Below are positions 1 through 64,000 of a DNA stretch of 64,000 nucleotides, piece by piece. The stretch is from contig CAVZSL010000006.1 of assembly GCA_963777935.1 (NCBI GenBank), forward strand, positions 53,522 to 117,521, given 5' to 3'. The stretch is from an uncultured Chloroflexia bacterium (GTDB lineage Bacteria; Chloroflexota; Anaerolineae; Anaerolineales; UBA4823). The position numbers were made by a program, and so were the translations under genes. How positions within the stretch are numbered: position 1 is the stretch's first letter; each line of letters begins with the position of its first letter. The notes beneath the pieces were generated by a model. That model had not been told where the DNA came from. It did not search any database and was given only the letters and a program-made list of their open reading frames with translations.

Positions 1-434
1 TCACCTGGTCCATACCGTAAAGTCAGGTTCTGCAAGGGGCATTCACCGCCCTTGTCACAAACAGGGCAATCCAACGGATGTGAAGTGAGCAGAAATTCGA
101 GGATGTCTTTTCTTCCTTTAGCCGCGTTCTCAGAGTTACCAATGACTACCATTCCTTCTGAGACGGGTGTGGTGCAAGCAGTTTCAAGCTTGGCGCCAAA
201 TTGGATCTTCGGGGTTCCATCCTCCTCCAATACAGGTTGCCCTGTAGCCCGATCTATCACCAGACGTCCTACCTCCACCAGGCATTGGCGGCACATACCC
301 ACCGGCTCCATCTTCGGGTGGTAGCAGAATGTTGGGATGTCAATACCGACCTTCTTGGCTGCGTTTACAATCAAAGTGCCTGGAGGCACAGCTACTTGTT
401 TCCCATCAATCGTCAGACTAACCAGTTTTTCCAT
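1..434 (-). CDS. nuoG: NADH-quinone oxidoreductase subunit G, N-terminal part (runs off window edge)
   Basis: Not in the ORF track. Manual translation from ATG 434: MEKLVSLTIDGKQVAVPPGTLIVNAAKKVGIDIPTFCYHPKMEPVGMCRQCLVEV...LETAC...HPLDCPVCDKGGECPLQN, containing the 2Fe-2S and HxxxCxxCxxxxxC motifs of NuoG; directly follows nuoF. Alternative ATG at 440. Confidence 0.95.
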   Translation of the reverse strand, partial: MEKLVSLTIDGKQVAVPPGTLIVNAAKKVGIDIPTFCYHPKMEPVGMCRQCLVEVGRLVIDRATGQPVLEEDGTPKIQFGAKLETACTTPVSEGMVVIGNSENAAKGRKDILEFLLTSHPLDCPVCDKGGECPLQNLTLRYGPG

Positions 435-456
435 GAGCATCTCGACATTAAAGGTT

Positions 457-1725
457 CTATGAATTAGATTTCACTGTGACAGCATCAAAATCTGCCGGGA
501 AGCGTTCAATGCCTGTCAGCACAGCTTCAATGGAAAACTCTCCCAGAGCACACAGACATTTACCTTTTATTTGATTGGCTACATCCTGTAAGAGTAATAC
601 ATCATTCATCGTTGCATTCCCTTGGCTGATCCTTTCAGTCAGATGCATCATCCAGTAAGTACCTTCACGACAGGGGGTACATTTACCACACGATTCATGG
701 GTAAAGAAGTGGACCGTCTTGTTTAGCAACCAGGGAATACTTACCGAATCGTCAATCACAATGACGGAGGCAGAGCCAAGTTGTGCACCAATCCTAGGGA
801 CATTCTCATAATCCATGGGAGTAGCCAGTGCTTCGTCATTCGCAATGATCATGGAGGAAGATGCTCCCGCCGGCATGATCGCCTTGATCTTGTGTTCTTC
901 CGGGATTCCACGTCCATGATCAAAGATCAGCTCACGAAATGTGGTTCCCAATGGTAGCTCATAATTTCCAGGGCGGTTGACACAACCAGACAGGCTGAAT
1001 ATCTTTGGTCCGGGGCTTTTTTCGGTGCCAATGCTTTTATACCAGTCAGCGCCGCGTGAGATGATCAGTGGCACGTTGGTTAAAGTCTCAACGTTATTTA
1101 CAATAGTTGGTTTTCCATATATTCCGAAGGCGGGAGGGAAAGGTGGACGTAAACGCGGTTGCCCGAGGTTGCCTTCTATCGATTCGAGCAGCGCAGTCTC
1201 CTCCCCACAAATGTATGCCCCAGCACCAAGATGCGTGTGCAGGTGCAGGCTGGTCTTAGTTCCTAATACTTTATCACCCAAAAATCCCGCTGATTCCATC
1301 GCGGCGATACACTGATCCAGCTTGTTAGCTATTTGCCAGAATTCACCACGCAGGTAGATATAAGCATCGTTTGCCATGACAGCGTAGGCACAGATTGCCA
1401 CCCCCTCCAGAAATTGGTAGGGATTGAATTCCATGATCTCACGATCTTTGAAAGTGCCTGGCTCAGATTCATCCGCATTGGCAACCACATAATGAGGCCA
1501 GTTCTGTTCATCAATGAATGACCATTTCAATCCTGTAGGGAATCCCGCCCCTCCACGACCTCGCAAGCCTGAAGCCTTGACTTCATTGGTTACATCGACC
1601 GGGTCCATCTTGGTAACGACTTTTCTCCAGGCATCAAAACCGCCGTTCTGACGGTAGGTTTCTAATTGGTCTAATCCCGGGATATCGCGATGACGAAGAA
1701 GGATGTATTCTGCCATTTCTGTCAT
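457..1725 (-). CDS. nuoF: NADH-quinone oxidoreductase subunit F
   Basis: GLRGRGGAGFPTGLKW, NADESEPGTFKDR, GAGAYICGEETALLES and ESCGKCTPCREG...C motifs. Confidence 0.97.
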   Translation of the reverse strand: MTEMAEYILLRHRDIPGLDQLETYRQNGGFDAWRKVVTKMDPVDVTNEVKASGLRGRGGAGFPTGLKWSFIDEQNWPHYVVANADESEPGTFKDREIMEFNPYQFLEGVAICAYAVMANDAYIYLRGEFWQIANKLDQCIAAMESAGFLGDKVLGTKTSLHLHTHLGAGAYICGEETALLESIEGNLGQPRLRPPFPPAFGIYGKPTIVNNVETLTNVPLIISRGADWYKSIGTEKSPGPKIFSLSGCVNRPGNYELPLGTTFRELIFDHGRGIPEEHKIKAIMPAGASSSMIIANDEALATPMDYENVPRIGAQLGSASVIVIDDSVSIPWLLNKTVHFFTHESCGKCTPCREGTYWMMHLTERISQGNATMNDVLLLQDVANQIKGKCLCALGEFSIEAVLTGIERFPADFDAVTVKSNS

Positions 1726-2222
1726 CCTTGCCTCAGCTTGTTGATCAATTCAAGCGCACTTTCCACAGTCTGGTTTTCGTGATATTCGAGCCCATCCGAG
1801 CTTTGCACCTGGAACATTGGTGCTTTATCACAGCCAGCCAAACACATAACCGCCTCTACTTTAATCATTCCGTCCGGTGTGGTTTCTCCAACTTTTATCC
1901 CCAGATTCTCACATAGATTCTCCAGGAATTCTTCTGCCCCACGCAAGGCACAAGGTAGATCTGTGCAGACTTGAACGCGGTATTTTCCAGATGGTTGGTC
2001 GTAATAAAGAGAGTAAAAACCGATGATAGAGGTGACTTCAGTCTCAGTGATCTCACATATCTCAGCAACCTCGCCAAGAGCTTGCTTGGTAATATAGCCG
2101 TATTCACGTTGAGCAAGATACAGCAGCGGCATCACCCCTGAGCGTTTACCAGCTTTACCCGCGGGGTATTTTGCCAGGATAACCTGGATTTCGTCAGCAT
2201 GTTTTTGTAACAATGCGTTCAC
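1722..2222 (-). CDS. nuoE: NADH-quinone oxidoreductase subunit E
   Basis: CTDLPC...CLAGCDKAP 2Fe-2S motif; lies between nuoD and nuoF with 4-nt overlaps. Confidence 0.96.
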   Translation of the reverse strand: MNALLQKHADEIQVILAKYPAGKAGKRSGVMPLLYLAQREYGYITKQALGEVAEICEITETEVTSIIGFYSLYYDQPSGKYRVQVCTDLPCALRGAEEFLENLCENLGIKVGETTPDGMIKVEAVMCLAGCDKAPMFQVQSSDGLEYHENQTVESALELINKLRQG

Positions 2223-3454
2223 CGGTCACAATCTCCCAAAACAATATCGATGCTGCCGATAATGCCCACCAGGTCTGCGACAAGATGACCTTTGCACATA
2301 AACGGCAATGCTTGCAAATGGACAAATGACGGCGTCCGCATATGTACCCGGAACGGTTTGTTACCGCCATCGCTTTCCACATAAAAACCTAACTCACCCT
2401 TTGGTGATTCGACAGGCAGGTAAACTGCACCTTTCGGGAGTGCAAAACCTTCAGTCCACAACTTAAAGTGGTGAATGACTGCTTCCATGCTGGTGCCTAA
2501 TTCAGCTCGAGGGGGTGGCACGTATTTACGATTATTTGACCTGAACGGGCCATAAGGTAGCTTGTCCAAAGCCTGCTGAATTATCCGTACTGATTGATGC
2601 ATCTCCTCCATCCTTACCAGGTAGCGATCATATACATCCCCGTGTGTGCCTGTTGGGACGACAAAATCATATTGCTCATACCCCGAATAAGGCTGAGCTT
2701 TACGTAGATCGTATGCCACTCCTGAACCTCGTAGCACAGGACCTGTAACTGATAGGTTTATCGCATCCTCTGCAGAGATCTTGCCAATATTGCGGGTTCG
2801 ATCCATGAAGATAGGGTTTTTTGTAAGCAAGGCATGATATTGCTTAAGACGACCGGGGAACATGCGGATAAATCGACGTACAGCAATTTCAAAATCTGAT
2901 GGGATATCACGCCACAAGCCACCCGGACGGAAATATGTGGTCATCATGCGCTGTCCAGAACACATCTCTTTAATATCCAGAATGGACTCACGCTCACGGA
3001 AACCATACAGGAACATCGACATTGCCGCCAGATCCAGGGCATGGGTACCGAGCCATACCAGGTGATTGGAAATGCGTTCCAATTCAACCAAAATGACCCG
3101 TACTGCTTGTGCACGTGGGGGGACATCCAAGTCTGCCAGAAGCTCAATTGCCAGGCAATATGCCAGGTTGTTACCCGTCGTATTCAGGTAATCTGTACGG
3201 TCAGTCATCACCTCTGCCATTTCCCAACGCTTGGATTCCATGTTCTTCTCAATCCCCGTGTGGAGAAAACCAATATCAGGGATGCAATTGATGATGACCT
3301 CGCCATCCAACTCAAGCAGCAAGCGCAGCACACCATGCGTGCTTGGGTGCTGTGGACCCATGTTCAAAAGGACAGTATCTCCATTCAATGCCCGTTCTGA
3401 GACAAGGTGTCGCAATTCTTGATAACTAACTTCCAAAGGTTCCGGCATAGGCAT
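2219..3454 (-). CDS. nuoD: NADH-quinone oxidoreductase subunit D
   Basis: LNMGPQHPSTHGVLRL, ESPKGELG and C-terminal IDIVLGDCDR. Confidence 0.97.
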   Translation of the reverse strand: MPMPEPLEVSYQELRHLVSERALNGDTVLLNMGPQHPSTHGVLRLLLELDGEVIINCIPDIGFLHTGIEKNMESKRWEMAEVMTDRTDYLNTTGNNLAYCLAIELLADLDVPPRAQAVRVILVELERISNHLVWLGTHALDLAAMSMFLYGFRERESILDIKEMCSGQRMMTTYFRPGGLWRDIPSDFEIAVRRFIRMFPGRLKQYHALLTKNPIFMDRTRNIGKISAEDAINLSVTGPVLRGSGVAYDLRKAQPYSGYEQYDFVVPTGTHGDVYDRYLVRMEEMHQSVRIIQQALDKLPYGPFRSNNRKYVPPPRAELGTSMEAVIHHFKLWTEGFALPKGAVYLPVESPKGELGFYVESDGGNKPFRVHMRTPSFVHLQALPFMCKGHLVADLVGIIGSIDIVLGDCDR

Positions 3455-3981
3455 TAGGCCTCTTCGTAGCGGGCATGATGCTTCCGCTGATCAATCTCAT
3501 CGTAATTGAAGGTGAATTGAGGTTCTTCATACCCCAACGGATAATCTTTTCGCAGTGGATGGCCTTCCCAATCATGCGGCATTATTATCCGGCGTAGATC
3601 AGAATGACCCTCAATGCTTATTCCAAACATATCCCAAAGCTCTCGTTCATGCCAGTTGGCACCCCGATAAATTCCTTCCACCGTCTGGAGGGTGGGATGA
3701 TCTCCATTGAGGGGTACTCTGATCGCCAAGCGCACGTTGTTGGAATGCGAATAAAACCCATATATGACATTAAAGCGTGGTTCTTCTTCTGGCCAATAGT
3801 CAACGGCGGTAAGCTCACACAAGAAATTGAACCCAAACTCATCCCGCAGAACCTGGCAAATGTCCACCATCTTACCCGGCTCAGCTTCCAATGTGGGTGG
3901 GTATTTCATAAGCTGCGATTCTTGCAGCCCAAAACGGTCTTTTAATGCTTTGAGAGTTAACTTTAGGTGTTCATCGGACAT
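3454..3981 (-). CDS. nuoC: NADH-quinone oxidoreductase subunit C
   Basis: ANWHERELWDMFGI...GHSDLRRI...GHPLRKDYP signature. Confidence 0.96.
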   Translation of the reverse strand: MSDEHLKLTLKALKDRFGLQESQLMKYPPTLEAEPGKMVDICQVLRDEFGFNFLCELTAVDYWPEEEPRFNVIYGFYSHSNNVRLAIRVPLNGDHPTLQTVEGIYRGANWHERELWDMFGISIEGHSDLRRIIMPHDWEGHPLRKDYPLGYEEPQFTFNYDEIDQRKHHARYEEA

Positions 3982-3993
3982 TTGATAATTCCT

Positions 3994-4476
3994 TCATGCC
4001 CAAGTGGTGATTTTTTCCTGGCGAACTTTATCATATAAGGTCAATATTCCGTGGATGAGCGATTCGGGTCGCGGCGGACAACCCGCCACATATACATCCA
4101 CTGGCACAACTTCATCCACCCCCTGTACAAGAGCATAATTATTGAACACCCCACTGCACGATGCACAGTCACCCATGGAAACCACCCATTTAGGATCGGG
4201 AAGCTGATCGTAAAGCCTGCGTAAGACAGGTGCCATTTTACGTGAGACACGTCCGGCAACGATCATCAGATCAGATTGACGAGGGCTGGCACGCATCAAC
4301 TCCATACCAAAGCGGCTCATATCATAATGTGAAGCCTGGGCGCTCATCATTTCAATGGCGCAGCATGCCAGGCCAAAAAGCATTGGCCACATGGCATTGA
4401 TACGCGCCCAATTGACCGCCTGTTCGAGGCCGACTGTAACTATGCCTAAATTTCCAGCCTTTTGTTCTATTCCCAT
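3994..4476 (-). CDS. nuoB: NADH-quinone oxidoreductase subunit B
   Basis: [25 protein letters not shown]; start placed at ATG 4476 (MGIEQK), overlapping the nuoA stop, rather than track start 4497. Confidence 0.96.
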
Positions 4477-4838
4477 TCCAATGCTCCCTTCTTCCACGCA
4501 TACACAAGACCCACTAATAAAATAACAATAAAGATGGCCATTTCCATGAGAGCAAAGACCCCTTCGTTGGCTTTTACGAACTCTTTAAGAATGACTGCCC
4601 AAGGGATAATGAAAATGATTTCAATATCAAATAATATAAAAAGTACGGCTACCAGGTAGAAGCGGACGGGGGCACGGCGAGTACCCGGCCCTATCGGGTT
4701 CATTCCTGATTCATAAGGCATTACTTTACGGGGAGTTTTTCGCCTTGGGCCAAAGAGGTGGCCAATTCCAACGATCAGGAACCCAAAAGCGATGGCCAGT
4801 ATTACAATGACAGCGATTGGAATATATGGAGCCAGCAT
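4467..4838 (-). CDS. nuoA: NADH-quinone oxidoreductase subunit A
   Basis: [19 protein letters not shown] and WKKGALEWE motifs; 3 TM segments. Confidence 0.97.
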
Positions 4839-4977
4839 AACACCTCAGCAGTCAATCTTTAAAAATATACTTGAGATTCAGGTCGTCCCAGCGTCTCATT
4901 TTCTTAATATAGGGAGCATACCCTATTCATTATAGGCAGAATAAACCATCCTGACAAGGTTACATGCCGCCATACAA

Positions 4978-5029
4978 GCGTGAAGTTTATCATAGGCCTT
5001 TCAGCGTGTCAATTTTCACAAGTATCATA
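4978..5029 (-). promoter_or_regulatory. Candidate -10 box (TATGAT, 5024-5029) followed by two Rex-like operators upstream of nuoA
   Basis: Minus strand TTGTGAA-AATT-GACACGC (5021..5004) and plus strand GCGTGAA-GTTT-ATCATAG (4978..4995), compared with the Rex consensus TTGTGAAnnnnTTCACAA; fits NADH sensing of a complex I operon. Confidence 0.55.
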
Positions 5030-5140
5030 CCCATCTGCCAGCCTCCAAACAAAAAAACGCATGGCGATGTTTTCATATCAATTATCTATTACAGCTTGAT
5101 TTGACTGATCTGATAAAACCCAGCAGAAAATATTGTTTTC

Positions 5141-6754
5141 TTATATTAGAAAATCACGTAAATGCCGGCTGCGGGTGGGATGGCGCAGCTTACGCAATGC
5201 TTTAGCCTCTATTTGACGGATGCGCTCTCTTGTCACGTTGAAAGCCTGGCCAACTTCCTCAAGGGTATGATCCTTTCCATCTAACAATCCGAAGCGCATT
5301 TCCAATACTTCCCGTTCCCGTTCTGAAAGGACTGCCAGTGTATTTTTTACCTGCTCACGCAGCATTTCACGGGCAGCTGCATCCATGGGCTCCTGGGCGT
5401 CTTCATCTTCGATGAAATCACCCAGCATGCTATTATCCTCGCTGCCAACCGGACTCTCCAAAGAAACAGGCTCTTCTGCAGCCCGTAACACCTGCCCAAC
5501 TTTTGAAGCTGCGTGAATCCATCGTACGCGCACATCTGTAGGCAAAAGGTTGGGATTTCCCTTGGCAAGAAGGATCATCTGTTTATCTTTGGGATCCACA
5601 AAGTCTGCTTCAAGCGCCAATTCCTCAGGCGTGGGTAATCGGCCTAAGGTTTGAGTGAGCTGGCGTTGAGCCTGCATTAAACGGTTGAAAGATTCAAAGA
5701 TGTGCACGGGTATGCGGATGGTCCGTGCCTGATCTGCGATCGAGCGGCTGATGGATTGCCGGATCCACCATGTGGCATAGGTGCTAAATTTATAACCGCG
5801 TGAGGGATCAAACTTCGAGACCGCACGCAACAGGCCTAGATTTCCTTCCTGGATGAGGTCGAGGAAGGAGCTTCCACGGCCGAGATAATGTTTAGCTACG
5901 CTGACCACCAATCGTAAATTGGAGCGGATCAGGATTTGTCTCGATTCGTGTGCCCGGAATTCTGAATTCTCTAACTCAGAGAGTAATATTTCTTCACCTG
6001 GAAGATGAGTGGCGAATGTATCATGAGATGGCATCCTGTTCTTTGTCAGGAAAAATTTTTCAATTACTTCGCTCAATTGTTCTGGAAAAAGATATAAACA
6101 GATGAATACCGTTATTCCGTTTACTGCAACCTGATCCCAAAGATGATCAATCCCCCATCGCCCGTTGTCGAGATATTTTCGCATATAGGAGGGGTTTTCA
6201 ATGGTCCAGATTAGTCGTAACCTGCGGGCTTCAGCGTTGATCAGTGAAAGATCCGGACAATCAAAACCCAGACGAAGGGTATCTTCAGCCAATCGTTTCC
6301 AACCAATCACCAACTCATCATACAAGGCGCGATAAATACTGTGAGAATATTGCCGTCCGCGCCTGGCAATTGGGTGAACCCGATTAAGCACATCAACCCG
6401 ACGGGCAGCTTCAATACGAGTTGCCAACCAAAATTCATGATCGGGGCTTAATAACTCGATTTCACCAATTTCTCTCAAATACAGTCGAACCGGGTCCTCA
6501 CCCAGCTCAGTATCCGAAGTTGATTTAAAAAGTCCAAGAGATTCCTCGTCGGGTAGATCGGCAATCTCCTCCACTTCTTTAGCCAGAAGCTCCTCGTCGG
6601 GTTCATCGATGACTACATCTGCGTCCATCTCCGACAATAAGTCATCAACATCGTCCAATCCCTGTGAAGAAAGGTGATCGTCCTTTTGATCGTTGTTTCC
6701 CTCTCCAGATGGGATTTCTTCTTGGTTAGAATCATGCTTGATTTTTCGAGCCAT
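5141..6754 (-). CDS. rpoD: RpoD/SigA-type sigma-70 factor with long non-conserved insertion
   Basis: Acidic N-terminus, [11 protein letters not shown] (region 1.2), [10 protein letters not shown] / [10 protein letters not shown] / [11 protein letters not shown] (region 2), [30 protein letters not shown] (region 4); downstream of dnaG. May be a paralog rather than the primary sigma. Confidence 0.85.
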
Positions 6755-6861
6755 ACTTCAATTATCCACGAAATTTACTGTTTTGGCGAATCTTGAGAGA
6801 AATTACCCACAAATAAATCCCTGATCGCATTCAATATCACAAAAATAATCGCTTTTATGCA

Positions 6862-7470
6862 TCAATTTCCAGGCGGTCTCCACATGAACCAGGCAGGAAG
6901 CCCAAGAATCTCTTTTTCAGAGATCACCTGGAAACCAAAGCGCTGGTAGAAAGCGACGTTGCGTGGATCGGCATTTTCCAGGTAACATCCAACACGTTCT
7001 TCATCCGCCTTATTAATGAGGTGTTGTAATATGATAGAACCTAATCCCTTCCCCTGCTGCTCAGGTTCGACACCCAGATATTCAAGATAGTAGTGTGGCT
7101 CATCAGGGTGTACTTTTTCTATCTCATCCAGCCATCGCATATTAACCCTAATATCATAAATTCCATTTCCAAGGATGGATTTAATCAGCAACATCCATTG
7201 GTCACCGACGGGTAATGGATAGGCACCAGGTGGATAGATCACGGCTGAAGCAACCACTTTACCATCCTCACTCACCTGGAGTGGATATCCTTTCCGGATA
7301 CATAATTCTACTTCTGCTGTAAAGTCAACTGTTAATGCCCGAAGCCGTCTGTCTACCGAGAAATTCTTATATACCACCACAGACACAGGTTCATCCACGA
7401 ATGCACGCCCGAGTACCCCTGCTGCTTGCTGGTAGGATTGACGTGTTGTGGGTAGTACTTCTTTTTGCAT
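6862..7470 (-). CDS. GNAT family N-acetyltransferase
   Basis: YLEYLGVEPEQQGKGLGS acetyl-CoA motif A; NVAFYQRFGF motif B. Confidence 0.9.
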   Translation of the reverse strand: MQKEVLPTTRQSYQQAAGVLGRAFVDEPVSVVVYKNFSVDRRLRALTVDFTAEVELCIRKGYPLQVSEDGKVVASAVIYPPGAYPLPVGDQWMLLIKSILGNGIYDIRVNMRWLDEIEKVHPDEPHYYLEYLGVEPEQQGKGLGSIILQHLINKADEERVGCYLENADPRNVAFYQRFGFQVISEKEILGLPAWFMWRPPGN

Positions 7471-7512
7471 GATCCTCCTGGCATTTACCCTACCAGGTAA
7501 TTATATACGGTG

Positions 7513-9426
7513 TTATTTCCAAACCGCTGCTCGGTTGATAAATTTTTCTCGGGCTTGATCGAGATTGCGAAGTGTTCTTGTACACCTGGTAATACCGTCT
7601 TCATATTCCCTGGTGCGTAAGTCACCTGCCTGTGCAGCTTCGTCCATTTGAAAACGTAATTGGTTGATTACCTCAGTCACCTGGCGCTTGCGTATCTCCA
7701 GCAGAGCCCGCATCACATCTTCAAGTACACGATCTTCTTTGGGATCCAATTTTTCAGTTCGCTCCAGTAAATTGTCTACGATTTCCATCAATGCCAAAGA
7801 CAACCCATTTAAAACAAAGTGCATGGGTTCCGATTGGTCCTGTGCCAGAGATTCCTGGATCAACTCAAAAATGGCTTGATACTCAGCCCTTTCGAAGTCC
7901 TGGCGTGAAAGGTGAGATAAATGAGCTTCGTGAAGGGCGCGGTCAACGTGAAATACCATCTCCGGGCGTCGAACCAGGATCCCAAGGATGTGAGCTTCCA
8001 ATAGTGCACTCCCCGCCAGGATGGGAATTTCCGGCTTTTGTTCACCTGCTCCTGATTGGGTTGACCTTGGTCGCTTTCGCCTCGTGCTGCTGGGTGACTC
8101 ACCTCCTGCCAGCAACCGCTCGTCCACCTTTATCAGGCGCGCCAACCTTTGCCTGTAGGCGTCACGTTCGATGGCGTCAGGGACCTCATTGATCAATGGA
8201 AGTACCTGATTTGCAATCTCAGACCTGGTCTTGGGATCATCTACGTTCCGCCCAGTGGCAAGCGTTTCCATAACATGGATGACCACTGGTTTCGCATTAG
8301 CCAATATATTCTGCCACGCAGCAGGATCGACTTTAACCACATCGTCCGGGTCCATCCCGGGTGGTAATGTGGTGACACGGATATCAGCCTGTAATCGCGA
8401 TTCGTACGCTAACAATCCACGTGCATCAAATACCGGCTCCGACTCTCGGTCCATGGTTTGACGGGCAATCTGTAGGCCACGTAGTGTAGCTTTATCACCT
8501 GCTGCGTCGGGGTCTAGTGCCAGGATGAGCCGCTGGGTTAGACGCTTGAGCAAACGCAGCTGGTGCTCAGTCAGCGCAGTGCCCATCGGTGAAACGGTAT
8601 TCGTGAAACCTGCTTGATGAAGGGCAATCACATCCAGATAACCCTCCACGATAACCGCCTGATCCAGGGCGCGTATAGGGGTACGGGCGTGTTCCAATCC
8701 ATACAATAATGCACTTTTGTCAAATACAGCCGTTTGAGGAGAATTCAGGAATTTTGGGATGTCGTCAGGATTTAAAACCCGTCCACCGAAGCCTGCCATG
8801 CGGCCCCGTGCATCCCGGATTGGAAAAATGATGCGATGGCGGAACTTATCATAAATACTGCCGTCCTCACGTTCTGATACCAATCCCGCCTCTTTAATAT
8901 TGACCTCTGAGCGCCCTTTACTTTTTAAGTAACGGATGATCGCATCATGAGCATTAGGAGCGTAGCCTATTCTAAAGGTTTCAATGATCTCATTGCTCAA
9001 ACCGCGCCCTTTAAGATAGGTAAGTGCTTTCTGGCCTTCGGGAGTGTTGAGCAATTGGTGGTGGTAATAGACGGTAGCTTCTTCGAGGAGTGATCGTATC
9101 TGAGCGTGCTCTTCTTCAGCCACCAGCTCTTCGGGAGTTGGCGGTTTCAGCTGAACACCTGCCTTCTCCGCCAGGTATTTCAATGTTTCCTGAAAATCCC
9201 AGCTTTGCTTCTTCATCGTGAAGCTGAAGATATCTCCACCTTCACCACACTGTCCAAAACAACGCCAGGTACCAGTGGCTGGAAAAACCACAAAGGATGG
9301 CGTGCGCGTATTTGGATGGAAAGGGCAGAATCCGATGAAATTCTTCCCTGTCCGGCGCAGTTGTACTGACTCTGAGACCAGGTCTACAATATCAATACGG
9401 GATTTTATTTCGTCAATCGATGACAT
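7513..9426 (-). CDS. dnaG: DNA primase
   Basis: CPFH...WRCFGQC zinc finger, PKFLNSPQT, VEGYLDVI and DPDAAG/DPDD TOPRIM motifs. Confidence 0.97.
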   Translation of the reverse strand: MSSIDEIKSRIDIVDLVSESVQLRRTGKNFIGFCPFHPNTRTPSFVVFPATGTWRCFGQCGEGGDIFSFTMKKQSWDFQETLKYLAEKAGVQLKPPTPEELVAEEEHAQIRSLLEEATVYYHHQLLNTPEGQKALTYLKGRGLSNEIIETFRIGYAPNAHDAIIRYLKSKGRSEVNIKEAGLVSEREDGSIYDKFRHRIIFPIRDARGRMAGFGGRVLNPDDIPKFLNSPQTAVFDKSALLYGLEHARTPIRALDQAVIVEGYLDVIALHQAGFTNTVSPMGTALTEHQLRLLKRLTQRLILALDPDAAGDKATLRGLQIARQTMDRESEPVFDARGLLAYESRLQADIRVTTLPPGMDPDDVVKVDPAAWQNILANAKPVVIHVMETLATGRNVDDPKTRSEIANQVLPLINEVPDAIERDAYRQRLARLIKVDERLLAGGESPSSTRRKRPRSTQSGAGEQKPEIPILAGSALLEAHILGILVRRPEMVFHVDRALHEAHLSHLSRQDFERAEYQAIFELIQESLAQDQSEPMHFVLNGLSLALMEIVDNLLERTEKLDPKEDRVLEDVMRALLEIRKRQVTEVINQLRFQMDEAAQAGDLRTREYEDGITRCTRTLRNLDQAREKFINRAAVWK

Positions 9427-9552
9427 GCCCTACCCAATACGGATCAAAGGTTCGAACTATCTCAATAAATTATACCAGCCCGTAAATAAGCCTATCCTTT
9501 GAGCTAATCATTCTGGCAAATAACATCGGTTATCTCAACAGTAACTTTTCCC

Positions 9553-9609
9553 TTGACAGAACATATTATTTGCGTATAATTAATTCGATAAACGTCTATT
9601 TAATTAGAT
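9553..9609 (+). promoter_or_regulatory. Consensus sigma-70 promoter with adjacent candidate ArsR operator repeats
   Basis: TTGACA (9553-9558), 16-nt spacer, TATAAT (9575-9580); then TAATTCGAT (9581-9589) and TAATTAGAT (9601-9609), 20 bp apart. Confidence 0.7.
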
Positions 9610-9628
9610 GTTATCAGGAATAGCTAAA

Positions 9629-10216
9629 ATGACAAACCAGATCCAACCAAATGATGAACAGCTGCTTACCTTCTTTAAGGCTTTAGCGGATGCCAACCGC
9701 TTGAAGATCGTTGGTCTGCTCTCCCAGCGTGAATACTCGGGGGAACAACTGGCCGCTCTGCTGAACCTACGACCGCCTACTATCTCCCATCACCTGAAGT
9801 TATTGTCAGAAGCAGGCCTGGTCAGCGCACGGGCTGAGAGCTATTACAATCTGTACCAGCTCGAACCAGGTGTTCTGGAGCAAATTGCCCGAGCCCTCGG
9901 CGAACAAGACAAACTACCCAGAATGGCAGCAGCAGTCGACCTGGAAGCATATGACCGGAAAGTCTTGTGGGACATCCTGCTGCCGGATGGCAGGTTGAAG
10001 GTCATACCAACCCAAAGGAAAAAACGCGAAGTCATACTCAAGCACATCCTCAAGGAATTTCAACCCGGGGTTCATTACACTGAGAAGCAAGTCAATGAAG
10101 TACTTTCTCGCTTCCATGAGGACACTGCCACACTACGCCGTGAGATGATTTCATATAAGTTTATGAAACGTGCCGAAGGAGAATATTGGAGAATTGATGG
10201 CGAAAAGCCATCCTAA
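9629..10216 (+). CDS. ArsR/SmtB-family HTH regulator with C-terminal DUF2087-like domain
   Basis: FFKALADANRLKIVGLL...PPTISHHLKLLSEAGLV wHTH; IPTQRKKR...YTEKQVNEVL...DTATLRREM C-terminal domain; start 9629 (track 9608). Confidence 0.85.
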   Translation: MTNQIQPNDEQLLTFFKALADANRLKIVGLLSQREYSGEQLAALLNLRPPTISHHLKLLSEAGLVSARAESYYNLYQLEPGVLEQIARALGEQDKLPRMAAAVDLEAYDRKVLWDILLPDGRLKVIPTQRKKREVILKHILKEFQPGVHYTEKQVNEVLSRFHEDTATLRREMISYKFMKRAEGEYWRIDGEKPS

Positions 10217-10228
10217 AGGAAAATAAAG

Positions 10229-10789
10229 ATGAACACAATAACAATGAAAGATGATGAATTATTGAATTTCATGAAGTCGCTGGCAGATGCCGAGCGATTG
10301 AAAATCGCCGGATTGTTGAGTTTGGAAGCCTTTTCACCCACTCAGCTCGCTGACCGGCTGGAAATGAAACCTGCCGAAGTGCAACGCCACCTGGATGAGC
10401 TCACAGCAGCCGGTCTGGCTCATAAGGAAGGCAGCTTATACCGGCTGGATAACCAGGCACTGGAAAAGCTCACTCGTCAGGTGCTGGCTCAATCTCGCCC
10501 GCCTGCGCCTGAATACGAAGGAGATGAATTTGAGGTCAAGACTTTACGGGCATACTTCTCACCTGACGGGACTTTGAAAGCCATCCCCACTCAGCATAAG
10601 AAGTTGTTGGTCGTCCTGAACCACCTGGTAAGGAATTTTGAACCAGGTATGAAATACCCGGAAAGCCAGGTCAATCAAATCTTGCGTCGTTTCAATGAAG
10701 ATACTGCCGCGTTACGCAGATACATGGTGGACAACAAGCTGCTGAGTCGTGAGAAAGGTATCTATTGGAGAACAGACCAGCCAAGCTGA
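10229..10789 (+). CDS. Second ArsR-like HTH + DUF2087-like protein (paralog of upstream gene)
   Basis: FMKSLADAERLKIAGLL; IPTQHKK...YPESQVNQIL...DTAALRRYMVD; co-linear with 9629-10216. Confidence 0.82.
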   Translation: MNTITMKDDELLNFMKSLADAERLKIAGLLSLEAFSPTQLADRLEMKPAEVQRHLDELTAAGLAHKEGSLYRLDNQALEKLTRQVLAQSRPPAPEYEGDEFEVKTLRAYFSPDGTLKAIPTQHKKLLVVLNHLVRNFEPGMKYPESQVNQILRRFNEDTAALRRYMVDNKLLSREKGIYWRTDQPS

Positions 10790-10866
10790 GAAATAGAGAT
10801 TTTCACATTTCCAGATACCGTACAGCCACTCAGGCTGTACGGTATTATTTTAAAGGGAAGAGATTG

Positions 10867-12400
10867 TCATTTTCCAGGAAGGCAGTCGTTTGGGATAAGC
10901 TGCACATCAAATGGAGATGTATAGCGAGAAAAATAGCTGTAAGGAGGTAACAAAGGCAGATCTGCCCCAAAATAATGGTCGAATACAAGGCGAAATTCAT
11001 TAACAGGAGCGAATTGTGATGATAGGGATTGATCATATCCCGGCAGGTAAAAAGCACTCAAATTTGCCATCCGCCCAGCGTTTGAGACAAGCCCCGGACC
11101 CGTATCACCCTGCAGAATAATAATGGGTTTCGGATCACTATCTTCGATAATATGTTGTAAGATTGGTAAAAGTTGGCTATTCGTAAAGTCCAGCTGGTCG
11201 CGATAGGCTTGAGTTGTATTGCTCAGAATCCATAGCTTCCGGGTAATTTATCGGGCTTCCATCGGCAGTAAAAACGAATGGCTCATGCGTTATAAGGATA
11301 TGAGCAAATACAAATTTCGGTCCAGAGATTTCTTGTGGGATAGTTCTCAACTTTTCGAAATCAAAAAGGATCTGCTCCCTCTTAGTATCCAGTGGCTGGC
11401 TGGTATCGGGGACGAGGAATGAGGGCAGTATTTTTGCGAAGTCGATCAGAGCCTGGCCAGCTGTGGATTTTAACAGCATCACCTCAAAGTTATTCATTCT
11501 CCCTAACTGGACTTGATTTCCACCTTTGGGAGATAGATAATGATCTGCATAATAGAATTCGGAGAAATGAAATCCGGTCTCAAAGGCTACCAATTTGTAG
11601 CCTAAAGATCGGAATGCTTGCATAACACCGTTATCTTTTATCAGTTGACGTAATACTGATGTTTCTTTAGTGGAGGGATCAAATTTACCCAATGCATCCA
11701 AATAATTCATATTAAGAATTGAAGTCAAAACCATTTCAGTTTGGCTATAGTTGGATTGGCTGCAATCGACCACTTGAAAGCCAAGCTGCTTTAATTCATT
11801 AATAAATGTGGAGTTATCATAATTATAAGCTTTATCTAACCAATCCTGACGGGCATACATATCCAGGACGATAAAATAAACATCCGGAGGAGATTGACCT
11901 TCAGTCAGGGCAAGATTTCCAATTCCATGGATGGCTACCACTGTATTTTCGCTATCCTTGCCTTGTTGGATTTCCCAGCTGGAGATTTGGTAAATGGGGA
12001 ACACAAGCGCGACCAAAGCAGCGACATTTATAGCCCTCGTTATTGGGAATGGATTTTTAACCCGCTTGGCAATCAGCCATAATCCAATCACTGCCAATGA
12101 CAGCCAGAGGGGAAGCAGCAGCCTATGCCGTCCAAGGGTCGGAATCGATTTTTCCAGGAAATTGTATACATGCCCGTAGGTGAAAAATAAAACCAGCACC
12201 AGGCTGGCTGCCAGAGCTCCGCGCTGCCAGTCTTTAAATATCAGGCGCATGGTTATTAACAAAAACCCAGCAAAGGTAAGCACTATCAGAACAGCGCGGA
12301 GTGCTTCTTGCGGAAAAAGCTGGGAGATGTTCAATCCCAGTAATGACAGGACAAAATATAAGGCTAAAAGGAATGGATGAAGCGGTGATTTGCCCAACAA
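10867..12400 (-). CDS. Membrane-anchored alkaline-phosphatase-superfamily (LtaS/EptA/sulfatase-like) protein, split by +1 frameshift near 11214
   Basis: About 5 N-terminal TMs, PPDVYFIVLD, SNYSQT, AHILITHEP. Removing one base continues into QAYRDQLDFTN...IILQGDTG and the 10867-11070 ORF, co-linear with the upstream paralog. Confidence 0.8.
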
Positions 12401-12404
12401 ACTT

Positions 12405-13959
12405 TTATCTTTCTATGGGTTGGCAATTATTCGGGATTTCCGTAAAGTCGAAATGCTTATCGTATCCAGAGTAGTAGCTCTTGTCTTCTAAAAGCGGAAG
12501 CTGTCCACCAAAATACTGATCAAATATCACACGAAAGGTATTAACCGGAGTAATGGTTGAATATAGCTGCTTGTCTCCGCCATTTGGAAGATAGTATGCG
12601 TTCAAGATAGCCAATCTATCCTTAGGTTCTGCTATGCCTTCACCGTGATCACCTTGCAGGATAATGATTGGTGGATTGGCAGATGTATTTAATATCTCGT
12701 CAACCACTGAAAGAATGCGTTTGTTCACATACCTGATCTGGTTGGCAAGCGCAGGTGCATACACATCGATTGGGGGATCAGCTTGCACTTCTTTAAATTC
12801 TCCATTTTCATCAAAAACAATCGGGGCGTGGGGTGAGACAATATGGGCATAGATGAATTTTGGGCTTTGTATTTCAAGAGGGAGGGTTTTAAGTTTATCT
12901 AAAGTATATAAAATCAATTCACGGTGTTCTTTATTGGGATAATCCATATCAACTTTAAAAACCCTGGATAAAATTGTCGCCGAGTCAGTTAATAAGACCA
13001 GAGCCGATTCTCGTATCAACATGGCTTCAAACAGGTTGACTGGTAACATGGTCTCACCCAGATTTAAGGCACTGTTACTTGGTGCAAAATAAAAATCCGA
13101 ATCCGGGATCCGTAACCAATAATATGAGTTTTCGAAAGTCACAAATGAATATCCCAAGTTTTCCAACTGCTGACGAACGGCACTATACTTAAGAAGTTGG
13201 ATAAGGCCACTGGTATCGTTATTTGAGCTTGTAAATTCATCACTCAAAGCATCCAAATAATTGTAGTTTAAGGCAGAAGCCATGGAGAGGGATGTCTGGC
13301 TATAATTACTTTGGCTGCAATCAGCAACATAAAAACCCCTTTGTTTCAATTCATCTAAAAATGGGGAATTATCAAAACTAATTACCTGCTCAAGAAAATC
13401 CGCTCGTGGATAGCCATCTAAGATTATGTAATAAATATCAGGGGGCGCTTGATCGGTTGAAATTCGCAGGCCATTAGTGTTTCCTTCTGCCAGGATTGGA
13501 TATTGCCTGTGGATAGAAGCACGTATTCCTTGAGAAGTAATCTGAAACGCAGGAAAAACTAAGGCGACGATAGCTAGTATGTTCAGAAAACGATTAATCG
13601 GTATGGGATTCTCAAGTTTTTTAAGCACTAACCAGGTGAACAATATGCCTAGAAATATCCATACTGGAAGCATCAGACGATGTCTTCCTACAATCACACC
13701 TATGATCGAAAAAGATTTAAACAGGTGATAAATATGCCCATAGGTAAAAAAGAATAATAGATATAGAGACGTGAGGACAGCTGCCCTGCCCCAATCACGA
13801 ACCAATAACTTTAGTAAGAACCATAGCAAACCTGTAAGGAGCAAGGATACCAGTAAAGCACGATATGCTGCAGATGGTTTAACCTGAGTTATATTCAGCC
13901 CAAGCAGATGCAATCACAAAATAAGCCGAGAATAAAAACGGATGGAAAGGTTTTTTCAT
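12405..13959 (-). CDS. Membrane-anchored alkaline-phosphatase-superfamily (LtaS/EptA/sulfatase-like) protein, apparent +1 frameshift near 13914
   Basis: PPDIYYIILDG, SNYSQT, AHIVSPHAP and IILQGDHG metal/nucleophile motifs. ATG 13959 gives MKKPFHPFLFSAYFV, matching the paralog's PLHPFLLALYFV, then shifts frame into LHLLGLNITQ. Confidence 0.8.
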
Positions 13960-14014
13960 CCTGATACCACTGAGGACAATTGGGTTGTATCAATCATCCA
14001 CAATTTACATACGG

Positions 14015-15409
14015 CTACTTGCGTTCCAGCAAATATAAAACTCGAGGAGAATCATGGATAGATATTTTTTCTTTGACGTCGAAATAAATACCAAAGGCAG
14101 CTTCGAAGCCTTCCTGGTGGTAGTCCGAGAAAATATCTTGCCGGCTCGCCAATAGCTTTTGTACCTGTGAATCTTCCTTTGGAACCCACTCAATCACCAG
14201 CCATTTCCCCAGGCTTTGGAAGTAATCCGCCAGGAGTGAGAGTGGAACATTATTGGAAATTGCCAGGTGATGGATGAGCGCCAGTGCAAGAAGTGCATCT
14301 GCAGGAGCGCGCTCGAGCAGGGAATGGCGTTCCTGGTTGTGCCAGCCTAATGATGGCGTTGGATTGGTAAAGTCCATAACCAGGGGTAGCATCAGGTTCT
14401 CCTGATTCTTTTTTACCAGCAGGTAATTTTGTTCCACCGCAGCAGGATCGATATCAAAAGCGATTGTGTAACTGCCCATCCCGGCTGCCAACCGGCTGAA
14501 CTCACCTGTATTTCCTCCCAAATCCCAGGTGGTATGGGGGTGAATGCGTTCCAGGAATTTTAAGACAACCTGTTTTTTATGTTCAAAGGCAGATGTAGCG
14601 TAATGTCCGGACGAGGCAATGTAATAATCACCCCACTCCGTGCCAGAAGGTTTCCAGCTTAGCTTGCGGGTAGTGGTTTCCAGGCTGTCCATCAATCCCA
14701 TGAACTGCAGCTTGCTTATTTTTCGTTTGGGTTGTTCCTTCGCAATCGGTTTATCAGCATATCGCTTTTGCGCAGCAGCGTGCATGTGGATATGCGCTGC
14801 CAGACCCAAACCATAACGCGTTTTTCTGGGGAGCAGGCTTGCAGCCAAATCCAAAGGAATCCCATCAATATACACCCGTAATAACTGGCTGAGACGAATA
14901 TCTCTATGAGAAATTAATGCCAGGGGAGCAAGGAAGTGCTGGCAAAATTGTCGGTAGGCAACCCATGGCTCACCCTCACGATATATCTCAAAGGAAAGGG
15001 TATCGATCAAAATTGGCTTGCCATGGTGAAATTGGATGTTGTACGCGCTGGCATCTTTTAACACCATACCTGATTCGAGGGCAAGCGTCTGGATAATTAA
15101 GGTCGCCAGGGCGGCATCCTTCAGCTGGCTGAAGCTCCATTCATAGGGATACGAAATGAAATTCAAGCGTTCTGGTTTTATGATCTTGTACGCCAGGGGT
15201 GATTCTTCAGGCTCGATACTCACTTCCTCATGAGGAATTAGCAGCTCTGAATCGACCAATCTGGTATACAGCTTTGAGCTCATCAAACGATCGTAATTTT
15301 CGGAATAGATTTTGTTAATCTGGCGATAAAGTATCCCATCCCGGGAGAAAAGGAAACCGCTTGGGTCCCGGAAGGATGCCCCCAGTCGCCGGTCACTGCT
15401 GGACATCAT
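14015..15409 (-). CDS. NoeA-like protein: N-terminal kinase-like region plus C-terminal class I SAM-dependent methyltransferase
   Basis: SFRDPSG N-terminal motif typical of NoeA-like proteins; LKDASAYNIQF...ILIDTLSF resembles a kinase catalytic loop; WDLGGNTG...AFDIDP SAM motifs. Confidence 0.8.
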   Translation of the reverse strand: MMSSSDRRLGASFRDPSGFLFSRDGILYRQINKIYSENYDRLMSSKLYTRLVDSELLIPHEEVSIEPEESPLAYKIIKPERLNFISYPYEWSFSQLKDAALATLIIQTLALESGMVLKDASAYNIQFHHGKPILIDTLSFEIYREGEPWVAYRQFCQHFLAPLALISHRDIRLSQLLRVYIDGIPLDLAASLLPRKTRYGLGLAAHIHMHAAAQKRYADKPIAKEQPKRKISKLQFMGLMDSLETTTRKLSWKPSGTEWGDYYIASSGHYATSAFEHKKQVVLKFLERIHPHTTWDLGGNTGEFSRLAAGMGSYTIAFDIDPAAVEQNYLLVKKNQENLMLPLVMDFTNPTPSLGWHNQERHSLLERAPADALLALALIHHLAISNNVPLSLLADYFQSLGKWLVIEWVPKEDSQVQKLLASRQDIFSDYHQEGFEAAFGIYFDVKEKISIHDSPRVLYLLERK

Positions 15410-15599
15410 TATCTTCTTCTTTTTGCTTTTCTGATCGGTTGAACAAACCTTTGATCTTCTTCCAGTATGCTTTAATCAGGAAACCTGCACCCACGAGACC
15501 AGCAATCAATAACTGGATCAGAAAGCTACCGGACCCGGGGTCGAGATAGGCATGAGGACGCAAGATTGGGGTTAAAAGGATGAACCACTGAAAATGCAT
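15393..15599 (-). CDS. Small single-pass membrane protein with AYLDPGSGS motif
   Basis: 68 aa: HAYLDPGSGS, hydrophobic helix, basic WKKIK, acidic tail; stop overlaps the start region of the NoeA-like gene; GGAAGG upstream; TATAAT on minus strand at 15635-15640. Confidence 0.8.
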   Translation of the reverse strand: MHFQWFILLTPILRPHAYLDPGSGSFLIQLLIAGLVGAGFLIKAYWKKIKGLFNRSEKQKEEDNDVQQ

Positions 15600-15692
15600 T
15601 TTTTTACCTTCCTAAAATACCTAAACTTTGTGCGATTATACTACCGGTTTATCGCCCGATGTGCTTGACCATTCATAAGTCATGGGCTTAAA

Positions 15693-17153
15693 TCAGAATT
15701 CTAATCGAGTTTGTTGGGATGTATTCAAACTTTTCACCCAACTCACGACCGGTGTACGCCAGTCGACCCCTGTGTATGTTCCATTGAGGTCATAACGACG
15801 GACATCAAAATTGTTTTCCCCTTCATAAAGGGAATCCGGGACGAGCACATGGTAGCTCGTAAACGGCTCCAACGGGGTGCCATCAGAAAGAATATACTTC
15901 CCTTCCATCTCACTCAATCCACCAACCGAAGGATGGCGCTTATCCAATATCTCAAGGATTTGAGCACCTGTCAACTGAATATCCACCAGCACATTATCTG
16001 TGGGCAGCATACTCAGAATAGAGGCCTCTGATACATCACCTGCTGGCATTGATTGCACGTATCGCGGGCTGAAGAGGGCAATCTTTGCGGAAGGATATGC
16101 CTCCAACCAGGGGATGGTGAGAAGTTTTACCATCTCCAGTGTTCCGGCATCGATTTTCTTCCCAACAGTTCCGATGACATGCCAAAGGTCTGGATCTGCA
16201 CGATGATGCCAGGATTGCACAAGCTTGCCAATCGTTGAATCTCCGCTGCCATTGGGGTTATCAAGCAAACGAGCATCAATATCCACCAACCTGTTCAAAC
16301 CTGTATCAAAAAGCGTGGCTATGTGAACAGATTTATGCAGGAACGAGCCACTCTCCACAATTGTTGCTTCTCCATCCTGCTCGACGATCTCTTCGTGGCA
16401 ATGCCCAGCGCACAGAATCTGAATACCCAGCTCATAAGCAATCGATGCTAATGAGCGCATCTCACCAGAACACAGGTGTCCCAGGAGGAACATCACTTGC
16501 GCCCCATCGGCTTTCGCTTTTGGTACCACATCGCGAAGGGTAGCTTTATAGGGTAGAAAATCAAACTCAGCAACGTTGGCTGGTTTGGTATCTACCGGTG
16601 TATCCAATGTGGTCAGACCTATCAACCCAACCTTGAGCCCATTAATTTCCTGGATCACATATGGGCGCAAGAAATCTGGTGTTTTGCCAGTCGCTTTCTC
16701 TCGTATATTGGCACTCAGGAATGGGAATTTCGCCTGTGCTGCACGCTGCCGCAATACTTCCACCCCAAAATCAAAATCGTGATTACCGATCGCTGCAGCA
16801 GCATAGCCCATGGCATTCATCACATCGATCATCGATTCACCCTTGAACCAGGTGGAGAGTGCCGGTCCCGTCCACATATCACCTCCACTCAAGACGAGGA
16901 AGGGTCCATCCCGGGTATAGTCAGCCTGGCGACGCCACTGGTGTAGCATACCTGCCGCCCCGCCATACTGCTCGGTGGGCTCCATCCAGCCATGCTCGTC
17001 GTTGGTGTATAGTATGGTCAGGCTGCGTAGCGTATCTGTCTGTCGTTCAGAAAAGTCAGCCAAATCAGGAGTGCAGGCTGCCAGGGCAATACCTGCTCCA
17101 TATAAGACGGAGATTTGAAGGAATTCCCGCCGGTTGAGATGATTATGCTTCAT
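15693..17153 (-). CDS. Tat-exported lipoprotein, bifunctional metallophosphatase/5'-nucleotidase family
   Basis: NRREFL Tat motif and LAAC lipobox; NDEHG, GGD, GNHDFD, GH and GHCH calcineurin-like motifs; 5'-NT C-terminal-like domain. Confidence 0.88.
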   Translation of the reverse strand: MKHNHLNRREFLQISVLYGAGIALAACTPDLADFSERQTDTLRSLTILYTNDEHGWMEPTEQYGGAAGMLHQWRRQADYTRDGPFLVLSGGDMWTGPALSTWFKGESMIDVMNAMGYAAAAIGNHDFDFGVEVLRQRAAQAKFPFLSANIREKATGKTPDFLRPYVIQEINGLKVGLIGLTTLDTPVDTKPANVAEFDFLPYKATLRDVVPKAKADGAQVMFLLGHLCSGEMRSLASIAYELGIQILCAGHCHEEIVEQDGEATIVESGSFLHKSVHIATLFDTGLNRLVDIDARLLDNPNGSGDSTIGKLVQSWHHRADPDLWHVIGTVGKKIDAGTLEMVKLLTIPWLEAYPSAKIALFSPRYVQSMPAGDVSEASILSMLPTDNVLVDIQLTGAQILEILDKRHPSVGGLSEMEGKYILSDGTPLEPFTSYHVLVPDSLYEGENNFDVRRYDLNGTYTGVDWRTPVVSWVKSLNTSQQTRLEF

Positions 17154-17166
17154 GAATTGTCATTCA

Positions 17167-17856
17167 TTATGAGGCACCATACGATTTTTCAGGCATTGCT
17201 AAACGGACCAGGAAGGCACCTTGAATTGCACCGACCACCAGTCCGGTCAACAACAGCACACCTGCTATAAACAGGACTACCCAACCCATTCCACTCAGCT
17301 TTTGGGTAACATCGATACCCCAAAAGATTATCGGCATACCGACCATCCAGGCAAGCATGTTGGCAGGCATCCACAAAGAGGCACGGCTGACCTTTTTGCG
17401 CATCGTGAGCCATTGGGCGAAGGATAAAACTGCCCCACCAACAACTCCGAGCCCTGCCGCCAATATCAGGACCATCCATTGCGCCGGCTCGGCAACAGGT
17501 ACCTGGTTTTGGGTTGACTGCTTTCCCAGGCTCATCAGGGTGGAGGGTAAATAACCCATCACATAAGCAACCAGTGCCCCTACGAGGGTAGCCAACCACC
17601 AGGCAGTTCGTTGAATCATGGGGAACCAGGGATGCATCGCCCACCATTGTGCCAGCCCAACGATGGTTGCCTCAAGGACACCACTGGCAACCGCCACCAG
17701 AAAAGCGATCAGGATGGATACCACATTTTGCTGATCACCCAGGCTGGATATGACAGTAGCCCCGACCGCAAAGGTCAGCCCCAGGCCGAACATCTCCCCA
17801 ATGCCGTTCGCCCCGACCCAACGCAGCCACAGTTTGCGCTTATCTTTTGAATTCAC
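17167..17856 (-). CDS. Hypothetical multi-pass membrane protein
   Basis: About 6 hydrophobic helices with internally repeated W..AN / G.AQW motifs; GTG start overlapping the upstream stop. Confidence 0.7.
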   Translation of the reverse strand: MNSKDKRKLWLRWVGANGIGEMFGLGLTFAVGATVISSLGDQQNVVSILIAFLVAVASGVLEATIVGLAQWWAMHPWFPMIQRTAWWLATLVGALVAYVMGYLPSTLMSLGKQSTQNQVPVAEPAQWMVLILAAGLGVVGGAVLSFAQWLTMRKKVSRASLWMPANMLAWMVGMPIIFWGIDVTQKLSGMGWVVLFIAGVLLLTGLVVGAIQGAFLVRLAMPEKSYGAS

Positions 17857-19077
17857 CTCACCGGCCTTCTTCGTAATTCAAAGGTTTCTTGCCCGTTCAG
17901 GAACCGTTCAAGGGGAAAAACTTCCAGCGACATGACGCGACTGTTAGCAAAGTAGGCGAAATCGAATCCCGTCGGGTCTCCTGCCTTTTTACCTGGGATG
18001 GGCATCAAGCGGGCAGTCAGTGGTTTGGCCAGCCGTAGAGATAAACACGCCAGGTCCAGCAACACCGCTGAGAGCTGTTCCACACTGGTGTCTCCGGGCA
18101 GCGGGATGGTGTCCAACCCGGTGCCGCACACTGCAGAATAGAGCAGCAAGTCTTTGACTCCCAGGGTGCCCTCAGCCACACGCTGTGCCAGGGTGGCGTC
18201 TTCGAGAACCGGCATGAATAAGCCACAGAAGCCTGCCCTTAGAAACTCAGCCTGGTCCATCGTGTCTGCCAGGATGGCAGCTGCGGCAAGCGTGCCATGC
18301 CCACCGACCAAGGGTACTCCCAAGCGCTCAAAAGCTGTTCCGATGGAGCGATTCCATGGATGGGAAGGGTGCCAGCGAAAAGTCGATCCCGCCAAACTTC
18401 ACCCCCGTTTGCTTCTCCACCTGGCGGGCAACACCTGTCAGGTTATGGGCATTTTCCTCCATCGCAGTAACCAGGTACTTGCGGGCTTGCTCCAGGCTGG
18501 TTGCCTGGCTGAAGGCATCCAAGGCCAGGTCGGCAGCTTCGGTTGCCAGGGCAAAAGTCTGCTCCCCACCCCTGTGGTAGGCAGCCGGGAAAAATGGCGA
18601 GCCTGCCGGTACATTGCCCAATGCAGCGAAGCGCAGGTTGGCGAAGCCATCCGATGAGATCACGGATGCCTGTTTTATGACCTCAGCACATTGCTGGATG
18701 GCTGAAAGAGAAACCTTGCCATCCTGGGTGGTCATCAGTCCGGAGAAAAAGGCATTCTGAGTAGCTGCTAAGGCTACGGGGATGGAGGTATAGCTCTCGA
18801 GCTGTGATGGCAAGGCGGGTCCCAATGAAATATATTCATATCCAAGCTCTGCTGCGGCTACCTCCAGCTCCTGAGCCAGTTTTGCAAGCTCCCCTAGTTT
18901 TTGATCAGGTAATAGATTGGTGAATGGCACCGTCGCCAAACGAGCCGATTGCACCTCGTAGCCAGCCTCGATAAAAGCAGGTTCGGCTATGCGCAGGAAT
19001 TCCCCGGCAGCTCTAAGTACCTTACCATCTAACGGATAGGCTGGATCAAGAAAGCAGGTGATGGAACGGATTTTCAT
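17853..19077 (-). CDS. DUF711 (PFL-like) family protein, split by +1 frameshift near 18351
   Basis: MKIRSIT, NLRFAALGNV..GSPFFPAAYH, GIDFSLAPFP, then GFCGLFMPVLED and SAVCGTGLDTIPLPGD in the next frame. Confidence 0.85.
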
Positions 19078-19230
19078 GGGGCGAATTCTATCAGGCTTGA
19101 CAGGGTTGGGCAAGGCGCGGAAATTCGCTACAGGCGCGCCTCAAGAGCTGGTGGGAAATTAACCAGGAAAAGTCTATATTTTCTAGAAGACTATGACAAA
19201 CCACCTGCTTTTTAAGTGCAGGAGTGAGAT

Positions 19231-19269
19231 AAAAAAATAGACAGGCTCTACTTTTTCAGCCTGTCTATT
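19231..19269 (-). terminator. Rho-independent terminator of the multicopper oxidase gene
   Basis: 12-bp stem AATAGACAGGCT/AGCCTGTCTATT followed by a U-run on the minus strand. Confidence 0.8.
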
Positions 19270-19398
19270 GATATCAATTCTTATTTGCTATTTGAAGCAA
19301 TGGATTTCGTTTAGTAATCCACTCCTTGACCAAGTATCCGTGTCATACCTTTAATGGGTACAACCTGGCCTGGGTACATCAACTCATCTTTTTAGCGA

Positions 19399-21507
19399 TC
19401 ACTGATCCGTACCTAAGACAGTGATGGGTAGTCCTATGCCATGAGGTCCAGGTTGTCCGGGTTGCTCCGGTCCGATTCTATAAGGTCGCATCATCTCGTT
19501 GTCCTCGTGCTCAACGATGTGGCAATGCCAGACAAACTGGCCAGGTGTGATGAATTGCGCCTTGATGCGTGTCACTTGACCTGGATAGGCGAGCACTGTA
19601 TCCTTAAATCCTGTTTCCCAGGGCTCAGGTGGTGTGGGGACCGATCCAGGAACGACCTGCACCGTTTGATTTTCCTCATCGACGAAAATAGGCTGGCGGT
19701 TAACGACCTCAAAAACCACTTCATGGACGTGCATTGGGTGGGCATCCACGGTGGCGTTGTAAATCTCCCAAACCTCCGTCACACCTACAGACGGGTTCTC
19801 GGTAACAGGATCCATCCACAAACGCTTAACCCAGACGCCAGTTCCCAGATTGGGATCACCAGTAAGAGTGCCCAGAAGCGCTTCTGCTGGAGCATCAGCA
19901 AAATATTGTGATATTTCCTCCAATAACACCAACGGGCGGGTAAAAGTGGCTGGAGGCAGAGGTGTTAATGCCGGCAACACCAGGAATTGCGGTGGTGTGC
20001 TTAGATCAAGTGACAGCGGTGGGACGACGTTGAACTGCATGACCTGTCCGGTGGTGAGAGGATCAGCCACATCTTCTGGATCAACCGGTAAGCCTGCAAA
20101 TGGTGAATCTGGTCCCACATTACCTAAAACGTAACTGCCTGAGGCTACGTTAGTGAAATCGACGATCACGTCAGCTCGCTCTGCCAATCCCATCAGCAGC
20201 TGGTTGCCCAGCGCTGTGATATCCACTGGGGCAGCCAGGAAGCCACCTTCGTTACCAATCTGCCATACTTGCACTCCTGGGATATTGGCGAAATTCAGGA
20301 TTAGAACGCGGGCCTGGCATCCGTTCAGAAAGCGGAAACGGTAGCGACGTTGTTCAACATTCAGGAATGGCCAGGTGTTCCCATTGACCATGATCATGTT
20401 GCCAAAGAACTCTGGGTTCCAGATTGGGGAGACATCGGTATCCGGGATGTATGGACCAGTAATGCCATCGAAGAAGGCGCGCGTATCTGGGTAAAACAAC
20501 GATCCATTTTCATTAAACGAGCGATCCTGGATGGCGATGGGGATCTCGTAATAAGCCTTGTTTGGCGGGAACTTGTCGTTCGCCTTCGGTGCAGGACCAG
20601 GTAAAACTGCTACGGTACCGGTGCGGGAGTCGAGTACTGCGCCATCACCAGCCGGGCCACCTCGGATCAGGTAAAAACCAGCAGGTCCGGCGTAAACATT
20701 GAGCCGGGTCATTCCCAAGGTGTGGTCATGATACCAGATGGTCGAGGCTCGGTTCTGGTTCGGGTATTGGAAGGTGGCAAATCCAGGTCCCCACGTTACG
20801 CCATATTTTGTGGCTGCCTTGCTGCCGAAGAAGTTATACCAGGTGCCCTCGGTGGCATAATCAGGTGGGATGTTATTAGCCACTGGCAAGTACCAGGCTT
20901 CGGCGTAGCCGTCACTATCATCACCTACGCCTACAGCACCATGGACGTGTGTAACCATCGGTACGGGACCGGTGTAAGGACCGGGAGTAGTCGTGAAGGT
21001 CGGTCGCGTGTCACGGTCCAGCATGCCGCCAGGCGGGTTCGCCCAGTGCAACGTTGGATCGACCGGTAACAGGTGTGGCAAATAGTTACCATTGACATCC
21101 ACCAGCTGGTTGATCCACTTCACCCGCACAGGCGTGCTCCACTTGGCCTCGATCGTCAGCGATGGAGCGTTGTGTAATAGCAGACCACCCTTGCTTGCTG
21201 AAGTTACCGCGCCATAACCCCACACCGTTGTTGCCGGTAAGCCAGCTGGCAGGATTTGCTGCTGGAACTGCTTCACAGATATTTCGTAATAATCTACGTT
21301 CTTACCACCCTTCTGCTTGATTGTTCCAGCCATTGGCATCACCGGTGGAATGAGCAAGGGTGTGCTGTACTTGGGAACTAGACCGGGATCGAGCGTGCCA
21401 CCAGGAATTTGGGCTTGAGCACGTAATGAAAATTTTCCGCGGGATGCAACGTACAACGAAAGCAAACCCGCTCCACTAAGTTTTAGAAAGGTACGTCTTG
21501 AAACCAT
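19399..21507 (-). CDS. Tat-exported multicopper oxidase (CotA/bilirubin oxidase-like)
   Basis: SRRTFLK Tat motif; HVHG, WYHDH, HPMHVH and WHCHIVEHEDNEMM copper motifs; AGGAG RBS before ATG 21507 (track start 21525). Confidence 0.93.
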   Translation of the reverse strand: MVSRRTFLKLSGAGLLSLYVASRGKFSLRAQAQIPGGTLDPGLVPKYSTPLLIPPVMPMAGTIKQKGGKNVDYYEISVKQFQQQILPAGLPATTVWGYGAVTSASKGGLLLHNAPSLTIEAKWSTPVRVKWINQLVDVNGNYLPHLLPVDPTLHWANPPGGMLDRDTRPTFTTTPGPYTGPVPMVTHVHGAVGVGDDSDGYAEAWYLPVANNIPPDYATEGTWYNFFGSKAATKYGVTWGPGFATFQYPNQNRASTIWYHDHTLGMTRLNVYAGPAGFYLIRGGPAGDGAVLDSRTGTVAVLPGPAPKANDKFPPNKAYYEIPIAIQDRSFNENGSLFYPDTRAFFDGITGPYIPDTDVSPIWNPEFFGNMIMVNGNTWPFLNVEQRRYRFRFLNGCQARVLILNFANIPGVQVWQIGNEGGFLAAPVDITALGNQLLMGLAERADVIVDFTNVASGSYVLGNVGPDSPFAGLPVDPEDVADPLTTGQVMQFNVVPPLSLDLSTPPQFLVLPALTPLPPATFTRPLVLLEEISQYFADAPAEALLGTLTGDPNLGTGVWVKRLWMDPVTENPSVGVTEVWEIYNATVDAHPMHVHEVVFEVVNRQPIFVDEENQTVQVVPGSVPTPPEPWETGFKDTVLAYPGQVTRIKAQFITPGQFVWHCHIVEHEDNEMMRPYRIGPEQPGQPGPHGIGLPITVLGTDQ

Positions 21508-21636
21508 TTTTTTCTCCTGTGTCAAAGATTAAATGATAATGGTAAATATAATAAACTTCGGTTGTATATTTCAATCCTACGCCTCGAGGTCATCCCTCCT
21601 TTTCAATCATCAACAGTGTTGGTACTTAGTGAAAAC

Positions 21637-21664
21637 AAAAAAAACCAGCCTAAATTGGCCGGTT
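21637..21664 (-). terminator. Riboswitch expression-platform terminator
   Basis: AACCGGCC-AATTTA-GGCTGGTT followed by a long U-run; the 5' arm overlaps the aptamer 3' end. Confidence 0.8.
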
Positions 21665-21746
21665 TCGCAATTGGCTCCGTAACAGAGTAGCTAACTACAG
21701 CAATGCGACCAAATCCCCTGTTACATCTTCGCCGCCTGATAACTTA
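21651..21746 (-). ncRNA. c-di-GMP-II (class II) riboswitch-like aptamer
   Basis: P2 GGC/GCC; kink-turn GGCGAA.../GGA; P3 GUAACAGGG/CUCUGUUAC; pseudoknot GG-UCGCA with UGCGA-AA-CC (bulged AA as in class II); P1 UAAGUU/AAUUUA; overlapping terminator. Confidence 0.72.
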
Positions 21747-21797
21747 TGCAACAAAATTTTCAATTAATAAAGATTATATATATTACTAACTGTATAT

Positions 21798-21826
21798 ATA
21801 ATACCAACATTGTCTTATAATGTCAA
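21798..21826 (-). promoter_or_regulatory. Sigma-70 promoter for the riboswitch-MCO transcript
   Basis: TTGACA (21826-21821), 17-nt spacer, TATTAT (21803-21798). Confidence 0.7.
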
Positions 21827-22123
21827 GACTTATCTATAGTAGACCATGTTTTCTATTCAAGTTGTGAAACGATGAATGAGAATGATACAAACCAGATAAT
21901 AACAACTGTCTTCACCCAAAACAGAGCATATAAAATCGAGACAGTTCTTTTATGGTCGACTTGTACCGTATTGGATCATCGTTACTAAATAACATTTTCT
22001 ATAAATACACCAAAAATGAATAATTCGGTGATCGATTGATTACACAATTAGAGCCCATTGTTTTCTTTGGGATATATCAATTCAATTTCTAGGTAGAGTG
22101 CAAGTGATTTGATAACGCTGATG

Positions 22124-24512
22124 TCACGGTAGGTGCACAAATCTCAAATCATCGACACTCACACGATTTTCACCACTGGCAGATGGAAGCATAATCGGGT
22201 TAAGGCGCAAAGCCACAAGTCTGCCAGGAATTTCCACCATCCTGAGCGGGTATGAATAGGTGTAGGAACCACCGTCCTTCATCAATGGGATCTGCAAGAC
22301 AATGGGGTTGTCCTTTCCTTCAAAATACAGGTAAATTTCGGCTGCGCGGGCGGGAATATCCGGTGAGGCAGACATTCAAAGGAGAGCCAGCCATAATCCT
22401 CCAGGTTAATGGGATGATCCAGGGTAACAGATATATTCGGACCAGGCTGTACGTGCCAGGTATGGGCTGAGGTGTCTATCGGCTCCAATCCTTGGACCGT
22501 GGCAGTATCCAGGTTGAAAATGTAGTCAGAAGACGTTGGTTTAGGTGATTCTGGAGAAAGACCTGCGTTGATCGGTCGTACTTCTGGGTGATCAGTCAAT
22601 CGTACTTTCAGACTGCGTGATCAGGTTGATCGACCGGGAAACGATACAGGGTGGCAGGTGAACCATCCCCACCCCGAACTGCGAAGCGTAAAGCGATCTC
22701 CTGCGCCTGGTAGGGGAGCAAATCGAGCTTAAATTTCGACCATCCTTTTTCAGATCCATCCATCTTTTGTGAGAAAATCAATTTTTCAGTTTCACCTGCC
22801 TGAGCAAGGTAAACCTCAAATAAAAGCGGTCCATCTGATTCTTCCTCTTGCCCATTCTTCCTGACTTCGACGGCGGATGATAACTCAGCCTTAAGCAGGT
22901 TGTCCGGAAGCTTTATCTTCCAGATGGCTGATTGAGACGGGGTGACCCTGAGGTTTAAATGCCTGTAATCGGTGAAGGGGGCGGGTGTACCAGAAAAACT
23001 ATCGTACCATTCCACTCCCAGTTTGTTGGGGCTTTCAGGTGAGAAGACATTTCCGAGAATCATATCGCCCTGCATCGTCCATTGCTGGTGGGTGGCAAAC
23101 ACATTCAGGTGGTGGCGTTGCAAAGGCCAAGCAAAATCTGTAAGGAAGACCCGGTTGACCGTCCATTGGAAGACGGATCTTTCGCAATATGTGGGAGCCC
23201 ATTCATAGTTCCGCAAGCATGCCGCAGAGACTGGACTGCGCGAGGCCAGGTAAAACGATTTATCCCGATAAGTAAGATTGGTTTTGAGGTAAAAACCTGC
23301 CATAATCACCAAAACGCTCAGCGAGTAAATCAGGGGAATTAGCTTTTTCCAGGATAGGCTGTATGCATCCTTTTCTTCTGTCAAATTTATGGAGGCAGCC
23401 ATCAGGTAAGCTAAACCTGCCAAACCGATCCAATAGCTTATGACCATGCTGGTGTACCATGGAGCAATCATCACCCGGAAGATGGAAGTCTGCCAGGCGC
23501 TTATCAAACCAAATGCCATATATATCAGGGCGGGTGTCGCGGGGGTTAGTAACTTTCTCCTATTAATAATAACCAAGATCAATCCTAGAAGGCCAAGAAA
23601 AAGACCAATCCAACCGGCAGTTTCCCCAAGGAGTAGGAAACCAGTATTCGACCCGATCCCATTGGCAAAAGGGCGACCGATCAGGTTCACAATTAATCGC
23701 AAGTCGAGCGGGCTATGAAGGTAGGCATTGGTGCCGGGCTTGCGATTTATCAACAGGAAATATATATATGGAAAATTGATCAAAAAGGCGGAGACCAGCC
23801 ATACAATGTAGTAATAGATCCTCCTATACCCTAATAAAATTAATCCCGCAAGAAATAACAACCAAGCAGTGAGACCTGTTGCGGTTGTCCAGGAGGCGAT
23901 CAATCCACCGGCAACCATAAATATAAGAGCTAGAGGTTGCCCGCGGAACTTGACTAAACCCCAAACACTAAGTGTGAAACCAACTGCAGTCAGGCCGAGT
24001 GGCACAGCAGAAGCACCAAACTCATAGCTGCTGATTTGGGAAGTCGAAAAAATCAACATGGCGATGATTGGCAACATCAGAAAGCGAAAACCAGTAGAAT
24101 ACAGGGTTGTAAGGGACTGGTAGGTAAAAAATAATCGCAGGATGGATAAAATCGCGATGAATAACAACTCGTAATATACATTCCATCCAGTGAGAATCGC
24201 ATTGGCAAGGTATATCAAGATGGGCAACGGCTGAAAGTGAGAAACGTAAAAAACGTCCTCAAAAAAATGGATCCAGTTATAGTTCCCTATGAGGATTTTA
24301 TCGATCAGCGGAAGGAATAAAGCATAATCGTTGGAGAGGTTATTAACACCCGTGGTAACAAGAATGTGGAAAATATTGGCAATGGGCAGCAGTGTGAGCA
24401 AAGCCAAAAAACACATACTCAACCCAAAGAGCAATTTTGAATGATCTTGCTGCAATATGGGGATGGTATGAATCCTGGTGAGTATTTTCTTCCGTTGGGG
24501 TTGGTCTTCCAT
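22124..24512 (-). CDS. Polytopic membrane protein (GT-C glycosyltransferase-like) with soluble C-terminal beta-sandwich-like domains; three apparent indels (about 22634, 22600, 22376)
   Basis: About 11 TMs with an ND-Y motif after TM1; track ORFs 22608-24512, 22282-22599 and 22124-22375 join by single-base shifts; divergent from the GT2-wecD-wecE operon. Confidence 0.6.
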
Positions 24513-24634
24513 TGGGCAATTGGGTCCACAGACAGCCGATAATAGGTGAACCAGATGATTCTAGTAGATTTACCTTTGTATGTCAAATATGGTATATTAT
24601 CCATAAGCCATTCGCCAGATCACGAGGAGTGTTC

Positions 24635-25561
24635 ATGGTTTCCTCCATTTCCATAATCATCCCAGTTTATAATGGCAGCTTGACGCTCCCAGGTTTGATA
24701 TCCCAACTTGAGATTACCTTGCCCTCACTTGCAGCCAGGTATGAAGCTATCCTGGTCAATGATGGTAGCCGTGATCATAGCTGGGAGACGATTTGTAGCT
24801 TGGCTGAGCGATATTCCTGGGTGCGCGGGATCAACCTGATGAAGAACTACGGGCAGCACAATGCCTTGCTATGCGGTGTCCGCGCTGCAATTTATGATAC
24901 TCTGGTTACAATGGATGATGACCTGCAACACCCTCCAGACGAAATTCAGCGTCTATTGGATCGTCTCAATGAAGGATATGATGTAGTATACGGAACACCC
25001 AAAACCGAACGACATGGTATTTGGCGTGACACGGCTTCTCAAGTCACCAAGCTTGCCCTGCGGAGCGCGATGGGGGTGGAAACAGCCCGTAAGGTCAGCG
25101 CATTCAGGGCATTCAAGACCAATCTGCGTGATGCGTTCGCTGGATACCAGGGTCCTTATGTCTCCATCGATGTCTTGCTCACCTGGGGTACATCCAATTT
25201 CTCTTCTGTAGATGTTCGCCACGACACACGCAAGTATGGACAGTCGAATTATACTTTCCGCAAGCTGGTCGCTCATGCTTTGAACATGATGACCGGGTTT
25301 AGCATCTTACCTCTCCGTTTCGCCAGCCTTATCGGTTTCCTGTTCACACTTTTCGGGATGGTGATATTGGTATATGTGATCGGACGTTACCTCATTCAGG
25401 GGGGCAGTGTTCCTGGGTTTCCTTTCTTGGCTTCAATTATCGCCCTGTTTTCGGGAGCACAGCTCTTCGCTTTGGGTATTATCGGGGAATACCTAGCCAG
25501 GATACATTTCAGGATGATGGATAAACCAGCCTATACAGTTCGAGAACAAACGAAACTATAA
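24635..25561 (+). CDS. GT2 polyprenol-phosphate glycosyltransferase (ArnC/GtrB-like)
   Basis: SIIIPVYN, VNDGSRD, NYGQHNA, MDDDLQHPP, two C-terminal TMs and LGIIGEYLAR; GAGGAG RBS before ATG 24635. Confidence 0.92.
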   Translation: MVSSISIIIPVYNGSLTLPGLISQLEITLPSLAARYEAILVNDGSRDHSWETICSLAERYSWVRGINLMKNYGQHNALLCGVRAAIYDTLVTMDDDLQHPPDEIQRLLDRLNEGYDVVYGTPKTERHGIWRDTASQVTKLALRSAMGVETARKVSAFRAFKTNLRDAFAGYQGPYVSIDVLLTWGTSNFSSVDVRHDTRKYGQSNYTFRKLVAHALNMMTGFSILPLRFASLIGFLFTLFGMVILVYVIGRYLIQGGSVPGFPFLASIIALFSGAQLFALGIIGEYLARIHFRMMDKPAYTVREQTKL

Positions 25562-26298
25562 TGGATCCAAAACCACAGCAGATATGTCGGTTCATGGATT
25601 GGGATACGGAATTCTTTGGAATGAGAATAGCCCAGGTTACAGCTTCAACGCTATCAGATGGTGTTGCTGAGAATGCGATAGAATGGTGCCGTCAGGAGAA
25701 AATCTCCTGCCTATATTATCTTGCCCCTTGCGAAGATATCGAATCTATCCGCTTAGCTGAGATATTTGGTTTTCGCCTAGTGGATATTCGAATGACTTAC
25801 GAATTATCTACTAATTTTCCCTCAGGATTGGAGGTCTTCCCTCAAATCAGACTCGCGCAAGTGGATGATATTCCAATTTTAAAAGAGACTGCTCGACTGG
25901 TTTTCCGTAATACCCGCTTTTTTAACGATGGTAACTTTCCAGTCCATCTTTGCGAACAATTATATATGGTCTGGATCGAAAAAAGCTGCCTGGGGTATGC
26001 CCAGGCTGTTTGGGTTTCAGAAGAAACCGGTATACCAGTTGGTTTTATCAGCTGCCATATTGAGGACGAGAGAGGCGTGATCGGTTTGGTTGGAGTGCAC
26101 CCAATACATCATCACCAGGGGTTAGGACGAAAATTGGTGATGATGGCTTTGAGTTGGTTTGCCAGCCATAAGTGCCTCTCAGTAAGTGTCGTTACACAAG
26201 GAAACAATCTTGCAGCCCAAAGATTATATGAATCCTGCGGATTTTCCATCTCTTCGGTCAAACTTTGGTACCACCGTTGGTTTGAGCCGATAATATAA
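25561..26298 (+). CDS. wecD: dTDP-4-amino-4,6-dideoxygalactose acetyltransferase-like GNAT
   Basis: WDTEFFG, TRFFND, VVTQGNNLAAQRLYESCGF and WYHRW, typical of WecD/RffC; adjacent to wecE. Confidence 0.8.
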   Translation: MDPKPQQICRFMDWDTEFFGMRIAQVTASTLSDGVAENAIEWCRQEKISCLYYLAPCEDIESIRLAEIFGFRLVDIRMTYELSTNFPSGLEVFPQIRLAQVDDIPILKETARLVFRNTRFFNDGNFPVHLCEQLYMVWIEKSCLGYAQAVWVSEETGIPVGFISCHIEDERGVIGLVGVHPIHHHQGLGRKLVMMALSWFASHKCLSVSVVTQGNNLAAQRLYESCGFSISSVKLWYHRWFEPII

Positions 26299-26309
26299 GA
26301 GTGTTTTGT

Positions 26310-27449
26310 ATGAGCGGATACAACATCCCTTTTAATAAATCTGCATTGGCAGGGAGAGAATTTGACTATATCCAAGATGCAATTCAACGCGGCCAAATCT
26401 CCGGAGATGGTTATTACACAAAGAAATGCCATGCATTCTTAGAAGAGAAATTGGGAATTACAAAAGTTTTGCTGACCACTTCGTGCACCCACGCTTTAGA
26501 AATGGCGTCTCTGCTGCTCGATATCCAGCCTGGAGATGAGGTAATCATCCCATCATTTACATTCGTGTCCACAGTCAATGCATTTGTCCTGAGGGGAGCT
26601 AAACCTGTGTTTGTGGATATCCGTACCGACACACTAAACTTGGATGAGACCCAGTTGGAAGCCCTGATTAGCACAAAGACCAGAGCTATTGTGCCGGTTC
26701 ATTATGCTGGTGTGGGTTGCGAGATGGATGCTATTTTAACAGTAGCAAAACGTTTCGGGTTAAGTGTGATCGAAGATAACGCCCATGGTTTATTTGGTAC
26801 TTATAAAGACCGTTATTTGGGGACATTTGGCTCACTGGCAACCCAAAGTTTTCATGAAACCAAGAATTTCACGTGCGGCGAAGGTGGTGCTCTGCTGATC
26901 AATAATCCTCAATTTGTTGAACGGGCTGAAATCCTGCGCGAGAAAGGTACCAACCGCAGTCGTTTCTTTCGTGGACAGGTTGACAAGTACACATGGGTAG
27001 ATATTGGCTCAAGCTACCTGCCATCGGACATTCTAGCGGCATTCCTCTATGCTCAGTTTGAGCATTATTTGGATATCCAGGAAGCGCGGAGGCGGATTTG
27101 GGATTCTTACCATATCGGATTGGTTGGTTGGGCACATGCCAACCAGGTGCGTCAACCTGTAATTCCCGCCCACTGCAAGCATCCGTTCCATATGTATTAT
27201 TTGCTGCTACCTTCACTTGATACACGTCAGAGGTTAATTAATCATCTAAAAATAAAGGGGATTTTAAGCGTATTCCATTATCAACCCTTACACTTATCCC
27301 AAATGGGTCGCCAATTAGGAGGACATCCCGGTGATTGTCCGGTAACTGAAGATATCAGCGACAGATTACTACGCCTGCCATTTTACAACAGTCTCAGTGC
27401 GGACGAGCAAGCCCAGGTCATCGAAGCGATTAACGGTTTCCGTTGTTGA
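26310..27449 (+). CDS. wecE: dTDP-4-amino-4,6-dideoxygalactose transaminase
   Basis: IPFNK, LTTSCTHALE, SFHETKN..CGEGG, REKGTNRS.FFRGQVDKYTW.D.GSSYLPSD, VFHYQPLH. Confidence 0.92.
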   Translation: MSGYNIPFNKSALAGREFDYIQDAIQRGQISGDGYYTKKCHAFLEEKLGITKVLLTTSCTHALEMASLLLDIQPGDEVIIPSFTFVSTVNAFVLRGAKPVFVDIRTDTLNLDETQLEALISTKTRAIVPVHYAGVGCEMDAILTVAKRFGLSVIEDNAHGLFGTYKDRYLGTFGSLATQSFHETKNFTCGEGGALLINNPQFVERAEILREKGTNRSRFFRGQVDKYTWVDIGSSYLPSDILAAFLYAQFEHYLDIQEARRRIWDSYHIGLVGWAHANQVRQPVIPAHCKHPFHMYYLLLPSLDTRQRLINHLKIKGILSVFHYQPLHLSQMGRQLGGHPGDCPVTEDISDRLLRLPFYNSLSADEQAQVIEAINGFRC

Positions 27450-28757
27450 TGAAACACATCAGTAATAATATGTAGAGGGAGAAAAACCACGAACGAGAAC
27501 GAGTCACCTCCACATCGAAGCAGTCCGAACTGGCGATTTCATGATTGGGCTTTAATCCTGGTTATCGCCCTATTGAGCGCGGGGATGTTTACTTTAGCAT
27601 CCTACCAGGTGGGTTTCAAATATGGGCAGGATTTTCCAGCCCACATCAGCTGGGCAAAAGCACTCGCCGAGAATGGTGTAATCTATCTTCCCCACTTCAC
27701 CTACCAACAACTGGTCGTAATTTTCCGAGCGTTGCTTCCCATTGGCTCTACTGAGCTGATCAGCCATGATCTTTCTGACTGGCTCGCCATTCGATCTTAT
27801 AAGGTTGCAGGTTTATTGGTGGTTGCGATATTCTATGCATTGACAGCGGTGATCTTGTTTTGGCGATTTATGGCTACATTTCAATCTATTGGAAGTAAGG
27901 TTTCTGCAGGGTTATCGTTACTGTCAACGCTGGTGATGATGTTGGTGGCACCGATAAATCTGATTACGATAGGGGAGCATCGCCTATATCTTGGGTACAT
28001 TGGCATCAATGTTTACCATAATCCCACCGTGATTATGCTGAAACCCATGGCTATTCTGTTATTTTGGTTGCTGCTGGATCGAGCGATGGGTGTAACGAAT
28101 TGACCTCATACGATTTGGTTGGCTGCTCTAACCATCTTTTCCACCCTCACCAAGCCGAGTTTCAGCATATGCCTGCTGCCAGTGTTGTTCGTATGGATGC
28201 TCTACCGCCGGTGGAAGAAATTATCGTGCCAACATAAACCGGTAGTATTTGGTTTCATGCTGCCTGCGGTCCTTGTTCTTATTTACCAATACTGGATCGG
28301 ATTTGCGGAGTCTGGAAGCACGCGTATTATCCTGGCACCCCTCTTGGAAATGAAATACTATGCCCCGTCTTTATTGGGTTGGATGTTCCTACTCTCTTTC
28401 CTATTCCCTTTGGTTGTGCTGATTGTACAATTCCGCCGAGTTGTTCAAGATCAGTGGCTACTCTTGGCTTGGGGTGTATTCATTGTGGGGGCTGGGATGA
28501 CATATTTGCTTGCCGAAGAAGGAGGTCGTGAGTATAACCTGAACTTCTCATGGAGTGCGCAAGTCGGACTGTTTATCCTTTTCATCCAATCGGCCCTGTT
28601 CCTTATCCGTAATTGGAATTCACATGAAATAAATGACTTCCAGCCTATTCCTACCTGGCAGAAGATTCTAATAGGAATCACCTTAGGACTGCATCTCATT
28701 AGCGGGATAATCTGGTACATGGCTGAGGTGCTACAACCCCACCAGTGGTGGGGATAG
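27449..28757 (+). CDS. Polytopic membrane protein (putative GT-C glycosyltransferase), interrupted by an in-frame TGA at 28101-28103
   Basis: Track ORFs 27573-28103 and 28119-28757 are in the same frame, separated only by TGA; QDFPAH, YHNPT and KPSF motifs; the frame is open back to 27453, and a coupled ATG at 27449 would need a 1-nt correction. Confidence 0.65.
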
Positions 28758-28851
28758 TTTACTCGCTACCAGGGAAGCTCAATTTTCCGATCGCTTGACA
28801 CTTAAACATAACAGGCTGCTGAACAAGCCAAGAGATATAGTAGGTGAATAA

Positions 28852-28892
28852 AATCATAAAAGTGGAGGCAGGTGATCGAACACCTGCCTCCA
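28852..28892 (-). terminator. Terminator of the subtilase gene
   Basis: 12-bp stem TGGAGGCAGGTG/CACCTGCCTCCA with a U-rich tail on the minus strand. Confidence 0.75.
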
Positions 28893-28944
28893 TGAATCAG
28901 TGAAATTTAATTTATCAGCGCTTGATTTTATTCCGTTGCTCTGA

Positions 28945-30324
28945 TTATGGGAAAGCTAAAGCTGCATCCGCTTGCAACACGCCTGCACCGACCGGGTCAC
29001 ATACCACACCACCACAATCGGTATCCCAGGTAATCGTTGCGGGTGCTGTATTATCCCAGATATCCCTGCTGCCAGTATCGGGAAGTGGAAGCGCTGTCGA
29101 TTTCATGATGAGATCGATGTCAGCTTGCTCTAAAGTAGGATCCTTTGAGAGCAGCAAAGCTGCCACAGCAGCCACATGCGGTGTTGCCATGGATGTGCCG
29201 CCGACATAATAGAAATTCCCGGGGTTATTCCCCTTTAAACCACCCACGCCGTTCGACCACCAGGGCAGGTGCGCAAAGCCTGGATCACCAGCAAAGGGTC
29301 CACGTACCCATGAACCCGGAGCCAGAACATCCAGCTCTTGACCTGGTAACTCTCGGCTGCTGAAGTCGGAGAGGTATACATCATCTATGGATGTCTCATC
29401 AAACACATCACCCGAGCCAGCGAACATGGGTGCATCGTTATACTGTAACCACCACATGCGGTAACGGGGACCATCACCAGGGAATAACCATTCACCAGTC
29501 CAACCGATAGAGCCAGCAGAGATGACCGGAGGATAAGCGCCGGGGAAATGCATTCCAGCCTCACCTTCATTACCAGCTGCAGCAACGACAATCACCCCAT
29601 TGGCAATCGCCCGATCGATGGCAGCCTGCTCAACATCAGCCAGCTCAGGACCACCCAGGCTCATATTAATCACCATTGGCTGATAACCGGCGATCGCCAG
29701 ATCGGTGGCATAGTTAATACCTGCTGCCACCATTTCATCGGTTCCAAACACCGCCTTGGAGGATGGCAGTGGAGTAGAGCATTTCGGGGTGGCGGGTACT
29801 TGATAGTCAGCCAACACCTTCACCGGGATAATGGTCACTTCCGGGGCAATCCCGCGCACCATGATGGGTGGCAGAGCGAATCCAGCTGCAGCATCATTCG
29901 GGCTCTGATAGAAATAGCCAATGATGGTGCTGGCAACATGCGTCCCGTGGGTCGAGCCAGTGGATCCCACCCAGGAAGTCTGGTGTAGCTGTCCAACCGA
30001 CACTTCCAACCTGCAGGGATTTCCCTTGCTAACCCGAAAGCTTACCGGCTGATCAAAACCAGTGCCCAAAGCTGTGTTAACCCTATCTTCAGGGAAATAA
30101 TCGCGCCAGTTCGGCGCAAGCCCGGTATCTAGCACGGCCACATAAACGCCAGCACCGGTTTCTGTCACATTTTCAATATTGATCATGTCAGAATCCCAGG
30201 TGGCATATCCATCAACGGTTGATGGGACATCACCAAATGGATTTCCCGCTGATGCGGTGGACAGTCCGACCGTTCCAAAAAGAAATGCGACCACCAAGAT
30301 GGATCGTATCAATTTCGCTTTCAT
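28945..30324 (-). CDS. Secreted S8 family serine peptidase (subtilase)
   Basis: Signal peptide; VAVLDTG (Asp), HGTHVAS (His), AAGNEG and GTSMATPHVA (Ser). Confidence 0.93.
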   Translation of the reverse strand: MKAKLIRSILVVAFLFGTVGLSTASAGNPFGDVPSTVDGYATWDSDMINIENVTETGAGVYVAVLDTGLAPNWRDYFPEDRVNTALGTGFDQPVSFRVSKGNPCRLEVSVGQLHQTSWVGSTGSTHGTHVASTIIGYFYQSPNDAAAGFALPPIMVRGIAPEVTIIPVKVLADYQVPATPKCSTPLPSSKAVFGTDEMVAAGINYATDLAIAGYQPMVINMSLGGPELADVEQAAIDRAIANGVIVVAAAGNEGEAGMHFPGAYPPVISAGSIGWTGEWLFPGDGPRYRMWWLQYNDAPMFAGSGDVFDETSIDDVYLSDFSSRELPGQELDVLAPGSWVRGPFAGDPGFAHLPWWSNGVGGLKGNNPGNFYYVGGTSMATPHVAAVAALLLSKDPTLEQADIDLIMKSTALPLPDTGSRDIWDNTAPATITWDTDCGGVVCDPVGAGVLQADAALAFP

Positions 30325-30390
30325 ATTATTTATCTCCTCATTATATATATGAATTTTGTCGTTGGGACAATAGAAAAATACTTAGATTAT

Positions 30391-30481
30391 CACCTCCTGG
30401 TTGTTTACATTCATAAGAAATCCCCTGCGATGTTCCCTGTAATATATAAATTTACTATAACAGAATTTCAAATTATGTCAA
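30391..30481 (-). promoter_or_regulatory. Promoter and leader of the subtilase gene with ACAGGGA and orphan AGGAGGTG
   Basis: TTGACA (30481-30476), 16 nt, TGn-TATAGT (30459-30454); ACAGGGA at 30440-30434; AGGAGGTG at 30398-30391, well upstream of the true RBS. Confidence 0.6.
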
Positions 30482-30488
30482 CCGTCGC

Positions 30489-31898
30489 TCATGTTTTTAT
30501 CCGCCTGACTGCCAGCATGGTGATGTCGTCAATTTGCTTTACGGATGTCGAATAGTCTGCAATTTGATCCAGAATCTTTTCCAGCATTACTGATAATTGC
30601 TCGGTCCCAACCAATAATGGGATTAATTCGCTATCGCTGAAGGATTCACCGATGGAGTTTATCGTATCGGTTAAACCATCCGTATGGGCAAATAAGATAT
30701 CACCCTTCTCAAATTCCACCTCGCTAACCGAATATTCTGAACCAGGTGCCAAACCAACTGCCGGGCCAGTGACCTGTAATATTTGTTTGATCCCTTGATG
30801 ATCTATCATCCTTGGAGGCGGATGGCCACCATTGACATAGGTTAATTTCCCGGTTTGAGGGTCAAGGATACCAAAAAAGATGGAGCAGAACATACTCGTA
30901 TTACCATGCGTTTTAACAACATAATTATTGGTGAGAGACATTGCGTTCTTTAGCCGCATCTCCATGGATAGCTTACCTGCATACTCGGCATTGGTAAAGA
31001 AATCAATATTCGATACTGCTCGGATCAGGCTCCGGAATAATGTCATGAATAAAGCTGCCCCCAAACCTTTATCGCACACATCCGCGATCACCAGACCGAT
31101 TTGACCCTGTGCTAATTCAAAGACATCATAAAAATCACCTGATACTTCCCTAGCAGATTTGAGTGATGCCGCAATTTCCCATCCCTCTGGTTGGGGCAAG
31201 CTATCGGGAAGAAAACTGGCTTGTATCTCTCTTCCAATCTCAAACTCACGCTCAAGCGCTTTTCTATAGAGCTCCTCCTTTTCCCACAGGCGCGCATTTT
31301 CAAGCGCAACGCTCATGGAGGCAGCCAGGGTCTGCAGCAGGCGGACGTGTGATTCGTCAAAGGCATTTTCGCGATCGACATGTTGTAGACTCAGGATTCC
31401 TGTCACTTGATCACCAACCATCATGGGCACTCCCAACCAGGACTTAGGCGTGATTGTGCCAGGGATGGTAGGCTGCCCAAGGCGTGCCGCCAATTCGGGT
31501 ACGTTCTGATTTACCAACACTGGTTGCCTGGTCTGTACGATTTGCGTGCGGAAACCACGGATGGGGTGGCGTCCGGGAGCGATGATGTGCTCACCGCGTT
31601 CGATGGCGTAACGATGCTCGATGGTTTCATCCTGCGGGTCATAAGTTGAGATCATCACCACCTGAGAATCAAATATATCGCGGATTTTATCGCCCACCAG
31701 GTTGTATATTGACTGTACATCGAGACGCGAAGCCAGTGCGAGCTGTACACTGTTGATGATCGCCAGTTCCGCATCACGCTCTGCAAGAATTTGTGACAAG
31801 GTTCTTTTCTTTGATGAAGATGTATGCTTAATCATTGGTACACTATTTTTTCGCTCCGGAACTATGCCCATTGGACATCGAATAGATATTAAAACCAT
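30489..31898 (-). CDS. GAF domain + PP2C/SpoIIE (RsbU-like) phosphatase
   Basis: GAF: SWLGVPM...ILSLQ...NAFDESHVRLLQTLA; PP2C: VSGDFYD, IADVCDKG, NGGHPP, TDGLTD, DDITML; start codon uncertain. Confidence 0.9.
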   Translation of the reverse strand: MVLISIRCPMGIVPERKNSVPMIKHTSSSKKRTLSQILAERDAELAIINSVQLALASRLDVQSIYNLVGDKIRDIFDSQVVMISTYDPQDETIEHRYAIERGEHIIAPGRHPIRGFRTQIVQTRQPVLVNQNVPELAARLGQPTIPGTITPKSWLGVPMMVGDQVTGILSLQHVDRENAFDESHVRLLQTLAASMSVALENARLWEKEELYRKALEREFEIGREIQASFLPDSLPQPEGWEIAASLKSAREVSGDFYDVFELAQGQIGLVIADVCDKGLGAALFMTLFRSLIRAVSNIDFFTNAEYAGKLSMEMRLKNAMSLTNNYVVKTHGNTSMFCSIFFGILDPQTGKLTYVNGGHPPPRMIDHQGIKQILQVTGPAVGLAPGSEYSVSEVEFEKGDILFAHTDGLTDTINSIGESFSDSELIPLLVGTEQLSVMLEKILDQIADYSTSVKQIDDITMLAVRRIKT

Positions 31899-32265
31899 TT
31901 AAAATACTTATAGCACCGCCAACAGGAAATTTGGAATATCCAAGTTGGAAGGTTAGCTGAACCATCAAGACTTCAAACACATCGGAGATTCTTGGGAGTG
32001 GAAGCCATAATTCCCAATTATATAATCAACAAGCATAAGTGGGTCAGTTAAACAATAATGATTTTTCAATTCTTCTAGATTTTTTGTAAGCGAAATTACC
32101 TAACACCTGTAAACCGGATGATTACGATATAATGAGTATCTCAGACGCTTATTTTTTTACATATCACGACCAAATAATTTGTTGTTAAAATCCAAAACCA
32201 GACATTTGACAGGTTTTTGATACTTTCAAGTTAATCCATTTTTATTCTAATATCAGGAGGAACAT

Positions 32266-32748
32266 ATGACCCCAACAAATCTGTTGGACGCCATCCGTGT
32301 TGTCAAAGAAAATGAAAGGATCGCATCCCAAAGCTATGCTGAAGCCGCAAATAATATCAGACACTCCATGGGTAAGGAGTTATTCACCCAGTTGAGTGAA
32401 TTTGAGAAATACCATTTACAACAACTGACCATTCTGGAGAAATCTCTTTTGGAAAAAGGCGATTACATTAATTATGGAGGGAAAGCCTTTCCACTCCCGC
32501 CAAAATTCGAGATCAAGGCTGCTGAAGAGCCAAATAAAAAAAGTATGATGCAGATCATTTCTGAAGCAATGGAGCTTGAGAAACAGGCAGAAAAAACTTA
32601 CGCCGACCTGGCGACACAGATCGACGATCCGCAAGGACATCAAATGTTCCTGCGGCTCTCCGAGGAAGAACACAATCATTATCGTCTACTTTCAGAAGCC
32701 TATTGGACGCTGAACGATTTTGGCATGTGGAAGTGGACACGAATCTGA
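32266..32748 (+). CDS. Ferritin-like/rubrerythrin family protein
   Basis: Duplicated E...Y...E-x-x-H motifs (FEKYH, EEHNH); AGGAGG RBS. Confidence 0.85.
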   Translation: MTPTNLLDAIRVVKENERIASQSYAEAANNIRHSMGKELFTQLSEFEKYHLQQLTILEKSLLEKGDYINYGGKAFPLPPKFEIKAAEEPNKKSMMQIISEAMELEKQAEKTYADLATQIDDPQGHQMFLRLSEEEHNHYRLLSEAYWTLNDFGMWKWTRI

Positions 32749-32919
32749 TGTCTTATTAACCTCCCGGCATTCATATATTACTTTTCTCCACATCGATCCA
32801 GACTGTTGGAATATCATTTAGATTTGTAAGGAAGGAAGATTAAAAATAATAGTGAATAATCGACAGCATCATCTGAAAAATAAATAACTAATTCACCTAA
32901 CAATGATGAGGGCTTGCAT

Positions 32920-33474
32920 ATGTCACAATTTGAACAGTCAGATACACAAGATGATGATCAAGATGACAAGAGTTTGAGGCAAACCAGCGGAAGACGGTAT
33001 GTCATGCGTCAAAAAATGGTCTCCATTGGCAATGACTATTGGGTGGAGAATGAACAAGCGGAAAAAGTCTATGAGATAGATGGAAAAATTGGCATCCATA
33101 AAAACTTTATTTTCAAGGATGCCCAAGGAAATAAGCTGGCTAAAATTCACAAAGTCATGCTCACGGTTAAGGAAACGATGGAGATTGAAGGACCGCAGGG
33201 TGAGAAGCTGGCGGTAGTGAAGAAAGATCTCTTTACTCCGCTCAAGGAGCACTTCGTGGTAAATATGGGAAATGGTCCCGATATGGATATTCAAGGGAAC
33301 ATCCTGGATCACGAATATACGATCGGTGATGGCCACAAAAAATTAGCCCAGGTCTCCAAGAAGTTGTTACATGTGCGTGACAGCTACACTATTTTGATTG
33401 AGCCAGGACAGGATGAGGTCATCATCCTAGCGGTGGTGGTGTGCATTGACGAGATGACTCACCCAAGTGGATAG
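32920..33474 (+). CDS. LURP-one/scramblase (Tubby C2) family protein
   Basis: YVMRQKMVSIGNDYWVEN, IQGNILDHEY, VSKK...RDSY, ILAVVVCID. Confidence 0.85.
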   Translation: MSQFEQSDTQDDDQDDKSLRQTSGRRYVMRQKMVSIGNDYWVENEQAEKVYEIDGKIGIHKNFIFKDAQGNKLAKIHKVMLTVKETMEIEGPQGEKLAVVKKDLFTPLKEHFVVNMGNGPDMDIQGNILDHEYTIGDGHKKLAQVSKKLLHVRDSYTILIEPGQDEVIILAVVVCIDEMTHPSG

Positions 33475-33725
33475 CCTACCTGATGATTTATCGGGAAAAT
33501 TCCTTTCATTTCTTCGTCGAAAATATTTGAAAGAAGTAGTGTAAGTTGCTTAGAAACTGATTCTTATGTATACTAGTCGATTGAAAACCTAATCTCAAAT
33601 CCAATACAAGGGAAAATTCTATATTGGTTCCAGTAAGCTGTTTATTCACTAAATCACAGTTTTGTGCTTGATCATGTGTAATAAATGAATAGAACCAATA
33701 TTTTCAAAAAAAGGTGCAAATATCT

Positions 33726-34760
33726 ATGAGAAAAAACGCGCTGTGGCTGATTATCATTGTAGTTTATGGAATATTATTGAGTGGCTGTAATAACAGTACA
33801 CCAGTCAGCACACTACCTCCAACAGAGATTGATTCACCAGGAATAACAGTTACTCTTGAGGCCACTGGCACTCCGATACCTGAGCCCACCAATACGCCAA
33901 AACCGACAGACTTACCAGAAATCCCTACTGCCACGGCGTCAATCGTACCCACATTGGTTGAAACTGAACCAATCACAGGATCCTCACGAACATCTGAAGT
34001 CGATCAGATGGTGCAAGTATACGTTCCGGAAGGCGAATTCATCATGGGCTCGGATGATCCCGAAGCCAAGAGGACAATTGCAGGTGGACGTGCTTACCCC
34101 GAAATTCCCGTGAATACAGTGTATTTGGATGGCTTTTGGATCGATAAATATGAAGTTACCACCGGCCAATATGCGTTATGTGTCGACGCTGGTGTGTGCA
34201 AGCCCCCATTTAATCCCGCCTCCGATACTCGTCCAAAATACTGGGACAATCCTGAATTTTCAGATTATCCCGTAATATGGATCAATTGGTATATGGCCAA
34301 GGCGTATTGCGAGTGGACGGGCAGGAGGCTGCCCACGGAAGCCGAATGGGAGAAGGCTGCGCGGGGAACCGATGGAAGAAGGTACCCTTGGGGGAATGAA
34401 CCTCTGAGCGGCGAACGAGCGAACTTCTGTGATATCAATTGTAACCGGACCATCGCCAATGGGAAATACAACGATGGCTATACCGATACAGCGCCGGTGG
34501 GAAGCTATCCTGCAGGTGCCAGCCCGTATGGTGCTCTGGATATGGCCGGGAATGTGTGGGAATGGACCGGTACGCTCATCATGCCTTACCCGTATGATCC
34601 CAACGACGGGCGTGAAAATCTTGACGTACTTGGTGAGCGTGCCTGGCGCGGAGGCCCATATAGCAATGGTGTATGGTGGATGCGTTCCTCTGTTCGTTAC
34701 CGTTCAGTTCAAGTTTATTGGTGGATGAATTTGGGATTTCGTTGTGCCTCGTCGAATTAA
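33726..34760 (+). CDS. Lipoprotein with formylglycine-generating enzyme (SUMF1/FGE-sulfatase) domain
   Basis: LLSGC lipobox, Thr/Pro linker, FIMGS, KYEVT, RLPTEAEWEKAARG, DMAGNVWEW and GFRCA. Confidence 0.9.
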   Translation: MRKNALWLIIIVVYGILLSGCNNSTPVSTLPPTEIDSPGITVTLEATGTPIPEPTNTPKPTDLPEIPTATASIVPTLVETEPITGSSRTSEVDQMVQVYVPEGEFIMGSDDPEAKRTIAGGRAYPEIPVNTVYLDGFWIDKYEVTTGQYALCVDAGVCKPPFNPASDTRPKYWDNPEFSDYPVIWINWYMAKAYCEWTGRRLPTEAEWEKAARGTDGRRYPWGNEPLSGERANFCDINCNRTIANGKYNDGYTDTAPVGSYPAGASPYGALDMAGNVWEWTGTLIMPYPYDPNDGRENLDVLGERAWRGGPYSNGVWWMRSSVRYRSVQVYWWMNLGFRCASSN

Positions 34761-35049
34761 CTGCGAATTCATCCACAAAAAGTATCAACGCATTTTAAAG
34801 AAAGCCACCTGTAAAACGCAATCCGATGGTAATGAATGGATCCGTATATCCGCGCCTTTGCGGAAGGGAGGAATAGATATACCCACCACATTCTCCTACT
34901 TGTTGAAATCGACTTATAAAAGTACGATAGTATTGTTATAACTTACCTAGGACCAATCAAGTCACCTACCATTTGACCTTGTATATGCATGTGGATATAA
35001 TCCACATATCGTCTGGATTCCCAATCGAAAGTAATAGGAGGAACAAATA

Positions 35050-35685
35050 ATGGCAGAACCGCTTGATGCAATTATGGCAATCCATAATGCCTTTCGGCAC
35101 GATATGAGCATCATCGACACTGCGGCGCTCGAAACAGCACGCGGCAAGCCGGGGCTTGCTCCAACGGTCGAGCGATACCGGTTTTTTAACGAGATACTGG
35201 TATGGCATGCACATGGCGAGGAATTAGCCATCTTCCCCGCGCTAGAAGCCGTCGTACCTTCGGTCGCCGAGGCGTATTTGAGAGATCACCACGGTCTGGA
35301 TGCTGCATTCGAGGCAATGGACAAGGCGTATTCTGCAGGTGATGTGTTGGAGACTGCCCGCGCCTCTGCTGCATTCAAATTCCACCTCGACATCCACTTG
35401 GCGAAAGAAGATGCGCATCTGTATCGCCTTGTTAGGGAGCGCGTTCCCATGGAAGAACTGGGAAAGGCAGTCGGTATCATGTCTAGCAGCGTGCCGCAAG
35501 AGCGTTTTCCGGAGGTGATCGCATGGGAATTTCCTTTGATTGGCCTCGACGACCGCGAGAATATGACCCGAATCTTACAAATGGTGATGCCGCCACCCGT
35601 GTTTGCGCAAGTCAAACAACTTATCCAAAAGACAATCGGCAATGACTGGGCAGAACTGGTGCAGCGAATACCTTCGCTTGCGTAA
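35050..35685 (+). CDS. Hemerythrin/HHE domain protein
   Basis: H..FR, HAHGEE..IFP, DH and HLAKED motifs; AGGAGG RBS. Confidence 0.85.
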   Translation: MAEPLDAIMAIHNAFRHDMSIIDTAALETARGKPGLAPTVERYRFFNEILVWHAHGEELAIFPALEAVVPSVAEAYLRDHHGLDAAFEAMDKAYSAGDVLETARASAAFKFHLDIHLAKEDAHLYRLVRERVPMEELGKAVGIMSSSVPQERFPEVIAWEFPLIGLDDRENMTRILQMVMPPPVFAQVKQLIQKTIGNDWAELVQRIPSLA

Positions 35686-36050
35686 TATGTAAACGAACAG
35701 TCTTTAATATTGACAAATGAAACAGCGGTCTCGAGAGTGGGACAGCTGCGCGGTTTTTCCCTTTCCAGCCGTATGCTTGACCTTTCATCAACCGGAGAGT
35801 CAACCCAAGCATGCCTATGGATGAGGGTAGTGCCCTATTTATCAGGCTCTCCACATTTGCCATATAAGAATGACGATGGATACCAAAAAGTGGGACACCT
35901 GTGAGCTGACCACATTACTTGAACCCGCATACTTTATTAAATATTGATAATTAAAAAGGAAAAAATAGTTTAATTTTCCTGTCATGAAAGCAAACTCAGA
36001 CTAGAAGACGGTGTACTTATTTTTAAAATGAGCTGATGATAAGCTAACCA

Positions 36051-36974
36051 ATGGCAAGTATTCAAAGTCACATTGTGTCATATTGGATCAGGCGGTTGAA
36101 TTTTTTCGGTGGTGGTAAAGTTGACCCACAAAGCCTCCGACAGCGCACTGAGAGACTAGCCAGCAAATCCAGACCACACAGGAAAGTGCGGGTCGTCCCC
36201 ATCGGAGTTGACGCAATACCCTCAGAGTGGTTGACCCCGATTGGTGCACCCCAGGATCGGGCAATGTTGTATATCCACGGTGGCGCCTGGTTCATGGGGT
36301 CAACCCAAACCCATCGAGCTTTCGTGTCCAGGCTTGCCTTTGAATGCGGAATCAGTACGCTAGCGATCAATTATCGTCTGGCTCCAGAAAATCCGTTCCC
36401 GGCTGGCCTGCATGACTGCATTGCAGGTTATGATTGGCTAATCCGTGCGGGAATCTCACCCGATAAAATAATCGTAGCAGGTGATTTGGCCGGTGGAAAC
36501 CTCACCCTGGCGCTGCTTATCGCACTGCGGGAGGCAGGCAAGCCTCTTCCAGCTGGGGCAGTCGCCTTATCCCCAGTAACTGACCTTGCCGGTACCGGGG
36601 AATCCCACAAAACCCGCCTGCACCTCGACCCATTCTTCTCAAATCTTGGTTCCAATAAAATCATCCGGGACTATATTGGCGACCACGATCCGCGTGAAGC
36701 GTTGATTTCACCCCTTTATGCTGATCTGCATGGATTGCCACCTCTTCTGATACACGTTGGAGATAATGAGGTCCTGCTGGATGACGCGGTGAGATTTGGA
36801 GATCGCGCTAAGGCTGCTGGTGTAACCGTGAATACAGTGGTTTGGCCAGGCATGTTCCATGTTTTCCAGACATTTTCACCAATTTTGCCCGAAGCAAGGC
36901 AGGCAATTAAACAAATAGCAAGATTTATCAGGTCACGGGTGGATGGTGTGTTCGTCGATGGAAAAAAAGTCTGA
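36051..36974 (+). CDS. Alpha/beta hydrolase (HSL/family IV esterase) with GDLAGG in place of catalytic GDSAGG
   Basis: HGGA oxyanion hole, YRLAPENPFPA, E.LLDD and MFHVF; nucleophile codon is TTG at 36486-36488. Confidence 0.88.
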   Translation: MASIQSHIVSYWIRRLNFFGGGKVDPQSLRQRTERLASKSRPHRKVRVVPIGVDAIPSEWLTPIGAPQDRAMLYIHGGAWFMGSTQTHRAFVSRLAFECGISTLAINYRLAPENPFPAGLHDCIAGYDWLIRAGISPDKIIVAGDLAGGNLTLALLIALREAGKPLPAGAVALSPVTDLAGTGESHKTRLHLDPFFSNLGSNKIIRDYIGDHDPREALISPLYADLHGLPPLLIHVGDNEVLLDDAVRFGDRAKAAGVTVNTVVWPGMFHVFQTFSPILPEARQAIKQIARFIRSRVDGVFVDGKKV

Positions 36975-37116
36975 AATAGCTGGCGTGAGGTGGCTAGGTT
37001 TACCTCGTATTGACCAGACTACAAACTATGTATTTCTTTGGTAGAAGAATATGCTGTTAAGACAATCCTTATTTCACCAATCAGATTAACCCGTCATCCA
37101 ACAAGGAGGCAAAACA

Positions 37117-37524
37117 ATGTTAGGATATATCATCATTAGCGTTGTAAGTGGAGTTATATTTGGCGTCCTGGATGGCGTGATCAATGCCAATCCTCTGGCC
37201 CAAAGATTATTAAAGGTCTACAAGCCAATCGCAAAAACATCTGTCAATCCGATTGCAGGCATCCTGATTGACCTTGTATTTGGATTCGTCATGGCCGGAG
37301 TTTTTCTGCTGCTCCACAACAGCCTGCCAGGCTCGACGGGATTGATCAAAGGGGTGAGTTTTGCTCTACTGGTTTGGTTTTTCCGGGTTGTCATGGCTGT
37401 TGCCTCTCAATGGATGATGTTCACCATACCCATTGAAACCTTGCTCTATACGCTTGCCACCGGATTGGGTGAGATGCTGATCATTGGCATACTTTATGGG
37501 CTGACATTAAAACCAATGATGTAA
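37117..37524 (+). CDS. Hypothetical 4-TM membrane protein
   Basis: AAGGAGG RBS; four hydrophobic segments. Confidence 0.8.
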   Translation: MLGYIIISVVSGVIFGVLDGVINANPLAQRLLKVYKPIAKTSVNPIAGILIDLVFGFVMAGVFLLLHNSLPGSTGLIKGVSFALLVWFFRVVMAVASQWMMFTIPIETLLYTLATGLGEMLIIGILYGLTLKPMM

Positions 37525-37641
37525 ACGACCGTGAGATTTCACAACGGCCAGGATTATCCATAGCTTCATCTGACGTTTCATCAACCATAAAAACGAGTAT
37601 CTCTGGTTGACTTTTCAACCAATCCGTCCTAAACTATCCCC

Positions 37642-39220
37642 ATGCTTGCACGCGTCTTCTCCTGCGCTGTGATCGGCCTGGATGGCGTGGTGGTCGAAGT
37701 CGAGGTGGATACAGGCCTCGGACTACCCGGCATGACCATCGTCGGCTTGCCCGATGCAGCCGTCCAGGAGAGCCGCGAACGCGTCCAGGCAGCAGTCAAG
37801 AATGCCGGCATCGAATTTCCCCGTAAGCGTATCATCGTTAATTTAGCCCCCGCCTCCGTACGCAAGGAAGGACCCGCATACGACCTGCCCATTGCCCTGG
37901 GTGTGTTGGTCATGATGGGCAGGCTACCACAGCCTGCCTGCGATGAAGCCATGGTGGTCGGCGAGCTCTCCCTGGATGGAAGTGTGCGCCATTCACGTGG
38001 CATCTTGCCCATGACCGTCGTCGCACGGCAGCAGGGCTTCAAGCGCATCTTCGTCCCCAAGGTCGATGCCACCGAAGCTGCCCTGATCCCCAACCTGGAG
38101 GTCATCCCCGTCAGCACACTGACTGAGCTGTATGGCCACCTCACCGGCAGGTATCCCATCCCGCCCCAGCCTCCAATCAAACCCGAGGAGCTACCTGTTA
38201 TCACACAGACCGACTTTCAGGAAATCAAGGGGCAGGAGCATGTTAAACGTGCCTTTGAAGTGGCAGCAGCTGGTGGGCACAACATGCTGATGGTCGGTCC
38301 GCCTGGGGCGGGTAAAACACTCCTGGCGCGTGCCATGCCTGGTATTCTGCCACGCCTGACCATCGAAGAAGCGCTGGATGTGACCCGCATTTATTCGGTG
38401 GCGGACCAACTTCCACAGGACACACCCCTGATCCAAAACCGCCCCTTCCGTTCTCCACACCACACCATATCCCACGCCGGGTTGGTGGGAGGCGGGAACT
38501 GGCCTCACCCGGGCGAGATATCCCTGGCACACCGCGGTGTGCTCTTCCTGGATGAGCTGCCCGAGTTTGGCCCACGCGTGCTGGAGGTGATGCGCCAGCC
38601 CATCGAAGATAAGCTGGTCACCATCAGCCGGGCACAGGGCTCTTTAACATTTCCAGCCAATTTCCAATTGATTGCTGCCATGAATCCATGTCCATGCGGC
38701 TTTTTCGGCGACCCCGTCAAACCCTGCACCTGCTCTCCCGGCATCGTCACCAAATACCAGAAACGCATCTCCGGTCCCTTGCTCGACCGCATCGACATCC
38801 ATATCGAGGTGCCGCGCGTGGAGTATGACAAATTGAGCGACCAGCGCCTGGGCGAGCCTTCTGCGGTTATCCAGAAACGGGTGGAGGCAGCCCGGCAGCG
38901 CCAGCGCGAGCGATTTAGTGTAGGGGCGAAGCAAGCTGATTTAGGGGATAATCCAATGCGTTAACAACGCTTCGCCCACATCCATACAATGCAACGCTGA
39001 CATGCGCCCGGCGGAGGTGCGCCAGTTCTGCGAGCTGGACGAGACCAGCCGGGCACTCATGCGCTCCGCCATGAACCAGCTACAGCTTTCCGCCCGGGCT
39101 TACCACCGCATCCTCAAGCTCGCCCGCACCATCGCCGACCTGGCTGGCAGCGAGCACATCCAACCTGCCCACCTGGCAGAGGCACTGCAGTACAGACCGA
39201 GGATGATGGAGATGAGGTGA
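37642..39220 (+). CDS. comM: ComM/YifB Mg-chelatase-like AAA+ ATPase, split by +1 frameshift near 38961
   Basis: [57 protein letters not shown]; C-terminal CNADM...[19 protein letters not shown]...EALQYR lies in the next frame. Confidence 0.92.
38919..38980 (+). repeat. GTAG-type REP-like palindromic element inside comM
   Basis: TGTAGGGGCGAAGC ... GCTTCGCCCACA inverted arms (perfect 9-bp core GGGCGAAGC/GCTTCGCCC) around a 36-nt spacer. Confidence 0.65.
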
Positions 39221-39491
39221 CAGGTTATGGCTCGTTGGCAATACCTTCGCATATCAGGCAGGGGGCAATAGTTGAAAACCTATTCACCTTTTGTTCATGC
39301 ATATTAGGTTACAACTTTTCACATCGAAGTTCTATTGAGGTAATTTTATTATTTACTCAACCATACGACTGTCGGAAGTAAATATCTACAGCTAAATCAG
39401 AAGAAATATGATATTTATATTATCCCAATAAGGTCTTATTAGTATATAATATGGTATAATACTTTTATCCTAATCAAAGAGGGAGAGACGA

Positions 39492-40146
39492 ATGATAAAA
39501 ACTGGTGACATTATTGAAAATCCTATAAATCAGAAAAAGGAACCTATGACAATAGGCAACTTCTCAGCCCCTACAATTGGCTGGGTGGCAATCGTAACAG
39601 GAGTTCTCAGCCATACTTGCAGTGATATTTCTCACCCTGATGGCTACGGTGAATATGTCCTTTGGCAAGGTCAATGATATTTTCAACGCTATTATCGGGA
39701 TCTCAAGTGCGGTTCTGGCGTGGATGTTGTACGCCGAACATCATGCGAAGTCACCGTTGATGAGTCAAATCGCGCTTGCCCTTGCGGTGGTTGGTGCGAT
39801 CTTTACCATTGTCGGGTCGGTCCTGATCATTTATGGCTTCACAGACTTTGTTTTGGCTGGGTGGTATACAGGGGTAGGGTACGCATTGATCGGCTTGTGG
39901 CTGGTGGCATTTTGTTATTCCATGCAACACGGTGACGCACTGCCACACAACCTGATTATATTTGGGCTTGTCGTGGGTGCGTTCATGGTAGTTGGACTGA
40001 TCGGTATTCCAGGGATATTCACTGGAATTGATAGCATGGAGTCCATGCCATGGTATCTCTATTTAGCATTTTTTGGCTATTTAGGAACATATATCCTGTA
40101 TCCAATCTGGACGATTTTGCTGGGTCGAAATCTTCTACTCAAATGA
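39492..40146 (+). CDS. Hypothetical multi-pass membrane protein, +1 frameshift near 39611
   Basis: GWVAIVTGVLS continues as ILAVIFLTLMATV after a one-base correction; alternative start 39546. Confidence 0.7.
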
Positions 40147-40215
40147 ATAACCATATAATACATTAGCGAGTGTCATAGTATTTTATGCAAATAACTTCTA
40201 CTTTTATATAGTGCC

Positions 40216-40250
40216 GCCGAACAATTCGTGCAGTGGACAGGTGGGGATTC
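40216..40250 (+). mobile_element. Degenerate attC-like half site
   Basis: GCCGAAC (R''-like) followed by AATTCGTGCAGTGGACAGGTGGGGATTC shortly after a stop codon; no matching right arm seen. Confidence 0.4.
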
Positions 40251-40544
40251 ACGATGTGAATTGTAAGTGAAACAATGCCCTCATGAAGTCCATCACAAAG
40301 GTATCGCGCATAAACGCAGTGACTTAGGTCATCCAGCATCTAAATTTATAAGGTAAGATTACTAAATATTTGTCGTCTTACATGGATTTCGCCCGTATTG
40401 CTTCTTACTTCCAATTTATCAGAATACAAGCAGGAAGTACATATAACGATTCTATTTCGTAGCGATTGAGCATTCAGGAATATACCACGTACTATTTCAA
40501 AAACTTTCCTCTAACCCCACTTGCACCTCCTTTCGTGAAATAAT

Positions 40545-41063
40545 ATGCCAATCCTCGCCCCTTCACAAGCATTACTCATCGGTTTCATCGTTGCACCAAG
40601 CATATTCATCATATGCGCCTATTTCACTCATGCCACGCGACGTCACATCCTTGGGGCGATGGTTGGTGGAATCCTGTATGCCATCATAAATTATAGTTGG
40701 GATCGCGTTGCCGCTGCCTTCGGCTGGTGGACTTACCCAAGCTGGACAGCCAACGGTCAATTTCCATTGACTGGCTATCTCCTGGCTGGTATTGTGGGTG
40801 GAGCATTTGGTCTCGTAGGGTGGCGCATCATCCGGCGTTGGGGTTGGAAAGGATTCGCTGTCTTTCTGTTATTCTGGGCGATATATGGTTTTGTTCATGA
40901 TTACGGCGGCTCACGTTTGTTTGCAAGCAGCGATCTGATGGTGTTTGGAAAAGGGTTTGTATCCATCATCGCTAATATGCTTTGGTATGTAATTGGGAAC
41001 GCCGCGGTACAAGCTGCTATTTGGCTAATTGGTGAATCTCCTGTCAAGGTTCGTAAAAGCTAG
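40545..41063 (+). CDS. Hypothetical membrane protein
   Basis: 172 aa with about 5 TM segments, GWW.YP motif. Confidence 0.75.
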   Translation: MPILAPSQALLIGFIVAPSIFIICAYFTHATRRHILGAMVGGILYAIINYSWDRVAAAFGWWTYPSWTANGQFPLTGYLLAGIVGGAFGLVGWRIIRRWGWKGFAVFLLFWAIYGFVHDYGGSRLFASSDLMVFGKGFVSIIANMLWYVIGNAAVQAAIWLIGESPVKVRKS

Positions 41064-41454
41064 AGGGCGCCATACTGCCAGTCGTCATTCTTGAAACTCC
41101 GAAACCAAGTCAATTATGCAATAAGGGTGGGCTAAGAAAGGGTGAAGTGAACAGTCGGTTTCCATTATCCATCATTAATTTAAGGGCACACGACGCCCTT
41201 TTATAACGCTGTGATTACTGGATGGAATGTTTTAGGGTGGAAATCCAGACGAAAATATATTGCATGTAGTTTGAAGATACTCTATACTAATATCAATGCT
41301 TGGGATTTATTCAACAGGTTGAACACGCATGCCCCGATTATGAAGAGTATTAGCAGGATATTCATACCTTGGTGCCTGAATAAACGGAAATATCGCCACA
41401 TATCGGATGACAGTAGAATCAATGGTTAGCCGCCTCTCTGTGATGTGAAACAAT

Positions 41455-42138
41455 ATGAACACAAAGCTTATTGCACTTTATATCTTGGATCAAATCCTGG
41501 GTATCGCCGGTATGGGCTTGGCTCTATTCTGGTCAGCCGGGCGGATTGACTGGTGGGCTGCCTGGGCAGCCATCGCTGTGTGGCTGGCTTTTTATACGGC
41601 GATGGATATTCTCCTGCTCCGCTTCAACCCCAAATTGATGGCTGAGCGCCTGAACCCCCCAAAGGGAGCCAAGACCTGGGATAGAGCCATCATGAGCATC
41701 TTTCGCCTTACAACATTGGTGCGTTATATCCTCGCTGGTCTTGATCAGCGTTATGGCTGGACGGTTGGTTTTCCTGTAGCGGCTCAACTGGCCGGGTTGG
41801 TTGTGTGTGTTCTGGGCTATGCTCTACTCGCCTGGTCGATGACCTCCAACGCCTTCTTCTCGCAGATCGTTCGCATACAGTCAGACCGTGGTCAGACGGT
41901 TGTCACCCATGGTCCATACCGCTATGTGCGTCACCCAGGTTACATCGGCATGATTCTCTTTGAACTGGCCATGTCCATCCTACTCGCTTCTTGGGTGTCT
42001 TTACTCGCCAGCGGATTGTGCGCAATCCTGCTGATCGTCCGTACAGCTCTCGAAGACCGTACCTTACTGGACGAGCTGACCGGCTATGAGGATTATGCTC
42101 GCCAGGTGCATTACCGCCTGTTACCAGGTATCTGGTAA
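41455..42138 (+). CDS. Isoprenylcysteine carboxyl methyltransferase (ICMT/PEMT) family protein
   Basis: NAFFS..VRIQ, VVTHGPYRYVRHPGY, EDRTL...GY..Y...V.YRLLPGIW. Confidence 0.9.
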   Translation: MNTKLIALYILDQILGIAGMGLALFWSAGRIDWWAAWAAIAVWLAFYTAMDILLLRFNPKLMAERLNPPKGAKTWDRAIMSIFRLTTLVRYILAGLDQRYGWTVGFPVAAQLAGLVVCVLGYALLAWSMTSNAFFSQIVRIQSDRGQTVVTHGPYRYVRHPGYIGMILFELAMSILLASWVSLLASGLCAILLIVRTALEDRTLLDELTGYEDYARQVHYRLLPGIW

Positions 42139-42171
42139 TCGCATCTTTTGACTATTATGAAGTTGTAAGAC

Positions 42172-42318
42172 GACTAACACCGGCTAAAGCATACAGCGGC
42201 TCCGCTGCTGATAGTATGCGCGTGGGCGAACCGGAACCTTGAGATCAGGATATTTTCAAGTAAATCTATATTACATGTGGCATGATATAGCAAGAATCCA
42301 TAGAATCAGGGGTTAGGT
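42172..42318 (+). mobile_element. Degenerate attC-like site between ICMT and the next gene
   Basis: GACTAAC (42172-42178) and GTTAGGT (42312-42318, fits GTTRRRY) have complementary cores; internal hairpin GCATAC-AGCGG-CT-CCGCT...GTATGC. Confidence 0.4.
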
Positions 42319-42346
42319 TTCATTTCATATAACGATCATAAGAAAA

Positions 42347-42856
42347 ATGAAGGAATTAAATATGGAATCATTTCATGAATATATAAATGAGTATAGAAAA
42401 CAACTTGAGAAGGGTTTTATTAAAAAGGCATATAAAGGATTGATGGAATCTATCATGGAAATAAGAACACATTTTAAAAACAAATATCCTGATTATTTTG
42501 TATCTGGTAGTATTTATTATGGATACATGGATATGACATATTTTTCCTTCTTTCCAAAATCATTTAAAAATCGAAAATTGAAAATTGCAATCGTTTTTAT
42601 TCATGATACATTTAGATTTGAAGCTTGGTTAGCAGGGTATAACAAACAGATTCAATCAAAATATTGGAAATTATTCAAGGAAAGCGACTGGAATAAATAC
42701 CACCTTGTATCAACAACGAAAGGCGTTGATTCTATTCTAGAACACATTTTAGTTGACAATCCTGATTTTAGTGATTTAGATACGTTAACAAAACATATAG
42801 AGGGAGAGGCTTTGAAATTTATTAAGGATGTTGAGGGCTTCTTATCAAAACATTAA
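42347..42856 (+). CDS. Conserved hypothetical protein (AT-rich gene)
   Basis: YYGYMDMTYFSF, LKIAIVF.H..RFE.WL.G.NK; visibly lower GC than neighbours; alternative start 42362. Confidence 0.75.
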   Translation: MKELNMESFHEYINEYRKQLEKGFIKKAYKGLMESIMEIRTHFKNKYPDYFVSGSIYYGYMDMTYFSFFPKSFKNRKLKIAIVFIHDTFRFEAWLAGYNKQIQSKYWKLFKESDWNKYHLVSTTKGVDSILEHILVDNPDFSDLDTLTKHIEGEALKFIKDVEGFLSKH

Positions 42857-42968
42857 AACTGACTCTGATGTTAAACTCATTGCACCGAAAAGATTGCATA
42901 TATTTTGACTGGTTCTAATACTCGTACGAAAATGCTTATGATCACTATAAAGAGGAGTAAGTTATAAC

Positions 42969-43457
42969 ATGAATGCAAATGCCTTTCGCCATTTTTACGA
43001 CTATCACTTCACTGAAAATCGCAAAATATGGGATACATATATCACTGCACTATCCCATGAACAGTTCACCCAAAATGTGGGCTACTCTCATGGGTCTGTC
43101 CGAGACCAAATCGTTCATATCGTAAGTGTTGATGATACATGGTTTAGCGGATTGCGAGGCGTCGAAATCCCAGAATCGCTTAATCCCACTAACTTTAACG
43201 ATCGGAATATCATTCGTGCACACTGGGATGATGTCGAGCAATATATGCGCGATTATCTTACAAAACTGCAGGACGATATGTTATTCAAAAAACCGTTTGC
43301 AGATGGAGAAGACAAAGATCTTATACTTTGGCAAGTTCTTCTGCATGTAGTTAATCATGGTACGGATCATCGCGCACAAATTCTCAGAATACTAAACGAT
43401 TTGGGACTCAAAACAGTCTCTCAAGATTACATTTTCTATGTCTATGACCACTTGTAG
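42969..43457 (+). CDS. DinB/YfiT family protein
   Basis: SVRDQIVHIVSVD..W and LLHVVNHGTDHRAQ His motifs; GAGGAG RBS. Confidence 0.9.
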   Translation: MNANAFRHFYDYHFTENRKIWDTYITALSHEQFTQNVGYSHGSVRDQIVHIVSVDDTWFSGLRGVEIPESLNPTNFNDRNIIRAHWDDVEQYMRDYLTKLQDDMLFKKPFADGEDKDLILWQVLLHVVNHGTDHRAQILRILNDLGLKTVSQDYIFYVYDHL

Positions 43458-44125
43458 ATGTTTTTTCTGTTCATGCTGGGTTATCGCACTCCGCTGAGTT
43501 CGAGGCAATGGCAGCTGTTAGCCTAACTTATTATTCATAATACAACATCATCATCCCGATATTCTCGTATATGAGACGCGCGGGTCGCTTATTCTATTCA
43601 TCGTTGATATCTTGCCAGAGTGGTGTGGCAAGCCTGGTCATGTCAAGAAATTATGACCAAATGTAATGAAAATGGATTGCCTCGATCAGAGAAACGAAAG
43701 AGAAGAGTAAAAGTGATTCCTGGCAAAGGAAGTATTATATTAAATCCCATACATCTAAAAGCTTGTTGTTATCCAAAGGACTTCATCTCAGATGTACTCA
43801 GGTAATATCCTCCATAGTTTGAGTCAGCTCTCTACGCAACACCTGCAGATCTGCGTGGCACATCAGTTTTTGTATGATTTTTCCCATCCTCCCATTATTG
43901 CTTACTTTGACGGTTCAAACCGCCTCTAATGATAACCCTTTGAAATTCGCGGGGTAAGTATTTCAGGTAAAAAAAAATAGGGAGATCTTGTACTGAAAAA
44001 TGTATTCCTGTATAATGAAAACATAATTTGGTGGGATACTTGATAGAACAGTGGATAATTAATAATATAAACCTTATTGTATGAGCAGGCGAAACATATG
44101 ATATCCATCCAAATGTGAAAAAAAC

Positions 44126-45122
44126 ATGAACAAACTTGCTGTTACTAAAATCATTGGTATCGTGATTATTTTATTTGGGACGATTGGAGCAAATACGGTA
44201 TCTTCGCTTGGCTCAACGAATGCTCTAGGCAATGACCTTGATACACAATATGAGATTGGGACCGATGGGTATCCAGTTCCAAATGATGACCCTGTTGTGG
44301 CAGGAGCGGGAGATATTTCTTTATGTAGTAAACCTGAAGACACATATACTGCTGCACTGTTAGCGAACATTAATGGAGATGTGATTACCTTCGGAGACAA
44401 TACTCAAGTGGATGGGACAGCAAAGGAGTTTGCTGCTTGCTATGACCCAACTTGGGGTCAATATAAATACAAGACCCATCCATCTCCAGGCAATCATGAC
44501 TACCATTCTCCGGGGGCTTGGCCTTACTACCATTATTTTGGAAGTGCAGCAGGAGAAGTTGGCAAGGGGTATTACAGTTACGATATTGGATCCTGGCATC
44601 TCATCGCCCTTAATAGCCTGATAGATAACAGTTCAAACTCTACCTCAGGTTCAATGGTTACAAGCAGATTTGGATTCACATCAGAATGATTGCACATTAG
44701 CCTATTGGCATTACCCACTTTTTACATCCGGACTACCTAATAAAAGCGTGTCTTCGATAGGTGATATTTGGGATGTCCTTTATGAGCATGGCGTAGATGT
44801 TGTCTTGAATGGACATGTTCATTTGTATGAACGCTTCGCACCGCAGAATCCACAAGGTGTCGCAGACTCAAATGGAATCCGCGAATTTGTGGTGGGAACT
44901 GGAGGTGGTGGTTGGTTTGATGATTATTCGCCTATCGCCAATAGCGAAGTAATCAACAACGAAACCTACGGAGTGATAAAACTAACGCTTCATGAAAATA
45001 GTTATGACTGGGAGTTTATTCCCATTGAGGGACAAACATTTACCGATTCTGGAAGCGCTGATTGTATCACACCCTTGTTTACACCAATCAATACTTTTTT
45101 TCCACTAATATGGAAGAAATAG
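44126..45122 (+). CDS. Secreted calcineurin-like metallophosphoesterase, +1 frameshift near 44645
   Basis: Signal peptide; AGDI, GDN and GNHDY, then QVQWLQADL...WHYP and NGHVHLYERF in the next frame; C-terminal FFPLIWKK. Confidence 0.85.
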
Positions 45123-45842
45123 GTGAATATTCAACTATATGTCCTTCTTCAAATTGCGAAAAAAAATATATATGCATCCTCTGGTAATGCATTACTGAGG
45201 CAGGCATAATATCCAATCTCTTCGGTTTTTAGCTGCCTTTGAAAAAGGACAGGAATATTTATCCTTGACACTTCCAGTGATGAGAGAAAAATAAATAATA
45301 GAAACAGATAGAATAATTTAATATTTTTATGCACAGCGTCTCAAAGATCACAGGCTCAGATATGCTAAGAAGATCGCTGTTCGCTGACCTTTTATGCCTA
45401 GATCCAACGCTCATTTGCTCTCCATAATTATTATTACTCTCTTGACCTATTTTAGGTGCGGATCAGGCTTTCCATGCTAACAAATCGACTAGATGGTGTG
45501 TTCATTTGAAAATGTGCCCATATAAAATGAGCTCAAAAGGTTAATCTTGGACATGTTTATAATGGAGATCGGATTGGCATTATTAATGATTAGAAAATAC
45601 GGGATTGTAATATCCCATGCCGAAGCTAATTGTGGAATTATTTTTCCTACAAATTGACTTAATTCTCGAGAGCCTTTTCGGCGGCAAAGTCTACCTAGCT
45701 TCAAGGTAACATATCCACACCGTATCTGGGTTGAAATATACACTCCTTTCAATATCGATAGAAGATTAATGAAATATTAGCAAATAATATTGTATTTCGA
45801 ATATTTTCAGGGGTTAGAATCTCAATACTCGATATTTTTAAT

Positions 45843-45984
45843 TTGACGTAAGCAAATAGTATTGCTATAATGAAACCAAGGTCTTTACAGCGTTGATTAC
45901 AACCGTAGTGCAGACCAACAGGGAGAACATTGATTTATTTTTACACATGGAACTCAACGATGAAAGGAGGTGGGGGCTCACCGA
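45843..45984 (+). promoter_or_regulatory. Promoter plus structured leader, copy 1
   Basis: TTGACG-17-TATAAT; GGTCT(45880)...AGACC(45912) stem; ACAGGGAGA; ACTCAACGATGAAAGGAGGTG; CTCA; co-linear with 50413-50556. Confidence 0.75.
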
Positions 45985-46495
45985 TTTGTTAGATATTACT
46001 TGCCAGAATTGTTTCCTTGGCAATCTAGGGTATATGCATCACAGAGCAAGAACACCTTCCACAATGTGACGACAGTGTCCCGGTACACAAATATGATGTA
46101 AAGCTCGTGAAATCACAATCGAGAAATTCAACACAATTAAAAAGCCAGCTTCGGTATTCGCGACTCCGTTTTCGCCAGAGGTTTGGTTGCCAATCACCGA
46201 TTGGCCCTCACTGTTTTTTATATCGAATGGCTGTGTTTTATTGGTCACTTTATAATACTGGCCTGTGAATCAGTTTGAAAATCATGCGTAAATGCACCTG
46301 TTCTTATGTCCGGGTTTTGGTTAGGTACAGATAACGCATGATGAAAAGCATATAAAAAAACAATAACTTGATGAGGTGGATCAAGAATACACATGGATTT
46401 AAAAAATTTGAGAGGAGGTGCAGGGGAGGGCTTTTTCGAGGAGGACGCGGTTTATAAAACCCAAATTTGACCACAAAAAGAGAGAGGATTAAATC

Positions 46496-49400
46496 ATGAA
46501 TAAGAGTCGGTTATTAGGAATAATGCTAACGATAGTAATACTGTTTTCCCTTATCGGACCTATCACCACTGGGGTGAGTGCCGCCGAGACTCGGAACATC
46601 GTCATCCTCGGCACCAGTGACATTCACGGCAATGTTGACAATTACGATTATTTCACCGACAGCGTGCCCACTGGCTCATCTCAGCGTGGCCTGACGAAGA
46701 TCCAAACATACGTGAAGAATGTGGTAGCGACAAATCCCAACACTATAATCATCGACGATGGCGATACCATCCAGGGCACACCGCTGGTCTACAAGTTTGG
46801 TGTCCTGGATACTGTGACCCCGAACCCCATGGCACTCGCCATGAATACCATTGGGTATACAGCCTCAACAGTCGGGAACCATGAATTCAATTATGGCCCG
46901 GCTGTTTTTAGTAATTATCAAGGCCAAGCTCACTTCCCTCTGCTCTCAGCCAACGTGACAGGCTGCGTGGGTTATACCTTCCAGCCTTACACGATTAAGG
47001 ACATAGGAGGGGTACAAGTAGGAATCCTCGGCCTTACCCCGCCCGCGGTTGTGCATTGGGAGAGGCCTGAGAACATCGTCGGATGCGTCTTTGGGGACGC
47101 GGTCGCGGCAGCTCAGGTATACGTACCCGAGATACGCGCTGCAGGAGCCGATATCATCGTCGTGGCTGCTCATAGTGGCTTGGATGAGACTTACGGTTAT
47201 GGCCGGGATGAGAACTTCGTCAAATACCTGGCCAACGAAGTTTCCGGGATCGATGTGATCCTGGCGGGTCACGCCCATGCATTAGTGGCGAGTCAAGTTA
47301 TCAATGGCGTGCTGGTCACTGAGCCGAACTACCATACCCGCAATATTTCCGACATCCGCATCACGGTCAGTGGCTCTGGCACTGACTGGGCGGTAACTGC
47401 AAAGTCAAGTACAGCCCCGGCGATGGGCAGCATTGCGGAGGACCCAGGCTTATATGCCCTTATGAAGCCTTACCACGATGCTACAGTTGCCTACATCAAC
47501 ACCCCTATCGGCACTGCGACTGATGCCTTCCCCGGCGGATTCCCCGCCCGCATCGCAGACGGCCCGATGGCCGACCTGATTAATCAGGTGCAGATGGATG
47601 CCGCCGCGGTAGCCGGATTCCCGGTGGAAGCATCCTGCGCTGCGCTATTCACCAATGATGCCAAGCTAAACGCCGGTCCCATTAAACTCAAGGATGCCTA
47701 CGCGGTCTATATCTACGACAACACCCTCTATGTCATCGAAGCCACCGGCCAGATGATCAAGGATGAGTTGGAGTGGACGGCTAACTATTTCAATCAGTAT
47801 TACTATGAGCCTGCTGGCGTGACCGTGAATTCGGCAGTGCGTGACTACAACTATGATCTGTGGTCAGGTATTGAATATAAGCTCGACGTCACCAAACCGG
47901 TTGGACAGCGCGTGGTCGAATTAAAACTCAACGGCCAGCCTCTGGCGATGGACCAGATGGTGCGTGTGGCACTGAACAACTACCGGGCGACCGGCAAATT
48001 CCCCACCGCCACCAAGCTCTATCAATCCACCACCGAGGTGCGTGAGCTGATCACCAACTGGATCATGGCACGCGGCGTTATCTCCCCCAGCGACGTCTTC
48101 GTACAGAACTACACGCTGCTGCCACCAGTCAACACCTGGCTAAGCACAACTACTGCCAACCCAGTCACCCGCTCCGATTACGCAGACCTGCTCTGGACAG
48201 CCTTTGATGGAAATCGGGATGACTACCTAAGGATTCCTAGCGACAAAAATACTCCGGGTGTGGATCTAAATCGGGAGGGATTGTTCTTCCTCATGAGCGA
48301 CAAGGCCATGGAGAACCTGCGGGACATCGAAGTGGATATGTCGGTGCTTAATGCCTACTCTGATAAGAAGAATCTTTCCAATTGGGCAAAAGGGGCAACA
48401 GCCTATACAATTCAAAGCGGGATCTTCATGCCGGTTGGCAACATGATCTACCCCAAGCAGTTGGCAACCAACGCTGAAGCTCTCACCTGGGTGCGGGAGG
48501 CTCGCTACCCTTACTTTACCTTCGTCTCCACCAATGATTTCCACGGTCAGTTGGAGACTGGAAAGGTGGTAAGCAATAAACCAGTAGGTGGCGCAGCCTA
48601 TAACATGACCTACATCAACAACTATAGAGCGCTCAACCCGCTTGGGACCCTGTTGCTGGATGCCGGCGATATAATGCAAGGCACGGCCATCTCGAACTGG
48701 CTCTGGGGAGTGTCGGTCATCGATGTTTATAACCACATGGGTTACAACGCGGCTACCATGGGCAATCACGAGTTTGATTGGGGTCAAGCCAGATTGCAGG
48801 AACGCATCGCACAGGCAGAGTTCCCCATCCTGCTTGCTAACGTCTTCAACGAGGGCACTGATACCCGCCCTGATTGGCTGGTCCCCACGGTTATGCTCAC
48901 GGTCAAGGGACAGCAAATCGGTGTGATCGGCGTGACCAGTAAGGATACACCTAGCATCGTCATGGCAGGTAACACCGCTGGCTTGGAGTTTCGTGATGTC
49001 GGACCGGTGGTTAGTCAGCTAACTGCTGAACTGCGCGCGGCTGGTGCGGATATCGTCGTCGTCCTGGCGCACATGCCGGATGTATATGGCGGTGTCGTCA
49101 GCGGCGAGATGGTTGGGGTCGCCGTCCCCGGCGTGGACCTGATCATCTCGGGTCACTCCCACAGCGGCTACTCAGGTAAGATCAACAACATCCCGATCAT
49201 CCAGCAATACTCCTCCGGGACAGCTATTGGGGTTTCCAACCTGAGTTACGACCGATTGTACGGCGGCGTGGCAGGTTCCACCCTTGCAGTGGTGACCACT
49301 TACAATGCAGGCATCACGCCAAATGCTGAGATCGCAGCCTTAGTGGATGAATACCTGGCAGAGATCGCACCGATTAAGAACGTGGTCAAGGCCTCTACCT

Positions 49401-50026
49401 CCGGTCCCATTTCTAGGACCACCAACCCAGCGGGTGAATCACCTATGGGTACCCTGATTGCTGATGCCCAGGCGTGGAAGGGCGGTACCCAGATCGCCTT
49501 CATGAACCCTGGCGGCATTCGCGATGATATCTCGTACGCTAGCTATCCCCACGATATAACCTTCGGCGATTTCTTCGACGTCCAGCCGTTCGACAACAAG
49601 CTGGTCACCATGAATCTAACCGGGGCTAATATCTACAGCCTGCTGGAGCAGCAGTTCGCTCCCACCCAGACATGCACCCCAACCCCATGTGTCCCCAAAA
49701 AAGTGCTGCTGGTCTCGGGAATCACCTATAAGTACAGGTTGGCGCTCCCGGTAGGATCGCGCATCCTCGACCTCCAACTATCGGATGGCACTCCCATCGC
49801 AAACGATGCAACCACCTACACCGTCACGATGAATGAGTACCTGGCTACCGGTGGTGACAAGTTCAGCACGTTCCTCCAAGGGACCAACGTTATCCGCATT
49901 GGGGTCAGCGACCTGGACGCATTGGTCGAATACGTCCAAGACCGGTTTGGTGTGCCCCCGGGCAACACCCCTATCGATCCAACAGTCTATCCCACCATCG
50001 AAGGGCGCATCACCGAAGTACCATAA
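46496..50026 (+). CDS. Secreted multidomain 2',3'-cyclic-nucleotide phosphodiesterase / 5'-nucleotidase (YfkN-like) with central SLH-like segment
   Basis: Two metallophosphoesterase + 5'-NT-C modules (TSDIHG/DGD/GNHEFN/GHAH and TNDFHG/AGD/GNHEFD/GHSH, NPGGIR); central YSD...SNWAKGA..Y....GI......YPKQ.AT.AE. Confidence 0.9.
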   Translation: MNKSRLLGIMLTIVILFSLIGPITTGVSAAETRNIVILGTSDIHGNVDNYDYFTDSVPTGSSQRGLTKIQTYVKNVVATNPNTIIIDDGDTIQGTPLVYKFGVLDTVTPNPMALAMNTIGYTASTVGNHEFNYGPAVFSNYQGQAHFPLLSANVTGCVGYTFQPYTIKDIGGVQVGILGLTPPAVVHWERPENIVGCVFGDAVAAAQVYVPEIRAAGADIIVVAAHSGLDETYGYGRDENFVKYLANEVSGIDVILAGHAHALVASQVINGVLVTEPNYHTRNISDIRITVSGSGTDWAVTAKSSTAPAMGSIAEDPGLYALMKPYHDATVAYINTPIGTATDAFPGGFPARIADGPMADLINQVQMDAAAVAGFPVEASCAALFTNDAKLNAGPIKLKDAYAVYIYDNTLYVIEATGQMIKDELEWTANYFNQYYYEPAGVTVNSAVRDYNYDLWSGIEYKLDVTKPVGQRVVELKLNGQPLAMDQMVRVALNNYRATGKFPTATKLYQSTTEVRELITNWIMARGVISPSDVFVQNYTLLPPVNTWLSTTTANPVTRSDYADLLWTAFDGNRDDYLRIPSDKNTPGVDLNREGLFFLMSDKAMENLRDIEVDMSVLNAYSDKKNLSNWAKGATAYTIQSGIFMPVGNMIYPKQLATNAEALTWVREARYPYFTFVSTNDFHGQLETGKVVSNKPVGGAAYNMTYINNYRALNPLGTLLLDAGDIMQGTAISNWLWGVSVIDVYNHMGYNAATMGNHEFDWGQARLQERIAQAEFPILLANVFNEGTDTRPDWLVPTVMLTVKGQQIGVIGVTSKDTPSIVMAGNTAGLEFRDVGPVVSQLTAELRAAGADIVVVLAHMPDVYGGVVSGEMVGVAVPGVDLIISGHSHSGYSGKINNIPIIQQYSSGTAIGVSNLSYDRLYGGVAGSTLAVVTTYNAGITPNAEIAALVDEYLAEIAPIKNVVKASTSGPISRTTNPAGESPMGTLIADAQAWKGGTQIAFMNPGGIRDDISYASYPHDITFGDFFDVQPFDNKLVTMNLTGANIYSLLEQQFAPTQTCTPTPCVPKKVLLVSGITYKYRLALPVGSRILDLQLSDGTPIANDATTYTVTMNEYLATGGDKFSTFLQGTNVIRIGVSDLDALVEYVQDRFGVPPGNTPIDPTVYPTIEGRITEVP

Positions 50027-50036
50027 TACTTGTAAC

Positions 50037-50062
50037 GGGAGGGAACCACGAGGTTCCCTCCC
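50037..50062 (+). terminator. Strong hairpin after the nucleotidase gene (terminator or attenuator)
   Basis: 11-bp stem GGGAGGGAACC-ACGA-GGTTCCCTCCC with weak U-tail (TCTTC). Confidence 0.6.
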
Positions 50063-50078
50063 TCTTCATGAGGTTAAG

Positions 50079-50306
50079 ATGGCTGATGATCGTAAAATCG
50101 TGTATGTCAATGGTAAGCCCATCTCTATCTTTCTCTGGGCTGAAGTACAGCACTGCGTCAATGCCTATGATAGTGAGCTTTACCTAAAAGTGTGTAGGGG
50201 AGAGGCAGAGATTGTCGATGAAATAGGAGGACGGATCGGTTGGGGCGGTTTTGCCAGCAACGGTCAGCACATCTATGTGCGCCTTCTAAGCATGGATGAT
50301 GATTGA
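50079..50306 (+). CDS. Small hypothetical protein (75 aa), possible beta-grasp fold
   Basis: GAGGT RBS + ATG 50079 inside track ORF 49833-50306; IVYVNGKPISI...IVDEIG...SNGQHIYV pattern. Confidence 0.65.
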   Translation: MADDRKIVYVNGKPISIFLWAEVQHCVNAYDSELYLKVCRGEAEIVDEIGGRIGWGGFASNGQHIYVRLLSMDDD

Positions 50307-50412
50307 AGCCTACAATCCATTTTTTTATCAATGGAAGTTCAATCATAGACTAGCAAAAATTATTGTTTTTTGGGCGTTTTTATAAGAAAACAATCGATTT
50401 TGGGGGTTAAGT

Positions 50413-50556
50413 TTGACTTGAGCAAGTAATATAGCTATAATATATTTACGGTCTAGAAATCAGTAGTAATATTGAAATTTGATTAGACCTACAGGGAGAT
50501 CAGCGATTGTTTCAATAAGGTATACTCAAGGATGAAAGGAGGTGTCATCTCAGCGA
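50413..50556 (+). promoter_or_regulatory. Promoter plus structured leader, copy 2
   Basis: TTGACT-17-TATAAT; GGTCT(50450)...AGACC(50485); ACAGGGAGA; ACTCAAGGATGAAAGGAGGTG; CTCA. Confidence 0.75.
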
Positions 50557-50746
50557 ACGACAAGTTCTAAACCATTGGTATTGTTCCCCTGTAGTAGGAT
50601 GCTTTATAAACAATGGGGAATATCGATGAGTCAGTGGAGAAAATCACCGATTTGATAAAACATTCAGCTTTGGAATAATTTAACAGTGAAACCAAAGCAG
50701 CAGAGCAATTAAAAACACCCAAACGAAAATTTACTGGAGGAAATCC

Positions 50747-52483
50747 ATGCGAACCAAATCCTTATTCTATCCATTCTCTCTTGTTCTGACGCTTACAATG
50801 TTGCTGGCACTGTCTTTTCCGGTGTCGGCTGCAACCAAACCGGCATCGGTCGATGTACAGATCCTGTCACTCAATGACTTTCATGGGGCACTCGATCCGA
50901 GCTTGACGAAACCCAGCTCGACAGATCAGACCACGTGGTACTATCGAGGCGGTGCAGAGTACCTCGCCAACTTTGTCAGTGCCGCTACCATCACCAATCC
51001 CAACACCGTCAAAGTTGTTGCCGGGGATATGTTCGGGGCCAGTCCGCTGCTCTCGGCGCTGTTTCATGATGAGCCGACAGTGATGGCCTTCAACCTGATG
51101 GGGTTTGATTTTGCCGCTACGGGTAACCATGAGTATGATGAGGGTTGGCAAGAACTGCTGCGTATGCAAAACGGCGGATGCCATCCAACGGACGGCTGCT
51201 ACCCAGGGTTCCCGGTGTTTCCGGGGGCATCATTCAAGTACCTGTCTGCCAACGTTATCCGTCTGGATACTGCTGAAACTTTATTCCCCACTTTTATGGT
51301 GAAGCAATATGGAAACGTCAAAGTGGGATTCATTGGGATTGCCCTAGAAACAACCCCTACGATTGTTGTTCCTTCGGCTGTTGCCGATCTCGAATTCCTG
51401 CCCGAAGTGGCCACGATTAATCAATATGTGAAATTCTTGAAGGACACCCAGAATATTAAAACCATTGTTGTCCTGTTGCATGATGGGGCGGGGGCTGCAG
51501 CTAACTATAACGCCTGCAATTCCACGGATCCTTTCTTCACCAATCTCGTGATGAAGATCGATCCAGAAGTGGATGCCCTGATTAGCGGACACACCCATAA
51601 TGCCTACAACTGCCAAATCCGGGTCAAGAAAAACTACGACCCAATGGTTGTAACCAGCGCGGGCTATAACGGCCGCTACCTGACTGACATCGATCTAACG
51701 ATCTCCAGTACCAGTGGTCAGGTGATTGGCAAATCAGCGAATAACATACCGGTGGAAACCCCATTTCTGACCGCAATCCCAGACCCCACCATGAAGGCGC
51801 TGCTTGATCAGTATCGAGTGGCTTCAGCCCCCTTGGCGAATCGCGTTGTTGGCTCGATCACTGCTGATATTTTCAGAGCAGGCAACGCGGCGGGTGAATC
51901 TGCCCTTGGCGATGTGCTCGCCGATGCTCAGCTAGAAGCGACTTCCCAGGTAGGATATGGTGAGGCGATAGTTGGAATGACCAACCCAGGCGGAATCCGC
52001 ACCGACCTGCTCTACAATCAGATCAGTGGTGGAGAAGCACCAGGGGAGGTGACATACGCCGAGGCTTTTGCTGTACAACCCTTCAGCAACAGCCTGGTGA
52101 CAATGACGCTTACTGGTGCGCAAATAAAGACGGTGCTCGAGCAACAATTCATTGGATGTGGACAACTCCCACCACCCGTAGGTGGTCAAAAAATCCTGCA
52201 GGTTTCCGCTGGTTTCACCTATTCCTGGAGCAGTTCAGCACCGGCTTGCAGCAAGATTGACCCAACGACCATCAAGATCAATGGAGTACCGGTTGATCCA
52301 AGCGCCAGCTACCGGATTACAGTCAACAACTTCCTGGCTGCCGGTGGGGACAACTTCGCGGGGTTCAAAGACGGCACGGATCTGTTGACTGGAATGATCG
52401 ACCTGGATGCCTTTACCGCCTATTTGGGGGCTTATTCTCCAGTTGCACCTGGTCCACAGAATCGCATCAGCGTAGTTCCATAA
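50747..52483 (+). CDS. Secreted bifunctional metallophosphatase/5'-nucleotidase
   Basis: Signal peptide; LNDFHG, AGD, GNHEYDEG, GHTH, NPGGIR, VQPFSN, FLAAGGDNF; GGAGG RBS. Confidence 0.93.
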   Translation: MRTKSLFYPFSLVLTLTMLLALSFPVSAATKPASVDVQILSLNDFHGALDPSLTKPSSTDQTTWYYRGGAEYLANFVSAATITNPNTVKVVAGDMFGASPLLSALFHDEPTVMAFNLMGFDFAATGNHEYDEGWQELLRMQNGGCHPTDGCYPGFPVFPGASFKYLSANVIRLDTAETLFPTFMVKQYGNVKVGFIGIALETTPTIVVPSAVADLEFLPEVATINQYVKFLKDTQNIKTIVVLLHDGAGAAANYNACNSTDPFFTNLVMKIDPEVDALISGHTHNAYNCQIRVKKNYDPMVVTSAGYNGRYLTDIDLTISSTSGQVIGKSANNIPVETPFLTAIPDPTMKALLDQYRVASAPLANRVVGSITADIFRAGNAAGESALGDVLADAQLEATSQVGYGEAIVGMTNPGGIRTDLLYNQISGGEAPGEVTYAEAFAVQPFSNSLVTMTLTGAQIKTVLEQQFIGCGQLPPPVGGQKILQVSAGFTYSWSSSAPACSKIDPTTIKINGVPVDPSASYRITVNNFLAAGGDNFAGFKDGTDLLTGMIDLDAFTAYLGAYSPVAPGPQNRISVVP

Positions 52484-52529
52484 GCACTGGGAGATTAGAT
52501 ACAACCAAAAATCCATTTATTGTAAGTGG

Positions 52530-52561
52530 AGGCGAGAGTGAGACCCACTCTCGCCTTTTTT
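52530..52561 (+). terminator. Rho-independent terminator
   Basis: AGGCGAGAGTG-AGACC-CACTCTCGCCT followed by a T-run. Confidence 0.85.
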
Positions 52562-52839
52562 ATTTCGAAACCCTGACTGCCTGCGTTTATTGGAATTCTC
52601 TCCATACCGTCATGGAATAAGAGATACGCCAAATCGTGAGGAGCACTGAAATTAGCTCATAGGAATTTGTCTGCTGATTATATTTCTTCGTTTACATCAC
52701 CGGCATTCTCTTCTCACTATATTAAAGATCATCTCTAAATACACATGATTCATCCATCTAATCTTCACAATTTTTGAATAATTTGTGTTTATACTTATTT
52801 CATCTGCAATACAACAGCAGATTATGATGGAGGTTTTCT

Positions 52840-53994
52840 ATGTCTTTGAAAAGGTTATTGATATACATTCTTGCTATTCTCCTCGTTGGAGGATCTGCAC
52901 TCTTTGGTGCCATGGCTGGGGGAGTTGTCGTATACCGCTTGATGAGTAAGAATCAGGTTACCACTGGCGTCACACCAAACCCATTATCAGCTCAGGTATT
53001 ACCAGCGAGTAACAACACCCAAGACCTGGTGATCAATACCACCGACATTGAGACCGCCATCACAGCAGCAGTTCAGAATGTGGGTCCGGCTGTGGTAACT
53101 GTGGTCGCTAAAATCCCCGGACAACAAACATTCTTCGGTTACACCGGTGATGCCACCTCCTCGGGTAGCGGCGTATTCATATCATCAGACGGATACATCC
53201 TCACCAACAATCATGTCATCGAAGGCAGCCAGCAAATCCAGGCTATCTTCGCCGATGGCAGCCAGCAGGATGCCTCCCTGGTGGGGGCTGACCAATATTC
53301 TGATCTGGCAGTCTTAAAAATTTCTGGCTATGTGCCAGCCGTAGCCAACCTGGGCAACTCCGATGCGCTTAATCCCGGCGAGACGGTCATTGCCATTGGC
53401 TCACCTCTCGGAGATTTCAAGAACACGGTCACCGTCGGGGTGGTCAGTGCCACCGGACGATCGATCGACAGCGGCTCGGGGTACTCGATCGATGGCCTGA
53501 TCCAGACCGATGCAGCCATTAACCAGGGCAACTCGGGTGGTCCACTGGTAAATCTGGCAGGAGAAGTGGTCGCCATTAACACCCTGATCATCCGCAATAG
53601 TAACTCAGGCACAGTCGCTGAGGGGTTGGGTTTTGCTATCCCCATCAACACTGCCAGGTTTGTTTCTGAGCAGATCATCCAGAAAGGTTATGTTTCCCGC
53701 CCCTACCTGGGGATTACCTGGCAGCCAATCACACCACGCGTGTCAGCCATCTACAATCTGCCGGTTCAATATGGTGTCTACATCACAGATGTGGCTTCCA
53801 AAAGCCCTGCGAATCAGGCTGGATTAAAGGTGGGGGATATCATTACCGGGATCGATAGCACATCGCTTGACGATACGCATGCATATATTAATACCTTGTT
53901 CCAATATTCTGCTGGTGATACCGTCATTCTGACAATCATGCGCAACGGCAAACAAACCGAAGTGCAGGTTACTCTTGGCGACTCAGGTTCGTAA
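52840..53994 (+). CDS. htrA: HtrA/DegP-family serine protease with one PDZ domain
   Basis: N-terminal TM; GSG, TNNHV, DLAVLK, IQTDAAINQGNSGGPL; PDZ domain (YLGI, SPA..AGLK.GD). Confidence 0.92.
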   Translation: MSLKRLLIYILAILLVGGSALFGAMAGGVVVYRLMSKNQVTTGVTPNPLSAQVLPASNNTQDLVINTTDIETAITAAVQNVGPAVVTVVAKIPGQQTFFGYTGDATSSGSGVFISSDGYILTNNHVIEGSQQIQAIFADGSQQDASLVGADQYSDLAVLKISGYVPAVANLGNSDALNPGETVIAIGSPLGDFKNTVTVGVVSATGRSIDSGSGYSIDGLIQTDAAINQGNSGGPLVNLAGEVVAINTLIIRNSNSGTVAEGLGFAIPINTARFVSEQIIQKGYVSRPYLGITWQPITPRVSAIYNLPVQYGVYITDVASKSPANQAGLKVGDIITGIDSTSLDDTHAYINTLFQYSAGDTVILTIMRNGKQTEVQVTLGDSGS

Positions 53995-54067
53995 CGCGAT
54001 ATTCTTATTTAATAGTTTAGATGAATTAGAACCTATCGATCACACATCGTTATATATCTTCCAGCCC

Positions 54068-55564
54068 TCACGGGGAACGATAGATCCTAGCTTCGCTTAG
54101 CTGGATTTGCTCAACCAAATCCTTGGTTATTTCCTCCCGCGTGGTTCCGTATAATTCCATTGGAATGGAATCAAATATTACCAGATAGGCACCATTTTCC
54201 TTCATATCAGCTTTCATTGCAGGAATATTATCTGGAGAGGGTATGGGATTGGTTACCCGGCCAGTCCAAAAATAGATTGCAGCGAAAGCATTGCTATAAA
54301 TTGGAATATCGGGCCGATTTCTTAAATACGTGTAAGTTTCAGAAACGTGATCCCTGGCACTCGCATAGCCTCTGCCGACCTCATGATAATTTCGTACCAT
54401 TTGACCCGAACGGGTAAGATTTGTGATCAAAAACATCAGGCTCAACGCAGTAATAATACCAAATTCAAGCCACCTTTTTCTGTTCCAGAGCTCCGAATAG
54501 ATCCATGCTAACAGGATCAATCCCATCACGAGAATGGGGCTTAATAATCGCTCATCCATTGGAATGAGTGGATCAAAGAAAGAGCGTGAGACGATCAAAA
54601 TAACCAAATAGGAAAGCATGCTCAGGATAATCAGTGCGATCGGATTTCTTTGACGATGTGGCTCAGCTGGAAGTGCGCTACCACTACGCTTTCGTAAAAA
54701 ACGAATCCCTAACCAGATGATAATTACCAGGATTATTCCAGCCAGCCATATTAACTCTTTTCCATTTACAAATCTTCCTGGAACAAGCCACAATAATATC
54801 GTGTTTAGTATATTGATCCACAGGCTTTCAGTCATCAAGTGCCAACCAAATACTCGGTTCGTGGGTTGACCGACAACGAGCTCGTTGCGGATCACCCATA
54901 ATAGAAGCGGGATAACTCCCACGAGGCTGAAAATAAGGCAGTTACGAATCCTAAGCCGATTACTTTTCCCCGTCTCAATTAAGAACAATATCCCACCCGC
55001 TAATAGCAAAGAAATGCCAATATATCGTGTCGCAGCTGCCAATCCAAAGAATAATCCAGTAAATACTGGTGCCTGCCAAGTTCCTTTTTCGTTCCCAATG
55101 ATATAACTTAAAAATCCCAATAGAGTAAAAGTAATATAAAGAGGTTCACTCATTGCCCAAGAGTGGATCATGATCAGCGTGCTTGAGATCAACATAAATA
55201 TGGCTGCAAGTATTGAAAACGCAGATGATTTTGTCAGCCTATACACGATCCTGGCAACCAGATAAATGTTTATTGCAAAAAAGCCAGCGTTTAACCACCG
55301 AATAGCAGTCAACGGATCAACCTTTAATAAACCAATTAAGCTCAATAATAATGGCAACATGGGTGGAAAATTAGGAGCCAAATCGAAACCACGACCAGCT
55401 AATAAATTTCTCGCGGAGCTAATATAGTAATACGAATCATCGGATAACGCCGCTCCCCATACTGTACTATAAAGGACCAGACCAACGCCAATTAAGCAAA
55501 TAACACTGATGTTAACAATCCACAAAAGGCGGTTTGGAAGCCTTCTTGATATTTTATTTAGCAT
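54068..55564 (-). CDS. ArnT/PMT-like (GT-C) membrane glycosyltransferase
   Basis: SDDSYYY..SARNL after TM1, FPP.LP, MSEPLY, TRYIG; about 11 TMs. Confidence 0.8.
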   Translation of the reverse strand: MLNKISRRLPNRLLWIVNISVICLIGVGLVLYSTVWGAALSDDSYYYISSARNLLAGRGFDLAPNFPPMLPLLLSLIGLLKVDPLTAIRWLNAGFFAINIYLVARIVYRLTKSSAFSILAAIFMLISSTLIMIHSWAMSEPLYITFTLLGFLSYIIGNEKGTWQAPVFTGLFFGLAAATRYIGISLLLAGGILFLIETGKSNRLRIRNCLIFSLVGVIPLLLWVIRNELVVGQPTNRVFGWHLMTESLWINILNTILLWLVPGRFVNGKELIWLAGIILVIIIWLGIRFLRKRSGSALPAEPHRQRNPIALIILSMLSYLVILIVSRSFFDPLIPMDERLLSPILVMGLILLAWIYSELWNRKRWLEFGIITALSLMFLITNLTRSGQMVRNYHEVGRGYASARDHVSETYTYLRNRPDIPIYSNAFAAIYFWTGRVTNPIPSPDNIPAMKADMKENGAYLVIFDSIPMELYGTTREEITKDLVEQIQLSEARIYRSP

Positions 55565-55810
55565 AAAACAATCTCCTTAAGTGGATCATCAAGCTAGAGC
55601 ATTGTGGTTCCAACGAGGTTTATTTTACACCTCACGGTGAAAAATTATTTCTTGTTCAATGAAGATTTTATTGAACATAAGTGCAGAAATGAGATAGACT
55701 TAGGAAACAATATACAGTATAATTAATTCAGGCTTTATACGTCTCCTCTATATCTGAGATAATAAAATCTATCTGCATAAAAAGTTTTAGACTTTCTCTG
55801 GGGAATATTT

Positions 55811-58800
55811 TTGAAAGCTTTTAAGACGATTAAATTTAAAGGATATATATGGGCGACTGTTTTCTCGATCGCTCTCCTTTTAATCCTGCTTTTAAGTGGT
55901 GTAGGTTTTGCGCAAGATAATCCACTATTCATTGGCCTCATACAAACCATAGAACCGGAAAAATCTGGTCTATCACATCCCTCGGGGATAGCTTTTTCAT
56001 CCCGCGCTAACGCTTTTTACGTGGCTGAAACCCTTACTGACCAGAAAATTACATCCAGTGTTTCTACTATCAAACATGTCTCTGTCCTAGGGCAAGAAAT
56101 CGGATCCACCCAAATAGACCTTGCCATCGATAATCCGATCAATCTAGCCATGGATAATAGGACAGGTCGATTGCTAATATATCAAGCTTTTACCCAACAA
56201 TTGGTCGAGCTGCGCGAAAATTCTGCTGGACGGCTGGATCCAAATTCATTGGTCCTTCACAAAGTCAGCTTTGGGCTTAAAGATCCCCAGGGAATGACAG
56301 TCGACCCAATACACGGCTACCTTTATTTTCTGGATGCTGATGGACCCAGGCTCATCCGTGTTCTTCTGCCACCAGATGGCAGTCTCACAGACTTGAAATT
56401 TGACTCGACCAATTTGCAATGGGCTGGTGGGATTGACCTGCATGGGGTGGCATATAACGTGGCTTCTGGTAACCTTTTTATTAGCAGCTCGGGTGGACAA
56501 ACTATTTATGAAGTTAATACACACGGTGAATTGGTTGCCACCCGCGATCTTTCCGGCATTAATCCGTCCAATCCTCAGGGGATGGTTTTCGCCCCCAGTG
56601 GAGATCAAACAGATGACCCATCGCTATCGAGCTTATATATGGTGGACAGCGGTTTCCCACCAGTAACGCCAGTCAATCAGTTTTCAGCTGAAACTGATAT
56701 CACGCAACCTTCTCAAGGTATGATCCTTGAGTTATCTTTGATCCAACCTGAGCAATATAATTTCATCACTGCCTTCCAATCCAATCTGGTGAGAACGACC
56801 AATACATCCGCTTATTCACCTCCCAGCCCTGATTCCTCGGGATTGACTTACATAAATTCTCGTAACACGCTCATGATGAGTGACTGTGAGGTTGAAGAGA
56901 CAGTTAGTGGAATAACCCACTTTATGGGTGCAAATGTCTGGGAGGTAAACCTGGATGGAACAGTGGTTCGGACAGCTAACATATCTTCTGTAGCACCAAC
57001 TTCGGTTCCCATGACGGATGAACCCACAGGCATGTCGTGGAACCCTGCTAATGGACATTATTATATTTCAGATGATGATGCGGTAAGAGTCTATGATTTA
57101 AATCCAGGCACTGATGGCTTGATCGGCACAGCTGATGATAGCTGGACCAGCTTTTCGACCAATACAGCTGGGAATGGTGATCCAGAAGGAATTGCTTATG
57201 ATAGCTGGCGTAATCAGCTGAACGTGATCGATGGTGTCAACCAGGAAGTGTATCAATATTCACTTTCAGGCACGCTGCTTGGTCACTTCGACGTTCAAGT
57301 ATATGGAGTGAGCGATCCAGAGGGCATCGATTTTAACCCAATCAGTGGGACGTTGTTTATCCTTAGCAGTTCCAGCAACCGTATCATCGTCGAGACAACG
57401 ACTACTGGTAGTATGATCCAATCGATCAATGTCTCTGCCAGTGCTTCGAGTGCCCCGGCCGGGCTCGCCTATGCCCCTGCCAGCGATGGTTCGGGTTTAC
57501 AGCGCTTTTATATTGTCGATCGTGGGATTGATAATAACGCTAATCCAAACATCATCGATGGAAGAATGTACGAAATGACGGCTCCAGTACCTGGTTCACC
57601 TGGAAATACTCCGCCAGTGGTTAATGCTGGACCTAACCAGACAGTATCAATTGCTAATGGTGTAACTCTGATTGGTACTGCAAGTGATGACGGATTACCC
57701 AACCCACCCAACGCACTCACCACCCAATGGAGCATGGTTAGTGGTCCAGGCAATGTCACATTTACAAACCCTAATGCACTAAACACAACGGCAAGTTTTT
57801 CAGTAGTGGGTCCTTATGTCCTTCGTCTATCCGCCAGTGATAGCGAAATAATTTCCTATGATGAGCTAAACATAACGGTGACAGGTGTCGGAGGTGCAAT
57901 CGTCGTAGACGTCCGTGTGGCAACAGGCAGTGATGATGCCGAAGAAGGTGCTACTGGTTCTGTATCATTAACCAGCGCTGATTTAGAGCTCGTTGAAGAT
58001 ACTACCATTCAAACCGTAGGTATGCGTTTTAATGGAATGACCATCCCGAAGAATGCGCAGATTACTTATGCTTACATTCAATTCCAAGTCGACGAGGTGG
58101 GTTCCGTGGGAACATCACTCACACTTTGGGGTGAAGCACAAGATAGCCCAGGAACATTCACAACGGGTACCAGGAACATTTCCTCAAGAGTGAAAACAAC
58201 CGCCAATGTAGATTGGGCTCCACCACCCTGGACAATAGAAGGTCAGGCGGGTGCCGATCAACGCACTCCAAATTTAGCTGCCATCCTTCAGGAGATCATT
58301 AATCGCACAGGCTGGACTGCTGGTAATTCCATGGTGATAATTATTGGTGGGACTGGCACTCGCACTGCTGAATCGTATGAAGGCCTAGCGACTGCAGCAC
58401 CATTGCTGTACATGGAATATATTGTTCCAACCGAAAATACACCAACCTCCACGGCTAGTAAAACCCCAACTTTAACAGCCTCACCGACGAATACCTCTAC
58501 TTCTACCCCAACTCGAACGGCGACCTTAACACCATCACCAACATCTACATCAACTTCCACGCCAAGTCAAACCGCAACTTTGACACCCTCACCGACAAAT
58601 ACCTCTACATCAACACCAACTCGAACAGCGACCTTAACGTCATCACCAACATCTACATTAACATCCACACCTATCAATACAGCATCTTCTACACCCTCTC
58701 CAACGAATACGGCCACCTCCATCCCTACCCAGACTGCTTCATTCACACCTGCTCCAATCAATACAGCTACCTCCACCGAAACTCTAACTTCTACATATAC

Positions 58801-60742
58801 GCCAGCAGCAACTAATACATCCACCTCCACGCCCACTCAAACCGCTTCTTTCACATCCAGTCCAACGTATACGTCTACCTCCACCCAAATTGCTTCCTTC
58901 ACACCCTCTCCAACAAATACGTCCACCTCCACCCAAATTGCTTCCTTAACACCCTCTCCAACGAACACCTCCACGCTCACTCAAACCGCTACCTTCACGC
59001 CCTTTGCAACCAGTACAGCTACCTCCACGCCAACCAGAACTGAAACCTCTATACCGAGTGCAACAGTTACATCAACTCCCACACCAAGTACTACCCCAGC
59101 TAGTCTTATTTCTCTGAATGTTAGGGTGTCCTCGGGCTCCGATGATGCTGAAGAGTACTCTTCAGGAGGTGTTTACTTAACCAGTGGAGACCTGGAATTG
59201 GTCTATGATGGCAGCGATCAAACAGTAGGAATGCAATTCAATGGAATAACGATCCCTAAAGATGCTGTGATCAACGCTGCCAATATTCAATTCCAGGTGG
59301 ATGAGGTGAATTCAGAGGTTACTTCACTCACCCTGTGGGGGGAAGCACAAGATAACCCCGGGGCCTTCCTTGCCACCAGCCGGAATATCTCCGCTCGGTT
59401 GAGAACCACAGCCTCAGTGGGTTGGTCGCCGGTAGCCTGGACGGTGATTGGTCAAGCCGGAGTGGACCAACGTACCCCGAATATCTCCGCTCTCATACAA
59501 GAGATTGTGTACCGCCCAGGTTGGACAACTGGGAATTCCATAGTTATCATAATCGGTGGCACTGGTCACCGGACTGCTGAATCATATGAGGGTCTAGCGT
59601 CTGCAGCACCATTGCTGTACGTAGAATATATTGTTACAACTGAAAATCCACCAACTCCCACAACTACTAGTACCGCTTCTTCTACACCCTCTCCAACGAA
59701 TACGTCTACGCCCACGTCCACTCAAACCGGATCCTCGACACCTTTACCAACCAACACTTCAACGGTTACCTCAACTCCGGTCAATTCACCTACATTCACA
59801 CCAACACCCAGTCATACCGCAACATCCACGCCTTCTCAAACCCCTACTATTACTCTTTCACCCACCATCACTTTTACGCCTTTACCAACCAACACGCCAA
59901 CTGAGACAAGTACCTTTTCGCCATCACCGACAAATACACCCACTGGAACACCAACGTTAACTGCTTCAATCACTCCAACACCTACCGATACACCTACGGT
60001 CACGCCAACTCAAACCCCCTCATCATCTCCAACGCAGACCAATACCTCTTCACCTACGCCAACTCCATCAGCAACACCATCACCAACAATAACGCTAACA
60101 CCAACCCAAACAAATACACCAACACCAACCCCGACCAGCACAGCAACCTCGACTCCAACTGCCACAGCAACGTTTACGCCCACACCAAGCCCTACACCTA
60201 TCGGACTGATGGCTTTGAACGTGAGGGTGTCCGTAAGTTCCGATGATGCTGAGGAGAGTGCATCCGGGAATATCAATCTGACCCACTCCTACCTGGATTT
60301 GGTCTATGATAAAAGTAATCAAATTATCGGTATACGTTTTAACAATCTCACTCTCCCCCAAACTGCCACAATTCATTATGCCTATGTTCAATTCCAGACG
60401 GGAAAAATCAGCTCTCAAATGACATCCCTCTCCATTAAGGGACAAGCGACTGATAATGCACCAACTTTTAGAAATCTTAAAAAGAATATATCTTCACGCA
60501 TACAGACCACATCGTCTGCTGATTGGATTCCATCTTCATGGACGGTGATCAATGAAGCGGGAGAGCAACAACGCACTCCCAATCTATCGGCGGTCATCCA
60601 AGAAATTATTAACCGGCCTGGTTGGACATCTGGGAATTCAGTGGTTCTAATTTTCACCGGCTCAGGTGTTCGAACAGCCTGGTCTTACAACGGGCTACCT
60701 AGCGGTGCACCTTTATTACATATTGAATATACAGTCCCATAG
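55811..60742 (+). CDS. Large secreted surface protein: two beta-propeller-like regions, PKD/Ig-like domain, three SDDAEE repeat domains and Thr/Pro-rich linkers
   Basis: Signal peptide; repeated (D/N)P(E/Q)G motifs; [12 protein letters not shown]...ASDDGLP...W....GPG PKD-like domain; three ~175-aa repeats; TTG start. Confidence 0.85.
57902..60733 (+). repeat. Three ~525-bp domain repeats (about 57902-58423, 59111-59632, 60215-60733) separated by Thr/Pro/Ser low-complexity arrays
   Basis: V.V...SDDAEE...G.RF....IP..A.I....QF...QRTPN....QEI..R.GW..GNS...R.A.SY.G...APLL..EY in each copy; the first linker has 60/120-bp units (about 58460-58680) and 48-bp units (about 58870-58970). Confidence 0.9.
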
Positions 60743-60973
60743 CTAACCATACGATCTCTCTTATCTAAAGATATAGTTTTTTCGAACAATTCCCAGGAAC
60801 AGCTCTTGCTCTTCTTTCTTCCAACCGTTTCAATTGCCAGTTCGTTTTTCCGCTTAACTTTAAGGCTAGTACCAGCTATACCGTGAGTTCGTTTATGGAT
60901 GAACTCACCATTTTTTTGTGCTATACTAAAAAAACAACGATCATCCTAAATATCACAATACAGGAGGCAAATC

Positions 60974-61363
60974 ATGACTGGCTTTGTTGGAGACATTGAA
61001 AAAAAGACAGAGAAGAATAAATATTTCCGTCAGGTTCTTTACACCGGCAAGTATGCCCAGCTGGTAGTGATGTGCTTGCAACCGCGCGAAGAGATCGGTA
61101 ATGAGGTCCACGACACCGTCGACCAGTTTTTCCGCATCGAGGAAGGCAAAGCCAAATTTGTCTTCAATGGCAATGAAGAGCATCTGGTGAAAGCTGGCGA
61201 TGCAGTGATTGTCCCCGCTGGAACATTCCACAATGTGATCAACACTTCCTCGAAGAACCCACTCAGGCTCTATACCGTTTATTCTCCACCCAATCACCCG
61301 GATGGAACGGTACACAAGACTAAGGCAGAAGCCGAAGCAGCTGAAGCTTCGCACCATCAATAA
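60974..61363 (+). CDS. Cupin domain protein
   Basis: FRQVLYTG, EIGNEVH...DQFFRIEEG, VPAGTFHNVIN, LYTVYSPPNH; AGGAGG RBS. Confidence 0.92.
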   Translation: MTGFVGDIEKKTEKNKYFRQVLYTGKYAQLVVMCLQPREEIGNEVHDTVDQFFRIEEGKAKFVFNGNEEHLVKAGDAVIVPAGTFHNVINTSSKNPLRLYTVYSPPNHPDGTVHKTKAEAEAAEASHHQ

Positions 61364-61389
61364 TTCTTTTTATTGTTAATGTAAATTTA

Positions 61390-61426
61390 ATAACCTCCCG
61401 CAGTTACGTTTACTGCGGGAGGTTAT
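61390..61426. repeat. 15-bp perfect inverted repeat (terminator or REP-like)
   Basis: ATAACCTCCCGCAGT-7nt-ACTGCGGGAGGTTAT; no clean U-tract; right arm runs into TATAAT upstream of the next gene. Confidence 0.7.
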
Positions 61427-61458
61427 AATATGCTTTCATCTTTTTCTAGGAGTTATGA

Positions 61459-62889
61459 ATGCGCAGAGGCTATTTCGTCTTAATCTTGTTAATCCTGAGT
61501 ACGCTAGCTTGTGGTTCCATAAGCAAGGTGACCCCAGTCAGTACAGATACCAATATTCCAACCGAAGCTATTTCCACGCAGATCCCTTCGGAGAAACCAT
61601 CCGTGACGCCTGGAATCACCCAAGTCGCTTCTGGAGAAACAACCACCGCTCCTACCCAGGAAGAAAGCACCAAAACCCCCTATCCCACTTCTGTGCTGGA
61701 TTCCAGTATGACCAGCCAGATTGACCTGATACAATCGCAGGTGATCGAAGAGCGTGGTCTCCAACCTAATCACCCCGTACCGGTCATCTTATTATCCCCC
61801 GCTGAATTACACCAAAATGTTACCAATGATTTCTTGGCTGATTACACGGATGAAGAAATGGCAGATGATGTCTTGGAGCTCTCCATTATCGGATTGCTCG
61901 AGCCAGGGTATGATTTTAAATCATTTTATACCGACCTGCTCAGTGAACAGGTGGCTGGTTATTATGATAACGACACCTCGGAGATGTTCGTTGTTCAGGG
62001 AGAAGGTTTTAAAGGACCCGAGCATCTGACATACGCTCATGAGTACACACACGTCCTGCAAGACCAGAACTATGATATTAAGAATGGCCTCAACTACAGC
62101 GATGAGGCTTGTGAAGTGGACACCGAGCGTTGTGCCGCCGTACAAGCCCTGATTGAAGGAGATGCCAGCCTGTCTGAGTATACATGGTTCCAATATCATG
62201 CCTCCACTCAAGATCAGCAGGATATTATTGAGTTCATGACCTCGATGACAAGCCCGGTTTATGACCGTGCTCCAGCCTTTCTCCAAGATGACTTTGTTTT
62301 CCCATATTCCCAAGGGTTGACTTTCGTTCAGGATTTGTTTGACCAGGGAGGTTGGACAGCTATTGACGCGGCTTATAAAAACCCACCCGTCTCTACCGAA
62401 CAGATCCTGCATCCTGAGCTTTACCCTTCTGATGCGCCCATCCCGGTAGATCTCCCCGATCTAGCCACAACATTAGGAGACGGTTGGCGGGAAGTATCTC
62501 GCAACCAGATGGGTGAGTGGTATACCTATCTGATCCTGGCGCGCGCTGCCAATGCTAACGCACGTTTGGATGACACCACTGCTCAGGATGCAGCCGCAGG
62601 TTGGGGAGGCGATGAGTATGTAGTGTTGCACAATGAATCGACCGGTTCAACTGCTTTTGTCATGAAGACAGTCTGGGATACAAAAGCTGATGCAGAAGAG
62701 TTCTCAAATGCAGTACAGCAATATGCTGATATTCGTTTTGGAGTACCAGCTACCCAGCATGGGGATACTCTCACCTGGAATTATGCGGATGGATATAGCT
62801 CTTTCTATCATTCAGGCGATACAACCGTCTGGATCATCGCCCCCGATTCATCCACTGCTGAAAAGTTAGCCGGCTCAGTTCAGCCTTAG
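61459..62889 (+). CDS. Lipoprotein, putative HEXXH zinc metallopeptidase / surface protein
   Basis: TLAC lipobox, Thr/Pro linker, VAGYYD, AHEYTHVLQDQ, ALIEGDA, FPY..G, PPVSTEQILHP, AAGWGGD. Confidence 0.85.
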   Translation: MRRGYFVLILLILSTLACGSISKVTPVSTDTNIPTEAISTQIPSEKPSVTPGITQVASGETTTAPTQEESTKTPYPTSVLDSSMTSQIDLIQSQVIEERGLQPNHPVPVILLSPAELHQNVTNDFLADYTDEEMADDVLELSIIGLLEPGYDFKSFYTDLLSEQVAGYYDNDTSEMFVVQGEGFKGPEHLTYAHEYTHVLQDQNYDIKNGLNYSDEACEVDTERCAAVQALIEGDASLSEYTWFQYHASTQDQQDIIEFMTSMTSPVYDRAPAFLQDDFVFPYSQGLTFVQDLFDQGGWTAIDAAYKNPPVSTEQILHPELYPSDAPIPVDLPDLATTLGDGWREVSRNQMGEWYTYLILARAANANARLDDTTAQDAAAGWGGDEYVVLHNESTGSTAFVMKTVWDTKADAEEFSNAVQQYADIRFGVPATQHGDTLTWNYADGYSSFYHSGDTTVWIIAPDSSTAEKLAGSVQP

Positions 62890-62890
62890 A

Positions 62891-64000
62891 TTAACCAAGC
62901 CAGCGGTTCCACTGGTTAAACCAGCGCTGTTCCACCAGGCGGGTGTCTTCTATAGACATCCGCCTTCCAGCTTCTTTAAAAGATACCGGGTTCCCCATTA
63001 CCGGCATCGAATAATTCTCTCCCTCGTAGTTGACCAGGGATTCATTTGTGCGCATTTCGATCGTCTCGTCTGATAGATATAGGGTTGCCAGTCGATCGCC
63101 TTCTTCAAGCTGGAGATGGTCGCCTGTCGATTTGAATGCGATCGCGTGTGGACCATTGAAATTCATTTCATCCGCTGCACAGAATAATGCGCTTCCACCA
63201 AATGGCATTTTCAGCCTACGATGCCTGCCAGAAACCACCAACCCTCCGTGGATTACCGTTTCGGGGTCAACGATGATCGTATCAATCAACAGTGAATCGT
63301 GTATATCTGCACCTTTGGGGGTGGAGCTACGTACCAAAAGGTTGCCATGCTCATCGCGTGCCTGGGGCAGGTGGAAGAGCTCACGAGAGGTGAAACCTAA
63401 ATCCGAATCGGTGGTCAATGCCTCCAGGGAGCGCCTCAGACTAAGGTGCAACCCCCAATCCATCCAATAGGGTTGACCAAAATCCAGCACGCCAATCACA
63501 GGCAGTCGACCATGACGCTCCTGGAATAAAGTCCGCATTTGTTGAATTTTATTAAAGAAATCGGGCATGCGCCTTTCCAGATCCCGCATCCCGGTTTTCC
63601 CCATCCGTTCTTCGAGGTTTGCTTCTGAATTCCACTCATTTTCATCCCGGCAGGATAATGCGATCCAGGTGTATGGATCCCAATCCACCCATTTGTCCTC
63701 ATCGGTGATATCCGACCGAAATACTTCTTCAGCCACCTGTATTAAAGAATAACTGATCGCCAGGCTGCCAAGATTGACCCCGATGCGACGATCCTGACCA
63801 TGGTTGGATAATCTCGTGCGCAGGCTTTCCAATTCCTGGCGGGTAAATTGGCGAGTCATTTGATAGGTCTGGCTGTCAAATTCCACCCATTCTTTTTCCC
63901 GCGCCAGGTCTTCAGTCGGTTCCGTTTGCCAAACGAAACGCATCCCGTCCAGGTTTTGGTACTTGCTTGTCCCTGATTCCCAGATTTTCCCAGGGATAAC
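62891..64000 (-). CDS. Hypothetical protein, C-terminal part (frame open to window edge); weak resemblance to sugar-phosphate nucleotidyltransferase C-termini
   Basis: Frame is open from 64000; LDFGQPYWMDWG followed by a beta-rich ADIHDSLLIDTII...VIHGGLVV segment. Confidence 0.6.
   Translation of the reverse strand, partial: VIPGKIWESGTSKYQNLDGMRFVWQTEPTEDLAREKEWVEFDSQTYQMTRQFTRQELESLRTRLSNHGQDRRIGVNLGSLAISYSLIQVAEEVFRSDITDEDKWVDWDPYTWIALSCRDENEWNSEANLEERMGKTGMRDLERRMPDFFNKIQQMRTLFQERHGRLPVIGVLDFGQPYWMDWGLHLSLRRSLEALTTDSDLGFTSRELFHLPQARDEHGNLLVRSSTPKGADIHDSLLIDTIIVDPETVIHGGLVVSGRHRRLKMPFGGSALFCAADEMNFNGPHAIAFKSTGDHLQLEEGDRLATLYLSDETIEMRTNESLVNYEGENYSMPVMGNPVSFKEAGRRMSIEDTRLVEQRWFNQWNRWLG

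Follow-up and report, generated by a model that had tools for sequence, protein, structure and literature searches.

A noeA/noeB-type gene set with a small membrane peptide in a Chloroflexota (Anaerolineales-like) genome, and its probable role in decorating cell-surface sugars

Introduction

In a 64,000-nucleotide stretch of Chloroflexota DNA (hereafter, the window), a small gene, a kinase-like/methyltransferase fusion gene and two genes for predicted membrane enzymes follow one another closely on the minus strand, which raises the question of what such a unit makes and where its product goes. A first-pass annotation had proposed an uncharacterised pathway that forms a methylated phospho-group and transfers it to a surface glycan, with the small peptide as carrier or cofactor. 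Here, we examine the four products, their distribution across genomes and the readings that the combined evidence allows.

Results

Layout of the locus

The listed open reading frames confirm the minus-strand unit (Table 1), including the overlap, here 17 nt, between the end of the peptide gene and the start of the fusion gene. Upstream of the peptide gene is a 93-nt gap in which direct reading places a TATAAT hexamer, and a possible ribosome-binding site, AGGAAGG, comes just ahead of the ATG; the promoter assignment is weak, because a consensus promoter scan listed no full two-hexamer promoter upstream of this gene. The G+C content of the NoeB-like stretch is 0.41-0.44, as against 0.47-0.52. 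The genome carries the fusion and the peptide motif once each and six NoeB-like genes, three of which are housed in an rmlABCD/GT2/PMT_2 glycan cluster. The unit lies far beyond chance.

Table 1. Features of the minus-strand unit, in window coordinates
Feature	Position	Strand	Size or content	Basis
Membrane peptide gene	15393..15599	-	68 aa, AYLDPGSGS	ORF listing
NoeA-type fusion gene	14015-15409	-	464 aa	ORF listing
NoeB-like membrane enzyme 1 gene	12405..13959	-	listed ORF 12405-13913, 502 aa	
NoeB-like membrane enzyme 2 gene	10867..12400	-	pieces 11177-12400 (407 aa) and 10867-11070 (67 aa)	
Kinase-like N-terminal domain of fusion	14660..15409	-	residues 1-250	
Class I SAM-dependent methyltransferase domain of fusion	14018..14644	-	residues 256-464	
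TATAAT hexamer, possible promoter	15635..15640	-		read directly from sequence

Going beyond the earlier description of the locus, we observed one-base frame breaks in both NoeB-like genes. An extra base at about 11212-11213 cuts the enzyme 2 gene in two, and the frame of enzyme 1 breaks near 13907-13909, severing the conserved N-terminal MKKPFHPF... start at ATG 13959, which is why the listed ORF begins only at TTG 13913. Contigs of runs X1 and X2 have one base fewer at 11212 or 11213, and those of other public runs one base fewer at 13907 or 13909; once the extra base is omitted, open frames of 527 aa (enzyme 1) and 514 aa (enzyme 2) result. Since these newly noticed breaks are absent from other sequencing runs, they are probably assembly errors.

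The kinase-methyltransferase fusion

In the 464-aa protein, which belongs to the NoeA family, an atypical, RIO-like domain of protein-kinase fold is fused to a class I SAM methyltransferase; at E<=1e-30, the family comprises 1889 clusters (50% identity). The KDASAYN loop occupies residues 118-124 and is followed by I135-D136, as had been noted; R29, D119, N124 and D136 are invariant in all 38 fusion homologues, which come from many phyla. Spaced as D-x4-N-x11-D, D119, N124 and D136 would form the catalytic and metal-binding triad, with R29 as a putative ligand of the ATP phosphates. The accessible text of PMC9758233 agrees, assigning the family a protein-kinase-like fold, reporting the same residues, and describing an Arg where the catalytic Lys would be expected and an ion-pair Glu that is not identifiable.

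Profile comparison by hhalign against the RIO1 alignment gave Prob 84% and P 7.7e-6, over 31 columns only (residues 108-138); the controls gave P values of 0.44 (reversed), 0.076 (unrelated profile) and 5.9e-10 (RIO-versus-APH positive), and comparisons of the domain with APH (P 0.013) and Kdo (P 0.63) alignments were not significant. Sub-threshold Pfam RIO1 matches fell on the catalytic and metal-loop stretch in 3 of the 38 members. No Pfam kinase family reached its cut-off for the fusion (RIO1 came closest, at 13.2 bits vs a cut-off of 22), and the kinase-like domain alone found no match in a profile search of PDB sequences. In fold searches with the full model (pLDDT 93.8), the matches were taken up by the methyltransferase domain; the order of secondary-structure elements in the N-terminal half fits a small kinase fold. 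The likeness to RIO kinases (PF01163) is confined to the catalytic and metal loops (LKDASAYNIQF..GKPILID in the fusion, HGDLSAYNILY..G..IIDFP in RIO), whereas beyond these loops the domain does not align, and the RIO-type N-terminal part is missing. On the triad, the invariant Arg and the RIO match, the kinase-like reading of the first-pass annotation held.

Its SAM domain was likewise borne out, in the C-terminal half, both by Foldseek, which identifies a class I methyltransferase fold, and by VIA alignment of model residues 256-464, with ChlM (Z 18.6, rmsd 2.4, 175 aligned), MePCE (Z 18.0), BCDIN3D (Z 16.8) and the WbdD methyltransferase domain (Z 16.6) among the matches. Against PDB sequences, the fusion profile matched Trm5b at E 0.0076 and four WbdD sequences at E 0.01-0.018. 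The resemblance to WbdD is weak and non-discriminating, its fold match not standing out from those of other methyltransferases, and the methyl-phosphate product that had been proposed by analogy with WbdD is not supported.

The NoeB-like membrane enzymes

The downstream pair are NoeB-like membrane enzymes with EptA/PbgA architecture and a Thr nucleophile. The two pieces of enzyme 2 share 43% and 53% identity with the N- and C-parts of enzyme 1, respectively, and the two are paralogues. Each is predicted to combine an N-terminal transmembrane domain with an outward-facing domain of the alkaline-phosphatase superfamily. For the enzyme 1 model (pLDDT 88.5), the best Foldseek matches were full-length MCR-1, EptC and EptA, and VIA returned YejM/PbgA (Z 21.8), EptC (21.4) and full-length PbgA (21.2, 349 residues aligned), with sulfatases nearly as high (Z 19.4-20.7). 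Sulfatase was the sole Pfam family above cut-off (E 5.6e-9), and sulfatases also came first when the family profile was searched against PDB sequences (E 1.3e-5). The C/S-x-P-x-R signature, for its part, occurs at the nucleophile position in none of 45 family members, where that column holds Thr in 42 and Ser in 3, in line with the earlier statement that these are not formylglycine sulfatases. In enzyme 1, SNYSQT occupies residues 202-207, and D166, T207, H357, H362 and D422 are candidate active-site residues; the four other than T207, candidate metal or active-site ligands, are invariant or nearly so in the family, while the order and spacing of motifs suggest T207 as the counterpart of the Ept catalytic Thr.

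The small membrane peptide

The 68-aa peptide is a near-obligatory, translationally coupled partner of the fusion. Of 80 loci across many phyla, 76 have it ahead of the fusion gene (76 of the 77 with upstream room), a linkage that is new here, and the distance is within 200 nt in 73 of the 76; of 444 scored candidates, 443 qualified as homologues at E<=0.001. A short N-terminus leads into YLDPGSGS (residues 18-25), one transmembrane helix, the basic stretch YWKKIK and an acidic tail. Among other positions, Y18-S25, Q29 and Y45-K50 are invariant in all 16 aligned sequences, and the strict form Y[LI]DP[GA][ST]GS is present in 71 of 76 loci. The tail past the helix carries a net charge of +2.3 to +3.7, and the predicted topology is N-out/C-in, with the motif outside the membrane. 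Outside Chloroflexota, 32 of 39 loci have a signal-peptidase-like site ahead of the Tyr; SignalP, as quoted in the accessible text of PMC9758233, classed five Legionella homologues as 'NO_SP' (Sec/SPI probability 0.08-0.36), and the signal-peptide reading is uncertain. In one natural fusion, P0393, a TagF-like CDP-glycerol glycerophosphotransferase, which faces the cytoplasm, begins with the motif-helix module, a use that fits a membrane anchor better than a carrier. The topology, the pre-Tyr site outside Chloroflexota and the anchor on a TagF-like enzyme are new readings of this peptide.

Distribution across genomes

Co-occurrence of the three families across genomes was checked and found. 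In 121 Chloroflexota genomes, the NoeB-like family was present in 10 of 10 with the kinase domain and in 2 of 111 without it, both exceptions being degenerate (an internal stop; a 97-aa fragment), although related genomes are not independent and the co-occurrence in this phylum draw amounts to three taxonomic families. Among 26 relatives, the NoeB-like family was present in 8, every one of which had the kinase domain, and in none of the 14 lacking this domain. Overall, 17 of 21 fusion-bearing genomes have NoeB-like genes vs 2 of 125 that lack the fusion, so that these genes are almost never found without it, while the other four of the 21 do without them; this asymmetry is a new observation. 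The four, with no NoeB-like match at E<=1e-15, are G002 (97% complete), G003 (61%), G016 (100%) and G021 (92%).

Of the 67 loci with room downstream, 27 have a NoeB-like gene directly after the fusion; counting any position in the locus, the figure is 41 of 80, and the other 39 have none within 7 kb. Taken with the four genomes, this indicates that fusion and peptide can work without the family, or with partners that have diverged too far. In L005 and L051, the closest relatives outside the genus, peptide and fusion are followed directly by ArsR-DUF2087 genes. Of 95 neighbouring proteins scanned at loci elsewhere, 7 matched Sulfatase, 4 NeuB, 4 Capsule_synth, and 3 each CTP_transf_3, Wzy_C, GT87, PMT_2 and GT2.

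Discussion

We favour, at a probability of roughly 0.6, a NoeA/NoeB-type module in this Anaerolineales-like bacterium, in which a membrane-held fusion modifies a substrate and NoeB-like enzymes on the outer face depend on the product; the module probably decorates cell-surface sugars. The soluble fusion would be held at the cytoplasmic face of the membrane by the peptide, whose N-terminus and YLDPGSGS motif would lie outside, with a single helix across the membrane and the basic tail inside. There, the fusion would phosphorylate and methylate a membrane-bound substrate, either a lipid or a lipid-linked glycan. Its product may serve the outer-face enzymes as donor, or may be a modified glycan that they process further, and through them envelope glycans would gain a phospho-substituent. 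The presence of one fusion copy beside one to eight NoeB-like matches per genome fits a single supply enzyme that feeds several transferases differing in acceptor specificity.

The peptide could instead be a DltX-like covalent carrier. The Tyr or Ser of its YLDPGSGS motif would then receive a phospho- or methyl-phospho group, for the NoeB-like enzymes to pass to an extracellular glycan. Conservation of the motif across phyla, its predicted position at the outer face, where the catalytic domain of the NoeB-like enzymes is also expected, and a cleavage site that would free the Tyr as N-terminus all speak for such a relay. ATP and SAM as cofactors, however, place a kinase-methyltransferase in the cytoplasm; the fusion, which needs both and has no signal peptide, should therefore sit across the membrane from the motif. 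The P0393 enzyme and the genomes that keep the peptide-fusion pair without NoeB-like genes also argue against it, and we know of no phosphorylated intermediate of the peptide. The carrier role once proposed thus seems improbable to us. Somewhat less improbable, though still unlikely, is that the fusion and peptide act independently of the membrane enzymes and were merely gathered with them in glycan-biosynthesis islands, the fusion capping a cytoplasmic lipid-linked polymer like WbdD and the enzymes drawing on phospholipid donors like EptA and LtaS. The many loci and the four genomes lacking the family, the ArsR-DUF2087 neighbours, the lower G+C of the NoeB-like stretch and the weak similarity of the methyltransferase domain to WbdD are consistent with this, but mere co-location does not predict the one-sided dependence of NoeB-like genes on the fusion, nor does it sit well with a three-gene order common to Chloroflexota and S. 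meliloti.

Two further possibilities concern the enzymes themselves. Were the membrane proteins sulfatase- or phosphodiesterase-type hydrolases, or non-catalytic sensors like PbgA/YejM, the Pfam assignment, the sulfatases heading the profile search and the YejM/PbgA periplasmic domain as best VIA match would be readily understood; yet the missing sulfatase signature with Thr in its place, candidate active-site residues conserved beyond the needs of a pure sensor, and a multi-helix N-terminal domain that aligns with full-length PbgA and MCR-1 make this highly improbable, although the sequences are compatible with a Thr-type hydrolase. A fusion whose N-terminal domain were a pseudokinase or served to bind substrate, leaving the methyltransferase as the one catalytic part, would agree with the Arg-for-Lys replacement, the missing Glu, the sub-threshold Pfam score and the non-significant APH and Kdo comparisons. 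Pseudokinases usually lose the catalytic D, the N and the metal-binding D, whose equivalents are invariant here at canonical spacing in many phyla, and we give this view little credence.

Comparison with known systems

Like the peptide, DltX is a very small single-helix membrane protein with an invariant short Tyr motif and a link to envelope-modification enzymes; the motif is N-terminal in the peptide, unlike in DltX, and the partner enzymes belong to different families. EptA, EptC, MCR-1 and PbgA/YejM share with the NoeB-like enzymes an N-terminal multi-helix membrane domain and an outward catalytic domain (Z 20-21.8), full-length PbgA and MCR-1 aligning with enzyme 1 from the membrane domain on, and a Thr at the nucleophile position, but identity is only 10-17%. 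Genomic dependence on a NoeA-type fusion is a feature of the NoeB-like family that Ept enzymes, to our knowledge, do not have.

WbdD of E. coli O9a (PDB 4azs, 4ax8, 4uw0), a bifunctional kinase/methyltransferase that caps O-antigen with methyl-phosphate, also joins kinase-fold and class I methyltransferase domains in one polypeptide in a glycan-tailoring context, but its domain order is the reverse of that of the fusion (kinase, then methyltransferase), which has no coiled-coil. We know of no peptide or NoeB-like partner of WbdD. The accessible portion of PMC9758233 names none either, and regards the two families as remotely related at best.

That work (Krysinska et al. 2022) describes the kinase-methyltransferase family with two conserved neighbours, centred on Legionella anisa Lani_1193/Lani_1194/Lani_1195, where a kinase-like/methyltransferase fusion likewise has Arg for the catalytic Lys, with counterparts to PKA D166, N171 and D184; the link of Lani_1194 to our locus runs through NoeA, called its homologue there. 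In 816 neighbourhoods, a small hypothetical protein was counted in 65% and an alkaline-phosphatase-fold protein resembling EptA in 38%, compared with the peptide and NoeB-like frequencies given above. Unlike here, the families are treated as possible effectors and the small one, in the text available, is a 'hypothetical protein' with no motif or topology.

The closest counterpart lies in S. meliloti. The fusion is a full-length match to NoeA (E 3e-78, with 36% identity across 464 columns), the peptide matches the pSymA 71-aa ORF before noeA (46% identity, E 4e-14), and family profile A3 matches NoeB (hhalign Prob 98.1%, E 7.9e-14, 380 columns), pairwise similarity to NoeB being remote (E 0.004). 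The source study for the nod-box n5 operon is reportedly that of Ardourel et al. 1995. On pSymA, this operon comprises nodL, the 71-aa ORF, noeA and noeB, and the citing literature, in its accessible parts, treats NoeA and NoeB as host-range proteins with a 'hypothesized' Nod-factor modification only (PMC9758233, PMC10945364, PMC9048898). The peptide, noeA and noeB families share order and orientation with our locus, the S. meliloti peptide reads HAYLDPGTGS, and its NoeB carries the same Thr-containing motif. Unlike that operon, the Chloroflexota locus has neither the nodL acetyltransferase nor a nod box, holds two tandem NoeB-like paralogues instead of one NoeB, and belongs to a host without symbiosis context, in which the target cannot be a Nod factor. 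The label 'uncharacterised pathway' thus holds for the chemistry only: the Chloroflexota unit is a copy of the widespread noeA/noeB set with its small ORF, described in 2022, and not a new system.

Organization of the gene unit

Four co-directional minus-strand genes, read from the ORF list and spanning positions 15599 to 10867, encode a small membrane protein with a YLDPGSGS motif (the peptide), a kinase-like/SAM-methyltransferase protein homologous to NoeA (the fusion) and two tandem paralogous membrane enzymes of the EptA/PbgA fold, here called NoeB-like. A search of NCBIfam found no family for any of the four proteins, and the fusion also scores below the cut-off of every Pfam family. In the 93-nt gap upstream of the unit, the hexamer TATAAT and a possible ribosome-binding site, AGGAAGG, can be read from the sequence; a consensus scan for promoters and terminators found about as many sites as expected from shuffled sequence (15 versus 13.0, and 10 versus 6.4) and was set aside. 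The UshA-like protein encoded on the far side of this gap has a twin-arginine-like, lipoprotein-like N-terminus (RREFLQ...LAAC).

Features of the unit and its surroundings (window positions)
Feature	Length	Coordinates	Strand	Remark
ArsR-type HTH + DUF2087 regulator		9608-10216	plus	tandem paralogue of the next; converges on the unit
ArsR-type HTH + DUF2087 regulator		10229-10789	plus	converges on the unit
Second NoeB-like gene, C-terminal piece	67 aa	10867-11070	minus
Second NoeB-like gene, N-terminal piece	407 aa	11177-12400	minus	begins 4 nt after the first NoeB-like gene
First NoeB-like ORF	listed as 502 aa	12405-13913	minus	55-nt gap after the fusion
Fusion ORF	464 aa	14015-15409	minus	start overlapped 17 nt by the peptide ORF
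Peptide ORF	68 aa	15393-15599	minus	from the ORF list
UshA-like 5'-nucleotidase/metallophosphoesterase		15693-17153	minus	directly upstream of the unit
DUF711 gene, first ORF		17853-18395	minus	Pfam positions 268-406 of 413
DUF711 gene, second ORF		18328-19113	minus	Pfam positions 7-272 of 413; overlaps the first ORF

The ArsR-DUF2087 pair also directly follows the fusion gene in two relatives (loci L005 and L051), where NoeB-like genes are missing at the corresponding site; in two genomes of the same genus as the window's (G005 and G015), the NoeB-like pair lies directly 3' of the fusion gene. Across positions 10001-14000, which take in both NoeB-like genes, G+C is 0.41-0.44, compared with 0.47-0.52 in the flanks, and the pair in the window looks like a lineage-specific insertion.

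Apparent frame breaks in the NoeB-like genes

As assembled, neither NoeB-like gene is continuous. The 407-aa piece of the second matches the N-terminal part of the first protein (43% identity over 372 residues) and the 67-aa piece its C-terminal part (53% over 66 residues), so the two represent a single gene with a frameshift. In the first gene, the consensus start of the family (MKK....HP.LF) is found as MKKPFHPF, from an ATG at 13959, out of frame with the remainder. When contigs from four public sequencing runs were compared with the window over 10800-14100, one base fewer was found at 11212 (run X1, depth 3.7) or 11213 (X2, depth 11.8), and again at 13907 (X1, depth 4.5) or 13909 (X4, depth 2.9), depths below 5 being weak singly, two runs concurring at each site, and X1 possibly being the sample of origin and so not fully independent. 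Both sites coincide exactly with the two break points, and open frames of 514 aa (second) and 527 aa (first) result without the extra base, compared with 411 and 502 aa as assembled. The breaks are probably consensus or assembly errors, and we treat both genes as intact; for users of the window, the practical point is that its two apparent NoeB-like pseudogenes are most likely artefacts.

Further split genes occur in this assembly, namely pheT on another contig (C7) and DUF711 in the window. The latter is one 418-aa gene in L005, and its split is likely another indel error of the assembly.

Domain composition of the fusion

A word-index search with the fusion returned at least 8000 proteins, and an exhaustive search 6234 clusters (50% identity) at E<=0.001, 1889 of them at E<=1e-30; the best 150 of these clusters are nearly all full length, and the nearest named homologues among the matches listed belong to Anaerolineales. 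The first-pass annotation had read the protein as a kinase-like domain joined to a SAM methyltransferase, and the comparisons support both assignments, the former as a prediction from conserved residues and a loop match. Over residues 1-250, mean column identity is 62% (38 sequences, many phyla), and the residues invariant in 38/38 include S12, D15, P16, G18, R29, D119, N124 and D136. R29 puts an Arg at the position of PKA K72, D119, N124 and D136 are the equivalents of D166, N171 and D184, and counterparts of all four are kept in NoeA (pairwise alignment); the D-x4-N-x11-D spacing is that of the protein-kinase catalytic and metal loops.

Residues 108-138 aligned by hhalign with 28 RIO1 proteins from Chloroflexota genomes (Prob 84%, P 7.7e-6), pairing LKDASAYNIQF..GKPILID with HGDLSAYNILY..G..IIDFP, compared with P 0.44 for the reversed alignment, 0.076 for an unrelated profile and 5.9e-10 for RIO versus APH as a positive control. 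The same domain gave no significant match to an APH alignment (26 sequences, P 0.013) or a Kdo-kinase alignment (four sequences, P 0.63). Pfam RIO1 appears below its cut-off on the same stretch in 3/38 members. Membership of the RIO kinase family itself (PF01163, gathering cut-off 22 bits) was rejected, the window protein giving no match and the best of 37 homologues 13.2 bits, and phmmer and profile searches of PDB sequences with the N-terminal domain returned nothing at E<=10.

An AlphaFold model of the fusion, built from 48 diverse members, reached pLDDT 93.8. All matches listed by Foldseek and VIA for this whole-protein model are methyltransferases on residues 256-464, and because these filled the lists, the kinase-like domain was invisible to whole-model fold searches; the order of its secondary-structure elements in the model is compatible with a protein-kinase-like fold. 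An ESM Atlas search with the N-terminal domain returned unnamed clusters only, of 234-263 aa, which resemble the kinase-like domain alone, so stand-alone forms without a methyltransferase may exist. For the family of Legionella anisa Lani_1194, the sections on these proteins in Krysinska et al. (2022, PMC9758233) put homologues without the methyltransferase domain at 6%.

Residues 256-464 form a class I SAM methyltransferase domain (VIA Z 16-18.6, Foldseek agreeing), in which a DLGGNTG motif can be read. The VIA matches include ChlM (Z 18.6), MePCE (18.0), BCDIN3D (16.8) and WbdD (16.6), tied within about 2 Z units, and Trm5b (E 0.0076) and four WbdD entries (E 0.01-0.018) came up when PDB sequences were searched with a profile of the fusion. 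The presence of three phosphate-O-methyltransferases among these matches is suggestive, but the matches do not discriminate between them and the others, and the methyl-phosphate product that had been proposed from the sequence thus finds no support here.

The NoeB-like membrane enzymes

The Pfam Sulfatase family matches the first membrane protein at E 5.6e-9, and the question is whether the pair are sulfatases or, as had been claimed, transferases. Formylglycine sulfatases (PF00884 sensu stricto) were rejected, since C/S-x-P-x-R is absent at the nucleophile position in 45/45 family members; it occurs elsewhere in three of the 45 sequences, as chance matches. The candidate nucleophile column, which follows an NY motif 41 residues past the first acidic metal ligand D166, holds Thr in 42/45 and Ser in 3/45, and D166, N203, Y204, T207, S210, H357, H362 and D422 are invariant or nearly so.

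In the model of the first enzyme (pLDDT 88.5), a cut-off first helix and four long helices before residue 136 precede an alkaline-phosphatase-type domain. Full-length MCR-1, EptC and EptA lead the Foldseek matches (E 6e-8 to 2e-7) ahead of sulfatases, and VIA gives YejM/PbgA (Z 21.8, rmsd 3.2, 266 aligned), EptC (21.4), sulfatases (19.4-20.7) and MCR-1 (20.3), with full-length PbgA at Z 21.2 over 349 aligned residues from model residue 12. Transferases and sulfatases are not separable by fold alone; it is the motif together with the membrane domain that separates them, and on these grounds the assignment as transferases rather than true sulfatases is supported.

Linkage and co-occurrence

One genome per species was scanned, yielding at least 592 confirmed fusion relatives among at least 600 matched stretches, and 80 loci from many phyla were kept. 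The peptide is encoded in 76/80, the misses being three loci with the fusion at a contig edge and one (L033) that truly lacks it. It lies at most 200 nt upstream of the fusion gene, or overlaps it, in 73/76; the exceptions are L012 and L031, where a NoeB-like gene intervenes, and L057, with a 412-nt gap. Where 1.8 kb or more is available downstream of the fusion gene (67 loci), 27 have a co-directional NoeB-like gene immediately next to it; counted anywhere in the locus, a NoeB-like gene is found in 41/80. Among 95 other neighbour proteins (of 189 candidates), Pfam recognized seven Sulfatase, four NeuB and four Capsule_synth proteins and three each of CTP_transf_3, Wzy_C, GT87, PMT_2 and GT2, families that point to a surface-glycan context.

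In one Chloroflexota group (L002, L003, L008, L021, L029 and L040), the peptide-fusion pair is flanked by topA on one side and on the other by a gene for a conserved membrane protein of about 335 aa, followed by greA. This protein, which has no Pfam family, was considered as part of the module and set aside as unrelated (hhalign P 0.08-0.66); its position downstream of the fusion is probably lineage synteny.

The window's own genome has one fusion, one copy of the peptide motif and six NoeB-like genes. Three of the further paralogues lie inside a surface-polysaccharide cluster (L090; contig C5, 452000-470000) with rmlA/B/C/D-type genes, four GT2, a UDP-GlcNAc 2-epimerase, a PMT_2/GT87-like GT-C and an MptE-like protein. 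The sixth (L091; contig C7, 21000-34000), 48% identical to the first enzyme of the unit, adjoins a phosphate-type ABC importer (PBP_like_2, permease, ATPase) and neighbours the pheT that is split into two ORFs.

Among 121 Chloroflexota genomes, the kinase domain was found in 10 and NoeB-like genes in 12, all 10 kinase-positive genomes having both; in the two with NoeB-like sequences alone, one gene has an internal stop and the other is a 97-aa fragment. Among 26 relatives, the kinase domain was found in 12 and NoeB-like genes in eight, all eight with the kinase domain. In four genomes (G002, G003, G016 and G021), no NoeB-like match at E<=1e-15 accompanies the kinase domain; diverged partners could escape this threshold. 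Within the genus, the distribution is patchy (fusion in 7/15 genomes, NoeB-like genes in 5/15). When the two sets are combined and the window's genome is taken only once, NoeB-like genes occur in 17/21 genomes with the fusion versus 2/125 without, counts in which kin are not independent and the phylum draw contains three positive taxonomic families. The expected co-occurrence of the families across genomes is therefore borne out, for the peptide at the level of loci and for the NoeB-like enzymes at that of genomes. What is chiefly new here is the one-sidedness of this pattern. The transferases apparently depend on the fusion, while the fusion seems able to do without them, and this asymmetry predicts that the fusion supplies something that they require.

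The peptide

The search returned 443 homologues similar in length to the peptide, and residues invariant in 16/16 include Y18-L-D-P-G-S-G-S25, Q29 and Y45-W-K-K-I-K50, among others. The motif is followed by a hydrophobic stretch (about 16/20 residues) and then by a tail whose net charge is +2.3 in loci from Chloroflexota and +3.7 elsewhere; given this basic tail, the positive-inside rule predicts that the N-terminus lies outside and the C-terminus inside. A signal-peptidase-I-like site before the Tyr, defined as an uncharged run of at least 9 residues with small residues at -1 and -3, is present in 32/39 loci from other phyla versus 1/30 Chloroflexota-labelled loci (69/76 peptides evaluated, seven being left out because a looser motif pattern was unmatched or the upstream sequence was shorter than 17 residues; taxon labels hand-assigned on the basis of record titles). 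The window's peptide has a short N-terminus. For five Legionella homologues, the available parts of Krysinska et al. (2022, PMC9758233) give the SignalP result 'NO_SP' (Sec/SPI 0.08-0.36), two of them with cleavage placed at 18-19, and signal-peptide cleavage is thus uncertain.

Among longer proteins, a search for the peptide module found four. P0393 (415 aa, Pfam Glyphos_transf, named CDP-glycerol glycerophosphotransferase family protein) has it in its first ~50 residues, as a signal-like stretch, HAYLDPGSGA, a helix and a basic stretch, with a TagF-like domain after it. Judged from its sequence, P0393 shows the module in nature as the predicted membrane anchor at the N-terminus of an enzyme that faces the cytoplasm, in one cluster at E 4.2e-4. 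P0391 (232 aa) starts in the same way and continues with a segment rich in Cys and another membrane stretch. None of six longer fusion forms checked (481-593 aa) has a fused peptide. An ESM Atlas search with the peptide gave unnamed peptide clusters only, and among the papers listed its motif strings occur in no relevant sense.

A model for the module

In the model that we favour, with a probability of about 0.6, the peptide would anchor the cytoplasmic kinase-methyltransferase at the membrane, the kinase-methyltransferase would make or mark a membrane-bound substrate, and outward-facing NoeB-like transferases would depend on that substrate. Our confidence in the identities of the components is high, and the supply-and-transfer logic that connects them is put forward more tentatively.

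A different role for the peptide, that of a carrier, had been suggested in the first-pass annotation. Taken further, YLDPGSGS would be the working end of a trans-membrane relay, in which the peptide couples the fusion to the outward-facing NoeB-like enzymes, either as a covalent phospho-group carrier, in the way that DltX carries D-alanine, or as a subunit that passes a freshly made lipid-bound donor on to them; the motif is predicted to lie just outside the membrane, with a free N-terminus after signal-peptidase cleavage in most phyla. The carrier role finds no support here, the module being read as an N-terminal membrane anchor in P0393, and we consider the relay improbable; if true, it would amount to a new kind of envelope-decoration pathway, with new donor chemistry, extending from Chloroflexota to rhizobia.

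The peptide should be regarded as a predicted subunit of the kinase-methyltransferase, and the NoeB-like enzymes as predicted dependants of the fusion's product. The window's copy brings nothing categorically new, and the comparative results sharpen the experimental questions for a very widespread module (at least 1889 fusion clusters at 50% identity; 80 loci from many phyla). Genetic work by Ardourel in 1995 reportedly found that the module affects host range in a model symbiosis.

Relation to NoeA/NoeB and the Legionella proteins

A tblastn search of plasmids with the fusion gave 65 records, 57 of them from Sinorhizobium, and the matched regions are annotated noeA. The pSymA genes run nodL, 71-aa hypothetical ORF, noeA, noeB. 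The fusion is 36% identical to pSymA NoeA over residues 8-463 (E 3e-78; tblastn, BLASTP), the peptide is 46% identical to the 71-aa ORF (E 4e-14), and the NoeB-like family profile matches NoeB by hhalign (Prob 98.1%, E 7.9e-14, 380 columns), pairwise comparison giving only E 0.004. The earlier description of the unit as an uncharacterised pathway therefore needs amending: observation and inference were sensible, but the system is of a known kind, represented by NoeA/NoeB and by the proteins treated in the 2022 paper. As far as the accessible literature goes, NoeA and NoeB are described elsewhere just as host-range proteins of unknown chemistry, and our search on noeA and noeB, including a listing of NoeA papers from 2023 on, found no biochemistry in the entries that it covered; a search for Lani_1194 led to the 2022 paper alone.

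In its parts on these proteins, that paper (Krysinska et al. 2022, PMC9758233) names NoeA and NoeB as homologues of the Legionella family and describes in Lani_1194 relatives a protein-kinase-like domain with Arg for the catalytic Lys and no ion-pair Glu; of about 2000 homologues, 94% have a methyltransferase fused to this domain. Relatives of Lani_1193 occur in 65% of 816 neighbourhoods and those of Lani_1195 in 38%, and an HHpred comparison links Lani_1195 to EptA (E 3.2e-27); what kind of protein the small Lani_1193 is, section 8 and the supplements do not say. WbdD-type chain terminators are arranged as methyltransferase, kinase and coiled-coil, whereas the fusion has the kinase-like domain first, then the methyltransferase, and nothing beyond residue 464. 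The kinase-then-methyltransferase order is also given for the Lani_1194 family in the text and Figure 6D legend of the same paper, and the window shares with the Lani_1194/NoeA family both a small-protein gene upstream and an alkaline-phosphatase-fold gene nearby.

Follow-up and report, generated by a model that had tools for sequence, protein, structure and literature searches.

Promoters at which a repressor acts on two operators through DNA looping are known from the lac, gal and deo/CytR type. At the level of the transcript, the STAB-SD of cry3A and the leaders of aprE and ermC protect mRNA from 5' decay in Bacillus. The STAB-SD of Bacillus thuringiensis cry3A is described in PMC4113751 as an SD-like sequence in the 5' UTR which has no start codon and is complementary to 16S rRNA, and is attributed there to Agaisse and Lereclus 1996 and to Mathy et al. 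2007. For aprE and ermC of B. subtilis, the stabilisers are 5' stem-loops (Hambraeus et al. 2002; Sharp and Bechhofer 2003, as cited in PMC3997798).

The window, i.e. the whole stretch of 64,000 nucleotides of DNA that was analysed, contains two copies of a promoter and leader, both of which are members of a modular expression cassette before secreted phosphohydrolase genes in one uncultured genus of the Anaerolineae. Judged from its letters, this cassette looks more like a repressor-controlled promoter joined to an mRNA-protecting leader than like a metabolite-sensing riboswitch. With cry3A it shares an SD-like box in a long 5' UTR which is complementary to the 3' end of 16S rRNA and free of a start codon, a host with RNase J, and a position before the gene for an abundantly made protein. 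In contrast to cry3A, the host belongs to the Chloroflexota and not to the Bacillota, and some 95 nt separate the block from the predicted 5' end, whereas the cry3A element adjoins a processed end. It is also placed between two hairpins and beside an extra invariant block absent from STAB-SD, and stabilisation would here be assumed by analogy.

The resemblance to aprE and ermC consists of a hairpin, predicted here to lie at the very 5' end, and a strong ribosome-binding sequence before the gene for a secreted hydrolase. The product of aprE is subtilisin, and one of the present cassettes precedes an S8 subtilase gene. The aprE leader is roughly 58 nt long, which makes the present leader about three times longer; the SD-like box is moreover separate from the real ribosome-binding site, and extra conserved blocks are present. 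The DNA part is similar to lac, gal and deo/CytR in having a pair of palindromes, one over the core promoter and the other an integral number of helical turns upstream, but its GCAAT-N4-ATTGC matches no operator consensus among those testable here. The upstream palindrome would centre near -92 if transcription started 7 nt past the -10 box, a position also compatible with activation.

Two copies of the cassette and their paired palindromes

The initial annotation had drawn attention to similar leaders at 45843-45984 and 50413-50556, and all the sequence features that it listed are present there. Both promoters have 11/12 matches, and they are the top two promoter-like sites within 45500-51000. 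GGTCT, noted as lying exactly 8 nt past the -10 box, is found there in both copies (45880-45884 and 50450-50454), with its AGACC partners at 45912-45916 and 50485-50489, followed by ACAGGGAGA (45918-45926 and 50491-50499) and by ACTCAA(C/G)GATGAAAGGAGGTG-N4-CTCA (45952-45980 and 50524-50552; repeat families D1 and D2). The start codons at 46496 and 50747 are 512 and 191 nt past the ends of the two segments. The combined pattern goes beyond chance, since it occurs exactly twice in the 3.82-Mb genome while its reversed control does not occur at all. The similarity is wider than had been reported and runs from about -100 upstream to about position +190 in the transcript. Copy 1 has diverged from the rest of the family (116 bits, compared with 120-178 for most others) with a degenerate second hairpin, and the two window copies are just 50% identical over the aligned leader columns, with the blocks nevertheless kept. 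The promoters, palindromes and genes are located as follows:

45780..45793: O1 of copy 1, GCAAATAATATTGT, operator-like, 72 bp upstream of O2 (start to start)
45843..45871, plus strand: promoter of copy 1, TTGACG, 17-nt spacer, TATAAT, with TG before the -10 box
45852..45865: O2 of copy 1, GCAAATAGTATTGC, filling the promoter spacer
46496..50026, plus strand: gene 1 (1176 aa), Metallophos and 5'-nucleotidase C-terminal domains, each in two stretches
50353..50366: O1 of copy 2, GCAAAAATTATTGT, 69 bp upstream of O2 (start to start)
50413..50441, plus strand: promoter of copy 2, TTGACT, 17-nt spacer, TATAAT
50422..50435: O2 of copy 2, GCAAGTAATATAGC, within the promoter spacer
50747..52483, plus strand: gene 2 (578 aa), Metallophos and 5'-nucleotidase C-terminal domains

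The two genes are tandem paralogues, and both products have an N-terminus that reads like a signal peptide.

The letters AGCAA.TA.TAT.GC, which had been taken as part of a shared promoter, are indeed present, but they belong to a palindrome whose recurrence about 70 bp further upstream had been missed. This 14-bp palindrome (consensus GCAAT-N4-ATTGC) occurs as a distal copy, O1, and a proximal copy, O2, which fills the 17-nt spacer of a near-consensus sigma-70 promoter. The distance between them is 69-74 bp from start to start, or about seven helical turns, and an equivalent of O1 is found at a fixed upstream distance in 22 of the 27 family members. The locus thus has a palindrome pair with conserved helical-repeat spacing of which one member overlaps the core promoter. 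Since some of the letters read as "promoter" belong to this pair of operator-like palindromes, control may be exerted mainly on the DNA. Strict palindrome sites number 38 genome-wide, a modest excess over the 8-19 found in shuffles, and the neighbourhoods scanned with Pfam contained no regulator gene beside the loci.

Hairpins and conserved boxes of the leader

The features of the transcribed part, all on the plus strand, are:

45880..45916: hairpin P1 of copy 1, GGUCU...AGACC, at or next to the predicted 5' end
45915..45928: R1 of copy 1, CCAACAGGGAGAAC, by the family alignment a diverged form of CUACAGGGAGAUCA
45962..45972: SD-like block of copy 1, GAAAGGAGGTG, with no usable start codon
45969..45982: short hairpin P3 of copy 1, GGUG-N6-CACC, overlapping the 3' end of the SD-like block
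46010..46062: degenerate counterpart of the R2/R3 hairpin in copy 1, UUUCCUUGG ... CAGAGCAAG, helix not kept
46410..46427: second SD-like block and R3-like box of copy 1, GAGAGGAGGTG-CAGGGGA, far down the 510-nt leader
50450..50489: hairpin P1 of copy 2, GGUCU...AGACC, with extended inner stem (-9.8 kcal/mol, z = -3.2)
50489..50502: R1 of copy 2, CTACAGGGAGATCA, invariant form and its only exact occurrence in the genome
50534..50544: SD-like block of copy 2, again GAAAGGAGGTG, with no start codon
50584..50620: hairpin P5 of copy 2, R2 UUCCCC (then CUGUAG) paired with R3 GGGGAA

As P1 begins 8 nt past the -10 hexamer in both window copies, it would lie 0-2 nt from the start predicted at +7/+8. 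Its segment folds with a mean z of -1.74 over 20 members, 14 of which are below -1; these are the family members that could be cut, copy 1 being excluded because of its anchors. A hairpin of this kind at the 5' end is what aprE and ermC would lead one to expect, with the position of the start being predicted from the promoter. The interiors of the two hairpins differ in sequence and both fold as had been proposed, and the view that structure is kept over sequence holds for this helix: at one pair G:C, G:U (7/27 copies) and A:U (a double change in another copy) are all found, and one metagenome copy has a stem of different sequence in the same place, with pairing judged by eye. P5 (UCCCCU/AGGGGA) is the second segment to fold better than shuffles (mean z -1.29 over 20 copies), and its last pair shows double changes from U:A to A:U or C:G. 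RNAalifold returns these two short helices only, of 5 bp for P1 and 6 bp for P5. Support from compensatory changes is confined to P1 and P5, in which 6 of 15 pairs are changed on both sides and the observed covariation score is reached by 0 of 500 shuffles; the count is biased, as the alignment had been fitted to the model. P3 is weakly supported, having no covariation and a mismatch at one pair in 8/27 copies. The 36-46-nt segments between P1 and P5 fold like shuffles (mean z -0.07 and -0.6), as do whole leaders when compared with dinucleotide shuffles (mean z -0.26, n=27). Reading the family copies by eye, no terminator and no U-tract was seen after P5, and the sole terminator-like site on the plus strand in a scan was the 5-bp GGTG/CACC stem of copy 1.

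Conservation is highest in the SD-like GAAAGGAGGUG, a perfect complement of 11-13 nt to the 3' tail of 16S rRNA, which is invariant or one base different in all 27 copies. The initial annotation had listed the blocks that are present here and had missed this anti-16S identity over 11 nt without a start codon. As the host's own genome lacks an assembled 16S gene, a relative from the genus, G086, served as the reference: GAAAGGAGGTG is the exact complement of CACCUCCUUUC, and the reverse complement of CACCTCCTTTC, in the 3' end of its 16S rRNA. This 11-mer has only 8 occurrences in the genome. An ATG, GTG or TTG 3-12 nt past the GGAGG is found in none of the 27 copies, and the start codons at 1-2 or 13-18 nt are scattered and not conserved. 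The block is not predicted to stand out in accessibility, which counts against the stabilising reading: its mean unpaired probability is 0.47, compared with 0.42 for the whole leader, with the GGUG end mostly paired (0.15). About 40 nt past the block are also conserved in sequence, and the GAGAGGAGGTG-CAGGGGA region of copy 1 is conserved in its counterpart in the genus genome G212.

R1, the invariant CUACAGGGAGAUCA of 14 nt, is exact or carries a single change in 24 of 27 copies, and no pairing is predicted for it (mean unpaired probability 0.46). Part of it, CAGGGAGA, resembles the CAGGGGA of R3. A role for this invariant word is not accounted for by a leader that acts as a stabiliser. The boxes are also reminiscent of the GGA-loop sites of CsrA; a leader bound by CsrA/RsmA was rejected, because PF02599 had no match in the host's own 92%-complete genome whereas control genomes matched.

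Distribution and downstream genes

The family comprises 27 distinct copies from genus genomes and metagenome contigs, so that the leader is conserved across species. The covariance model gives 19 matches in 11 of the 22 genomes of one uncultured genus of the Anaerolineae (Chloroflexota) and one match in each of 7 metagenome contigs. The leader is limited to this one genus, as 115 other genomes of the family gave only one weak full-length match (33.5 bits) and one partial match (23.5 bits). The tie to secreted nucleotide phosphohydrolases is borne out by the first downstream open reading frames: among the 15 examined, 14 encode phosphoesterases (Metallophos, 5_nucleotid_C or Phosphodiest) and one an S8 peptidase. 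The leader is found in 11 of the 13 genus genomes with a homologue of the 578-aa nucleotidase and in none of the 9 without. Two genomes have nucleotidase homologues without the leader, which is thus dispensable for at least some paralogues. Most of the downstream units examined open with one long gene and not with a long operon.

The conserved blocks persist although the downstream proteins are only 23-32% identical, or unrelated, in many pairs. Two copies from the genome G209 (a and b) have leaders that are 83% identical and proteins that are 23% identical, while in the pair G201c and G073b the leaders are 54% and the proteins 79% identical; in both G201 and G209, leaders of the same genome are more alike than those of orthologous genes across genomes. 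The cassettes have clearly been copied between genes. The 3' junction between leader and ribosome-binding site is of at least 4 unrelated types of ribosome-binding site and N-terminus, and in three copies a newer ribosome-binding site follows some 200 nt after the cassette, with the remains of an older start lying in between. These varied junctions and newer ribosome-binding sites fit a module that acts on the 5' end and not on one particular ribosome-binding site.

Possible modes of action

The explanation that we prefer, if tentatively, is a promoter under the control of a transcription factor combined with a leader that would bind the 30S subunit and stabilise the mRNA in the manner of STAB-SD and 5'-hairpin elements. 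The host has RNase J (TIGR00649, 586.8 bits at a cut-off of 400 bits) and RNase Y (660.8 bits), while the 92%-complete genome yielded no RNase E/G. A 16S-complementary SD-like box, the lack of a start codon at a functional distance and RNase J in the host are thus found together, as in STAB-SD. A specific trans-acting RNA-binding protein or small RNA which targets the purine-rich boxes (CUACAGGGAGAUCA, CAGGGGA and perhaps the SD-like box) and tunes stability or translation to the supply of phosphate or nucleotides is possible but doubtful. The constancy and the predicted unpaired state of R1 are typical of a contact site for a protein or RNA, its resemblance to R3 points the same way, and the likeness of leaders within G201 and G209 would be in keeping with a partner that co-evolved in each genome, or else with gene conversion. 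No candidate for such a partner emerged, however: a search for R1 antisense with up to one mismatch gave a single one-mismatch match genome-wide, which is about chance and has no obvious small-RNA context, the 16S rRNA of the relative contains no R1 complement even with 3 mismatches, and a partner would have no conserved pairing with the ribosome-binding site to act through. The initial annotation had proposed a nucleotide- or phosphate-responsive switch or a protein-binding leader. An undescribed riboswitch, in which the blocks would bind a nucleoside, nucleotide, phosphate or cyclic nucleotide while R2 toggled between R1 and R3, now appears improbable. It was right in recognising no known riboswitch, as Rfam 15 gives no match in 44000-53000 (E up to 10), the best overlaps being snR35 with 16.9 bits (gathering 40) and CRISPR-DR22, which falls in the 3' part of leader 2, with 26.4 bits (gathering 50), and as nothing was found inside the leader at E <= 1 in 18 homologous loci. 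Like a riboswitch, the long conserved leader occupies a 5' position before one functional class of genes and has invariant unpaired blocks flanked by helices, and in copy 2 CUACAGGG of R1 is perfectly complementary to CCCUGUAG in R2, in a duplex of -16.0 kcal/mol compared with -12.5 for R2:R3; when the R2 extension is shuffled, a duplex this strong arises in only 2% of cases. Only 3 of 22 copies have an R1:R2 alternative that outdoes 95% of shuffles, however, and the mean is -11.0 compared with -9.8 in controls. Nothing points to an aptamer: in contrast to the cis-regulatory leaders in Rfam, there is no stable global fold, with only two short helices predicted or supported and a centre that folds like shuffles, and neither a conserved expression platform (the 3' junctions being unrelated) nor a terminator. 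The copy before an S8 protease gene and the restriction to a single genus likewise argue against a riboswitch.

That all conserved blocks act as DNA, as transcription factor sites or roadblocks, and the RNA has no role is less probable again. O1 and O2 are clearly palindromes of the DNA type at helical-repeat spacing, and the folding statistics are weak. Three boxes beyond the start, CTACAGGGAGAT, CTACAGAGGGGAC in R2 (an inverted relative of the first) and CACAGGGGAT, would be further binding sites, and R1, R3 and R2 when read as its reverse complement look like one word in triplicate. But P1 tolerates changes of the RNA type (G:U and the A:U double change) which a DNA palindrome would not, the metagenome copy with a replaced P1 stem still pairs, by eye, at the same place, P5 has its double changes, every box is oriented alike with respect to the gene, and the most conserved box, being an exact complement of the 16S 3' tail, is meaningful for RNA alone. 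Recruitment by R1, after the manner of an ops site or a leader hairpin, of a specialised NusG paralogue (RfaH- or LoaP-like) for processive transcription of the 1.7-3.8-kb genes is very unlikely. Sites of the ops type consist of a short word that does not vary, set in the long leader of a gene whose product is exported, and in addition to its housekeeping NusG the genome does encode a second protein of that family (168 aa, 61.5 bits to PF02357). This paralogue occurs in 22 of 22 genus genomes, however, and thus also in the 11 without a leader, so that there is no phyletic link between them; R1 is unlike any ops word testable here, and the downstream units mostly start with a long single gene. 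There is hardly any likelihood that the similarity is a mere residue of a recent duplication of gene and upstream region without a function of its own. Although the genes are tandem paralogues and cassettes were copied between genes, invariant 11-14-mers stand in sharp blocks beside spacers that have diverged to randomness, and the blocks hold between species in front of proteins with little identity and between window copies that share only half of their leader positions.

In the case of the preferred combination of controlled promoter and stabilising leader, some conservation exceeds the needs of a stabiliser and hints at a further, specific partner: the 14-nt CUACAGGGAGAUCA is invariant, the very letters of UCCCCU/AGGGGA are kept, and so is the sequence of some 40 nt behind the SD-like block. 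A putative dimeric transcription factor, most simply a repressor bridging O1 and O2, would set the timing of transcription. The transcript would then open with P1 at or within a few nucleotides of its predicted 5' end, where the hairpin would shield it from decay that starts at the 5' end, and RNase J, digesting 5'-to-3', would be halted by a 30S subunit sitting on the SD-like block.

A promoter and leader cassette shared by nucleotidase genes

The two leader copies described in the initial annotation align with each other across promoter and leader (alignment A1), yielding the repeat families D1 and D2. The promoter they were said to share is borne out by TTGACG-17-TATAAT (45843-45871) and TTGACT-17-TATAAT (50413-50441), which outscore every other sigma-70-like site in 45500-51000. 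In both copies GGTCT lies exactly 8 nt past the -10 box and pairs with AGACC, which is followed by ACAGGGAGA and then by ACTCAA(C/G)GATGAAAGGAGGTG-N4-CTCA, again as first described. Searching the 3.82-Mb genome for the combined pattern gave two matches, and for its reversed control none. The genes downstream are as follows.

46496-50026: gene 1, 1176 aa, Metallophos and 5'-nucleotidase C-terminal domains
50747-52483: gene 2, 578 aa, Metallophos and 5'-nucleotidase C-terminal domains

The N-termini of both products resemble signal peptides by eye. A 157-aa ORF at 49833-50306, out of frame with gene 1 and overlapping its 3' end, is probably spurious.

Aligned copies from other genomes and metagenomes show sharp blocks, with the intervening spacers having diverged completely. 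In 5' to 3' order, these are:

Blocks of the cassette (O1 and O2 in DNA; the others in the leader)
O1: distal palindrome, consensus GCAAT-N4-ATTGC
O2: second palindrome copy, filling the promoter spacer 69-74 bp (start to start) downstream of O1
P1: 5' hairpin, GGUCU-N25-30-AGAYC
R1: invariant CUACAGGGAGAUCA, followed by a spacer of ~35 nt
SD-like block: Shine-Dalgarno-like, invariant GAAAGGAGGUG, then N6-CACCGAU, followed by ~30 nt that are partly conserved
R2: UCCCCU, followed by ~25 nt
R3: CAGGGGA

O1 was found in 22 of the 27 copies; four have no O1 candidate, and one has no -10 box detectable by script. Elsewhere in the genome, just one pair of relaxed GCAAT-N4-ATTGC-like palindromes has a spacing of 40-110 bp; it lies at G000:C1:104841-104912 (L114 2842-2913), its two members (C1:104841/104899) being 58 bp apart, intergenic and in no obvious promoter context. 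Considered as a second operator pair, it was judged a chance match, lying downstream of one ORF and ~600 nt from another.

The strict pattern had no match in 200 other genomes of the order, and homologues within the genus were recovered by blastn. A covariance model built on 16 copies (alignment A3) gave 19 matches in 11 of the 22 genus genomes, with one to three copies each, and a further partial match inside the genus (G152, 20.3 bits). Outside it, the 137 family genomes yielded one weak full-length match (G316, 33.5 bits), in which the recognisable sharing in the alignment shown is limited to the SD-like block and ~40 nt after it, and one partial match (G241, 23.5 bits). When 185,579 species genomes were scanned for a pattern, 16 stretches came up; six of them are contigs of the genus labelled uncultured Chloroflexia or Anaerolineae; the remaining ten come from unrelated taxa, with ~8 chance matches expected for the pattern by our own arithmetic. 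A three-block pattern added seven metagenome contigs, and the total of 28 matches represents 27 distinct sequences (alignment A4). Neither the window leaders nor 18 homologous loci matched Rfam, which agrees with the earlier view that this is no recognisable riboswitch, and among the publications listed from the literature searched none was relevant to such a nucleotidase-linked leader by title or abstract. The cassette is a real, conserved and genus-restricted regulatory unit.

The association with nucleotidases extends beyond the window. Pfam scans of 15 first downstream ORFs gave Metallophos, 5_nucleotid_C or Phosphodiest domains for 14 and an S8 subtilase for the other, in G201; this set leaves out the ORFs of the three G206 copies, G204, G212 and the metagenome contigs. 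Among the genus genomes, 13 encode a homologue of the 578-aa protein at E of 1e-20 or better, and 11 of these carry the leader, which is missing from all nine genomes that lack such a homologue. The nucleotidase loci of G207 and G211 have no leader, even with filters off. At the locus itself (window 46496-53994 compared with L051 of G210 and L052 of G202), a conserved gene for an HtrA-like Trypsin_2-PDZ protease (52840-53994) adjoins, and the G210 nucleotidases at the corresponding place are just 29-32% identical to those of the window. The regulatory cassette persists at the nucleotidase locus while gene content turns over.

Two hairpins around a weakly structured centre

P1 and the R2:R3 helix (P5) are the sole helices predicted by RNAalifold. 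In A4, an alignment biased towards the covariance model because it was fitted to it, 92.5% of cells pair and slid controls pair in 38-57%; six of 15 pairs change on both sides, and none of 500 shuffles reached the covariation score. One P1 pair is G:C in 15 copies, G:U in seven and A:U in one, and the last P5 pair is U:A in 18, C:G in two and A:U in one. In the metagenome copy L100, P1 is replaced by a stem of different sequence (by eye). A GGUG/CACC stem (P3) shows no covariation and has a mismatch at one pair in eight copies.

The leader as a whole is no more stable than its dinucleotide shuffles (mean z -0.26, 27 copies). In the 20 of 27 copies that could be cut by anchors, the mean z of the segments is -1.74 for P1 and -1.29 for P5, with -0.07 for the spacer from R1 to the SD-like block and -0.6 from there to R2. 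Conserved structure is supported for the P1 and P5 helices with their compensatory changes, not for the leader as a whole, whose centre folds much like shuffled sequence. As modelled, the leader is a pair of hairpins around a weakly structured centre, with no compact aptamer.

Several further elements were considered and set aside. Helices P2 and P4, like a kissing interaction of a GACGUC loop with GACGUC further downstream, could be made out by eye in a handful of copies; they are not general and were left uncounted. A U:A to C:G covariation seen by eye in the G201/G209 group was dropped because its register differs from that of other clades. A switch between R1:R2 and R2:R3 across the family is disfavoured, as R1:R2 beats 95% of shuffles in only three of 22 copies; in window copy 2 R1:R2 is strong, at -16.0 versus -12.5 kcal/mol for R2:R3.

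The Shine-Dalgarno-like block and possible partners

The genome has no assembled 16S rRNA gene; that of the genus relative G086 ends in ...GGATCACCTCCTTTCTAG, so that GAAAGGAGGTG is a perfect 11-nt complement, and in our reading the complement reaches 12-13 nt in copies with (T)AGAAAGGAGGTG. In all 27 copies, the interval 3-12 nt after GGAGG is free of ATG, GTG and TTG. The 11-mer occurs just eight times in the genome; two occurrences are the leaders and two others lie 3-13 nt before an ORF of at least 60 aa. A leader peptide with the ATG of GATGAAAGG as its start codon was rejected since this ATG exists only in some copies (e.g. both window copies, G210, G206c46 and L099/L095), others reading CAGAAAGG, TAAAAAGG or CGGAAAGG; a small ORF after AGGGGA was inconsistently present, with 1-nt spacing (by eye).

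RNase J and RNase Y are encoded in the genome, and RNase E/G was not found there. These sequence features and this nuclease set match conditions described for STAB-SD elements and 5'-hairpin stabilisers (PMC4113751, PMC3997798). Against a STAB-SD reading, the block lies ~95 nt from the predicted 5' end and is not predicted to be unusually accessible; its accessibility is not above the leader average and therefore lends the stabiliser reading no support. As far as function can be read from sequence, the best-supported mechanism combines two operator-like palindromes, which would control initiation, with a leader that would protect the mRNA by means of a 5' hairpin and a decoy Shine-Dalgarno site. 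Such a mechanism predicts a primary 5' end 7-8 nt past TATAAT and possibly a processed one immediately 5' of GAAAGGAGG.

Invariant CUACAGGGAGAUCA and the letter-level conservation of R2 and R3 are unexplained by this mechanism, so a specific protein, RNA or ligand partner of the leader is possible. CsrA was rejected as a candidate, since it was not found in the 92%-complete genome. A 168-aa NusG paralogue with an RfaH- or LoaP-like N-terminus (G000:C7:336068-336571; L116 1492-1998) is 75-90% identical across all 22 genus genomes, and its recruitment by the leader was rejected for want of a phyletic correlation. For pairing of R1 in trans, a relative's 16S holds no complement with up to three mismatches, and the genome has a single match at up to one mismatch. 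At L083 1043-1138 on the minus strand (G201:C19), ~400 nt upstream of the G201a leader, there is a match to the c-di-GMP-II riboswitch that stays below threshold, with 27.5 bits against a gathering score of 53.5 (E 0.11); it is on the opposite strand and faces the divergent upstream gene.

A bolder reading, which we regard as improbable though worth stating, is that a regulatory RNA not yet described from Chloroflexota is built from P1, invariant CUACAGGGAGAUCA, the SD-like box and the UCCCCU/AGGGGA helix. It would sense an extracellular nucleotide- or phosphate-scavenging signal, directly or via a dedicated protein, and would act by gating the 'parking' of 30S subunits on the decoy Shine-Dalgarno site; what is regulated would then be how long the mRNA lives and not initiation at the genuine ribosome-binding site.

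Junctions, spread of the cassette and significance

Beyond P5 the copies part, with at least four unrelated continuations.

Junction form 1: CGUAC/GUACG hairpin with ribosome-binding site and GUG start
Junction form 2: long, with a CACCCAAAC box
Junction form 3: type of window copy 2
Junction form 4: 510-nt type of window copy 1, common to G212

Judged from these sequences, the expression platform is not conserved, and an intrinsic terminator after P3 or P5 was rejected, none being consistent. In leader 1, ~380 nt (window 46030-46410), overlapped by a 69-aa minus-strand ORF (46039-46248), separate a degenerate R2 region from a second SD-like/CAGGGGA block (46410-46427), an arrangement common to G212 (L049). 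The 3' part of leader 2 contains, between P5 and the ribosome-binding site, a 7-bp hairpin GCTTTGG...CCAAAGC (window 50667-50714) with a sub-threshold CRISPR-DR22 match (26.4 bits, gathering score 50, E 0.053). As no repeat array is present, this is probably a local hairpin and no more.

In G209b, G201c and G204 the CGUAC/GUACG form survives in a decayed state, and a different ribosome-binding site follows ~200 nt further on. At the places listed here, the stretch between the leader and the newer site GAGGAGGAATGCATG still contains decayed pieces of an earlier translation start, comprising ribosome-binding site, start codon and the coding sequence for a signal peptide (GTACGTAAAGTGA...):

L047, ~6435-6640
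L046, ~11507-11710
L008, reverse strand, downstream of 1373

The S8 protease of G201 has the leader and ~26-42 N-terminal residues in common with nucleotidase paralogues. This, together with the variety of junctions, implies that the cassette has been copied between genes. The subtilase (L046 2128-5106; domains PA, fn3_6 and Inhibitor_I9) gained it along with a signal-peptide region whose homologue is found in nucleotide pyrophosphatase/5'-nucleotidase fusion proteins. Leaders within G201 and within G209 are 72-83% identical, their proteins being unrelated or 23-24% identical; between G201c and G073b the proteins are 79% and the leaders 54% identical.

Anaerolineae are abundant in sediments, sludge and soil, and because they are mostly uncultured, their gene control is, to our knowledge, almost unknown. 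The cassette provides a concrete, testable unit of candidate operator pair, strong promoter and leader, and its move between unrelated genes, in one instance to an S8 protease and in the company of a signal peptide, makes it a clear example of the intragenomic spread of a promoter-leader module. If the SD-like box acts like a STAB-SD, ribosome-mediated protection against RNase J would reach a phylum far from the Bacillota and would suggest investment in long-lived mRNAs for secreted nucleotide-scavenging enzymes. If the invariant block marks a ligand or protein switch instead, the leader would be a new class of regulatory RNA for extracellular nucleotide or phosphate acquisition.
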